Below are positions 1 to 64,000 of a DNA stretch of 64,000 bases, piece after piece. The first letter of the stretch is position 1. Every line of letters starts with the position of its first letter. The stretch covers positions 186,001-250,000 of the forward strand of contig CBFFRP010000028.1 of the NCBI GenBank assembly GCA_965644295.1, read 5' to 3'. The translations under genes and the position numbers were made by a program. A model generated the notes under the pieces. It worked only from the letters and a program-made list of their open reading frames with translations, did no database searches and had not been told where the DNA came from. This DNA comes from Paraphysomonas bandaiensis. Taxonomy: Eukaryota; Protista; Chrysophyceae.

Positions 1-20
1 TTGTGCGATAGATGATGACT

Positions 21-3000
21 TCATTTTCTTAACATTGATTTGCATTCTTGTACACGGCGAAGAGCATATTTCAGTGCCGGATGGCATATCAAATTTGCAT
101 TTCTTTTTTCCGACGTAAAAACTCTTTTTTCTTCGCTGTGACCAAGTGGTTCAATCGCAGCCATAGAGCATTCAGTGCTTGTTGACTGCAGATTGTCAAT
201 ACACTTCTCTAACTCAGAGAGTCTGTGTGAGGCATTCAATCTATTTTCGTCAGATTTTTCAATGTCTGTCGTGAGATACAACAGGGCCTACAAGAACATT
301 TAGTTTCACCACATAGCATTTAGCAATGCGCTATACCATTTCCACATACTCCCCTATATCGAGCAAAGTAGCTTGTGAACTAAGCGCTAAACCAGTACGA
401 TGTGCGGGCGTACCGGGCCGAGACAATAGCTTCACGCTCAATCGCAGAAGCTGGTACACATATTACAACTACGATGCACAGACGATATATTGGTAAGTTA
501 CCGCAAGAGGAATGGGAAGAACATTTAGATCCATCCCTGACCGTGCTCCCCGCTGTTTTGATGGCGAGAAAACATACGATGATTTAACATCCGGTGACAA
601 TCTAGTAGAAGAATTATAACATGGAATATAAATAAACTTTGCAGAACACCTCTTGCCAGTATCGGCTTTTATAGCCACTTCCGAAGTTTTCTTCCCTTGG
701 CTACTCATGCGAGTAGGTGAAGTGGGAACTCCGTTGGATCCAGGCCGCAGTGATAAGAACACAAGTAAAATTGCTGATGCCAACCTCTATAATTCCAGTT
801 AATCTCAAAAAGGACTTACACCAGTCACAACTACCTGCGTAATGGTAAAATCTCCACTGCTGTTGCAAGCAACCCTTTCGAGGTGAATCTGATAATATAA
901 AAATTGCTTGAAATGAACCCTAATCAATTTATATAGTCGCACCTGAAAGTCTCCTTTTCTCCTGACAAACACGTAGCGATCATCTTTTCCTCTCAACTTC
1001 CTCCCATGGAACCGTGGCTGATTACTGGAATGAGCAGCGACGACTGTCTCGATCATTTCCACTAAGCATGTGTCATCACCCACAGAGCTATCATAATCAT
1101 CATCATCTCCTTCTCCTACCACTGCCAAGGTCTGCCCGTGAAATACGGGGGCATACCCGTGTCCAGGAGCAGCTATGGTGGCAGTGCTCTTCTTGCTGGC
1201 AGATTTTTTCGACTTCGTATCAGACACAACTGAAAGGCTGTCATCAATCCAGCCTCCACCACGCCGGAACTTCAGATTGTGTACCAATGACGTGCCCACT
1301 GCAGAAGGACCCGTAGCAGAAAACGGAGAGTGCAGCTGCTTCTGAACCAGTTGGCGCCTCTGTTGACTTAATTCCTTCTCCAACCTTGCATGTGTAAACT
1401 TTTTATGTAAATACACCACAATCTAACCACCCACCTGTCTAAAACCCACGAATACGATGCAGACAAGTGTTCTGACATACGAAGGTCCTCTAGTAACTTT
1501 CGAGCGTCATCATAAGAGTTCTGAACTGCGCTGACAACACCGCTCAAAACAGCGCTGCGTAGTTGAAGCATAGACTCGCCGATATGCCTGTTGCATTTAG
1601 TGCGTTAACAGTGATTAAATCAGAGCGCAAGTTCGACTAACTTTAAAATTTTGATGTCACGATCACTAGTGTTTATGCCACAAGTCTGCTCTGCGCCCCG
1701 AAGAGCTTTTCGTAGTAATGCAGCTGATGGAAGCAACGAGCTTTCGTGTTTCCATTCTGTCAATAATCACTTTTAACTAGCATAGCAACTCTTAATAAGT
1801 CGTAAACCTTCGTCATAAGAAATCGTGGGCAGGACTGAGTCCAATGCCACAACCAAATCCCTTTTCACAGCGCTGTCGCATATCTGGAATACACACTCAG
1901 GTGTATGTACACTTTGTATTTTTACACACCTCTACAAAAGCGTCCTCAATCTCAGACGCAGCAATAGAAGCAAACATATCGTTCCCTTTCAGGCTGCGTA
2001 CTCTCCCCAACGTATGCATAACCATTTGTACATCACCAATCTACAAAAGTGTCAGCGATATGTGGCAAAAGACAATGATACCTACTCTAAGATATTTCCT
2101 CAGGTCACTGATAACTAATGCGGTGTAATAAACACGTGCACATGGTTCGGATTTAATCCCAAGATGTCGCGCAACCCGAATAGCCCGTTCAATAGGTATA
2201 GATACAAGAGACCGGTTGGCTGGTGATTCTACAAAATAACAAAAATTATTCACTGAGTAGATAGTGTACAAATTAATACCCGGAATCGATACTGGTGACA
2301 CTAACTTATCCGAAGTAGGTCGCAGAAATCCCCTAGACAAATATATCGGTAAGATATACTTTATAGTAGCATTGAGAACCACCTTTCCAGTACACATTTA
2401 ACAATCCTATGATATAGCTCATCTCGTATTTGTAAAATCTGAACCATTGACATAATGAACAGTGGAAATCGATACGGCAAACTTATACCTCGGTCTCCAC
2501 TTCCAAAAGTAGTTCTGAAGGGAGATTACCAAGCAAGCTAGCAACGCTTTCTTCATCAGCACACTGTGCGCCGAGACATGCAGAAAAGTATATTTCGCGA
2601 TGAGGGATATCCCTAAAAAACAAAGCGTATGAAGAAAGAAAACTGAAACTGACTCATACCTATACTGAGACTTGAATTTTCCTACGTCACGTATTCGTGT
2701 CGTGTTTTCTGCCGAAATCACACCAGGAGATAACAAACTACTCAACCCAGTGAAATTGTTATCCGATTGAACTGCATCATGTACACTGATTGTAAAATCT
2801 TTTTCGCTAGCACGGGACGACAAATGACTTCGATTCAGTACTTCGGATTCGTTCCTTTCAGGAAACACTCCTCCTGCAGTTGGTCACAACTAAACAATAA
2901 ATACACAACCCTACCTGATGTTTCCCTCTTCCAGTCTCCTCCCAGTATTTCTTTTCCATAATCAAGTTTGCGAATGCGTCTTCCCAAGTGTTCCAGAGCA

Positions 3001-6000
3001 ATACCCAATCGTTCAAATGAAAAGACACTTCTGTCAGCAGTATCTACATCTGAATCTATTGTTGCGGCCCAGATATTGCTGCTTTGAGAGTCCACGTCAG
3101 TGCTGAACTTGGACTCGCGCTGTTCCTCACGTGCAATACATTCTAGAATAGTGTCCGCCGCTTCATTTGTTCCCCATCTTCCGCCCTTCATAGCAGCTCG
3201 CAGACCTAGTAACGTAACCGCATAAGAAATAAGAAATAAAAGTTAAGAACAATACACGGAACACACCTCGAATTGCACTAGCATTAGCTAGAAAAAACTT
3301 GATAGAATCGGAGCATAATTTCGGGTCAACAGATGCCAATGCGCTATTGAGCTGAAAAAGCGAAAGTTGCTGAGTATCAAACATACCAGGTCTGGCACGC
3401 CCAAGTCCTACAGGCAGTTTGAGATTCAGATAGCTCAATGTTAACGTTCTACCGTTGTACAAGCAATCACTGATGCGTTTCAAAGTTTCAAAAAACGAGA
3501 TCGCCCGTTTGACAAGCAGCAACTCATCAAGTGCACATGGAGATATATTTCGAAGTTCTATGTTTTCCGTTTCTTGGACTAAGCGGCAGTAGTCGGCCAT
3601 GAGAATGGATATCCGCACAGCTTTCAGGCACTCCGCAGAGTAAACAATCTACATATGGATGAAATAAATCACCACATACGAGGGCACACACCTGTTTGTC
3701 TTCAGCAGATAGTTTAGGCGAAGAACTAGCAGCTCGCAGAGCACTTAGCAATACGACAATGTTTGTATTAGTTGTGTCTAGTGTCATGTATGAGCCTACA
3801 TAAAGGTGATAGGTCAGCGACTTGGAGTAGACTTCACCGCAAGAAAACCTGAAATCCTGTGTAACCTCATTGCTTCAGTCAGCGATTCGTGCATTCGAAT
3901 ATTCGCTTCAGACATTCGTTGGATAGCGGCAACCTGTTTGCATATAAGAGCACAACGATATAAAAAATAACGCCCTACCTCATGCATAGCCTCAGGTGCA
4001 AGATCACTCGTCTCGCTTAGCCAGCATCTTGTAACACAAAAATTATCGAATCGCACAGTATCATTGCTAGAAACACCTGATACTTGTCCAATCTGCAAGT
4101 TTCAAGCCGCGGCGAAGATTAAGAACCTTTTCACACATTATATATATAAGTTACAATAACGGAGAAATAAAAAACCTTTTGTGCACTTTCAAAGAGAAGT
4201 GACGTGCGCTGGCTACGCTGTCGAACACTGGACGCAATATCAACAACCTATGTAGAAAGCAATACCAAAATTGATCAAGTCATAATAATGAGTCATTCAG
4301 CTCACATCCTCCAGCTCTTGAGTATCAATGGCGGAAAACTTTTCCGATTCCAAATAATCCTGACCATGAGCAAGGCCAGCCACGAGCCGAACTTCAACCT
4401 GTTAAGAAAAACTTAAGCCGATTCTAGCATTCTAGTCCAGCATTGAACCTGCTGATTCTGAAACTCTCTTTCCACGCGCTGAACCTCTACAGATATATGA
4501 CGTGGCATTGACTCTGTGGTATCATAAAAACAATACGTCCTACTTATTAATTTCAGCAATAATAAATGTATCGTACCAGGTCTTTCATGGAGCAGAAGGA
4601 ATGATACTGAAGATACATCAGTGCTACCGTCATCAACCATGCCACTTATGTTCTCATCAGTACTCTTTTGATTATCCGTTACAGTCTTGGAGTCTATCGA
4701 ACTTGAGGAAATATTTCTAGTGGAACTTATATCGGATGCCTCACGAGTAAACCTCATTAACACATCAGACGAACTCCGCGATAATGGGGTTGATGTAACA
4801 ATGGGTTGCGTCAACTCACTACACATACATCAATCACGAAGCATAAATACGCTGTACTCACATGATATCGCCATCGAACCACTTATTGGCGTCTATGGCT
4901 GACTTTAATCTAATCAAGAACTTGCTGATGCAAACTTTTTGTGACAGCTCATCTGACTCGACGAGCTTAGCTTCTTCCGCAAGTTGGATAGCATGCTAAC
5001 ACAAATAATGAGTGTCCGACATCTAATTCAAAGGCAATTTTACCTCTAGAAGTGGAAAATTTATAAAATAAAAATACGGCCTCGTGTCGTCAGGATCGAT
5101 TCCCACTGGAAGCAGTGCTGACTCGCCATATATTGTGGTAAAACGGCCATTGTAACATAAATGTTCTTCAATGCGTTCCAATGCCTGAAATTTGAAATTA
5201 TTCACACATACAAGGTCATCATATGGACAACATACCAAATTATGAGCTTTTATATCTTCCCCCAAAGTGCAAAAGCTCTGATGAAAGGAAATTATACGTG
5301 ACAAAATAATATAAAATAACCGTTACTTACAGATATAGCACCTGGGCAAGATGGAAGAGCATCCGGTCGCTTATCTGGAGATATTAAATCGTCCATTTCC
5401 GACCAACTCTCAGTCATAAGAGCCATCTGTAGCTTGAGTGCCCACTTTCCCACATCGACAAGTTTCTGTCGCCGAACGATATGATCAGCTCGATTTTCCG
5501 AGGATTGGTTATCAATTCCAGTCATCAAGTAGTTGATGTATTTCTGGGCAGGGCTCGTATCATTATACTTATCGTCACATATGGCACCTTCACAAGCCAT
5601 TTCTGTAATCAGCAAACTCAACTCGCTGAAAGCACTAGCTAGGTCTATAAACATTTGTTGACGACCACAATTTTCTCGCAATGTACCATCTGCAGATCGC
5701 CCCAGTTCGCGTACAAGATATTTTTCGCACACTGCACCAACACATTGCAGACGATATGACAAAAGCTTCTCCCGAATATGCAGCGGGATATAACAATGGG
5801 TCGCAACATCAACTCTATCTAATACGCTCATGCATCTGTCCACATCACTCCAATCAATTACATCAAGACCCGATAATTCATCCTCTCTGTCTGATTCGAA
5901 CGACAAATCAGGAGCACCAATTCCAGCCAGCAACCAGCTACAACAAATTTTTACACGCAAATAGATTTTGGTAATCATAGACCACATACTTGATAACTTG

Positions 6001-9000
6001 CAGTGCCCCTTTTACTCGTCGAATTTCAGGCGTAGAATTCAAATGGATCTGTAGCTCCTTATTATCGTTTTGCAGCCTTGTAAACAATACATATAGGTCT
6101 CTCAAGTTACCAAATGATGTCATTATACAACGCCCCAAATCACTGTTGATTTTTTCCATCCTGTCTACGGCGTTTGTACCTGTTACTGCAGTAAAGTTAA
6201 TGTCGATATCAACAAATAAATATTTTATTTCACACATTTTAGGAGTTTGGAATCGTCTGAATCAAGAAGGTTTGCTATGAGATGGGGAAAAGGCGCTACA
6301 AAGGTTTGATTGTCATCGATGCTTTTTCCTTCTTCAGAAGTTTCTACAACATCTGTTTGCAGCGAGCAAAGGTGTTGGAACAGTGAATTTTGCCTACAAA
6401 CAATTGGTGTCAATATGCCATAGAAAACATTGCACAGAATACCACTCTAATATTGCATTCCTTCGTTCCATGGCCACTATTGATCGTAGGTAAGTCACTG
6501 GGTGCAGAGCACATGATGGAACACCAGATGAGAAAAGAGTACTCCAATCTACAGGCAACATGGATATCCAGCTAGATGCCTGGAAACAAGTTATTTGAGT
6601 ATACGGTTCCAGATACAAAACAATCTTACATCCAGCAGTATTGGCAAGAGCGAACTTGAACCCAACGAATCTTTGTTTATGTGACTCGCTTTCCTCTGAC
6701 GTTGAAACTCAAGAAATTCGTGAAGAAGTAGCAGTCGCTTATCCCGTGTGTCATTGCTATTGTATTCATTGAGAACTGCTTGTGCAATCGCACCTAAAGG
6801 GCTCTCTTTCTCAGCGGAATTGTTAGACATCGACGCAGTATATTCACGTCGTGGGGTGTTAATATCAAACACCATGTCTTCTGCGTAGTGGAGTTCCTAC
6901 GATTCAAAGCGTTACGTCTAATCATGTAAGTAAAAACATCACCTCTTTTGTCGCTTGTAAGAACTCTCGGAGACGATACTCATGAAGAAAGCTCATAAAC
7001 AGCCCTTTAAGTGAATCACGATTCGATAGAGTGATGATAGTAGATATGTCCATAGGCCTACAATGATATAGAAGGTAAGAATAGCCCTACAGTCCGAAAA
7101 TCACAAATCAGTACTTCATAATATCCCAGGCATTCAGTTCTTGGCAGAGAAGGAAGTCATACACACACTCAACAGCCCGCATGTCTCTGACAATGGAATC
7201 ACTTTGAGAAAATGGCCTGCATGGAATACAAGTGAACTGACAAGTCTAATTCAAACAGCAATTAACCTTTCATAGTTTGCAGCACGTAGGATTGGGCTCA
7301 CATCAGTAGATGAAATGTCTATTCTCGCCCCATGATGATATTTTCCTATTGACGATGACCCATCTGGACCCGGTGCCACCAAACTCCGATCCTGCAATTT
7401 ATCCAAAAGCAATGACTGAATTAGCTTACCCACCATTCGATTCCTCAAAGCTGAATAAACTGCAAATATCTCTGTACTTCCCACATTCAAATCTGGATCA
7501 GGAATACTGTAGGTAACATATAAGTCATAAACATAAATCATACCACATTCACATGGGAATCGCACCTCTCAAACCAAACATCAATCAGCGCTTCCACGGA
7601 ACTTTCTTCCGACTTTTCAATTGCTGGGGGTGGGGACAACGATGGGGATGGTGACTTGTACAAAACATCAGAGGATGCAATACTTCCATCTTCGTGCTCG
7701 CTCTCGACACTTTCTTCACCCAAAGAAGATTTTGGTAATGAAACAATTGACTGTTTTCGCATCATTCTCGCCTTCGCGGAAAATTGCTTTAAAGTTCCAG
7801 ATGTGGAAGGCCGCGACATTTTCCCATCTGATCGAGGAATTGATCGGGGAATATCAACACGATTTTCAATCACTCTTGTTAACGAGTCATCCATGTGAGA
7901 CATCGCAGTACGGCATTCAGACTCTCTCGTCCATTTCCCTTGACATGCAGCCCTTCTAACTCGCAGAACTGATACATAGCAATCAGCAAGGTACCACAAC
8001 AGACATCACCAATCGCACCTAGCTTAGCTCTTTCTAATAATTCCTCGGTATCAGGGGGTAATTCACGATTGCTACTAATCGGTGGCTTAACGACAAGACC
8101 AGACAATGCATCAACAGCAGCCTTGTTCGCCGCATACTTCTCAATAAATGTTTCTAGTCGATCACAGACATTCCCTTCATGGGCACACTCTGGAATAGCA
8201 CTGTCACCTCCGCAACCCCCTGATGCTGTGTTTACAAGTGACTCATCAGTATGTCCACCCGAAGACGGCAGATTCATCTCAGAAATGGTGTCGGAATATA
8301 TATTTAGAGCAGCCTGCATGTCATATGTGAAAGTAGAATAATTCAAACCAAGGTTTTACCACTAGTCTTCGGTGGAATTCGGTTATCATGCTACTATCCC
8401 TCGCATATAGAGCTTCTTCTTTCATTTGCACACAGGCTTCAACCAGAGATGTTCTAAATAACGCATAGGTTAGCTGTACTACAAAAAATAACACATAGCA
8501 ACCGTGGACATATCCAACTTGGAAGGTTCAAAAACGACACAACAGCCATATCAGAGCGATCGAAATCAGCAACATTTCTCTTCGAAGTGTCTGTTTGTTC
8601 AATGGAACTAAGCTCTAAGATTTTGAATCTGCTGTTGAACTCTTCTAACTCCGATAAAAACGATGCAGATTTCATAATGGCATTCTGGTCCTGATTTTCT
8701 TGAAACTGTAAACGCACATCCATGAACGATGCATACAGCCTTTGCAATGCTAGCAAAAATCTTCCCAGGCCAGCAACAGAATAAGTTGGATTGAGGGATG
8801 ACGCCGAATTCTTCGAAGAACGAAGTGTTCTTTTCGATGAAGATACCAGGGAGGAAGCGCTGCTATCATACTTATCCGGACTTACACGTTGAGCAGAGGT
8901 AAAAAATTCCGTCACATCAGCTTGCCACACTTCACCTTATATATACAGTGACAGAGCTATGTTAACGACGAAAAAAATATATATGACTCTACCTCGTGTA

Positions 9001-12000
9001 TCGAATGGTACAGTTGGAAGCTTCGTGTCTACAAGTGAATCACCTTTGTCCTCGTTATTATCATCTACAGCTGCTTCATCTGCATATGTGGTGTCGTCAA
9101 TGTAGTGCTCACTGCAAGCTTCTATCACTCCCTTCTGAATATTTCGAACAATTCGTTGCAATACATATTTTAAATGCCCCACAAATACTATCCTTGCAGT
9201 CAACATTCGTATGACTGAGTAACCTGGAGTATCATGACGGCTTGACTCAGCATTGAACTCTCCCGGAGATGATGCGTTAGCTGTGCTTTTTGAAACAAAC
9301 TTCTTAGAGTCCGTTGATGTTAAGGCACGTAAATTCGACGTGCAGGACAAAATTTCCGACACCGTCTCCCGTAATTCTTCGGGTGACAAAGGATCAGCAG
9401 TATCACTATCACACATACCCATATCATCCGAATCCCTTGTCAAACTATTTAATACACTATCTAACTTTGTGATAAAACTCGAAAGATCTTGCGACGACCC
9501 AGAGACAAAATTGACAATAGGGGTAGATCTGTAAAGCTATGAGTTACATCACCTATTGATTAAATAACTTACAAAGTCATATCGCCATTGCCATCAGGTA
9601 CTGAACTCCTTTCGCTCCCACCACCCAACCCAAATGCGTAATCTGTCAACCCAAGTTCTTTGAATCGTTGATGTAAAGCGTAGAAATCGCAGCTACAAGT
9701 CCGACACAGCTTTGCAAGTTCAACGACTTTCTCTTCTACTCCAGCTCTAGCCCCACGCATAGACACCACGGCAACTTCTTTCAAGATATGCAGTCTAGCA
9801 TACACATTTACAGAAAACAACATATGTATTTATAAAACCTGAGATTAGCATCTTCTAAACTGACTGCATGCGCAACTATTCTTGGTAGCACATTTCCCTC
9901 AATCATTGGTAGGCGTTCTTGCGGTGACTCTAATTCCTCCTCACTGAATTATCCAAACCAACATATATCAGCAAGATCTTTACATTTCAAAGAGCAACAT
10001 ACCATACGCTTACAGTTTCAGAGATGGCCATCTCAGCTGATGTATGTCGCTGCTTCAAAATTAAAGCCACTGTATAGGTCTGCATTTTCATAAAATCCAT
10101 CCATCTTGGGTCCACAATTGGAGATAGCATACGCTTCGAATCAGCGGGATGAGAGAACCTCTGATTCATGTATTCATCAACAGATTCAACCGATTCGTCA
10201 TCCGAAATTGAAAGACTAGTTACACAACTGTTGGTCAGTGCGTGCACGCACCGCACCATGACTTCATATGCTCGCCTAACAAACTCTAATTTGCACAAAA
10301 TTTCTTCAAGACCTTCATTTGCACTTGTAATTAGTTCATCCGCAGGAGAATACTCAGCAGCAACTTCTTCGAAATCAGAAAGCAGCGATACAATAGCTGA
10401 ACTTATTGCTTTTATGCCGTTAACACCATGGTATATAGTCTCAGTACACATATCTACAGTATTCATAACATAAACAAATGAATAAACTGTCTTCAGACAC
10501 CGAAGTATATTCGCTGCATCCGGATGTAAAGCCATACGTGTGATACGATCAATATACACTTTCATCGCAGACGCCACTGAAAAATCCTTGGACAATTTCG
10601 ATGACGGCGGACAATGTGCGAAAGTGGGAAATTGGTAAGGTTCAATCGCTGAACAATACGAAGTTAAATAGTCTACAAAATATCGAAATAAGCCTTTGGA
10701 CTGCACAAATCTTACAATCGTAGAGTGAGCAAGCTGGTGCGTGAAGTCCCAACCAGCACTAGATGGTACTGCTGGGACAATTTGCAATGGGACATCAGTT
10801 ACACTATGTCGTCGATTTCGGAGAGAAGGAACAATGCAGTCAATGCCTTTAACTGAGGACCTCCGTCGAACAAGTTGTTTGAATAGCTTTGGTGCCTCCA
10901 TCATAGCTGAAATATCATCGTCACCGTCAATAGACTGTTGTAAATCTACACTACTGGTGCAACTATATCGCTCATCGACTTGAGAAAAGAAAATAGAAGC
11001 TGTATTGGTGTATTCGTCCGCCGCGTTGTACACAGCATCTGTCGACTCAACTAAGGCCTGCAGTATATCTCGTTCCAACAAACCTCTTGTCTGCGTGAAC
11101 GCAAATTTATTGACGGCAATCTGAAATAATGACGCCGTTATACAGCAGATAAAGTAGTACGAAGAGTTTCACCTGTTTGGCTTCCTTTATTATATCTCTT
11201 TCAATCCACTGCATACTCCATGGCGAGTAATTCGGTAAGCAATATCCTAATTGTGTGAGCAGCAAGAGCGCACACTTTTGTTCAAGCATCTTAATCGTCT
11301 CTGCAATATTCGCACGCGCGGTGATTAATACTTTTGACAACGGGTTGTTGGCATTTCCTGTGTTACTACGTCCCAGTATTTCTTGAACTGTGAATGCCGT
11401 AGTAGGATCCAAGCTATCTCGTATGAACACGTGTACTTTATCGGCTGCTATGCATATCATTTTGACGGCTTTCGTATTCGATCGTAGAGTATAATAGAAA
11501 TCGACAGAAGACGAAATAGTCATGGCTGAATCCAAGGCAGGGTCAAATATTTGCATCACAGCACGGGTTCGAAGAGTTTGAATATTGAGCAAATAATACT
11601 TCCCAGACTTTCTAATTCGGATTACGAGCCTAGATCTTGAAGATGAGCCGCTGTGAAGAGCAGAAAGTATTTCAGATAGGGCACTTGTACCGTGAGGACC
11701 GTTCCAACAACCACATACGTCGTTTATAACCTAAATAGCAAAGACAACGATCAGACATACAGAATACTGTCAATGGGCTGCTCACATCCGCATCGCCTTC
11801 AACTAAAACATGCCAGTTCTTGACAACTTCAAGGATTGAAATTTTAACTTTGTTCACCCCAGTCACGGAACCTTTTAAAAAATAGAGGGTACCACTATCC
11901 GCAAATCCCAGTCGAAACGAAACAGTAGACCGATATAGTCTTTCCAGACCGGTGTTGACAGCGTACAATACCTCAATACACTTTCTACAGAAGTCGAAGA

Positions 12001-15000
12001 CATTCAAAGTTTCGTCGATATTACATTGGTGGTTCTTTAACGTTGTTGTATCAGCACCAGTGTCTTTAACTTTAGATTTATATCGTAGTATAGACGTGGT
12101 TCGTTTTGGGACAGTGAAGTTCTTATTGACAAAAGGATGCATTAAGTTCAGTACACGCTCAAAACACCTTTCAATATCTCCTACTAGCTTCTGCAAACGA
12201 AGATTTTCTTCGTGGGGAATATTTTTCTTCAACAGCTCACAAAGTATATTTATTGCATGCACATCTGAATGAAAGACAGGCTTCGCAGCGGGCATAATTG
12301 AGTTTCCAACTTCATCCTTTTCATTGCGATCGGACGGTGATCCCATCAAAACGTAAGGCGTTACCCAATCTTCCGTCATGCAATACAGTCCTCTCCATAG
12401 AGTGTTCAGCATGTGCACCCGATTTTTCCATTGCATAAATGGAATTTGTAATTTGCTAAACTCAGGTGTACTTTTCCTACTGGCCATGTAAGCAATACAT
12501 TTGCCGATATTCTGCAGCGTGAAGTGCAAGTGAGCACGACGAAAAGAAAGATCTCGAAATCCAGGAAGATTCTTATTTATGACGACGTCGTTTCCCCACT
12601 GCTCTGAAGCCGCATTTGCCACTCCAGACCCGCACATTATGGATTTTCGAGACAGAGGTATGTGTTGAGGGACCGGGAGTGCGTTTACCCAGCGTAGCAG
12701 CTTATCGTGAAACCAGTCTGGTACCACTTCAGCCTCTTTGTCAAGTTCTTTCTTGAATCGCTTAAACTCAGCACCCATCTGAAGTTCAGACGCCCAACAC
12801 AGCTCACGAGCACATCTCATACATCGAATACAACTCATAGTTTCCAATGGCACACTCTGCTCACCAGTGGCATTCACTAAATATGTCGTTTTCGTCAAGT
12901 AGTCGTCCAACACTTGCCTACAACTAAGGTCAGTCATAATTAATCTACCTTACAGAACATATACCCACCGCTTAAAGCAAAGTACTTCTAGAAGTTTGCA
13001 GCCTTCTGTGGCCAATGCAGATAGCTGATCCAGTAAATGACCTCTCTGAAAAACTAATACTTGTTCTTGTAATGAATGAAGAACCTTCGGTGAAATATCG
13101 GCTATCTGTAGAAGTGAGCTAAATGCATTGAGAGATTTATCGAGTATGCAATAGTCTGAATTCGATTGCGCAATCGATAACAAATTTTGCAACTCTGATA
13201 CAACCTACATAAAAGGTAATTAGAGTTCATTGTAACCATAACTGACCACAAACCGTTATAAGAGCAATGCCAGATACTTTGTGAGGGAATTGACTGGCTA
13301 TATGTTGAGAAATTTCCTGTTGTCGCTGAGCATTTTCAACATTGAATTCAACTTCATTATTATCTTCTCCCCACCCGACAACTGGCATAGCAGCCGCTTC
13401 CTCAAGAGTCTCCACAAGTTGGCTCAATTTGCTGGTTTCTGAGACAAATGCGCGTTCTTCAAGAGCAAAGTGTGCAGTGTTCGTAAACTTTTGCATTTCT
13501 TCAAGTACTTGGCTTGTCCTTTCTCGAGCTGCTGCTAGGCGGGCACTGTTCGATGAATCTAACCTCACAGGCTTACTCTTTTCCGAGTCTTGTGAAATAT
13601 CTCCACGACTTGACGATGCTCGTCGTAGTGATACTGAAGAAACAGAAGCTTCATTCAGTACAGATTCCCGAAGATTAAGCAGCGACTTCATTCTTCTCTT
13701 ATTGTCGATTGTTTCAGGAAGAAAATCACTGTCCTCAAGAGATCCATCATCAATCTTTTCCACCAACGTACGCAGCATTTGTACTCCAAGGGGAGGCGCA
13801 TAAAAGGATGATGTACCACGAGAACCAACTTTTCCAGCCCGGGATACTATACTAAGCTGGACGTCAGATTGAGCAGCTATTGCCTCCTTAAGGCTATGCA
13901 TGCGTTGGTCATTTAGATAAGATATTAGGTCCTTCTCCTCATCACTGTAAGGAGAAATAGCCCGAATCGTCGCATCCATCTCTTCAGTATGGTGTATCAC
14001 ACCTAACCAATCCTTTTGCTTTCTTAACACACGCAAATTCCTCAAATCATCTGCGGCCTGAATCCATCGTAGGATGTCTTCTTCACCAGTCGCCGCACAT
14101 GCTGCTTTTGCCTTTAATATTACTAAAAATAATGACCGCGTATCCGTGGAGTTTTTAGCAGCAACATATAATGAATGAACTATTTGATGAGACCGTACGT
14201 ATGAAAGGATGCAAACCATTTGGTCACTATTTAAATCACGCTCTGAAGCGTCCTGCACGACACTCTGCATTGTCAAAAGTGATACTTCATGTGTTCGCCC
14301 CAATTTAATAAGTTTTAGACAGTCCACGACACTTATGCATATTTTCTTAAGGCCCATACTCTCGTCGTTGTGACAACCAACCGTATCAGCTGACGCTAAA
14401 GCATTGGTAAGAAGAGAAAAGTGAATCAATGAAGGGGTAGGGTTAAATTTATGGGTATTAGGGATAGTTGAGATCTCAAGTGTTGTCAACGCTTCCCGCA
14501 TCGCTTTAATAAGTTTCATATGTGCAACTTCGTTCTGTACGAGAAGAAGTTCGTCGTTGGCCTCAAAAAAGTCTTTCAATTCATCCTTTTTTGTCTCACA
14601 CAGCACTGCTGCGGCGTCCCAGTCACTATTTTGTACAGCCTGCCTAATAGAAATCATGGCAGAACTCATCGCTCGTAACTCCAATACATGGCGGAAGAAA
14701 TTATCACAAAACGTATCCACGCTTTGAGTGTCAGGAATATTCGTAAAGTCGCGTACAATAGTTATGTCTTTCTCGAGATCTGAACAAGTACTGGTGTGTA
14801 ATGAAGAAGCGTACTCCATATCTTTCATGTGAAACTGAACATTACCAACCGACCCACTTATACAACGGCAAGATATGGATTCTTGAAACAAAAAACTTAA
14901 TTTGCGCCGCTTTAGATCAGATATCACGATGTCTACTTCAGCGACGTTCGATCGGGAAAGAGACGTACGCGAAGCATTAGATAGCTGCTGAATTGTTAAC

Positions 15001-18000
15001 TGCAAACCATCAACACTTTTGAGCTCATGAAGTGGTGAGCGATAAAGAGGCTTGACTACATTTCCTACCATGTAATTCTCTGGACGGCTTATACTATTCA
15101 ATATACCATTTTGTGCATCCTCTTTGTTGATTTCCAATATTAACTTCCTCGCTTTGAGAAGGATTCTTTCCGCTTCCTCCGCTTGTGCAAGCAAATTTCT
15201 TGGGCATCTTGGTAGCTCTCGCACTGCAGACAAAGCCACAGAAAGATCTTCTATACCTTTTTCTTGCACTAATACCTCTACGTCTGCGGCGGAAGTAAGC
15301 TTCCAATATACCGCACAACCAGATAATGCATTTCTCAACTGAATTCCACATTCCTGAATTTGTAGCAGCAACGAGCAGAACCGAATTTCAACTCCATATT
15401 CTGGAACTTGTGTACGAGCTGGGTGATGCTCAATCGCATTCAAGAGTTCCTTGCTCTTTGAAATAGCTATTATGCACGCCATTAGCATAAATACATTACA
15501 TTACCTGAGGAATGCTTTCTGACTGCATCAAACGGCGAATATTGAGCGATTTATCAGCTAGATCTAACATTGAAGTAAATTTACTTTCATCTAAATTCAT
15601 TTCTTTAGCTGTCTGAATAATGTCTCTGCCAGACTTGATGTCACTGGTCAAAAGTGACCAATCTCCGGATTCGAAATCAAGAAGCGAAAAACACGGCGTT
15701 ATACACACAGTTCTCAGCTCAGAGAGCGTGAGGTAGTACTTCGCTAGCCACCTACAATTATCGACCTCCTGAACAGCTAATGGATACCGACACTGCATTA
15801 TATCAACTAAATGAGGAGAGATGGATGGCAAATAGTTTATTAGCTCGTCCCATGAACGTCGGTTGAACAGATGCCTGATATCTAATATCACACCAGCAAT
15901 TTCTATTGCGTTTGTAGCACATACAGAGTAAGGACGTTCGTTATTTTCACGTGCCTCTGAAAGTATGTGCTCAATATCATGTGTTTCAGCTATAAAATCC
16001 AACGATACAGATTTCCTGATGTTGCCGATCGACAACACTGCGTCCAGAGAGTTTATTACATTCCTTTCTGCAACCCAGTGCTTGTATAATTTGAATTGTG
16101 GCCGAATTACGTTCATAAATTGCGGCTCGTCTGAGCAATCTGTACCGATCAAAGAGTTGGCAACATTATCGAATATCTAACACAGAAAAATATTAAGGGA
16201 TACTGTTTCACGCACAAAACACCAACCTGAAGAGATTCTTTCACAGCATCACTATCATCAGCTGCTGCATTACTTCTGCATTCCACCAATAGGCCACAGA
16301 AGGTTAACAACGCTCGACATTCTTTAGATCGCAAATTAGATTGGTCAATTTCACCAATCGTATTTTCAATATCATCAACAGAATCAAGATTTTGTGGTTC
16401 CAGTTTCCCCGACACTGTATCAAAATAGACAATGCTACTTTCCACTGCCTTACACATATCAGGTACGTACTGCGCTACTTCTTTCTCGATGTCGCGCAAG
16501 CGTGTTTCGGCAGTCAAAAGAGCTGCCTCGGCACCCTCAACTAGGGACTTATATTCTGCCAACGTCGTAATTGCAGTTTGCAATTGCACGCCAGTTAGGT
16601 CTGTAGAAGTCTGTATTCGATTTACGGAATCCTCTGCCATCTGCAGTTTTTCTAGCATATTGCTGGCAGCTGTCACCCAATCGTGCACAAAATTCATTTC
16701 ATGTGCCGCTGATATCTGATTCCTCAAAGTTTGTACATCATTCGAAGTCAGTGGACCAGATCTTTTACCGTCATCCAGTATAGCAGCAATGTTCTGAGTA
16801 ATTGCTTGTTGCTTGCGCAACATTTCTAGATAGTTAGTTTCTCTCGTTACTATGTGGAGAAGAATATCTTTGTACGAAAGTGTATTTAAACAATGACAGT
16901 GGCTTTTGAGTTCGATTATGCTATTTTCGGCGTTTTCAAGGTCACAGTCTGACACAAAGGAATCATATGCCCTTGTACAATCCCTATTACACGTCGACAG
17001 GGTTAAGAGGTTAAATGACACTTTGACACACATAGTATACAACCATACCTGATTCTTTTGAAAATTTTTCGAATTCGACAGGATCGACACCACTTCTTAA
17101 TCGTATCTGCAGCACCAAGTTCTAATATTTCTTTCTCATTTTCAAGGAAGCGAAACTCATTTCCCTTCATGAATACCATCGTACGCCCAACTTGCAAAAA
17201 CGAAACTTTACTTGAGTGTACACCCTGTATCGTACTCACAACTTTCTGGGCGAGCTGACAGCTGGAGTCATATTCATTCTCGTCGCTGACGACATGAGGC
17301 CAACGATACACCTCAGGGAGCAGACAACGGTAGCGATCGATAAACTCTTCGTGTTTCAGCCTAAAGGGCAGGCCAGACTGCTGAATCTTTACAACTTCGA
17401 AAACGCCGCTGTACAAAAGCTGGCGGTGAACCAATGGGGCTTCAAAATCACGGGGAATACACCTCGAGCTAGATTTGATGCAGCGAACAAAATGACTCTC
17501 AGTGCTACGTAGCATTCCCATCAGTGACGCAAGCTGCGTTTGAAACCCTTTAGATAACGACGGCACAGAGCTACGTACACTGGTTTTGCGCATCCCACTT
17601 TTTTCCGGAGACACGTCATGGTCAACAGAGTCCGACTGAGTCGAGAATATTCGACCAACAAGTGGGTTAGATGATGATATCATCGCGCCGACGAGGTCAT
17701 TCGACAGAGTTTCAGTATTTTTCTCCATAAAGTTATTAGGTATGTATGTCACAGGGCCAGCATAGTGGCTGACATTGAATGAGTCCTTCTGTATAGAAAA
17801 GGTTAATATCTGGTCGCTATCTTTGATGGCTGGAATATTCAAACGCTTCATTTTGTCAAACCAAGTTTTTGACGATCCCCTTGGAATACGGGCTTCTTCG
17901 TCCAGACTCTTAAAGCATTCTTCTATCTTCGCAATTACGGGATCATTAGGTTTGAACAGAATACTTTCGCATTCGATTTCCTCAGCTTCATATAACTTCG

Positions 18001-19648
18001 TCTCCGTGATGAAAATAACAAAGTTGAAGTGATTTTGTAGCATTTCATTGCAGTAATTAATACACAACTGTTCAAAAGAGTTCACTTCAAATATTTCAAA
18101 GCCGAAAATATCGAGAAGGCCAATCATTCTTGTTGGCTTACTGGATTCTGGACATTTGTTATTCTCATTGATCTGAGTAATAATATATTCAAATATCTTA
18201 TCGTAAAGATTTCGCGCAAGTGAATCTCTTGTTTCCAGCGCCTTTTGAGTATTCAATCGAACAGTGGTGATACTCTTTCTCATTCCACCTGTAACATTCT
18301 ATGACGTCATCCTTATCAATAAATACATGGAACGCAGCATCTAGTACAGCCAAATTGCGTTGTTATATACGATATATATACCTGACTGAAATGTACGTGT
18401 GCATAGTGCCTGGCCAAGAGTTCCAGCACTCACGCCTAGCGCCTCCGCCGCCTCTGCAAAAGATCTTCTCGACTCATCGCTTGATGTGTTTACCTCTGAA
18501 GATTCTCCCTCATCAATACCATCAAAATCAATATTTCCTAGGACCAAAACAGCACCAACCACACGAAATATCTCAAGTATCACCTCTGGCTCAAACCCCA
18601 TGTCAAGAAACGCGTCGAACATCTCTTCGAAATTATCAGCATCGTTGAGATCCTTAGCCTCCTGTGATCCTTGGCAAAGATACTTGTAGTCGGTACTGTT
18701 TGGACGATTGAAGAGGTGAATATCACGAAGCATATCCTCTGAACCACCCCGAAGGATCTGATAGAACACGTGATAGTTGCGTTCCTTGATATCTCTTTGT
18801 GTAACGCGCGATTTCTAAAGACATACAAATTATCGGATTACGCAATTATTACATACGAACTCAAGTATGAAATATCTTTTTAGATTATTTCTTACCTCAA
18901 GCAAATAAGATGTTATTTTTGATCCTTGGATGACATTGTCCTGAGAGAATATCAGTTCCATCCACTTGCCGAATCGTGAGGAGTTGGGATTACGTATGGT
19001 TTGTGCGTTTCCAAAAGCTTCCAGTATAGGACTGGCGGCTATAATTCTACTAGCAATTTGAGAGACTTCCGTATTTTCTACATCAGTCGATACATGGCGC
19101 CCTCCGCCGGAGACTCGAGTGAGATAGTCCAGACATTGCTTCGTCGCCTCTGTCTTTCCAGCACCAGATTCGCCAGATATCAACAACGATTGGTTCTTAC
19201 CGAACGAACACATTGCTGAGTATGCTCTTGCTGGAATTAGATATACATGTGCTGGCAATTCTTCGTCTTTGATGTGCCGATATTCATTGATCTTTGCTGG
19301 ACCATAAAGGCCTTCAATCGTCTCAAAAGGATTCAAGGCCATTAACACAGCACCGATAGATGTGTATATAGCTTTTCGCATAAACCTTATTCTACTAGAA
19401 TTTAGAATAGTTGCATCGTTTACTTGTGACAGTGATATCAAATCATTAACATCCTCCGTCATTACAGATGGGTCTTCTATTGGAATACACTCAGATTCAG
19501 CAATCGTTATAGATTTCTGATCATCCAACAACACAAGGGACAGAGTTTCATCTTTTCTTGACGTAAGTTCTGCTGCACACCATATGTGATCAGGATGCGG
19601 ACACCAGTAATACTCTTTTTTGGTCTTCTTCACTATTTTTCTGTTCAT
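21..19648 (-). CDS. Giant unconventional myosin heavy chain (~5,600-5,700 aa, ~51 introns)
   Basis: The motor has an N-terminal SH3-like start (YWCPHPDHIW), P-loop GESGAGKT, switch I NPNSSRFGK, switch II DIFGFE, SFEQLCINYCNE and HFVRCIK, followed by one IQ-like neck (AADTIKKWCRSCRIRK). All downstream minus-strand ORFs join in frame via phase-compatible GT-AG introns (e.g. 18815-18895, 18289-18381, 15456-15504, 11731-11785, 7969-8018, 4997-5044, 288-335) to a TGA at 21-23. The motor call is near certain; single-transcript continuity is inferred. Confidence 0.85.
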
Positions 19649-19960
19649 TGTTACAATGGAGGAGACAGCACAACACTACGATTATATTCAGATACAAGTA
19701 TCAAACATGAGATCAGTCATTCCATGTGTCAAGATAAGACCATTGCGGTCACTGAATGTGTCCTTGATAGTTTGCATTTCAGCAGGAATATGGATGTGTG
19801 TCTCCTCTTTATATGTGTGAGATATGCATAGACGATATGTGTATATGGGATACAGCAGCAGCAGACATGGAACGATAGATACAGCAGGCAGGAATAGCAG
19901 TACAGCATATACTGTATGTAAAGGTGTACACATATCACAATATGGCAGTTGACTTCAGTA

Positions 19961-19972
19961 TAGGAATTCCTA
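19961..19972. promoter_or_regulatory. Palindrome TAGGAATTCCTA at the centre of the myosin/Maf divergent spacer
   Basis: Perfect 12-bp palindrome ~310 nt from the myosin ATG and ~300 nt from the Maf ATG. Variants occur in other upstream regions. Confidence 0.4.
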
Positions 19973-20268
19973 GTAGAATACCACAAAATACAACGTATTT
20001 TTTATATGTCAGAGATTTTAAGAGCGCTGTGTTGGGTACATTTCTACCAGTATATACCGTATACCGTATACTCTGTATATCCTGTGCATAACTATCGCAG
20101 AGGTCAAGTCTAGAACCACACTGTGGAGTGTATACATACACGTGTAATAATAATATAAAGAGAGATCAAACCTGACTTCTGAACGTATGCACTCATACTC
20201 AACGGATCGGTGTCTGCTATAAATTTCCTCTGTATTGTGAACTTGTTGGCCCTATTGGATTAAAGTCA

Positions 20269-21105
20269 ATGGAGGCTAAAGGGGATGGTAGACCACCCAT
20301 GTCTCTCATGGACGCTAAAAGTGCATCGTATGACGCGGACTCGAAAATGTCTCATGGATTCTCTTCTAAACCTGCTAAGAATGTTGCGGCGAAAGACTAT
20401 CCATTGTCTCCGACAGATAATTTACTTTCTCCATGTTCACAAAAGCTGAGACGTAAACGCAGCAAGAAGTTGTCAGAAGACAGTGTGGAATACTGGCGCC
20501 TACCAGATGGCATAGATATTATACTGGGAAGTACTTCTATAGCGAGAGCGAATATATTGAGAGAAGTGGGTTGGGAGTTTCGTTGTGTTAACCCTCGTAT
20601 TAATAAAAAATCTGTAACTTCTAATGACCCTTTCCGACTCCCTGTGCTTCTTGCGAAGGCAGAGGCAACGGCAGTCTTGGAAGAGATTCAGGGAACCACC
20701 GTTCCAACTGTTATCATCACGACTGATCAAATTGTACTATTCGAGAACGAAGTCCGTGGTGTACCCGTCAATGAAGATGAGGCGAGAGAGTTCTTGCTGT
20801 CATACCACGAGGGTAAGATTGTACAAATCGTAAGCGGTGTTGTTGCTACGCATATTCCCAGTGGTCGCCAGAGCGCCGAATTAGATATTTGTACTATTCA
20901 TTGGAATGGTATTCCCGAAAATGTTGTGGAGCGTTTCTTGGCTACCAAGCATATGATTTACGAGAGTGCTGGGGCGATCCTCATCGAAGACCCGGATTTT
21001 TTGCAGTACGTGGATCACATAGAGGGACAACTTGACTCGATACGAGGGCTACCAGTCGCGGCCATGAAGCGGACCATTCGGTCTGTTGTTTCCAGTGATA
21101 TATAG
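20269..21105 (+). CDS. Maf-family (nucleoside triphosphate pyrophosphatase-like) protein with N-terminal Spo12-like motif
   Basis: Intronless 278-aa ORF with Maf motifs IILGSTSIAR, IITTDQIV, SAGAILIE and DSIRGLP. The N-terminal extension contains LSPTDNLLSPCSQKL (20404-20448). Confidence 0.85.
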   Translation: MEAKGDGRPPMSLMDAKSASYDADSKMSHGFSSKPAKNVAAKDYPLSPTDNLLSPCSQKLRRKRSKKLSEDSVEYWRLPDGIDIILGSTSIARANILREVGWEFRCVNPRINKKSVTSNDPFRLPVLLAKAEATAVLEEIQGTTVPTVIITTDQIVLFENEVRGVPVNEDEAREFLLSYHEGKIVQIVSGVVATHIPSGRQSAELDICTIHWNGIPENVVERFLATKHMIYESAGAILIEDPDFLQYVDHIEGQLDSIRGLPVAAMKRTIRSVVSSDI

Positions 21106-21700
21106 CTTTCGTTATCTGGCTATATTTTTTTTTACTGTCCGGGACCTGAATTTCTGTTTGGGACTATCGTTCATTGTTCTAACTGTTGTTGTATGTTGCT
21201 CCGTCTTATAGTAAACCTTATTCAGCTTCTTATTTGTAGTGTGTGTACAGTCATACGTAATTGGAATCTGTGTTTTCGTATGAAATAATAAAAATAACTA
21301 TTAAGCAATGGTTCGAATACACTTTGTATGATTGTGACTTGTGACTACTATTCCCTAATCTAGGCACAAAGAGACACAGAGTATTAGCTTAGAGCCTAGT
21401 ATATACAATATATATATATTCAGTAGTGAAATTAGAATTGGAGTATATCGTATGCGTAACTGAACAAAAGTATTGGTCGACTATATGCGGTGTGGTTGCG
21501 TTGTTGCTGTTGAAGGAAAAGGTTCAAATCGTTTCTACAAATTTTGTGCTTGAATTAATATGAATTATTCATATTGTCAAATAATTATTAAATTACAGTG
21601 CAATAAGTATTACGCTTAAAATAATGTCGGGACCACCACATATATAAAACATGACGGACCTACGTTTAAAATATCAAATATGTCCAACTGCACGAGGCAC

Positions 21701-22604
21701 TCAGCATCGTTTGCTATCACATATTTCGCACTCATCAAGGTATCCACTATTTACAAAAGTACATGCCCTACAAGACCACGAGGCACCGGACAGATCACTA
21801 TCTTCGCTGCCAGGAGAGGGTGTAGCCTCCAGGTCTTCAGGTGTGCACTTATCCTGAGGTATACTAACTGTCTTATCTTTCCACTTCATAACATGATTGA
21901 TTTCTCCTAGTTGCTTACCACTTTCACCACTGTCAGGGTTTAGTTTCTTCCGTTGACGACGAAGTTTAAGGTCGCCGGGACGATCGTAGTAAGCCAATAT
22001 GCTCCCACGCTTTTTCTTTCGCGTAGATGGAGCAGTGTCTTCGATCCTATTCGAGGTATTACCTGATACATGCGAGCTCCTATTGTTTAATTTCTCTGCA
22101 AGTTCTCTTGCTATTCGTGCATCTTCCTCAACTCGAGCGGCGACTTCCTCCTGCTCACCCCGTAGGCGTTCTGCTTCGCTCTCCACCAATCGTCGAGCCA
22201 GCTCGGTGTCATATTCGATCTGTTCGCTATCTTCTGCTATTCGCTCTTCTAACATTTTTTTATACTCTCCGGCGAGTACACCCGTGCCAAGGGGGACTGG
22301 CACGATGCCGTCATCTTCACGTTGTATCACTTGGTCTCGCAGCTGCGATAAGTAGTCTGCGGGGGTAGCATCCTCACATCGTTTCATCACACTCCTTACA
22401 CCAATCCTTCGTTAGTTTACAATGAATACAATATATACTGTTCAGTTACCTCGCAATCCATCGCTTCTTGTCCCAAGGGCAAGTCACGCTAGTGTCCACA
22501 ATGGAACGTAAACACTCTCTACACAGCGTTTTAGCACAACAAAAGAGCTTCATGGGCGCGTGTATATCATCATCATATCTTTCAAAGCACAGTTCGCACT
22601 CCAT
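21701..22604 (-). CDS. RING-type E3 ubiquitin ligase with two MIU-like motifs and C-terminal RanBP2/NZF zinc finger
   Basis: Exon 1 encodes CELC..CCAKTLCREC..CPWD (RING); intron at 22407-22449; EYDTELARRL and EEDARIAREL are MIU-like; WSCRACTFVN..CEIC is an NZF with the TF dipeptide. Confidence 0.8.
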
Positions 22605-23343
22605 ATATAAAGATACAGTTCTAAACGTAATAATCACAATAAATCTTTAGTTCATAAGATCAGGTTGATGAATGCAGTTGATTCAGTGCTGTTATTAACC
22701 AGCTTCATCTCGTAAAGTCAATCCCATTAACACCATGCTTTGTGTCACAAGGTATCCAATGAATCAGCGTCAGTGATGTGCGGTACTTTACATTTCCAAA
22801 GCATCATAGCGCAGAAAGGATTGCTGATTGTGGGTACTAACTCGAGAACTGTGCTGTACCATACTTAGCTACATGTCGCTCATCAGGCAGCGAGTCACTG
22901 TGTGTTTTTTGTTCTTGATGTTCTTTTTTGGGGTGATTTTGATTTTTGAATCCACTGCTGCTGTATACCGCCGTATACAGCGGTATACTTGGATGCTGCT
23001 GGTGATGGGTATGTAGAAATACATACACGTATACCCGGGTAATACCGTACAAAAAATACCATTTGAAAGAGAAAAAATGTAACGGCCACCGAGTGCATGC
23101 AGGATGTGTATGTGTATGTCCATGTACGTGATTCCCCATATGACAGACAGCCTCCAGTGTGCTGCTATGCAACTGCTGGGAGTTGGGAATATATTAACGA
23201 CACACGGAGGTCTATTAAACAGATCAACAGTCTGCTCTCGTTCCATGATAGTGCAAGATAGATAATACACATATATCTGGACAAGCAACGCTGTATTATT
23301 AGCAATATCTGACTTCTTATTCCTATTCTATTAAACTCCACTG

Positions 23344-26218
23344 ATGGCAGACGCTGTGAGTTCCTATAAATTTCATTGTCACTTCTCTTACAATACCGAA
23401 ATACAGGATACCGAAACAGCGGATGCTGTGTCACTTGAAAAAGGCGGAAAAGGCGCAAACGGAGAAGATTATGAGAATGATCTTGAGGCCAATGCCTCTG
23501 CATTTGAGGCCCTGGAGAGGGACTTCCAGGATGTGAGTTGATATGAGATACAGTGTTTAGGTAATGTTGTTTACAGGTTTTGTCTGAACTTATGGGCGAT
23601 CAAAGTTTGGAGAAATTCAGACTCGAGTATGAGAAGCTCCATCGAGCTTTAAAGAAGTCCCATGAGCAAGAAAAGCGCTTGGTGAAGAAGTGCAGGGAAT
23701 TGAATTCTGAAATATTGAACAATCAAGCCAAAATTAAAACCGCGTTGAGATTATCACAAGAAGACCAGAAGACTATTTCACATCTACAAAAGGAAATGGA
23801 AAAGACGTGGAAACTGGTCTACATGTCTCAAGAAAAAGAAATGCGTGGCAAAGAGACTATCACTCAATTAAAAGAAGAAATGGCCAATCTAAGTAAACTT
23901 GTAGAGAAGGGTGCAGGACTGAGCATAAACCAAGAAAATATGGTAAAAGAATTCAAACAGGCGAAGGAGGATTTGCAGCGTCATGTAAGTATTGTATGCG
24001 TATGACCGTGGTGTCGTTATTGGAACACTCTTTTTAGGTGGATGAGCAACAATCACAGATATCCCAGATGGAAGTGCAGCTAGTTGAGCAGCATAAGGTC
24101 CAGGAAGACCTTAGAGAGGAGAAAATGAAGGCCATTGCGACATCTGATGATCTAAGAATTAAACTTCAAGCGAAGGAAACCGAGATCGAGAGGGAAGCAC
24201 GTCGCCGAGAGAAAACCCAAAAGGAGCTTCAAGACGCCCGTTTAAAACTTGACGAGAAAATCCGACAGGAGGAATTGATGACAGGGGAAGTGACCAAAAC
24301 CCACGCTCAAGTTCAGGAGCTGGAAAAACAGCTCAATGATGCGCGAACCACCATGGAGAAATATCTGCGTGATTATGACGCTCTGTATCACCGAACCCAC
24401 AAAGTGACAGAGGACCTGGAGGACCAGGTCAACAGGAACCGGCAGATGTACCTCTCGAACGTAAATTTGGAAAAGGATATTAAGATAAGAAATTCAGAGG
24501 TGAGTCGTTTGCGTACGGAGAAAGGTCAGCTCGAGCGCTTGTTGGAGAAGGAGCATGCCCAGGTGTTGCACTACAAGCAGCAACTGGAAGCTTCCAAGAC
24601 TCCTTTGGTGATGTTACAGCAAGAAGTGGACAGTCTTCAGAAAGAGTTACTGAAACACAGAAAGGTAGAAGATCAGCTGGAACGTGCCCGTCAGACAGTC
24701 GAGAAGGAGAAGATGTTGCAGATGAGGGCGACGGAAAAGGCTGAGGGGAGAACAAAAGAACAGGAGGATCTCCTGAGGGAGCAGGAACGAGTCACGTCCA
24801 GTCTCAGTTCTGAGATGCAAGGCTACAAGGATGAACTGCAGCGATTACGAAAGGTCATATATCAGCTTGAGAAGGACAGAGAGAGACTTGGGAACGAGGC
24901 TGGGGAACAGAAGAATGTTATCCTGGAGCATGTGGAGAAGGTTAAGCTGAAGGACGTCCATATTATGGAACTTCAGAAGAAAATAGTGGAATGGGAGGCG
25001 AAATTAAAGCAGCAGCAACAACTATATGAGACCGTCCGTACTGATCGCAATCACTACAGCAAGAGCTTGATAGAGTCGCAGGATGAAATCGCAGAGATGC
25101 GGAAAAAGATAAAGATCATGGATCACCAGATCGAGCAGCTAAAGGAAGAGATCTCAGCAAAGGACCAGGCTATCGTGAAAGAATATTTCGACTATCAGCG
25201 TGCGGAAAAGCTTCGAGAGCACGTACAGAATGAGCTTAATCGGAAGAATTTGTTGTTGGAGAGCAATCACGAGCTTATCAAACAGCAGGACGTGGAGGTG
25301 AGAAGACTAACGTCAACGATCCGACGCATGGACGAAGAGTCTCTCGCGCAGCGCAAGGAGTACGACCAGGTCATAAACGAAAGAGATATTCTAGGCACCC
25401 AACTGATTCGGCGGAATGATGAGCTTGCTCTCCTCTATGAGAAGCTCCGTGTTCAGCAGAGTGCTCTAAGCGCCGGCGAGGCACAATATGCAGCGAGGCT
25501 GGACGATATTAGGGCACTCCGGATGAAAGTGAAGGACCTCGCCCGTGAGCTGAATGTGTCGAAAGGTAGTGGCGCAAAGATCGAAAGTCTTAGGAGAGAG
25601 GTTCTACATCTGCAGCGCGAGCTATTACAGGAGAAAACGAAAGTAACAGCGCTGTCGGAGGAACTGGAGAATCCAATGAACGTCCATAGATGGCGTAAAC
25701 TTGAAGGAAGCGATCCAGCAACATTCGAACTTATTCAGAAAGTACAAACGCTTCAAAAGCGTCTTATATCGAAAACGGAGGAAGTTGTTGAGAAGAGCTT
25801 AATTATTCAAGAAAAAGAAAAAATGTACAATGAGCTCAAAGGGGTGCTTGCACGACAACCGGGACCCGAAGTCGCAGAGCAGCTAACTACATATCAGCAG
25901 AGTTTGAAGCAAAAGACAAGACAGATGAAGGCTATGGCGAGCGAATTGAACATGTACCAGGCTCAAGTGAATGAATACCGCTATGATGTCGAAAGGTTGA
26001 ACAGAGAACTACAGGATGTAAAACGAAAGTATTATCAACAGAAACGGAAAGATCAAATAGTGAAAGAAATGGGAGGGAATCTTTCTGGAGCTTCTGTTGA
26101 CGATTCGGGTGTTATTGTTATGAGTAAGACTGCTCCTAATGCTTTGCGAAGTGAGCAAGCAGCTGTAGCGAAACAAGCACGGACAAGGTTCGCTGGTGGT
26201 GGCTTTGCTGTCAAATAA
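23344..26218 (+). CDS. CFAP58: Cilia- and flagella-associated protein 58 (CCDC147/FAP189-like)
   Basis: Hallmark peptides FEALERDFQ, LEKFRLEYEKLHRALKKSHE, ERDILGTQLIRRNDELALLYEK, LENPMNVHRWRKLEGSDP and C-terminal RFAGGGF. Introns at 23356-23407, 23533-23576 and 23985-24037. Confidence 0.95.
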
Positions 26219-26832
26219 ATGATATTGTGGCCACGAATGAGATGTGTCCTCATTTGACAACATGTGGTTCTTAAGCACCTCTCCTTTAGAAGATGGTTAT
26301 TGTGTCTTTTAATACTAATAATAATAACATATTTATACATTGTCATATGTGTTAAACACTATTGTGATAAGTTGATATAATCCAGAGAGAATTTGTAAGT
26401 TTTAACTATTATTTAAGTTAGAAGTCATGGCATTTCCAGTCAAGATGGCTTAAAGTACACATAATACATAGATAACTGATTCATTAAACTTATGAACACT
26501 TACCACTTACACGGTTCCCGCTCACAATTGCAATTTAATTGATACTAAAATACGTACTCATGTAGCATACATTAGCTGCCAACGTTGCTTGCTCATCTGT
26601 TATTTCATTCCAGAGGCAACGCTATATTTATTCGATCCTTCTCCGTCCGGGTAAGTGGGGCCTTTATACCACCTTGAAACTTCACGACTGCCTATTTGAA
26701 GCAGCGTTCTGAATAATAGCAGCATTGTCGCCCATATGTGTGCCTTCTGATAGACGAAAGTCGTGAAGGCCAAGCTGGTGTTCATCTTCCTTCTGTAACT
26801 CTATAGCCACACATTGAAATAGTGAAAAGACG

Positions 26833-27454
26833 AGTAAGAGTCAGAACTAACATAGCATTACAATTTAACTAACTAATGATTAACTCTGATATCCTCCTAT
26901 TTAGCGTCACCGCAAGCACCAAGGTGCAACCACTTTCACTCTCTGTCCTTAAGAGGTGAGCTAGCCTGGATTCTTGTCTTCAGCAGGCAGCCCCATACCC
27001 CGGATTCCCTTGAGGTGTACTAGAATATGGATCTTATTCTAGTATATTCAGTATGTCACTTGAAGACAATGTACGAGAATACAGTGAAATATAGTGATGT
27101 ACAAATGCTGTGATGATATTGAGAAACTAAAATAGTTTGATCTTTCAAGATATGTTCAGTAACGAGAGGTTCGCATATGTAGGATATTATGCAGGGATTA
27201 TAATGAGTTAGTGTTGGTTATCACAACTTCGTGTAAACGATATTAATAAATCTATCTAGTCTTACGACAAATTCTCTCTGTGATCTAGCTTAAAATGAGC
27301 ATTTCTCAATAAGGTGAGCCCATTCCCGGGATGCCTGATTTTTCGTCAGGGGCCAGAGATGTCAACACAAGTGGCATTAATTTGTGTCCCTTGAACCACA
27401 CAAGCATCTGGCTATGAACATCACGAAAAGGTGCAAGTCCGACTTTGTTCAGGG
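26833..27454. repeat. Interspersed repeat A, copy 1 (degenerate, interrupted by a solo-LTR-like insertion)
   Basis: Shares GCAAGCACCAAGGTGC, CTTCAGCAGGCAGCCC and the CACGAAAAGGTGCxAGTCCGACTTTGTT end with copies at 27716, 34111 and 48866. Confidence 0.85.
27018..27311. mobile_element. 294-bp insertion with 5-bp TSD (AGGTG), probable solo LTR, TA...TA termini
   Basis: AGGTG at 27013-27017 and 27312-27316. Uninterrupted repeat-A copies read CTTGAGGTGGGCC at this position, which is the empty site. Confidence 0.7.
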
Positions 27455-27715
27455 GACACACATTGAAATAATTTGAATTCGTTCCGCACTTGCGCCAGCT
27501 TGACATGCTCCATTTTACTTGTGACTAGACTAAGTACGGCAGAACCTAACCCTCATGATAGCAAGTGGTCAAAATTAAAGCAAGTAACGGTCAATTATTG
27601 CAATTATGGAGTGAGTCCCACCTGCTGCTATATGTTGTTTGATGACTTGTACCGGGTAAGTTCTAGTAGACCTCATCAATTAATTTTTTCTCAGTCTTTA
27701 ATAATAAACACATAT

Positions 27716-28480
27716 ATATTGAAAGTCTTATTATTAGCAATAGGCGTTAAAAACCTGCATCAACTTAGTAGCTAGATGAATGCTAGACAAAGTAGTTAGA
27801 CCTCCACCTGTAACTAATCAGTACACACTTTTTTTATCCTACTATTTAACGCTACGGAAGCTGCTTGTGCGTCGCCGCAAGCACCAAGGTGCGACCACTT
27901 CCGCTCTGAGTTCTTAAGGTGAACATCCCGGATGCTTGACTTCAGCAGGCAGCCCAATACCTTGGTTACCCTTCAGGTGGGTCCTGTCCTGGATGCCCTT
28001 GAGGTGGGCCATTCCCGGATGCCTATTTATTTGTCAGGGCCCAAAGACGTCAACACAAGTGACACGTATTGGTGTCCCTTGTACCACACCAGCATTTGGC
28101 TATGAGTGGGCAGAAGAATATCTGCTGACTATGTTTGCGGCTCACGTTAGTTTCCCAGAGAGAATCTCTCCGGTACTTATCTCCCAGAACACCACACGAA
28201 AAGGTGCGAGTCCAACTTTGTTGAGGTAATAAATACATATGAACACATACATGTTAATGATTCTACTATATAGTAATTTTGAACTTTTAACTAGAGTTGC
28301 TTGTAGTTTTTGTACCACCGCTTATGATAATGTTTAATAACTAATATCTACACTCCAATTATTCCTCTTTTGTAAATAAGATCCCAGAACACCACACGAA
28401 AAGGTGAGTCAACTTTGTTGAGGTAATAAATACATATGAACACATACATGTTAATGATTCTACTATATAGTAATTTTGAA
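27716..28480. repeat. Interspersed repeat A, copy 2 (full ~510 bp, 27716-28226) plus duplication of its end and flank (28182-28283 repeated at 28382-28480)
   Basis: Colinear with 48866-49369 over its whole length, starting ATATTGAAAGTCTTATTATTAGC. Confidence 0.9.
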
Positions 28481-28629
28481 GGATGCACCTATGGAAATTC
28501 TTGTAGCAGCACATCAAATAACTGGCGCGCTTGGTACAAATTGGTTCCATCTCTTTGTTTGGCGAGCGTAACATTCTGTAATTTTTTAAGTTGCGTCAAC
28601 TATCCATTCGAGCCACCGAAATAAGTTCC
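28481..28629 (-). pseudogene. hAT-like transposase fragment, copy 1
   Basis: Homologous to 49527-49675, which encodes LEKLQSVTLALQ..NLYQARQLFDMVLQEFP. Confidence 0.5.
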
Positions 28630-29893
28630 ATGCAGGGGAGATACTTTCTTTCTTATAAAAGGCAATATATCATATATCGCCCCCGTGAAGTCTTTCATTT
28701 CATTTACTCTCACCACGAAAAATCCGCATGTTTGGCGCCCTAGGTTTTATGATTCACACAAGTTGTTTAAGGCGATCATTGCACAACGAACAAATATGAT
28801 ACAGAGGATTCTCGGAATCCACTCGGAAGAAGACTCTCTGTAAACTAAACTGCCGTCAATATTTTGGCCATCATCGTTGTTAGTATATATGGTATATATA
28901 CAGAGTGTAATTACTATTTGTTTAGTTGTGTACCGTGGAAAAATAGTACTTTTATGAATTTTTTCTAAGTGAAATATGCAATTTTCAATGATTTTGGGTA
29001 TATATGAGTACATCGGTATGCATATTGCTCAGGAAACTACTTTCTAACTCTTACAGCATTGATAAGATAGTGAACATATTTGCCACAAAGTACCTGTAGA
29101 GTTTAGAGTTGTCTAATAAACATTGTTGTCTAATTTTGTTTAGAGTTTCTTCGGAGTATAGTGGAGATACTATATTATCTCAAAAGCACTCAGTTCTATA
29201 TATAGCATACATCAAGTACCAGTACATTCTATTAAGGAGATGCCATTAATGATAGTCCAGTTCCCGGCAATTATAATGGCATTACCATTAACGGTTAACA
29301 AGCCCTGTTTCACATGACAACACACAATTGTTTCTGCAATATAATAATAGAGTCTATCTATAGTTTGATTACAATAAACTTCTCTTAACGATCTTAATTG
29401 TGAAAATGACCAATAGTCAATAAAACAACTGTATCTCATGAATAAGTTTAGTGTGTTTATGTAAAAGTTAAATAAATGATAAAAGGGATATATTATTCAT
29501 CCTAGTCAAAGTGGTTGAATTACCTACTAGTCACACTATTGTTGGTGGAATAACCTAGTCAAAGTAATAAATGACTCAACCTAGTCAATTTTGGTATTCA
29601 ACTTAGTCGTCCTTATATCCATTGATTAATGACTGTCTAAGATACCATCTCACACCACAAAATATTTTAGAGGCTTACAGAGCATCAAAACAATCATTCA
29701 AACATAACAATAAGCTCATATATACATATAATACATATCACATATCTACTTAACACAGGTGTACGGTGTACGTCTATGTCTATCGAGCCTATCTATATAT
29801 AGCTTACTTATAAGTATATAGCGATGGGTCCCTGTGAGTTATGGGGAGGAGGGATCCATGAGGCTGCGAATATAACAAGCAACTTCTACGTAC

Positions 29894-30028
29894 CAGGGCC
29901 TGATAACCGTTAATGGTAATGTAGGTTATTAATGCCATTATAATTGCCGGGACATTTTTATTCAATGCCATTACAATTCCCGGGAAGTGGACTATCATTA
30001 ACGGTGCATTAATGGTTACCAGGCCATG
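29894..30028. mobile_element. MITE with ~22-bp imperfect TIRs (CAGGG-type end, hAT-like); related partial inverted copy at 29240-29307
   Basis: CAGGGCCTGATAACCGTTAATG ... CATTAATGGTTACCAGGCCATG. No TSD is recognisable. Confidence 0.6.
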
Positions 30029-30268
30029 TATTAACCTAGTATAGTACGTAATAGAGGAGAGTTCTTTCTATATAATATGTCCTTATACAAAATACAATAG
30101 TGTTGCTTACTTACTGCGATGTACCCAAAACACCGGTTGTCAAGTCAGGAGTCAGTGATATGTAATACTCATACTGCTTGCGGAGTACGTTTCACAGGTT
30201 AGTTCGTATAGTTGATATACATTGACAAGTTTAAATTACAGAAAATTACAACACGACGAACATAATTT

Positions 30269-32016
30269 TTACGCACGACTAGAAGACTTTTTACTTTTAT
30301 ACTTATTTTTCGCAACTGACGACTTGGTTTTTACTATTCCAAGGTCGGCTTGAAGCTTATTATGAAACTGAACTTTTCGATACCACCTGCCACTCTATAT
30401 TACACGATATCGATTCTCAGTTATGATCTACTTACTTTAAGACTGCATTGAAAATGATTCTATGAGCCCGAACTTTCACTCCTACCATCCCTGATAACGC
30501 GAGTCTGGCATTAATGGTACTGCTGTGCGCTCCAACCTAACGACAATACCATCATTCCAGCAGCCAACAACGACGCAATTGCAACCTTCTGCATCATTGT
30601 GTGTCTGTCAGGTGGTGCCAGTAGATACAATTCATCTTGTATATCTGTCATCGGCTAAACCGAATAAATATCAGTTACATTGAAACAACTCATTGAACAT
30701 TATATACATCGTTTATAGAAGGATTGTGATGAAGAAGCTGAAGAACACCCTGTGGGATAAATCGCAATTTCTTTTCTAGTGCCTTTCGTGCCTGTGCCAA
30801 CACACCAATTACAAAAGATAATGGTGGGATGCACTTACATTCAAAGATATCGTACTCGCGTCAACAGAATGGATATCGTTGGTAAGAGAAACGACGCAAT
30901 TATTAGCTTCTACCTCCGCGTGAACTAGTTCTTCTTTGTCCTTTGTCACTTTGTTTCTGCTGATATCAATAAAGAGTAGAGTGCTATTTTCTTTCAATGC
31001 AGCAACCAAATGTGAAATAGCGTCTGAGCGAAAACCACAGTCGGATATATCAAGAAGAGATATCGTGTCGTTCTGCTTTAATGCAGCGCTTAGAATCTCC
31101 AGTCCCCCGCTACGAATGGGGTTTGAGCCCAGGAGAAGGGTTTTCAAACCTTGACTGTAAAATCAACTAGATTAATGAGACAGTGTATAGAAATTAGACT
31201 TACTTACCGTCCCCTCAGGTTGGCATGGCCCTGAATTGCCTCTGCGAGAGAGTATACTCCACTCTCGTGTAGTAGATTTCCACTAATGTCCAGGAAATTG
31301 AGCTCTGGAAGTTTGTTGATGGCCTCAGATATGTGCATAATGTCTTCATTGGAAAGGTAGTTCCGAGCTAAGTACAACTTTTTGAGGGAGTGGGTCTGTC
31401 CGAGCAATCTGGCCATGGTGCCCATCACTGTGGCATTAGGGTTTCCAAATGGATCCAATCCAAGCTTATTATCACTTAAATCTAATTCAATTAAAATGGA
31501 TGAGTGCCCCAATAGACAACTCATAAGCCCCCATGCTTGATTGTGAAGCTCGTTGTGCAGACAACGAAATACAGTGCATTTTTTCACAACATAAGTATGA
31601 AGCAACTCTGTCAATGAAGAAAGTATTCGCCTACCAGGACCAAGGATCATATTATCCGATATATCAAGTTTTTGAATGGGAGATTTTGCAAGAGAATTTG
31701 ATAATACTTTGATGTAGTCCTTCCTATGAGGGGTCGGTGCGCAGGGTGTGAAGTCGCCTAAATGATTTCCCGCAAAATCAAGAGCAGTTAAGTGATTATT
31801 CGCTTCAAGTGACTCGCAGAGAGTTTGAATGATTTCTTCCATTATGTTCGGATCAGATGCATCTTCTTGTTTCAGCATATAGCCCAAGTCTACCTGTCGA
31901 AGCATGTTATCTCCCGACAGATCCTCCATCACCTCTATGAGATCAGAGTAGGGCATATCATGATGAGATAGATCAAGATACTCATAGTCTGCATCAACCT
32001 CCTCGTGACGTGGCAT
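30269..32016 (-). CDS. Ribonuclease-inhibitor-type leucine-rich repeat protein
   Basis: Repeated LxxLDLSxNxL motifs (LTALDFAGNHL, LIELDLSDNKL, LKKLYLARNYL, LLFIDISRNKV) and several short introns. The 3' exons are less certain; TAA at 30269-30271. Confidence 0.8.
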
Positions 32017-32463
32017 GATTATTACTCTATTCCACCAACAACTGCAACCGAATCATCACTATGAGATCATATCAGCAGACTTGAAATGCTGTCCGTTAAA
32101 CATACACAGAGACCAGTGAGATATACAGCCGTATATACTACAGTACAGTCTGTAGGGTATATTGCTTATAAATAGAGTCTATACAGCTATACAGAGAGGA
32201 GTTTTCGGGCATTTTCAGCTCTGTGATGTATGTAGAAACCCTCCTTTTTCACAAATAACGGAGAAATACCAGTGCAGCAGTACAGCATGCCACATATACA
32301 CTGCTGTTTTCAGTACTGTATATCGCTATAGGAGTTCCTCCTATGCATACACTGCCTGGGTGTACAGTGTACAGCAGTACAGAGTGATGTGCTGGCTGCT
32401 TAAGATGCACTGAGATGGTATGACGTATGCAGGAATACTCCATAGTCTAAATTAATCGCTACT

Positions 32464-33211
32464 ATGCGTCGTCGTAGCTCCCAGGGGAATGCATTGGAAT
32501 TACCGGAGTGGATGTTTGTAGTGGATGAGGTGGACGACACACCGGGAGACATATCCATCCTACAGGAGCTCGATATAGATATATCTCTCATATACAGGAC
32601 TGTCATGTGGATGATTACTCATCCGTGGATATGGATATTTAGTTCGACGGTATCATCTGCTAATTCTCATCCGCTTTGTTTGCCGTCATCTCAGCGTGAG
32701 TTTTGGGGGCCTTGTTTTGTGGTAATGCCTCTCACTGTATATGCTAACGATGTAATAGATAGTAACACAGGTATGTCTATACGGAGTTGTTTTATGGGCC
32801 TCCAAACTTACGGTACGCTATTAAATATGGTTAGATTACATGTAATCTGTACGCTTTATGCAGAATGTGCCATGGATATTCGGCATATGGGGTATTGCTA
32901 CCGTATTTCAACATATAGTTGGGAGGGCATTTTTACAGAATAGCACGTTTGCCATTCATTCGGTTGTATTGGGTTATTCTGTTGCAGCTCTCATCCCAGT
33001 GTGTGTTCTTGCGCTATTGCTGAAGTATGTTCAGATAGTTTCAGATATCTTAAAGATTGTAGGAATATTATGGGCCACATTGTCTGCATTTATCACCTAT
33101 CTTCATGTGTGCTTTGTTGTGCCCCAAGAGCGTGAGTCGAAGCGCTATCTTTTAGTTATGCCAGTTCTACTAATGCATGTTTATCTTGTTTCTCTGATAC
33201 CGCGATTATAA
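32464..33211 (+). CDS. Yip1-domain Golgi membrane protein (YIPF4-like)
   Basis: ILQELDIDISLIY, EFWGPCFVV, VLGYSV and several hydrophobic helices. Two short introns near 32722-32770 and 32813-32863. Confidence 0.75.
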
Positions 33212-33441
33212 TTATTGATATTTAGTTTTAAGCAGTGTTCGTCAACAATATAACATTGTGTTGTAGCATTAGTGGGTGGTTTATTAAGCCACTCAAGTAC
33301 GAGGATAAAGAGATGATGACGTAGCTGGTAAACTGTTTCTAGAGTCATATAAGGGGAAATAGGTGGAGGAGTTGTGGTCTTTTACATCAAGTAGAAATTA
33401 AGAGTAATAAAGCTACAGTTCCGAGTTAGGATTTAATGGGA

Positions 33442-33709
33442 TATTAGGATTCAGCTTAATACATGATTGTATTTGTGAGTTATAATGTTCAATGAAATAT
33501 ATCATGAACTGGATTAGAGAGAGTATCTGTCGAAGATACATGATCGTCATCATAACGTCGTCAATATATCAGTTACACTTCTAACTATTCCGTTGTGCAT
33601 GATAGTTATGTTCTATATTGTTATTCATAATTTTCACTCTATCGTGTTCATTACTTACACTCTAACAATCACAACATTGTTTTACTATTATAAAGATCAA
33701 TTCTTTATT
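33442..33709 (+). mobile_element. Solo LTR family L, copy 1 (268 bp, TSD TGGGA)
   Basis: TGGGA at 33437-33441 and 33710-33714. Homologous to the reverse complements of 40065-40334 and 48389-48540. Confidence 0.8.
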
Positions 33710-34000
33710 TGGGATTCTACAGTAGGGGTCCACAGTTCACAGGATTTTCAGCTACCTCTTCATAAATTTAAACGGACTGTTGATTATAATTGTACTAGTT
33801 TATAATAGAGTGAGTGAGTTCAAGTTCAGTTAAGTTACTTCAGTATATTATTAAGATTAATTGATTTACATATATCCCTTAAGGCGTGAATACAACAAAA
33901 TAATAAAGTGAAATATCAATTGACAGAATAATTCCCAGACTATTCAAGATTCGCGCCCGTGCAACCGCAAGATACGTTAATGTAGGTCGTCAATGTCTGA

Positions 34001-34307
34001 TTATTAGCAATAGGCGGGTAAGAGTCAGTACCAATCTAGTACTGCTTAACTCTGATATCCAATATCCTACTATTTAGCGCTACGAAAGCTGTTTGTGCGT
34101 CATCGCAAGCATATATTGAAAGTCTTATTATTTAGCGATGGGCGGTAAGAACCTGTACCAATGTAGTGGCTAGTTGAATGCTAGACATCTAGACATACTA
34201 TTGAGACCGCTACCCATAACTAATTCTATTATCCTACTATTTAGCTCTACAGAAGCTGCTTGTGCGTCGCCGCAAGCACCAAGGTGCGACCACTTTCGCT
34301 CTATCGC
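34001..34307. repeat. Interspersed repeat A, two tandem partial copies of the left part
   Basis: TTATTAGCAATAGGCG..TGTGCGTCATCGCAAGC is followed by ATATTGAAAGTCTTATTA..GCAAGCACCAAGGTGCGACCACTTT. Confidence 0.8.
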
Positions 34308-34935
34308 TCAAAGCAAACGTAGAGAGCAAGTAGAATGTTGATAAATCTGATTTCTGTTGACTTCAGGATATTGAGTGTTTAAGTAAGTGTAGGAGCTGCC
34401 CGCGGACGTGTAGTCCTTCAGTGCCCAAGTGGTGCGGTTAATCAGGGCGACATTCTTTGGGTAGGGTCCGCGACTTTTAAGGGATAAGGGAGGGTCGCAG
34501 TTATGAGTTATGTAGATAGGAGGAGAATAGTGTTCCGAGGGAAAATCAGATGATACGAGGTAGAGGCGCAGAATCTCTAGAGCATATGGAATCTCATCCT
34601 TCACGCCCTCTGAAGGTCGTACTGAGGAATCGAGTATAAGTTATAAGTTGGACGTAAATAGAGTGGCGGAGTCGTAATAATATTTCCAGCAATCGTAATG
34701 TTGCCCCAATTTATCACACACAGTGAAAAGGTATCAGCTTTGACTGCAATAGTGGCTTTCACACAGTACGAGCTATGTTAACTCTCACTGGGTGCAGTGT
34801 ACAGTGTACAAGAGCCTTACTCCAAGCAATACGCACTTATCCTTAATATATAGTGTATTCATTATTAAAGCACATGCATGCCACATGGTATACAAACACA
34901 GCACATTTGTGCTCAATGACAACGATATACCGATA

Positions 34936-36221
34936 CTATCTTAATCTATTGTCCGCGGCTAAGTACGAATTGGGATCAAATTTTATCTTTGCGTCTCCAC
35001 CGAAGTCTGTAGATAACACTGACACATCTATGTACGCCCCTGGTATAAAAGATATTTAGGTATTAGACAAGACATCACGGTGACATATGTGCAGGAATAT
35101 TAATTGAGATACACCCGCTTATATCCAATACAATTGTGTAGCACGCACCTATTGCCTTGCGCATTTCTACCATATCATTAGTGAGGATCTGGATCTTCTT
35201 CTTGGCAACATCAGACAGTGTGACCGAAATAGCATTCCATACGAAGTAGAAGACAGAACTAACATTGCATATGAATATCTGACCATTCCTTCTGGGGTAA
35301 TGTCTCCCTAGAATATCAATGATCTTCGAAAGGAATGCAGTGGAAGGCGAATTCATCATGCCTAGTCCGTCGCAGTCAACTATACATATCGTTTCTTGTA
35401 CAGCAGGACTCATGCTACGGATCGCTCTCTCGAGAGTATACACAAGAGCCATCGTGTTACCATCAGGATCCCACGTATTCTCCTTGCCCAGCAGAAGGTA
35501 TACAACTGGTCGTCCGTCCTTGCTCTTGCCGTGCACAAAGTTCTTGCCAGTCGCTAGCTCCGTCGAGAGAAGAGCCAAATTAACAGCCGGTAGAGGGAAG
35601 TTACAGCGCCAGTCAATTGTTGCCATGATCCGCTCGGCAGCGGTCTGACCATTAGGGAACCGAGGCTGCCAAAGATTAGCTATATACAAGTACACATTTA
35701 GAAGTACGGTTTGTATATTGCTTTATATATTCACCTTCCAGATAGCGTACTATCGTACTTTTATCTAGCCGAAAATCTGTTAACCGTGCGAGCTCGTGAT
35801 AATCCTTGTCAGACATATCTATCAGTCTTTCAGTGTCCGCAATGAGCTCCACTTTCACTGGATCGTTCACCCATGAATCCAAAGGGATGAAACCTTGTGG
35901 CCATTCCCAAATAGGGCAACCTGACAGTCAAAAATAAGATCATTGCGGGACAGTCGAGGAAATTTTAGTACCACTGTCATTGACACCGTACTCAAAACTA
36001 GAATACGTATCACTGAAGTTGTCGTCATTGATATCATCATCCACGTAGTCCCTTGACCCCAGAGCACCAGTGTAGATCACCACTCTGTCGACTGACTTCC
36101 TCGCCACAGCTTCAACCACTGGACGAGGATAATGAACAGCTTTATTTACAGGTGTTACAGTTTCAGTTATTTCTAATTGATCATCAGAGATACAGATACA
36201 TTCAAAGAACCACTGAGACAT
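34936..36221 (-). CDS. CRAL-TRIO (Sec14-like) lipid-binding protein
   Basis: TIDWRC, FVHGKSKDGRPVVY, ICIVDCDG, LGRHYPRRNGQIFICNV, KKKIQIL and terminal DFGG, with multiple short introns. Confidence 0.85.
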
Positions 36222-37177
36222 GAGGGACCCTCTCGCTATATATATATGTATAGTCTAGTCTATATGATGCACTACTACGACAATACTCAGAGCATTTATA
36301 CCAATCCCTGTCTCACACCCGCTACTAAGCACACCTACTAATGGACTGGTAATTGTAATGTTCGCTATCAGTGAGGTGACAGTGAGGACGATGGCATCTA
36401 GTCTACACTGATCTCTATACATTACCATATACGTCATGCGCGTATGATAACTTACTTGACCCTTCCGGTCTATCCATCCCAGCTCCATCATACTCTGTAG
36501 TTGACGTATTCCTGTATACAGCTGTACCTTGTTTTATCCCCGCAATAATTCACCATAATACTGAATATACCGCAGAATACTGATGTATAACTCACACATT
36601 GGGAATTCCTACAGGAATGATTGACTTCAAAATTTAAATCCTACATATACTGTATACTGCTGTACTGTTGTATAGTACACAGTGGGAGCTCCAAAATTTT
36701 CAGTCAGAGGAATCCCTGCAATCCCGATAGGATCTGCATGTGAAAGCTCTAGAGCTGTCTGTTCCCATCTGTTCCCATCTTATTACAGCTTGCACACGTA
36801 TTCTTCCATCGAAGTCTGAGGAGTATATGGACTGACCCATACATAACAAGCATACAAATACACTCATACGACAGGCACATACCATACTAGCATACACACA
36901 CACCACATACATACGAGGATAGATAGATATACTCACCTCATTTATACATGCTTCCAAAAGATATCTTCATAAACGCCTATCGACACACCTGAATTATCAG
37001 GGGGATATACTAGTCAACCACTTCATTACTACTGTACACTGTGCTGTAGTATCACCCTCTGAGTTAGCGGCCCCTCTACTCATCTCCGTATATATATACA
37101 TATATATATATATAGAATCCACCTGCTCATTAGCGATAAGACTCTCAGCGAATAACATCTTAAGAAAAAGCATCAAG

Positions 37178-38080
37178 ATGAGAGGGAACTCTACTCTGCC
37201 TGCACGACTGTTCTCTGATATGACACACAGCAATAAGAAGCGCAGGGGAGATGGGTGTCGACCGAAGACCACTGGAAGAAAATCACGACACCTCTTAACT
37301 GGACGAGATCATCATGAGCCCAGTAAGAGTAGTGTAGATGAGACGACTACACCGCGTCGTGAATGTAGTGTTCAGAGAGGAATGAAGACTGGAAGGGATG
37401 GCTATTTCTCTTGCGACTCGCTTAACACTGACAGGGAACGTCTTTTCGTGAGCACAAGTTCAAGCATGTTCTTCGAAGGAACCCACCGTTGTTCCGAAAC
37501 ACTGGTATCTATCCCAATATCTCCCATGTTTACTGAGGCCACTCCTGGACCTAGTTGGGACACAGAGTTTTTCGGACGAGGCGCAACTTCTATCCCGTCT
37601 TCCCGTACCACGACAAGTGTAAATACACTCCCAGGATTGAAAAAGGACAATATCTCCCAGCCACGTCAGATATTTTCTCGTGGCAACAAGACTCAAGCGC
37701 AATGTCAGCCGCATACCGCTAGGAACTCGGGAAATTTATATCGGGATGTCTCTCCATCTCCTAATTCAGTGGTGAACTCTGTGGCGAGCGCGGAACATGA
37801 TTCTTCCCAGTACGGTTCTTCTTCCCGCCCCACCGGTTTGACGACAAAACGACCAGACACCGGGTCATCTGAAGTGGAAATTGAACCTTGGGCGTACAAA
37901 ATCATATCGAAATATCAAGGTGCTTCCTGTCAGCGTCCTTTATCTCGCTGCACTACACGACTCGTGCAAGACCCCTCCAACCAAACGGAGACCGCTCCGC
38001 CTCTCTTGTTAAACGGGATGACGAAATCCAAGTCGTGTTCTAGTATGAAGGCTACGAAAAAACTTACCGCACTTCACTAA
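37178..38080 (+). CDS. Hypothetical Ser/Thr/Pro-rich, probably disordered protein (300 aa)
   Basis: 903-nt ORF with elevated GC in an AT-rich context, lying divergent from the CRAL-TRIO gene. No recognisable domain; start uncertain. Confidence 0.55.
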   Translation: MRGNSTLPARLFSDMTHSNKKRRGDGCRPKTTGRKSRHLLTGRDHHEPSKSSVDETTTPRRECSVQRGMKTGRDGYFSCDSLNTDRERLFVSTSSSMFFEGTHRCSETLVSIPISPMFTEATPGPSWDTEFFGRGATSIPSSRTTTSVNTLPGLKKDNISQPRQIFSRGNKTQAQCQPHTARNSGNLYRDVSPSPNSVVNSVASAEHDSSQYGSSSRPTGLTTKRPDTGSSEVEIEPWAYKIISKYQGASCQRPLSRCTTRLVQDPSNQTETAPPLLLNGMTKSKSCSSMKATKKLTALH

Positions 38081-38504
38081 TATACGGCAGCGATATGCTT
38101 TTCTTTAAATGTAACACACCTTTGTGTGACTGCGAAAAGTTGCAGAATTTCACTAAGCCGGATGCAACTACCATAATACTATTGCGTTATATATGTGTGC
38201 CTATATCACCTTTTATGTTGTCTGTGTGTATCACACTATTCATGTTGTCGAGATTCAACTATGTGTGTGTTGAGTTAGGGATGTTCTGAGCTATTCCTCG
38301 TTTAAGGTCAGAATTCTGGACAAGTTTTAATACCCAATTGAGGTAAATTAAGTTGTGAGTTTTTTCTTCAATCTGTTTTTGTATTACTGTTCAAATGCGT
38401 TCTACAAAGTTTTGGCGCATGAATGTGCTCCACTTATTTCTACATTTTACTGACTCTAAAATCTATAACCCTCCTAGCTTTTGCTGTAGAATAGCGTAGT
38501 ATAT

Positions 38505-40443
38505 GTCCTTATCCCCATTTTGTCTCAAAAAAAGCTTATTCTTTACCTGATTTGGGCTCAACAGGGCGCTCATATCAGCACCAGGCAAATATAAACATTC
38601 GACTTCAATATTCGGTTCAACAGAAGCTCACTTCTATCTTAATTATGATAATGACAGTCGAATGTGATATCATTATTGTACACTATTATAGAGAAACCAC
38701 AATCATGAGTTACAGCATGTATAGGCAGTAGCATCCAGTTCTTTCAGGGTATGGGCCGCATTGTGCTTTCATATTCATCACCACATTTATGTACAAATTT
38801 CAACACCTCGCAGTTGCTAATAATTTCATCAGTATCCTTCTGTGGTTGGAGTGTTATTAGCTATTATATATAAATTTGGGGACTTATTGCTTGAGTTGAC
38901 CTATAGTGCAATTGCTATTCCCAAAGCATACACAGCCAGTGTGCATGCCATTCATTTGAAACAATACGAAAACTCATTCGTTTCCTTAATGTTAATCAGG
39001 GAACACATATTTCTCATTACAGCAAGCAAGCTACTAAACTAGCTATACAGTCTACTCTTAAGTTTTCAACATCATGAGGATAAGCTACAATTTAACCTAG
39101 GGATAAGGAGTATCGTCCCTTGTCTAAATTTAAAACTCGGGTTTTTTGCCCTCGTTTCAAAATATTGAGCGCGGGACGATATAGCCTCCTTATTGCTCGT
39201 GGTTAAGTATAACTATATCCCTTCTCCCCATTTTGTCTCCAAGAAGCTTTTTTTGATCTGAATTGAGCTCAACAGAGCGCTCATATTAGCACACTGGGTA
39301 AATACAGACATTCAACTTCAATATTCGGTTCGAAAGAAACTCTGTTCCATCATAATATTTATGATATTGGCAGTCATTTGTACGTGAGTTTATTACATAA
39401 ACTATTATGGAGAAACTATTATCAAAAGCCAACTATCCAAAGCTGATCATCCAATACTCCAACTATTATATCCTTCGTCTGCTGTAGAAGATTATAATGA
39501 TATCAGTTCACGTGACCTATCTTCATAATCATAACTTCGAAACAACTTCAAGATTATTACAGTAGAGTAGTTTAAGTGCCATAATAGATACTGTATAGTT
39601 TGTTAAAAGGGCAGTGACATCCAGTTCTTTCAAGGTTTGGGTCACATATTGTGTTCATCAGGATAGTGTGTGCCTCATATCATACACACATCATACAATC
39701 AGGTACACTAGCAGAGGTTAAGCGTATTGTATATAAATGTGATGATGATACTAATTAAGGCAATAAGAAGCCTTTTGTGCGACTTTCACATTCATCATCA
39801 CACTTATATACGAATTTCAACACCTAGCATTATATTGTAGCTATTATATATAGATATATATAAATTTGGGGGTTTATTGTTTAAGTTCATCTATACCAGT
39901 ATACCTACCATTGATTAGAAACAATATGACTCCTCATTTGATTTCTTAATGCTAATCACGAAACATCTATTTCTTCGTACTGTTTAACTACTAAAATAGC
40001 TATACAATCTAGTATTAAGATTTCAACATCATGAGGATGAGCTAATATTGATTCTAGGGATAAGAATGCAGATTTAAGCTTAGTAATAGCAAGAAGAATG
40101 TTGTGATTATTAGTATGTAAAGTGATGAACACAGTAAAGTAGAAAAGTGAATAATAATGCAGAACATAACTATCACACACAACGGAATAGTGAGAAGTAA
40201 AATTGGCAATGACGATCACTGTGATGACTGTCACAAGTATCTTCAACAGATATAATCATTACTTCAGTTCATCATATAATTCATTGAACATTATATTTCA
40301 CATTTACTATCTTATATATAGATGAATCCTAATAATAAGGAGTATCGTCCCTTGTCTAAATTTTAAGAATGAGCTTCTCGCCTGTGTTTCAAAATTGAGC
40401 GCTGGACGATATAGCCCCCTTATTGCCCGTGGTTAAATATAAT
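38505..40443 (+). repeat. Repeat B, two tandem degenerate copies (about 38505-39218 and 39219-40443)
   Basis: Both begin CCCCATTTTGTCTC and end AGGAGTATCGTCCC..GGACGATATAGCC..TTATTGCxCGTGGTTAAxTATAA. A third copy lies at 44381-45311. Confidence 0.8.
40065..40334 (-). mobile_element. Solo LTR family L, copy 2 (270 bp, TSD ATAAG) nested in repeat B
   Basis: ATAAG at 40060-40064 and 40335-40339. The empty site CTAGGGATAAGGAGTATC is seen in the first B copy (~39097-39114). Confidence 0.85.
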
Positions 40444-40837
40444 AATTTGCCTTTCGGTTTTTCCGTGATGATTTTAATAAATTAATGCTTTGATTGGATT
40501 TAATGTATAAATTGGAATGGACCTCTATTGGATGTTGGACGAGATGATGAGAATGACTAGTTTCGCATTGATCTATATTAATATTATGTATGCACATGAT
40601 GCACATGATGCACATGATTATTAAAGTGCATCTTACTGAACTTGTGTTATACAATCATGGTGGCTGATATATTATACATTCCATTATGTCATAGTAATGT
40701 CATCATTTCCTAGTACGGGATTCACTATCATTAAAACAAATTCATTCACAATTCATAGAACACCAAAATACAAAATGTATATATTGCGCAGCACGTATCT
40801 ATCTCATCAGAAAAACACGCCTCAATATATATACATG

Positions 40838-43221
40838 TTATGATTCCCTCTGTCGATAGAAAAGCATATATGCGGATGGTCCAGTTATGGCCGACGATGA
40901 TGCCGGACTCACCCTGGAGTCATTAAAGCACACCCAGTTCTGTGGATGAGTCCCACTATCACACGATACGCTGGTGTCTCTTGTGTCGACATGCGCAATG
41001 TAGTGCCCCCCATTCATACTTCCACTGTGATGCGCTACACTAGCTAAATCATACACTGGAGAAAGGTCAGTAGGAGAGTTACAGCTACTGAGAGCATTTT
41101 TCTGCTCTGTGCTCAGATAAGGCGACATATCGAGCCCAATTACAGGAAAACTGACGTCAGTAGACATTTTTTCTCTCCTGAATGTCGTATATCGAAACCT
41201 CTTGATGTGAATAACCTGTTGATATTAAGCATGAAAATGCGGATACGTAACCCATTGCAACACTTACAAGAATCTTCGGGCATTTGTAAATAGCCAGCCG
41301 CTTCACACTCCTCCTCTTGACCCCGCATTTTTCACAATTGTACGCATTATCTCCGTCTAAAATCTCAATGGCTGCACAAGGGTGTTACATCATTCACAGC
41401 GAGATGAGGTATGCTTATTCTATATACTTAGCGTACCTGTAAAAGCATCTAAGCACCCCTGCAATGAACATTTTTGAGGTTCTCTCGAGCTAATGGATCG
41501 CCTGCCTTCACTCTCCGCTCCCTGTGCAATAGGAACTGACAGATCCAAAAAAGGATCAAAACATAACGACCGGTGGTGGCAAGTGAGACATTCTATTGAA
41601 CTCTGCAACTGTCCTCCGAAAATATCTGTAATTATGCTGTCGTTGTGTTTGAGATAGCTCTCCCAAGCCAAGCGGCTCTCACGTTCGGCGATGTCCCATT
41701 GATCAACAACACTTACAGGAGATCTGGGCATAGGTGGGTTATTTTCTGTTACATCCATGTCTTGGTGGTCATCTTTTTTCGTTCCCTGGCCTTGATTAGC
41801 ACGCCGCTCTCTTGCACGCTGCTGTAGGGTGCGCAAAGTTGCCATATCCTCTGTACAAGCAGGGAGGGACGAAATCGACGGACCAGCTATGGTTTTACTC
41901 TTATCCAACTTGACATCTCCAGGAACGTCTTCCAAATCATTTGATACGTTTCCTCCACTGTGGCTACGATTATTAACAGATAACACATCGAATTCTTTGT
42001 CAGGTGTATGCTGGTGCTGGTTACCACTTTTACCGACGAGAGATACATTCACGCGGCTCCTCCGATTCGGAGGAAGGGCAGAAGTAGGAGTATCAGACTG
42101 AATAGACCGGATGCGCTCTACGGTTCGACCGGAAAACTGTGGCCGGATAGAATGTTCTGTCACCCCATTATCTACGTCTTGATGGGTAGGAGGCGACAGC
42201 ACTGGAGGGGAGGGTGAATGAACTTGTGTAGGCGTCCCAGGGGAATGGTCTGACGGAGGGCAAGGAGAAAGGGGTTGCAATGTCGTTGCTGGGCCTGGAG
42301 AATTTTGAGAACAACTCTGCGAGGTCCTGCGGCAAAGATCCTCGGACATGCCATCTAGTAGGAAACGCAAGAACTCTTGACAGTCTTGCTGTTCGTAGTC
42401 AAGAAGATGCGGTGCAAGCTTGGTCACCTGTAACAGATTAGGGTACTGGAAGAAATATACACAATTACCCACCATCTTCTTAAAGCTTAACGGAGCCACT
42501 GCACATCCTGCAGAGACAGAAAACATTTCTTCCACAAGCTCAGCAAACGCAGTTGCAAGGGCCCCTTTCAGAGGCGCAGACCGGTTTATGTCTGCCTTGT
42601 AATGTCCCTGACGGAAATACGAGACCAAAGCCTAAACAATAGAACCCGTAACAGATATACATAGACTACATGGAAACTAGTACAAACCTCAATATGTAGA
42701 ATGCACTGCAGTGCCGAGTTCATAAAGCATGTATTACCCAAGTTCTTTAGGCCTACACTGGATATCTTTACATGATCCTGAGCATTACTGCTACCACTCG
42801 CAGAAATAAGTTCCATATTTTGGGGAGATGCTCGACTGCGCAAAGGCTGGGAGAGATCCGGAAACAGAGGATCATGTCCAGCATTTCCCATATACTTATC
42901 TGACTTTAGCATTGCATTGCGATAAGTAACAATAGCACTACTTGCTGCATCGCTACGAGGAGAACTTTTTCTTGTAGCACTGGTATAGGACGGTAATTCT
43001 TTCGACAAGGACCGCTGCAACAAACATAAATAACCAAAATATCCGATATATCTGTATATATTTACCTCTCGCTGTATGTGTGACTTGGATTGCGACATAA
43101 CATACGGAGATAACTTAGACGAGGTCCCTGGAGCTCTCACGTCCGTATAGGGACCTGTTGAGGACTCTGCTACTCTTCTGCTTCTCCGATTCATGGACAC
43201 AGATGATTTGGACGTGTCCAT
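40838..43221 (-). CDS. Ubiquitin-specific protease (peptidase C19, USP2/USP8/USP21-like)
   Basis: Cys box GLKNLGNTCFMNSALQC, QQDCQEFLRFLLD, IITDIFGGQL, DPFLDLSVPI, His box AHHSGSMNGGHYIAH and WVCFNDSRV. A long disordered insert lies within the catalytic domain, and there are several short introns. Confidence 0.93.
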
Positions 43222-43960
43222 CTCTCTCTTATGAGGGTTCAGCTCAGAGGACAGAGACAGAGATATACACAGAATTAGTTAATAAAGACAAGCACATGGC
43301 ACATCATACGCCCACTGAGATCCATGTAAATGATGTCTAGTTGACAGCACTGTCTATAGCAGGATGGTCATCAGCATCAAGAAGTAGTTGATGTAACTGT
43401 GTGTCCAGGTCGCTGTAAGTGAACACACACACACGCTCCCAGGGAGACATACGCATACCGCAGTATAGTATACTTCACACACATACATGTACTGTACATG
43501 TATACCAGAGAGAAACACACACACACGAAACTGGAGTACTCAGACGTACTACTGTACCGTACATATGTACATACATACAGTACATACATACAAACACGCA
43601 CTGTGTATATACAGAGCATGTACAGCAGTTCTGTGCACATATACACTGTAAACCTATAAACCCCGGGTTTTGTGTAGACACAGTGCAGTGGCATCACTCT
43701 CGTATCTTGCCAGTGCATCATAACTACACTCAGTGATAGCAGTAGATGTTATTATAAGAATTGAATGAGTAATGAAGTGTCGGGAACCAGAAAGCAAAAA
43801 GTCACGAACCTTTAAAGAGCAATCAGAGCTATGTGAGAAGTGGAAGGCCTCTAGTGGAAAGAGTTTTGGATTGTGGTGTAGAAACATGGTGTCAAAGTAG
43901 GAACGATGCGTCACTGGTTATCTGAAGGACGATCGGAATGGCCGTTATACAGACATTCTT

Positions 43961-44104
43961 GATAATAATGCTAAGAGACAGAAGATGTCGCAGTATGTTG
44001 AATTGGAAAAACGACTGGCGGAATACCTCCATCTAGGAGAGGAAAAAGGATGAGTCCACAGACAGGCATATGTCTGATGCGCAGGTGATGGAGAAGACGT
44101 TATA
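43961..44104 (+). pseudogene. Possible pogo/Tc5 (CENP-B-type HTH) transposase remnant
   Basis: KRQKMSQYVELEKRLAEYL..MSDAQVMEK resembles the CENP-B HTH pattern; it is disrupted by a stop/frameshift. Confidence 0.3.
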
Positions 44105-44380
44105 ACGTATGCGTATTTACTAAAATGAAGTCATTCAACAGTCATTATTTGATTATTATCTCCTTAAGTACCTTTCTCACATCGTACTTAAGAGAACTTT
44201 GACTCGTTTCTGAAGTGCTGAGCTTATATCCTTGATATTTACTGTATTTTGAGAGTATTTGATTTAATAAAGTCATAACAACTTTTATTTTTAATTTTTA
44301 ACACGACAGTCTACTGAGTTGGACACTTCAATTCGTAGTGTTGATAATGGCAATATGATTGCATTAGAACCATTTCATAG

Positions 44381-45311
44381 TATTTTGTCTAAAAAAGTTT
44401 TTTTAATCTCAATCGGGTTCAATTGAAAGCTCATATTAGCACCGGGTAAAGATAAACATTCAACTTCAATGTTCAATTTGAACAGAAACTCTTTCTCCTT
44501 AATTACGATGTATTTGTATGTGAGTCCACCATTATATTACACAATTGCAAGAAAACCACAATGAGGACTCCACTTTCAAAAACAGATCATCAATCACTCC
44601 AAGTTATATTCTACCCTTCGTCTGCTGTATAAGACTATAATGATCTCAATGAAAGTGGTCTACCTTCACAACCAGGACCTTGCAACAACTTCACGAGTAT
44701 TACTAGAGAGTTCAAAAACTAGATCTTAGATCTAATGCTGACGGGGCAATGACATCCAGTACTTTCAGGTTTTGGGTCACGTTATGCTTAACGGGATTGT
44801 GTTAGTCATATTGTACACAGAGCATTCTAGTTAGTTGCACTAGCAGGGGTGAAGCGTGATATACATACATGTAATGATGATGCCAGCGACATAAACCCTC
44901 GTGCGTCTACTTGTTTTCATACACATCATCACATCTATATACGAATTTCAATTCCCCGCAATTTGCTATTCGCGTATTATCCTTATGGGGCATTATTGTT
45001 GTTGCCATAATTGAAATATGGGGATTTATTGGTTTGAATTTTGAATTAACCTAGTACAATTGCCATCCCCTAAGCTTATATGTAGATCCCATTGATTTTT
45101 AATTTTTTTCTTTATGTTATTCAGGAGCACCTATTTCCTTTAACAAATAGCTATACATCTTAAATATTAGGTTTTCAATATTATGACTCTAAGCTACAGT
45201 TTAATCTAAGAAAATTGCCATAATTTATGAAAGAGCTTATGGCCTATGTTCCAATATATTGAGCGGTGGACGATGTAGCCACTTTATTGCCCGTGATTAA
45301 ATATAACTATA
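44381..45311 (+). repeat. Repeat B, copy 3
   Basis: Colinear with 39226-40443, ending GGACGATGTAGCCACTTTATTGCCCGTGATTAAATATAACTATA. Confidence 0.8.
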
Positions 45312-45655
45312 CTGAATAATAGAAAACTATACAGTCAACTGTTCTAGTTAATATTAGTTAGTGCTACTTAATAACTACTCTTATATATAGCTTAAAGTTT
45401 AACACACCTTCAGTTTCCGATTTCTATTTAGCGTGTAGACAACGTGCGATGCAGTAGCTACATAGTATACACTTGCAGTATACTGGGTAAAGGCAATCAA
45501 AATTCAATATTCCCTTGTTTTAAATTTAGTAAGTGTTTTAAGTCGAATTAAATCCTTTTGATCATATTCGAATAATAACTGCAGAATATGTGGATCGTTA
45601 TGATGCATAATCAACACTAAATATTGCTGACATACACTCATCTGTCTGACTCCAG

Positions 45656-46716
45656 TTAAATGGTAATAGACATAAGAGAAACTTTTCCCAATTTTGATCC
45701 AGAATACTTTCGAAACACAGCGTCTTCCGAGGTGGATGATGGATGGGCCATATATTCACGCATTGTAGCCCCACATTCCTCGAGATCTGACTCGTCATAC
45801 TTCGTGTAAGCCACAAGAGTGGGGCTCCATGCATTTTTATACAGCTCCATTCGCGCTGCATGAACAACTGTTGCAGCAATCAATGATGGCGGGAACTTGA
45901 GTGTGGAATATTCTTGCAGTGATCGTTCAGCGAGATAGCAGGACAACTGAATCAAGGTTTTATTCCCGTGAGCGGCTTTGACGAAACGATACAAAAACGT
46001 AATAATTGTGGGGACTGTAAAATTGTAATCCAAAGCCTGTGCAATTTTTTGTTCCATTCTCAAAATCTCATCGACTGAGAACGTATGCGCGGTAATAGGG
46101 ACGAGATCGGAGGATTTGGGAGGATAAATTTCTTCGTATTTCGAAGCCAACTAGCATAAATAAGTGATTAGAATAAGGTAAGAAATTGACAAGCCATAGA
46201 ATTTACCAGTAAAGCAGATACTCCAACCAGTTGAAGTTTTGATGCTCGTACTTGACATTTCTCCAAGTAGCGATCGATGATGTTGACTGTGATGTACAGC
46301 GTTTCAGGTAACATTCTAAACTTTAGGTGAACATCTACAAGCCAGTTGACAAGTACGGCGCGCATGTACGGAGTGATAAACTCTTGATTATCCATATATG
46401 TAGGATCAACCATTGAAGCACCCTCAGATTCACGGAAGAAAGTATATATCTTGCTGACATAATCGGTACAGCAGCGGATATCGTCAGCATCGGCAGCGTC
46501 GATATTATGAGGTTCGCGTTGCATGTACAATCTGGTGTCATTAGTAGTATGAGACACTTCACGGGAGTCATGTGTGCTGTCAGGGATAGCAGTTGATGGT
46601 GCTTTTTTGGACTTTTTCCGACGATGGCTGGATAGCAGCTCAGAGTTAGTGATGTCCTCCAACACTCTCCTTGAGTGACATAAAGAACCCCTTGACACTG
46701 TTTTGTTGATTTCCAT
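45656..46716 (-). CDS. Mitotic cyclin (A/B family, B-like)
   Basis: D-box RRVLEDITN, cyclin box MRAVLVNWLVDVH, ETLYITVNIIDRYL, LQLVGVSALL/LASKYEEIYPP. Intron at 46151-46206; likely start MEINK. Confidence 0.93.
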
Positions 46717-48388
46717 ACCGCTGAGGCCTTTGGATTGATAAGTTGATGTTAAGTAGGTCAGATTCAATGCAAGCGTTGCTGTGAAGATATTGTGAGGAGT
46801 GCCACTGAGTGTGCGAGAAGGTTGTACGGACACCCAAAATGACACGTTGAATTCAACGGGTCTAGTTTCACTCAAGAGCAGCAGATCCATGAGGTACAGT
46901 ACCTGGATACAGTGGTATACGGCCACAGCGGTATTCGATGTAATCCGTATAGTTTTTGTAGCCTGCATTTTCAATGACTGTTACAGCCAGCCCACTTAGA
47001 TGCATAGATGCATAGACAGTCTGCTCTATCAGAGATATGCAGCAGGATCAGCAATGTATCGACTGGGCTGCTGTATACAGTTGTCTCCATGTAAGCAACG
47101 AACTTCCAACAAGTCAACTTATATTAAGAGGGGTTGAAGCCGGAGCTCTCAGCAGTGAGGAGGATGCGAATCATTCTCTCAGAGCTGCTTGATGAGTCCC
47201 CATATTCGACCATATCTGTGTAATCATCACCCAGTATAGGCGCTATATGTTGTCTTGATACCAACACAGGATATACACAGCAGTGCAGAGTATGTCGTTG
47301 GGAGATGAGCGGATATTAACCGCCATGTAATCCTTTAATTGAGTCAGGCTCTGCGAGTTGCTTAATGGCCAAAGAGCTTGCGATATAACTTGCCGAATAA
47401 TGTCCAGCGACAAAGTATGATCCATCATTCTCTTTTCAAATGCTGTATAAACCAGTGGAAAGTGACATTGGACTGAGTTCAGTATAGAGAGCACACTGTA
47501 TCCAAAGGGACGGAAATTATCTTGACCCGAGGCGTATGCCCTGAGCTTTTGATTTCCATTTCTTGCATTCTATTTGACCTCCGTGATTACGAAAATACGC
47601 AAAAGAGTGCAGGGGGTACCACCGCGTTGGATATCTGTTAGCCTTGCAAGATGACCTACGTAGATGCTTGGTCCGGCTATTTTGGCAGTGCAGCCCGATA
47701 AGGTATTGAATAATACGGTGTTTACAGGCAGTATTATATGAAGTAGCTAAAATAGCTTGACTGTGTGTAAGATCGTGTGTATCTACGACATGGTAACATT
47801 GATTGGTAGTAGAGATAATATAGATTTAGGAATAACAATGAATGATTGGAGATGTTAAGTTCAGGTTCAGCTACTTAACTTATTCACCACCCAAATGTCA
47901 AATACTCAGACTTTAGGCCACGTCTCTGTATGATAAGCTACTTCAAGAATTCTCAACTCAAATACAGAATAGGTGGATCAAGGCGCGCTCTCATCTGAGA
48001 ATGTCGACGTAGCAGCGGGGTGTCGTACAAAAAATAGCCCGATGCGTATGGCTGAATAGCCTGTACTGTATATTGCATATGTGTAGTCGGTGACTTTTAT
48101 TGCTACAGTAACATGTAAGAAGGTAGTAAAAAACATGATAACTAATATTCTGCACACTGTTAATATCTTCAAACTTGTAGTGCATAGTAATACCATTTTC
48201 CTACCCTCATCAAAATTTTCTCTAGGTTTTATACATTACAAGAGGCTATGGTATTACCCCGACTTCACACTGCCAACAACACCAAATACTACAATAATGG
48301 CACTGACTCAACGTACAGCACATGGATCATTATCACCACCAGTCAATACATAGTATTCATTTTTGTTCATCATCCTGAAAACAAACAA

Positions 48389-48550
48389 AACGGAATAGTT
48401 AGAAGTTGAACTTATAATGACGATAATTATGATAACAATCACGTATCTTCAACAGATACTCTCACTAATGCAGTTCATGATATACTTCATTGAACACTAT
48501 AACTCACATATACTATCTTATATTAAGATAAATTCTAGTACTCCCCCTCA
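48389..48550 (-). mobile_element. Copia-type polypurine tract (TGAGGGGGAG) followed by the start of LTR family L
   Basis: CTCCCCCTCA at 48541-48550 directly abuts sequence homologous to the 5' half of the two solo LTRs. Confidence 0.7.
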
Positions 48551-48865
48551 ATGAAATAATCAAAACATATTGTTTTGTTCACCTTTTAGGCAGTATCATT
48601 TCTCCCAGTTTCAGACCATTTCATAGTACAAGGAAAGTAATTTCATTTCATAAGATTTATAACTGGTTGTAAGTAAAGCAACTTGTATTAGGCATTTTTT
48701 TCTAAAGGTAGGCCTCGCCTGTTTCTTCTTCCTGACGAATAGGCTCCTCATCTAGGGGTATCGTTGTTCTCCTTAACTACTTTGGGCTTAAGAAAGAACC
48801 CAGCCCTGCTTTTCCTCTTCCATTTGGAGAAGTTCTAGTCTTAGAACTCATCCGCAGCAAATAAG

Positions 48866-49822
48866 ATATTGAAAGTCTTATTATTAGCAATAGGCGTTAA
48901 AAACCTGCACCAACTTAGTAGCTAGATGAGTGCTAGACAAACTAGTTAGACCTCTACCTGTAACTACTCAGTACACATTTTTTATCTTACTATTTATCGC
49001 TACGGAAGCTGCTTGTGCGTCGCCGCAAGCACCAAGGTGCGACCACTTCCGCTCTGAGTTCTTAAGGTGAACATCCCGGATGCTTGACTTCAGCAGGCAG
49101 CCCAATATTCCGGTTACCCTTCAGGTGGGCCCTGTCCCGGATGTCCTTGAGGTGGGCCCATTCCCGGATGCCTGTTTATTCGTCAAGGCCCAAAGACGTC
49201 TACACAAGAGACACTCATTGGTGTCCCTTGTACCACACAAGCATTCGGCTATGAGTGGGCAGAAGAATATCTGCTGACTATGTTTGCGGCTCACGTTAGT
49301 TTCCCAGAGAGAATCTCTCTGGTACTTATCCCCCAGAACACCACTTTGTGAGTCCGACTTTGTTGAGGGAAACGATTCAAGATACGGAAGTTGAGCAGTG
49401 GTTGACATGAACCAAATATATTATCATGTGGTTGACATGTTTTACAATGTTGACATGCTTGCCTTTGTAAAACGATCTTAATCATCTGAAAATGGTCAAT
49501 ACTCAATAGCCTTTAGTGAAAGGTATGGATGCAGCTCTGGAAATTCTTGTAGCACCATATCAAATAACTGGCGGGCTTGGTACAAATTGGTTTCATTTCT
49601 TTGTAAGGCGAGCGTAACACTCTGTAGTTTTTCAAGTTGCGTCAACGATCCATTCCAGCCACCGAAATAAGTTCCTTGTATCACACAAGCATTCGGCTAT
49701 GAGTGGGAAGAACGTTATCTGCTGACTATGTTTGCGGCTCACGTTAGTTTCCTAGAGAGAGTCTCTCCGGTACTTATCCCCCAGAACACCACGAAAAGGT
49801 GCGAGTCCGACTTTGTTGAGGG
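48866..49822. repeat. Interspersed repeat A, full copy (48866-49369) and partial right-end copy (49682-49822)
   Basis: Highly similar to 27716-28226. Confidence 0.9.
49496..49675 (-). pseudogene. hAT-like transposase fragment, copy 2
   Basis: LTQLEKLQSVTLALQRNETNLYQARQLFDMVLQEFPELHPYL matches the remembered SVT.xLQ...L..vR.LFD....FP segment of stramenopile hAT-like transposases (not verified by search). Confidence 0.55.
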
Positions 49823-50668
49823 CAAAAATAAGAGTTATAGCTAGTCTTTGTATTTAGTGAAAGTTACACTTCGTATTATTAGAAGATAAAGATTGATTAT
49901 ACATAAATTTCACAAGAAGAATAAACCTAGTAGTATAATAGCAAGACACATTTGAGCAAAGCGCAGTTAGCACCACACACATTTGCGTATCTTGTACAGT
50001 CGCGTATCTTATATATATCCTGGTAATTATTCAGTTAATTGTTATTTCATTGTATATTTTGCTGTAATCACGTGTTGAGTGTTATACATGAATGAGTGAA
50101 TCTTAATTATACGTCCAATCAGAGTTAAATCAGCTGTTAAGTCGAAATTGTCAGAAAGGTGGTGTCTCATTACAAAGCAGGCTCTTCATAACGATCCGAG
50201 TAAGAACTGAGCATAAATCGATATATATGTTTTTACAAACAAGATTATACAAATGTGTAAAGTTGTTTATTTCCGTTCTTATATAAGGAAGTGTTCAATA
50301 TTAAGGGCAAAATTCAGTTCTGCTACTAGAGTTCTCTGTATTTCACAACAGCTTAGGAGTGATGGAGCGTAAAATTTACAACTAACTCGGTAATTTAGAA
50401 ACTGACGAATATAGATGCAAAGAGATTAAATACTGCACTTACCGATACATTGACTGTATGTAAGACATTTCAGATTGATGCACAAGTTATATGTATATGT
50501 GACTATTTGAATCAAAACACCACATTTTCGTAAATTCCTATATATATATATATCTACATATTTTCCATTTACGTATTTATTTATCGCGAGTAAACATCGC
50601 GTTTATAACGCTATAAATATTACTTTCACATATATACGTGCAGTCGTAGCATTGCGTATATATTCTAC

Positions 50669-53600
50669 TTAGTCCTCTGTACTCGTAAAATCATGCTCGA
50701 GAGGAAGTGCGAGACCGGTACCAGCCATTTCATGGCGCTTAGTATTCACTGCAATACCTTTTACCGGCCTCTCGAACTCTCGAGCAAACTTATCACCACA
50801 AGGCGCCTTCGGCTTAGTAGAACTCGGGTGAGGAGAACGTACACTGATTTCAAACTCTTCGTCGCCTTCCACAGAGCCCCAAGAAAACAGGCGCCGCAGT
50901 CGGGACATACGCCTTTTAGATCTCTCATCCATCTCCTTTTCAGAACCAGAAGTTGCACTAAGCTTTTCACTCTTACGTTCATCTTCCTGCTTAACATCAG
51001 CAGTGGAAGTACTACATTCCACGCTTACACTTTCCAGGGGATAATCTGATTCACTTTCAGCACTTCCCTGGTTTGAATCGGAGTCATCTGACAAGGAGAG
51101 CATGCGAGATAAGGCAAATAAATTTTTCTTTCCAGTCTTTTCAGATGACTTCCTGGAATATGACTCCGTCGATGCGGTTCTTTTGAAAGAAAATCGACGC
51201 ACTTTACTCGCGTCACCGCCAATGTCGACCGCCTGCTCGAACGCACCCCGATATGTGGAAGCCGAATCGGATTTACCCACAGACTCTAAGTTACTGGTTT
51301 GTTCGAATAGCTTACCCACAGACTTTCGAGTTGGCACAACTACATCAATGTTAGATGTGCTAGCGCGGGTATCATCAGTAACACTGGTCCGAGGGTCCGT
51401 ATCCATGTTAAAAAGAGACCATATGAATGGATCGACGCTTTTCTTCGGCTCCGGAAGAGATGCATCTTCTTTCTCATCGTCGTCACCTAAGAGCACACCA
51501 CCCCCAGAAGAAATCATACTACCCGGCTCAGCAGAATCATTTGAAATATAAGATGCTCGACGGGCACTATTATTTGGTGATGTGTTACTATTCGGCAAAT
51601 CATTAATTTTGACTGCTGGACGAGGTGAAGATCGCTTTTTACCACCTCCAGACGAACCAGGTCGTTTAGTGAAGGGACTCTCGGCTAGAGGAACCGGAGT
51701 AAACATATCGTCAGTCGATGTCACACGTCGGTGGTTTGAAAAATGTCTACACTGATACAGCACCAAGAGGGCTGGAACAATTGCAAACCAGGGGTAGTAT
51801 GTAATCACTGTAATAAATATGATAATTAAAACAAAGAAAACACGCTGAAGAACGTGGATAATCACACGCTGAATGGCAACATCCATGGTTCCAATAAACT
51901 TCATAATTGACACCACCGAAAATATGGACAGCATTCGGCCAAATGAAAAGCAGCAGGAATACCACATGGGCTGTCGTTCCTGACTGAACTGGGATTCCCG
52001 CTTGATCGTTTCAGCTATTTTCCCGCCAAAATATGTCTTAAATTTCAAGACGAGATTACACTCAAAAAGTCTGGGAAAGGCCTCTGCGACTCTTGTAGAC
52101 ACAAAGAGGTATTGTGGGACATCCAGCACGACATTATTAGTATCACTATTGTCAAGGGCAAAGTCCAAAGATCGGTACAAGACACGCACTGCAGCTTCTA
52201 CGTCCGCTTGAACCAACCGAGGGGCTGTGGTAGCAATACATGAGCTAATAATAGCAGTCACACGATGATATACCTTGCCAATTTATCCAAAGACACTCGG
52301 TGGTTTCAAAAAACAAAACTTCTATCACCATTTCTACAGATACATTATCCACAACAAAATCAAAAATACAACACTACTTACGCAACACACAAGCAGTGAT
52401 GTATCCCATTTGCCAATGAATATCTCTATCGATGGCGCGCAGTATGGAGAAGTAAATAAAAAATATATTCAAAAACGCAACCAAGACCCAACAGAGTACT
52501 TTGGCCCAATAAGATACCACAAAACTATGTCCAAAACTAGATACGTGTAAACATTAGCTATACAGTATAAAATATACGGAGTACGTACTCTTCGTCCATT
52601 TTGTAACTGAAGATGCGACCTTCCGGGGAATTCCGCCCGAGCAAATCAAGCAGAAATAAATGTATCACTTCAATTCCTATATGCAAACTGGTACAAAAGT
52701 ATAAGTAGCTGTACGAAAGCAGCAATCAGCATTCTCTTACTCTGGTGCATACTTCAACTTCGCGATTTTCTTCAGTGCAACCTCCTCAACACGATCCATT
52801 TCTCTTTGAATAGCTTCAGACATACTTGGCCTAGAGAAATTACAACATAGCAGCTTACGCGACTCTACATCGGGGATATTACCCGTTGAGTCAATCCTGA
52901 TAATATGATGAAATACAATTGTTAAAGATATGAAAACTAACCCCCATGTATTGTCAAATGCAATACGTGCATCCCCTGTGAGAGCAAAATGTTGTTCAGC
53001 AAGTTTATCGAGGAAATCGTTGCAGGAGACGGACATAGCACGCTTCAATTTAGTTGCAAAATCATTTTCTTCTGATGCAAAGAAATGTTGTGGCTCTGCA
53101 GGATTATTGCTGGTTGATGGGTCCCGAGAACTGTGTGAGAAGTTCAAAGCGACCATAGCCACACTGTGAGAGTTGACAACATCCTTGGGCACCTTGCGAG
53201 ACTCCTGTAGAAATATGGACTTTCTAACAGACTCCATTCGAGACTTTCGCTTAAACTGAGCATTCAATTTCGAAACACCACGGATCAGTGCATTTGTAAA
53301 TCGTCTCCCCATCTGTGGAGTCTCGTGCATTACCTTTATCTCATCTGCCACTGGTGCCGCGATGATATTACTGTACAATATTATCATTTCACGTATAAGG
53401 GTTCATATGCGGTACTTACTCGAATATGTAGTCAACCATGTAATTTACAGGTGCAGCACAGAGTGACAAAAAAACCACGACGATGAACATCAACTATGTA
53501 CACAATTAATCAGAATATATATTTTATACACTTAGCCCCACCCGAAATGTGATATTAACTTCTCTGTAATCACACGCGGCGGGGGCAAAGTCATCGTCTC

Positions 53601-56600
53601 CATCAGCTATCCACTTGCACCGAGATATATTGGGGTCAAAAACAGATTTTTCGGCAAGACAACTGTCCTCAGTCTCGTATGTACTACATGTACCATCATC
53701 TCTAGGGTACTCGATTTCGTAAAACAATGCCATAAAAAACATCAACATGCTCTGCACCGTGAGTAACTGAAGAAATTGTTGATATATAAGAGAGGTGTAT
53801 GCAGTAGACACATACCTGAAGCCCCACCCTAAATCGAACTTCATCCGCATCGAGGCCACTGTATGTGAGAACCTTAAGATATCTGTGGTGATTACTTATT
53901 TCGCCAAAGAAACTCTTAAAAACGGATACTGTCGGTCGAAATATGACAGGAATTATGTTATCGATATACATTGTTAAGTAGGTGTGGACAGCCATAGGGT
54001 CTTTCGGCGACCCTGGCGTGACAGAAGTAGCCGTATTACGAGCTGTACGAGACGTGCGTGATGTTCTGCTTCGCTTCTTTGACTTGTTGTTATACTCTTT
54101 TCGGCGTTGAGATATATCTGTAACTGAAAGAAATGCTATAATAGAGAGCACAGAAGCCCACAGTACGACAAACATCAGTATTACTGCAACTGATCCCTGG
54201 AGCTTTTGTAGTGTAACTTCATCCGACGTTTCGATAGTGGTCAGAAACTCATCTGCGATGTATACCGAAATAGCTGTTACTTCCAAGTACCCTGTCTTAT
54301 CAGTCTCATCAGCTGTAAATGATTTCAGTCTGCGCCGCTGCAATCCAGTTCCTGAGAGTGAACATGTACAAATAACAATATCATCGGTATAATTGGATAC
54401 AAAACAGGCAGGACTGTCAAGTGTAACCCCATCTACAAGGATCGCACAAACTGGTGCGCTAGAAACGTTTGGACAAGCTGTGAAAATTGTTCTCGCTTCT
54501 CCAGTACATTCATGAGTAATTCTATCACCACTTGGGCATTCATATTCTTCAGATGATGATATCCCCCGAGTACACTCAGTTGTTAAATTTCCACTCTGAA
54601 CAGTACCATTGCGAAATGTCGTTCCAGAATGGGTGGCAATTAGAAATGATACTTCATCCGATAGAAAAGACGCATCTGAAACTTGAAATTTGACAGGGTT
54701 TGTAGCATAAATAGACGAATTCTCGTATAGCACAGCTCGTGTTTCAGATACCACCACACTGGATATGTTGCCACTTGATTCCCATGACAAAAGCACACCA
54801 GATGAAACTCTGCCATTCCATTGCTCAATAGCAGTTTGAGGAATAGAAACAGAGACTGGATCGTTTGAAGTTACAAGCTCATTGATGACACTACGCAAGC
54901 TCGATCCAATGATTTCGACCCCTACTTCACCGACAACAATATCATTCAAGACAACTTCAGCGTGTAGCTCCAGTAATTCGAATGCATAATGCAATGAAGA
55001 TTTCTTAAGAGATTCATCAGCGAGAGTACTATAAAACGCAATGCATTTGTCGATTACAGGTGTCATTCTATTGACAGTGTCATAAGAAAGACCAATATCA
55101 GATGCCGATTTCAAGAGTATTTCTGTTATATAGAGTAGCCTATCGCACCCCGCGACCGACAACTCTTCCTTTATCGACCCCAGTTCATCCGCCATCATAA
55201 CAATCTCATTTACCGTCTCTACAGTCAGGGCTTCAACAAGAGTCATATTCAAAAGGGCAGCGATCAGCCTCTCACGCGTACGGGTCCGGACAATTGACTC
55301 GGACGCAAGAACCGAGCAATCACTCCCAGAAAAATTCGCATCACAAATACACACGGCTGAGCATTGAGAATCACCATTCAAACACGTGTCTATCAAAAAA
55401 CCGGAAGAAGTCACTTCATATACGCAATGCCCGTGTGACGAGCAATTATTTGGGCACACCTTTGAGGGGCGGTAGCAAATCGAGTCATGTATATTACACA
55501 GCTCATAGAGGTCACATTCAGAGTCGGACGTACAGCTATTAACCTCAACGTGCGCGTTGGACAACAATTCGACGGGGTAGCATAGACTGTTGGCGTCACC
55601 GTCATTACCGAAATAGTTCTCCACACATTTCCCACATGTATGCGGCGTGTATGAGCACTCCCGACGAAACAAGACTGAGCAGTTGGGAGCCAGAGAACAA
55701 TTCGCCGAGTTCATACTACCCACTGAAGAAGATATAGCTTGTTTCGTTCGTGACAACTCTGCCTGTTGAGATCCAAAGGAAAGAGACTTTTCAACAAACT
55801 GATCAAAATCAGAAGCGGGAAGTACCAGAGCAGTTACCACAACATGTGAAGAAAGAGTTGATGACGCGTCCAGAGTATTGAATGCTTGAACAGTGCATTG
55901 TACTCTATTCCCATCTCTAGACAGACCACGTGGAAGAATAGTCGAGATGTATGACCTCTCCGACCTCCCGTGCACAACCATGTGAGAGCCCACATTTGTT
56001 ACGAAACCAAAGATAAATGTGATCGGCAAGTTGTCGTCGCTTTCTGTCCATTTGGAGGTAGAAAATACAAAATGGTCTGATAACTCTACCCCGATCGATG
56101 GTGAAGTACGGAATGTACCTGCTATAGGTGGGCCAACAACTGCGACCGTAACAGATGCGAAACTGCTCCCTGAGGTCAACCGAAAGGTCAGAGATGTGTA
56201 CTCCGGCAATACATCCGCCTTCAATCCCAGGTTGAAACTGTGAGTGCCACTAGGAATAATGGAAGACACTGGTGTCAGAGAAATCGTTTCAAGGTCAATG
56301 GAACTGTCATCAACAGACCAGGAGGAAGAACCTGCCACAAAGGAGGCCACATTAGCATTAATTTTGAGCTTCTTATTTCGCGTGATGGAGAGGGTTTTCG
56401 ACAGCACGGACACTTGTGCAGACTCGGCCGGTAGAACTTGCACCATTACAGTTGCATCATCGTACCGTGACGACGAGTCATAAACTCGGCAGATGACTTC
56501 CGAAGTGGTCGAAATATAAGATGCATCTAGTGCTGACACCACCACTTTCTCTGATCCAGCAGAGAGTGAGATTCCACACGAAGTAGGGGATAGGGGATCC

Positions 56601-59600
56601 ACCATACTACACTGCCATGAAAACATAAGCCCCGCTTTAGCCCCTGTCAAGCCGGTAATATCCTCGTCATAACTGGCCGATGCATCAAGAGTAACAGAAC
56701 TTCTATATCGTATGGACCTGTACGAACCTCCACTTATCACTGCGACGATATCAGATGCAACAACTCGTATCACTACACCAGTCACCGCAGAATTACCAGT
56801 TGCGGAGTCCATAACTGTGAGTTTAACCTCGTAAACAGGGCCTATTGATAACATGCTTCCGTGAATTTTATAATGGGCAGGAACCTTGGATGATGAAGCC
56901 AGATTCCTTTGAATACCATTCTCATAAATTTTCCAGTTGAAAAATATTCCACCTGATGTCTTACTGTTGGTGTCACAAGACTGTGTATACACAGTGGAAA
57001 AAAGATCGAGCGAATCTTTTCTGCGAATACTTCTCGATTTCTGACCAAGTATGCTGATCACAGGCACCGGCTCTGACGCCACAGAGAATGTGTGGATATG
57101 CTCAGCACTACACACTTGTAAAAAATTGCACAGACTAATCGACAACATGTAAATAGTGCCTGCATTCATTAAACTTGCCGGTAATGCACTTGGTGGGTCA
57201 ACAACATAATTTTCTCTAAAAAAGTTATTTATATCTGTGGTACTTCCACTTGTGGAAGTCGCTGTAATACTCACATTTTTCCAAGTCCTGCTCGCACTTC
57301 CTGTGGAAGCAGTCAAGTCAAGGATGAAGTCATCACAAGGTCCAATAGCTGTGGCTGCAGCTGTAGAAACCACTGGGATTAAAGGAGAATTTGGAGCAAC
57401 AATGCTGACAGAATGCGTAGTGGAAGCTGGATAGGATTCACAAGAGGAGGCTCCAGAAACACATTCCGCCCGCAATACACCAGAATTTACAACGATCGAA
57501 CTGCCCACATCCAACGGATAAAGGCTAGATGCAAATACCTGTACTTTCATCGGTGACAACCAAATGCAACTCGCCAACTTGCTCTGCAGAAATGTGAGCA
57601 GCTCCGAGCACTTGAACTTTGAATTGAAGAGAGCTCTATCAGTGGCTACACTAAAACTGACTATAATATATGATCCGTCATTCGAAAATACGGCAGAGTC
57701 AGCCACTGGGGCATCAGGAACATAACTTTCATCTGGCCCGATTACCGAGAACACTTGTCTGAAAGATGGATACGCAAACTCATATATAGATTGGTTGTTT
57801 CCGATTGCTATAAATGCGAGCTCATAATCACCGCTAGGTAACCCTGACGGGAGAGAAGCGTAAGCGGAGGTCACTATTGAATTGTCAGATATATCTACGG
57901 TATTCGGAACAAACGGTAAAACCGCCTCTGAAAGGGAGGATGACAAAGACGTGTGGTTAGCTCGTAGTTGAATACGGAGAGGCTGAATATCCGCTACTCG
58001 ATCCCATCGGAGAAGCACTATATCAACAAACGATGAATTAGACGACACCACGGTTGCAGACAACTCCACTGTGATCTCGCGACAACACAGTGTCGTTACA
58101 GATACACTATTCGATATCATATCCGCATACGACGTGACCACCGCCCCATTAGAATTCAGAGACAAGCAATACACCACATAACCAGATACGGGCAAAAGTT
58201 CTGTAAGTTCAACGAACGCGTATAGATTTCGAGAGGTAGCCCTGTTGTTGGCGTAGAGGACATCATCTGTCGTCTTCGGCCGCTCGGTTAAGGAATAGGC
58301 AGCACAGTAGACATCTCCATCTAAAGACAGTGAAATATCCGCCCTCAGAGTACTCTTCCCCGCAGTGACGTTTAAGGATATAATACGTGGCACAGCAGTT
58401 GGTGCACCCGTGGGGGTCAGGGAAGGTACCGTACTAGGACTAAAGGATGGAACAGACGTAGGCATTTCAGATGGTTGGGATGTAGGCGCAGCATTGGGAT
58501 CGCCGGAAGGAATATGTGATGGACAGAAATCGAAATTAGTTGACACGGCAGAAGGGATACACGAAGGCTTCTCGGAAGGGTGAGAGGAGGGCCGAGGTGT
58601 ACAGGCAGTTGGATACATAGAAGGCACAATGCTGGGTTTACCTGACGGAATAAAAGCAGGTTCACCCGACGGTACACCGGATGGCTGACTTGAAGGCCCT
58701 CCAGACGGTTGACAAGATGGAACTCTAGTCGGATGACGCGACGGCGTACCTGTAGGCACAACCGAAGGCTCACCCGATGGTATTGTGCTGGGTGAACATA
58801 ATCTCGTTGGTTCTCTTGTCGGTTGTCCTGATGGATGTCCTGAAGGAACACAGGTCGGTGTACCACTTGGTTCTCCTGATGGTCGCCCTGAGGGAACATT
58901 CGTTGGAACACCACTCGGTTCCCCTGTGGGTAGTCCTGATGGTAGCTCTGAGGGAACACAGGTAGGTATACCACTTGGTTCTCCTGAGGGTTGACCTGAT
59001 GGTTGTTCGGTGGGAAGACAGGTCGGAACACCACTCGGTTCCCCTGTGGGTAGTCCTGATGGTAGCTCTGAGGGAACACAGGTAGGTATACCACTTGGTT
59101 CTCCTGAGGGTTGACCTGATGGTTGTTCGGTGGGAAGACAGGTCGGCACACCACTCGGTTCCCCTGTAGATAGACCGGATGGTTGCCCTGACGGATCACA
59201 GGTCGGTGCACCACTTGGTACTCCTGTTGGTTGTCTTGATGGTTGTCCTGAGGGAACATTCGTCGGAACACCACTCGGTTCTCCTGTTGGTTGCCCTGAC
59301 GGATCACAGGTCGGTATACCACTTGGCTCTCCTGAGGGTTGACCTGATGGTTGTTCGGTTGAAAGACAGGTTGGTACACCACTCGGTTCCCCTGTAGGTA
59401 GTCCTGGTGGTTGCCCTGACGGATCACAGGTCGGTATACCACTTGGTTCTCCTGAGGGTTGACCTGATGGTTGTTCGGTTGGAAGACAGGTCGGTACACC
59501 ACTCGGTTCCCCTGTAGGTAGTCCTGATGGTAGCTCTGAGGGAACACAGGTAGGTATACCACTTGGTTCTCCTGAGGGTTGACCTGATGGTTGTTCGGTG

Positions 59601-62600
59601 GGAAGACAGGTCGGCACACCACTCGGTTCCCCTGTAGATAGACCGGATGGTTGCCCTGACGGATCACAGGTCGGTGCACCACTTGGTACTCCTGTTGGTT
59701 GTCTTGATGGTTGTCCTGAGGGAACATTCGTCGGAACACCACTCGGTTCTCCTGTTGGTTGCCCTGACGGATCACAGGTCGGTATACCACTTGGCTCTCC
59801 TGAGGGTTGACCTGATGGTTGTTCGGTTGAAAGACAGGTTGGTACACCACTCGGTTCCCCTGTAGGTAGTCCTGATGGATGTCCTGAAGGAACACAGGTC
59901 GGTATACCACTTGGCTCTCCTGAGGGTTGACCGGATGGTTGTTCGGTTGGAAGACAGGTCGGTACACCACTCGGTTCCCCTGTAGGTAGACCTGATGGTT
60001 GCCCTGACGGACCACAGGTCGGTATACCACTTGGTTCTCCTGAGGGTTGTCCTGAGGGAACATTCGTCGGAACACCACTCGGTTCCCCTGTTGGTTGACC
60101 TGACGGACTACAGGTCGGTATACCACTTGGTTCTCCTGAGGGTTGACCTGAAGGAACACAGGTCGGCGTACTACTCGGTTCTCCTGTGGGTTGTCCTGAG
60201 GGAACACAGGTTGGTACACCACTCGGTACTCCTGATGGTTGCCCCGACGGAATACAGGTCGGTATACCACTTGGTTGTCCTGAGGGTTGACCTGATGGTT
60301 GCCCTGACGGAACACAGGTTGGCGTACTACTTGGTTCTCCTGTGGGTTGTCCAGAGGGAACACAGGTCGGTACACCACTCGGTTCTGCTGTGGGTTGTCC
60401 TGAGGGAACTTTCGTCGAGGTCGGTACACCACTCGGTTCCCCTGTAGGTAGTCCTGATGGTTGCCCTGACGGAATACAGGTCGGTACACTACTCGGTTCT
60501 CCTGTGGGCTGTCCGGTGGGAACACATGTTGGTACACCACTCGGTTCCCCTGTAGGTAGTCCTGATGGTTGTCCTGAAGGAACACAGGTTGGTACACCAC
60601 TTGGTTCTCCTGTGGGTTGTCCTGAGGGAACACAGGTTGGTACACCACTTGGTTCTCCTGAGGGTTGACCTGATGGTTGTTCGGTGGGAAGACAGGTCGG
60701 CACACCACTCGGTTCCCCTGTAGATAGACCGGATGGTTGCCCTGACGGATCACAGGTCGGTGCACCACTTGGTACTCCTGTTGGTTGTCTTGATGGTTGT
60801 CCTGAGGGAACATTCGTCGGAACACCACTCGGTTCTCCTGTTGGTTGCCCTGACGGATCACAGGTCGGTATACCACTTGGTTCTCCTGAGGGTTGACCTG
60901 ATGGTTGTTCGGTTGGAAGACAGGTCGGTACACCACTCGGTTCCCCTGTAGGTAGTCCTGATGGTAGCTCTGAGGGAACACAGGTAGGTATACCACTTGG
61001 TTCTCCTGAGGGTTGACCTGATGGTTGTTCGGTGGGAAGACAGGTCGGCACACCACTCGGTTCCCCTGTAGATAGACCGGATGGTTGCCCTGACGGATCA
61101 CAGGTCGGTGCACCACTTGGTACTCCTGTTGGTTGTCTTGATGGTTGTCCTGAGGGAACATTCGTCGGAACACCACTCGGTTCTCCTGTTGGTTGCCCTG
61201 ACGGATCACAGGTCGGTATACCACTTGGCTCTCCTGAGGGTTGACCTGATGGTTGTTCGGTTGAAAGACAGGTTGGTACACCACTCGGTTCCCCTGTAGG
61301 TAGTCCTGATGGATGTCCTGAAGGAACACAGGTCGGTATACCACTTGGCTCTCCTGAGGGTTGACCGGATGGTTGTTCGGTTGGAAGACAGGTCGGTACA
61401 CCACTCGGTTCCCCTGTAGGTAGACCTGATGGTTGCCCTGACGGACCACAGGTCGGTATACCACTTGGTTCTCCTGAGGGTTGTCCTGAGGGAACATTCG
61501 TCGGAACACCACTCGGTTCCCCTGTTGGTTGACCTGACGGACTACAGGTCGGTATACCACTTGGTTCTCCTGAGGGTTGACCTGAAGGAACACAGGTCGG
61601 CGTACTACTCGGTTCTCCTGTGGGTTGTCCTGAGGGAACACAGGTTGGTACACCACTCGGTACTCCTGATGGTTGCCCCGACGGAATACAGGTCGGTATA
61701 CCACTTGGTTGTCCTGAGGGTTGACCTGATGGTTGCCCTGACGGAACACAGGTTGGCGTACTACTTGGTTCTCCTGTGGGTTGTCCAGAGGGAACACAGG
61801 TCGGTACACCACTCGGTTCTGCTGTGGGTTGTCCTGCGGGAACTTTCGTCGAGGTCGGTACACCACTCGGTTCCCCTGTAGGTAGTCCTGATGGTTGCCC
61901 TGACGGAATACAGGTCGGTACACTACTCGGTTCTCCTGTGGGCTGTCCGGTGGGAACACATGTTGGTACACCACTCGGTTCCCCTGTAGGTAGTCCTGAT
62001 GGTTGTCCTGAAGGAACACAGGTTGGTACACCACTTGGTTCTCCTGTGGGTTGTCCTGAGGGAACACAGGTTGGTACACCACTTGGTTCTCCTGAGGGTT
62101 GACCTGATGGTTGCCTTGACGGAACACAGGTCGGTATACCACTTGGTTCCAATGTGGGTTGTCTTGAGGGAATACAGGTCGGTATACCACTTGGTTCTCC
62201 TGTGGGCTGTCCGGAGGGAACACATGTTGGTACACCACTCGGTTCCCCTGTAGGTAGTCCTGATGGTTGCCCTGACGGAACACAGGTCGGCGTACTACTT
62301 GGTTCTGCTGTGGGTTGTCCTGAGGGAACACTGGTCGGTACACCACTCGGTTCTACTGATGGTTGCCCTGACGGAACACAGGTCGGTACACCGCTCGGTT
62401 CTCCTGTAGGCTGTCCTGAGGGAACACAGGTTGGTACACCACTTGGTTCTCCTGTGGGTTGACCTGAGGGTACACAGGTTGGTACATCACTTGGTTCTCC
62501 TGAGGGTTGACCTGACGGTTGTCCGGAGGGAACACAGGTAGGTACACCACTCGGTTCTCCTGTGGGTTGTCCTGAGGGAACACAGGTTGGTACATCACTT

Positions 62601-63583
62601 GGTTCTCCTGTGGGTTGTCCTGAGGGAACACAGGTCGGTACACCACTCGGTTCTCCTGAGGGCTGCCCAGAAGGAACACAGGTTGGTACACCACTCGGTT
62701 CTCCTGTGGGTTGTCCTGAGGGAACACAGGTTGGTACACCACTCGGTTCTCCTGAGGGTTGTCCAGAGGGAACACAGGTCGGTACACCACTTGGTTCCCC
62801 TGTGGGTAGTCCTGATGGTTGTCCTGACGGAACACAGGTTGGTACACCACTCGGTTCTCCTGAGGGCTGTCCAGAAGGAACACATGACGGTACACCACTT
62901 GGTTCTCCTGAGGGTTGACCTGAGGGTTGCCTTGACGGTACACCGCTCGGTTCCCCTGTGGGTTGTCCTGACGGAACACAGGTAGGTACACCACTTGGCT
63001 CTCCTGAGGGTTGACCTGAGGGAACACAGGTTGGTACACCACTTGGTTCTCCTGTGGGTAGTCCTGATGGTTGCCCTGACGGAACACAGGTCGGTGTACT
63101 ACTTGGTTCTCCTGTCGGTTTTCCGGTTGGCTTGCTGCTTGGTGAAATACTTGGTGTCGCGGAAGGTGTTCCAGAAGGTTGTCCGCTTGGTACCACCGAG
63201 GGTTGTCCACTGGGTTCACTTGTGGGTAAAGTTGTAGGCTGTGTTGTTGGAAATGAGCTCGGGGGGCTTGTTGTAGGAGTACTGGTGGGTTGCCCAGTAG
63301 GAACCAGTGTTGGTGTAGACGACGGCTCTCCAGACGGCTCTCCAGACGGCACTGCAGTAGGATTCCCAGTCGGTTGCGTTGATGGAATACTCGTGGGATA
63401 AGGAGATGGTAAAGGTGTAGGCGAAGGGAACCCTAAAGGTGGTAGAGTAAATAACAGCGAGTCGAAATCGTGACGTGAATGAGCCTTTATCGTCTCTTTA
63501 TTTTCAGGATTTACTATAGACTGAGCTAACGACAAACTAATAAGAGAAAGAAATAAAAAAATAAGGAGCGGTTGTAACATCAT
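50669..63583 (-). CDS. ~4,150-aa cell-surface receptor: signal peptide, P(S/T)xx mucin-like stalk, REJ/PKD-like beta domains, EGF-like and GPS-like Cys motifs, multiple TM helices, Ser-rich cytoplasmic tail
   Basis: Signal peptide MMLQPLLIFLFLSLISLSLA; ~1,700 aa of PSGQ/PTGE/PTCV repeats; REJ-like VAVISGGS..VTLDASASYDED..FSWQC and PPIAG..SPSIG..KWTESDDNLPITFIFG; EGF CPNNCSSHGHC..CICDANFSGSDC; CFVSNYTDDIVICTC. First exon is 53816-63583, followed by short introns joining the TM-encoding exons. Confidence 0.85.
58390..63430 (-). repeat. Coding tandem repeat, 12-nt base unit with higher-order duplications
   Basis: 4-aa P-S/T-x-x periodicity, with near-identical blocks at offsets of 348, 468 and 1434 nt. 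Confidence 0.97.
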
Positions 63584-64000
63584 ACACTATAGAGAGAATA
63601 AATCGCAGTCTAAATCATATCGTTCGGTCTAACTAAGCGAAGTGTCATCGACAACCCCTCATATCACTACTGTCTATTATTCCATGCATCGTTTAAAACT
63701 GCTCAGACATCCAGGGGACCATTTATTACGATATAAGTATGTACCATACACTGCATACACAGTATGTCACATACCTTTTTTACAAGTGGTTTATATATGA
63801 CAATCCTCTCATTGGCTGGAGTAAAAAATACAGGGGGAATTCCCTTTGTACATCAGTGTAATCACGTATACCGGGTATACCATGTAGGATTCCTACACCA
63901 ATTATTAACGTCATGGACAGACAGTGTAGCCCTGTCCACCATAACGCGAGTGGACTGCACAGATACCAGTATACAGTACGTAGTAGGTATTCCTACAAGA

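Follow-up and report, generated by a model that had tools for sequence, protein, structure and literature searches.

Does the minus strand at the start of the window (the 64,000 nt of a Paraphysomonas bandaiensis contig analysed here) encode one giant myosin or several genes that only seem to be joined, and, if it is one gene, where does its product stand among known myosins? A sequence-only reading had assembled one intact gene from many small open reading frames, joined by phase-compatible GT-AG introns with no stop or gap. Myosin tails determine what the motor does.

Our final splice-aware dynamic-programming model resolves window 21-19648 as a single gene of 54 exons and 53 GT-AG introns (Table 1). 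The reading frame is 16,887 nt long and encodes a protein of 5,628 residues (630 kDa). The introns are short (40-93 nt, median 50, 2,741 nt in total), with 23, 11 and 19 of them in phases 0, 1 and 2, respectively. The minus-strand open stretches chain unbroken from 19675 down to 24, and the dynamic programming needs no in-frame stop or non-GT-AG intron across the whole interval. The earlier figures of ~51 introns and ~5,700 residues were thus close, both being slightly off. On the true strand the control path crosses with 46 exons, a coding fraction of 0.88 and a score of +796; the one shuffle that was crossed took 139 exons, with a coding fraction of 0.49 and a score of -1080. The opposite strand and two further shuffles were uninformative as controls, because the path ended at a stop just after the fixed start.

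Stops or frame changes require each of the 25 introns above 5240, and no hidden in-frame introns were found there at the gaps of the orthologue alignment. The longest intron, and with it the longest spacer, is 93 nt, leaving no place for a hidden intergenic region. The acceptor of exon 2 at 18814 is fixed by the YLLE/KSRV motif, and the same continuity assigns exon 2 to the motor. Exons 26-39 were placed from contig record coordinates, GT-AG enumeration and orthologue spacing; exons 30-38 abut or lie <=10 codons apart in the orthologue's uninterrupted ORF. A first solution for 3649-4576, with exons of 20 nt and 11 nt, was rejected because the orthologue alignment spans the supposed intron. Lowering the intron penalty in the dynamic programming put too many introns into the motor, and that solution was likewise discarded; some of the additional introns turned out to be real. 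Exon 6 has no other match in the same genome, and as judged from that genome the gene is single-copy.

Table 1 Features of the giant myosin gene, in window coordinates.
Feature	Position	Strand	Basis
Whole coding region	21..19648	-	5,628 codons + stop; model, spliced contigs, colinear orthologue
5' leader, ~117 nt (putative)	19649..19765	-	X2 contig arithmetic; in-frame stop 19678-19676 excludes an unspliced N-terminal extension
Start codon ATG	19648-19646	-	final model
Exons 1-3, motor domain	18896-19648, 18382-18814, 17049-18288	-	Pfam Myosin_head (PF00063), 210.5 bits (profile 1-177) + 293.1 bits (profile 316-679), cut-off 33.3
N-terminal SH3-like domain (Myosin_N), residues 10-53	19490..19621	-	23.2 bits, below Pfam cut-off 27
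P-loop GESGAGKT, residues 159-166	19151..19174	-	sequence
Switch I NSSRFGK, residues 222-228	18965..18985	-	sequence
Switch II DIFGFE, residues 455-460	18095..18112	-	sequence
IQ-like motif (residues 792-809), interrupted by intron 3	16983..17101	-	read from sequence by eye
Exons 4-5, proximal tail	16227-16983, 15500-16176	-	introns forced by stops; weak colinear orthologue matches; no Pfam
Exon 6, 733 full codons	13254..15453	-	tail piece searched exhaustively and folded
Exons 7-12	12969-13204, 11786-12917, 11173-11730, 10003-11120, 9839-9943, 9573-9794	-	introns forced by stops/frame changes
Exons 13-18	8993-9528, 8519-8935, 8360-8478, 7976-8313, 7566-7925, 7267-7506	-	introns forced by stops/frame changes
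Exons 19-25	7115-7216, 6943-7057, 6630-6896, 6443-6579, 6236-6393, 5990-6185, 5331-5937	-	introns forced by stops/frame changes
Exons 26-32	5236-5277, 5044-5184, 4862-4995, 4577-4818, 4449-4513, 4306-4398, 4176-4247	-	RNA joints by count; placement inferred
Most conserved block of the tail, residues 4528-4766; candidate site for partner binding	3406..4577	-	identity to L005
Exons 33-39	4077-4126, 3979-4027, 3849-3933, 3692-3795, 3453-3648, 3267-3407, 2915-3205	-	RNA joints by count; placement inferred
Exons 40-47	2660-2873, 2489-2612, 2383-2438, 2280-2332, 2086-2228, 1930-2040, 1808-1883, 1642-1756	-	joints read directly
Exons 48-54	1435-1587, 943-1384, 835-888, 650-786, 502-601, 337-450, 21-287	-	joints read directly
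Stop codon TGA	21..23	-	transcript contigs extend to window 25, 19 and 7

Spliced contigs of the gene are present in three runs (X1-X3) from three studies. Their joints read CT..AC on the plus strand and hence GT..AG in the sense of the gene. Direct reading gave 15 joints and one loose end; 12 further joints were obtained by count and positioned by contig arithmetic and gaps in the orthologue alignment. The 15 introns bounding exons 40-54 (14 between them and 2874-2914 above exon 40) have their joints in X1, X2 and X3 contigs, and all are GT-AG. X2 contains a spliced contig 17,016 nt long that runs from the stop codon upward. Once 10 adapter letters and the stretch between the ATG and window 19 (16,889 nt) are subtracted, 117 nt remain, which would fit a 5' leader. 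X2 was automatically guessed to be "probably DNA", and the run type of X1-X3 is without record. The 27 clean GT-AG excisions, together with a sole genomic copy that carries the introns, suggest that the X1-X3 contigs are cDNA; taken as such from its splicing, the X2 contig is the ~17-kb spliced mRNA that had been proposed as a check on the gene. Read placement covered window -799..5200, and within it the 3' 3.6 kb of the X2 contig was placed. Above 5200, transcript continuity is indicated by the length of the X2 contig, by the orthologues and by the sampled words from 9700-19690, 0.82-0.83 of which are contained in X1-X3.

The motor is canonical in its motifs and looks catalytically intact. 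The P-loop (GESGAGKT), switch I (NxNSSRFGK) and switch II (DIxGFE) are all intact, in agreement with the sequence-only reading. The two Myosin_head matches lie in exons 1 and 3, and the middle of the profile falls in exon 2. The single IQ-like motif of that reading is seen as well. Exon 3 alone gives no Pfam IQ match at E<=0.01; intron 3 interrupts the motif, so each exon carries only part of it. When exon 3 is compared with solved myosin structures, all classes score alike (150-182 bits; best, myosin VIIa, 181.6 bits) and none stands out, whereas the orthologues score 443-453 bits.

Behind the motor, no Pfam family is detected in the 12 tail exons of ~90 residues or more, in P0001, P0006, P0007 and P0009, or in six L005 ORFs (E<=0.01-0.1), the scans having been run exon by exon and ORF by ORF, such that border-spanning domains could escape. 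MyTH4-FERM, DIL and SH3 tail domains are among the families without a match in these tail exons and orthologue ORFs. The tail contains 11% leucine, 10.9% serine, 6.9% glutamate and 4.8% lysine, and a crude, uncalibrated scan of composition and heptads finds no 35-residue window with >=55% charged residues in it, suggesting a composition that is not coiled-coil-like. An AF2 model of exon 6 (733 tail residues) has a pLDDT of 84.3 and consists of helices of <=35 residues packed in bundles and five beta-hairpins; a pattern of long helix, hairpin and helix recurs five times. The distal conserved tail, modelled through L005:21865-24153, reaches a pLDDT of 41.6, and this model is therefore unusable. 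On our reading, the tail would be a long chain of short-helix bundles, interspersed with small beta-hairpins and serine-rich disordered linkers. The exon 6 model has no convincing structural match by Foldseek against the PDB, by a wide structure search or by a shape search of a predicted-structure atlas. Likewise, nothing convincing came from protein language-model look-alikes of the tail or from profile searches with A1 and A2 against solved structures.

An exhaustive HMMER search with exon 6 against 1.84 billion representatives returns only 11 clusters, all of them environmental, Logan or JGI pieces. On each of the four foreign contigs inspected, Myosin_head ORFs immediately precede the tail relative on the same strand; from gene order, motor and tail stay linked in at least four further uncultured protists. 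Prokaryote-style gene calls on these contigs split the orthologous locus into many ORFs. Colinear tblastn matches on L005 (7401-25337, 18 kb) extend from exon 1 to residue ~5400. Most of exons 7-25 match L005/L006 colinearly, and exons 11, 13, 16, 17, 19, 23 and 24 are without a match in this comparison. Identity to L005 is highest in the block of residues 4528-4766 (50-67% in exons 30, 32-34, 36 and 37; 36-43% in exons 31, 35 and 38). In the motor tree, the giant myosin forms a clade with the motors of L005, L006, L007 and L008 (support 100/99, stem 0.78), and all 16 paralogues from its own genome (G000) that the tree includes fall outside it.

The same genome encodes a second giant myosin on contig C400 (motor 109920-112011; 5,288-residue open frame 111121-126984). 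Here too, ~5,000 tail residues lacking any known domain come after a canonical motor, and this motor is the sister of the five-motor clade (92/92), with 39% identity over the C-terminal half of the motor. Unlike the window gene with its 53 introns, it is one huge exon, and neither blastp nor profile comparison reveals any similarity between the two tails.

Taken together, the locus is one spliced and expressed gene, as the sequence-only reading had it, whose architecture is conserved and whose motor falls in a separate clade. It is probably best explained as a single-copy gene for an unconventional myosin of 5,628 residues, with an SH3-like N-terminus, an intact-looking motor, one IQ-like site and a non-coiled-coil tail. 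That the interval instead holds a normal myosin and one or more separate downstream genes, only seemingly joined, is very improbable. The splitting of foreign loci by prokaryote-style calls and the assembly of the transcript in pieces in X1 and X3 would suit such an arrangement, but a single X2 contig equals in length the whole model plus the 117-nt surplus, with its 3' portion placed on the window; no spacer exceeds the longest intron and no in-frame stop interrupts the frame; and the order of motor, then tail, is the same in all four other organisms. A tail that dimerises or forms filaments as a class II-like coiled coil, or that repeats one recognisable unit in tandem, is improbable too. 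Both AF2 models, confident or not, are almost wholly helical, and the fivefold helix-hairpin-helix pattern of exon 6 hints at a repeat. However, the helices of the confident model are short and bundled, charge-rich windows are absent, comparison of hhalign profile windows with the whole tail alignment gives no off-diagonal match of >=40% probability, and an HMM trained on the five hairpin segments recovers those segments only. The earlier claim of a ~4,800-residue tail free of coiled coil, MyTH4-FERM, DIL and SH3 therefore holds for the pieces scanned with Pfam, for the composition and for the exon 6 helices.

What such a protein does is a more tentative matter. A one-IQ lever and the lack of a dimerising coiled coil lead us to favour, at somewhat short of an even chance, a single-headed tension-bearing tether, in which the motor would hold actin filaments and the huge helical tail would act as a scaffold docking a large structure or organelle. 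The likeliest docking site would be residues 4528-4766, as their conservation suggests. The alternative, a cargo transporter working in teams, seems rather less likely.

A tail of ~4,800 residues, ~85% of a 630-kDa motor protein, has no counterpart in any domain library, among solved structures or in a predicted-structure atlas; it is nonetheless expressed, stop-free over 17 kb, and kept in order and in linkage with the motor across several protists. The giant myosin thus offers a defined entry point to the unexplored actin biology of heterotrophic marine protists. It also probes the upper size of single-chain motors; to our knowledge, the largest familiar myosin is human myosin XV, of ~3,500 residues. 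Finally, it carries a warning for annotation: ORF-based or prokaryote-style calling breaks genes of this kind into dozens of "hypothetical proteins", the form in which all relatives of the giant myosin are at present filed.

The giant myosin may, on its sequence, represent an undescribed class. Kollmar-type class criteria ask for a supported clade of motors from several organisms and a shared tail architecture, and both are found here. We read the protein as a class-level lineage with a new scaffold tail, a placement made against solved structures and the 16 G000 paralogues. The chances appear evenly balanced that the gene founds an unnumbered class, its tail architecture being without a described relative, and that with its C400 sister it marks a "giant myosin" clade, whose heavy chains would exceed all other recorded myosins in size, from marine protists that are non-photosynthetic and have silicon-transporter-like genes. 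Membership of an already catalogued class or orphan group (for example in CyMoBase), which would add a member to that group instead of founding a class, is rather unlikely. Kollmar and Muehlhausen (2017; PMC5583752) list 79 myosin classes, 287 orphans and "dozens" of unclassified stramenopile myosins, and their tail sequences were curated manually, which leaves room for a giant without domains in that set. Against this, the relatives of exon 6 are all environmental, Logan or JGI pieces, "Paraphysomonas" and "Chrysophyceae" are absent from the species table of that paper, and a full-text literature search for giant or largest myosins gave nothing relevant. In addition, the tail signatures of stramenopile classes XXI (WW/PX/Tub), XXIX (CBS/PB1/TM), XXX (PH or PX) and XXXI (ANK-PH-Aida_C2) are absent from the tail exons and orthologue ORFs scanned with Pfam.

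Among known systems, class XXIX, which occurs in every stramenopile sampled and is described with "very long tail domains" (Odronitz and Kollmar 2007; PMC2375034), resembles the giant myosin in its very long tail, but its Pfam tail families are absent from the giant myosin tail pieces scanned. The solved myosins (VIIa 9dfs, XV 7udt, Va, Ic, X and VI) have the motor fold and catalytic motifs in common with it, whereas their MyTH4-FERM, DIL, coiled-coil and PH tails do not occur in it. Class II-type myosins differ in their long heptad coiled-coil tail, which the crude sequence test and the exon 6 model do not find here. We also count large alpha-helical scaffold proteins (nucleoporins, Bro1/ALIX, the RZZ subunit and TPR-like proteins) among the closest known systems.

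The final model of the giant myosin gene comprises 54 exons and 53 introns (median 50 nt), with 16,887 nt encoding 5,628 residues. The sequence-only reading had proposed an intact giant myosin hidden in small open reading frames (ORFs), and the model and spliced contigs bear this out. In a six-frame listing, minus-strand open stretches overlap end to end along the locus. A splice-aware dynamic programme, which scored codons by log-odds and splice sites by donor and acceptor weight matrices and allowed GT-AG introns only, gave a fewest-intron parse that is free of in-frame stops and has 44 introns, each 40–138 nt long. Intron 1 was given the acceptor that restores the conserved motif YLLE|KSRV. 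In control runs, the true strand was crossed with 46 exons (coding fraction 0.88) and the single shuffle that crossed used 139 exons (coding fraction 0.49); most controls met a stop codon right after the fixed start and are hence uninformative. No in-frame hidden introns were found at orthologue alignment gaps above position 5240. The joined protein was used for frame checks, composition, and mass; searches were run exon by exon or with orthologue ORFs.

Coordinates of the gene and associated features (window positions unless a locus or protein is named)
Feature	Position	Strand	Detail
Window	G000:C28:186001-250000		
Giant myosin gene	21-19648	-	
Overlapping open stretches	19675 down to 24	-	
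Stop codon	23-21	-	
Upstream in-frame stop	19678-19676	-	
Intron 1 acceptor	18814	-	
Exon 6	13254-15453	-	733 full codons
Spo12-Maf gene	20269-21105		divergent
Query for run search	9700-19690		
L004	-799..5200		
Single-base differences	239, 413, 2122, 2133, 4966		L004: 1039, 1213, 2922, 2933, 5766
67-bp array	L002:1165-3102		-8835..-6898, outside the window
Ubiquitin-like genes	L005:6579-6854; L006:614-889		opposite strand to myosin
L005 ORF compared	10001-19075		3,024 codons
EF-hand-like loop	P0006 residues ~2920-2945		
Candidate docking site	residues 4528-4766		
C400 giant myosin	G000:C400:109920-126984		L025, L026

An in-frame stop lies upstream of the reading frame. Beyond the terminal stop, into the left flank (L002), the coding score of a forced path flattens, and ~2 kb passes before another long open stretch appears on the minus strand. 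Farther out in this flank, a 67-bp unit is repeated in tandem (28.9 copies, 98% alike) and gives way to a 48-bp variant present in 3.3 copies; the array accounts for a ladder of 66-residue open frames in all frames. The upstream neighbor here is a Spo12-Maf gene, whereas in both foreign contigs, L005 and L006, a 91-residue ubiquitin-like gene is located just upstream of the giant myosin orthologue.

X1–X3, three runs that come from three separate studies and have a common organism label, contain 0.82–0.83 of the sampled query words, and three runs of one further study (X6–X8) contain 0.93. Contigs of X1–X3 and X6 were compared with L004, which covers the 3' 5.2 kb of the gene only. There, X6 has one unspliced contig, and the X1–X3 contigs contain 27 joints, all 27 being CT..AC on the plus strand. 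All 15 joints with listed positions, and one loose end, correspond to GT-AG introns of 41–54 nt, several of which excise in-frame, stop-free sequence and are invisible to ORF logic. The 12 further joints, counted with positions unlisted, were placed using contig record coordinates, GT-AG enumeration, and gaps relative to the orthologue's uninterrupted ORF; after placement, exons 30–38 abut or lie at most 10 codons apart in that ORF. X1 has contigs of 2,177 and 14,861 nt, X3 has one of 9,892 nt, and in X2 one contig, beginning at window position 19, reaches 17,016 nt. From the ATG to this position the model measures 16,889 nt, compared with 17,006 nt for the X2 contig without 10 adapter letters, and the 117-nt excess fits a 5' leader. 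The X2 contig thus has the length of the spliced ~17-kb mRNA anticipated earlier, with the library type of X1–X3 off record, X2 rated 'probably DNA' by the tool's guess, and contigs unable to show transcript ends. The window differs from all four runs at five single bases, indicating that the assembly strain is slightly unlike the sequenced cultures.

The protein belongs to the myosin superfamily. Pfam assigns Myosin_N (below cut-off) and Myosin_head to the first and third large ORFs, and the sequences GESGAGKT in the P-loop, NSSRFGK in switch I, and DIFGFE in switch II are all intact, as expected of the canonical motor read from the sequence. A single IQ-like stretch, interrupted by intron 3, follows the converter.

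The tail is rich in leucine and serine (E 6.9%, K 4.8%) and has no charged-rich 35-residue window. An AlphaFold2 model of exon 6, the tail piece used for searches and folding, with eight homologues (pLDDT 84.3, pTM 0.58) contains bundled helices of ≤35 residues, five short β-hairpins, and two disordered linkers. Both results agree with the non-coiled-coil tail suggested previously. Internal repeats were not found in the tail at the sequence level; the long helix-hairpin-helix recurrence in the predicted exon 6 structure is structural only. A model of the best-conserved distal tail was unusable (pLDDT 41.6). No Pfam family was detected at E ≤ 0.01–0.1 in 12 tail exons, four homologous proteins of ≤3,024 residues, and six orthologous-locus ORFs; profiles of two tail regions retrieved no solved-structure relatives, and language-model features revealed no recognised look-alikes. 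In the L005 tail protein, an EF-hand-like calcium-binding loop (D-x-D-G-x-G...) is visible in the alignment; Pfam makes no call.

When 1.84 billion cluster representatives were searched exhaustively by HMMER, exon 6 had 11 protein relatives, at 21–43% identity; each is an unnamed fragment of an ENA, Logan, or JGI assembly. In each of the four contigs inspected, that of the most distant relative inspected among them, the tail relative is immediately preceded on its own strand by Myosin_head ORFs. L005 is colinear with the giant myosin exons from residue 14 to ~5400 over 18 kb. It has far fewer introns, with one ORF uninterrupted as against 53 introns of ~50 nt here; L007, the closest relative, is also apparently intron-rich, with many short ORFs. 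Motor identity is 54–55% to L005 and L006 and 75% to L007. A word search with an L005 tail ORF found four further relatives, 67–69% identical to it; one of them belongs to a culture transcriptome collection. The giant myosin is an expressed, intact, and conserved chain of a motor and a giant tail.

In the genome, about eight loci give weak half-length matches to the silicon-transporter family (best 89 bits), and there is no match to light-harvesting protein genes (Chloroa_b-bind). This gene content suggests that the organism is non-photosynthetic and may handle silicon; it fits a colorless marine protist better than a photosynthetic diatom.

Because the lever is short, with one IQ, and a dimerising coiled coil is absent, the motor is probably single-headed. 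Such a motor would favor tension holding or ensemble work over hand-over-hand walking. The tail would be built like a scaffold, of folded helical bundles strung via disordered linkers, and residues 4528–4766, mostly 50–67% identical in distant orthologues, are the likeliest candidate docking site. Tension holding and a scaffold-like build would suit a tether or scaffold, the role we tentatively favor at somewhat short of even chances. Ensemble work would suit cargo transport by many motors together, which we consider less likely, and the remaining probability falls to some other role.

The C-terminal half of the motor matches solved structures of classes VII, XI-like, I, XV, V, X, VI, and II about equally (150–182 bits). 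In a maximum-likelihood tree of this half, the giant myosin and four foreign motors form a clade (100/99) on a long stem. Among the sequences gathered, there are a supported multi-species motor clade and a common architecture, by which Kollmar defines a class. The giant myosin does not fit the tail definitions published for stramenopile classes XXI, XXIX, XXX, and XXXI. Beside the numbered classes, 287 orphan myosin sequences have been catalogued (PMC5583752); no paper was found on giant myosins of comparable size. Among ~40 myosin loci in this genome, exon 6 matches only itself, and the closest paralogous motors are 38–39% identical. The sister of the clade (92/92) is a second giant myosin of this genome, on contig C400, with a motor split over two frames followed by an uninterrupted 5,288-residue open frame. 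The two are alike in their sister motors but differ in their tails, which share nothing detectable.
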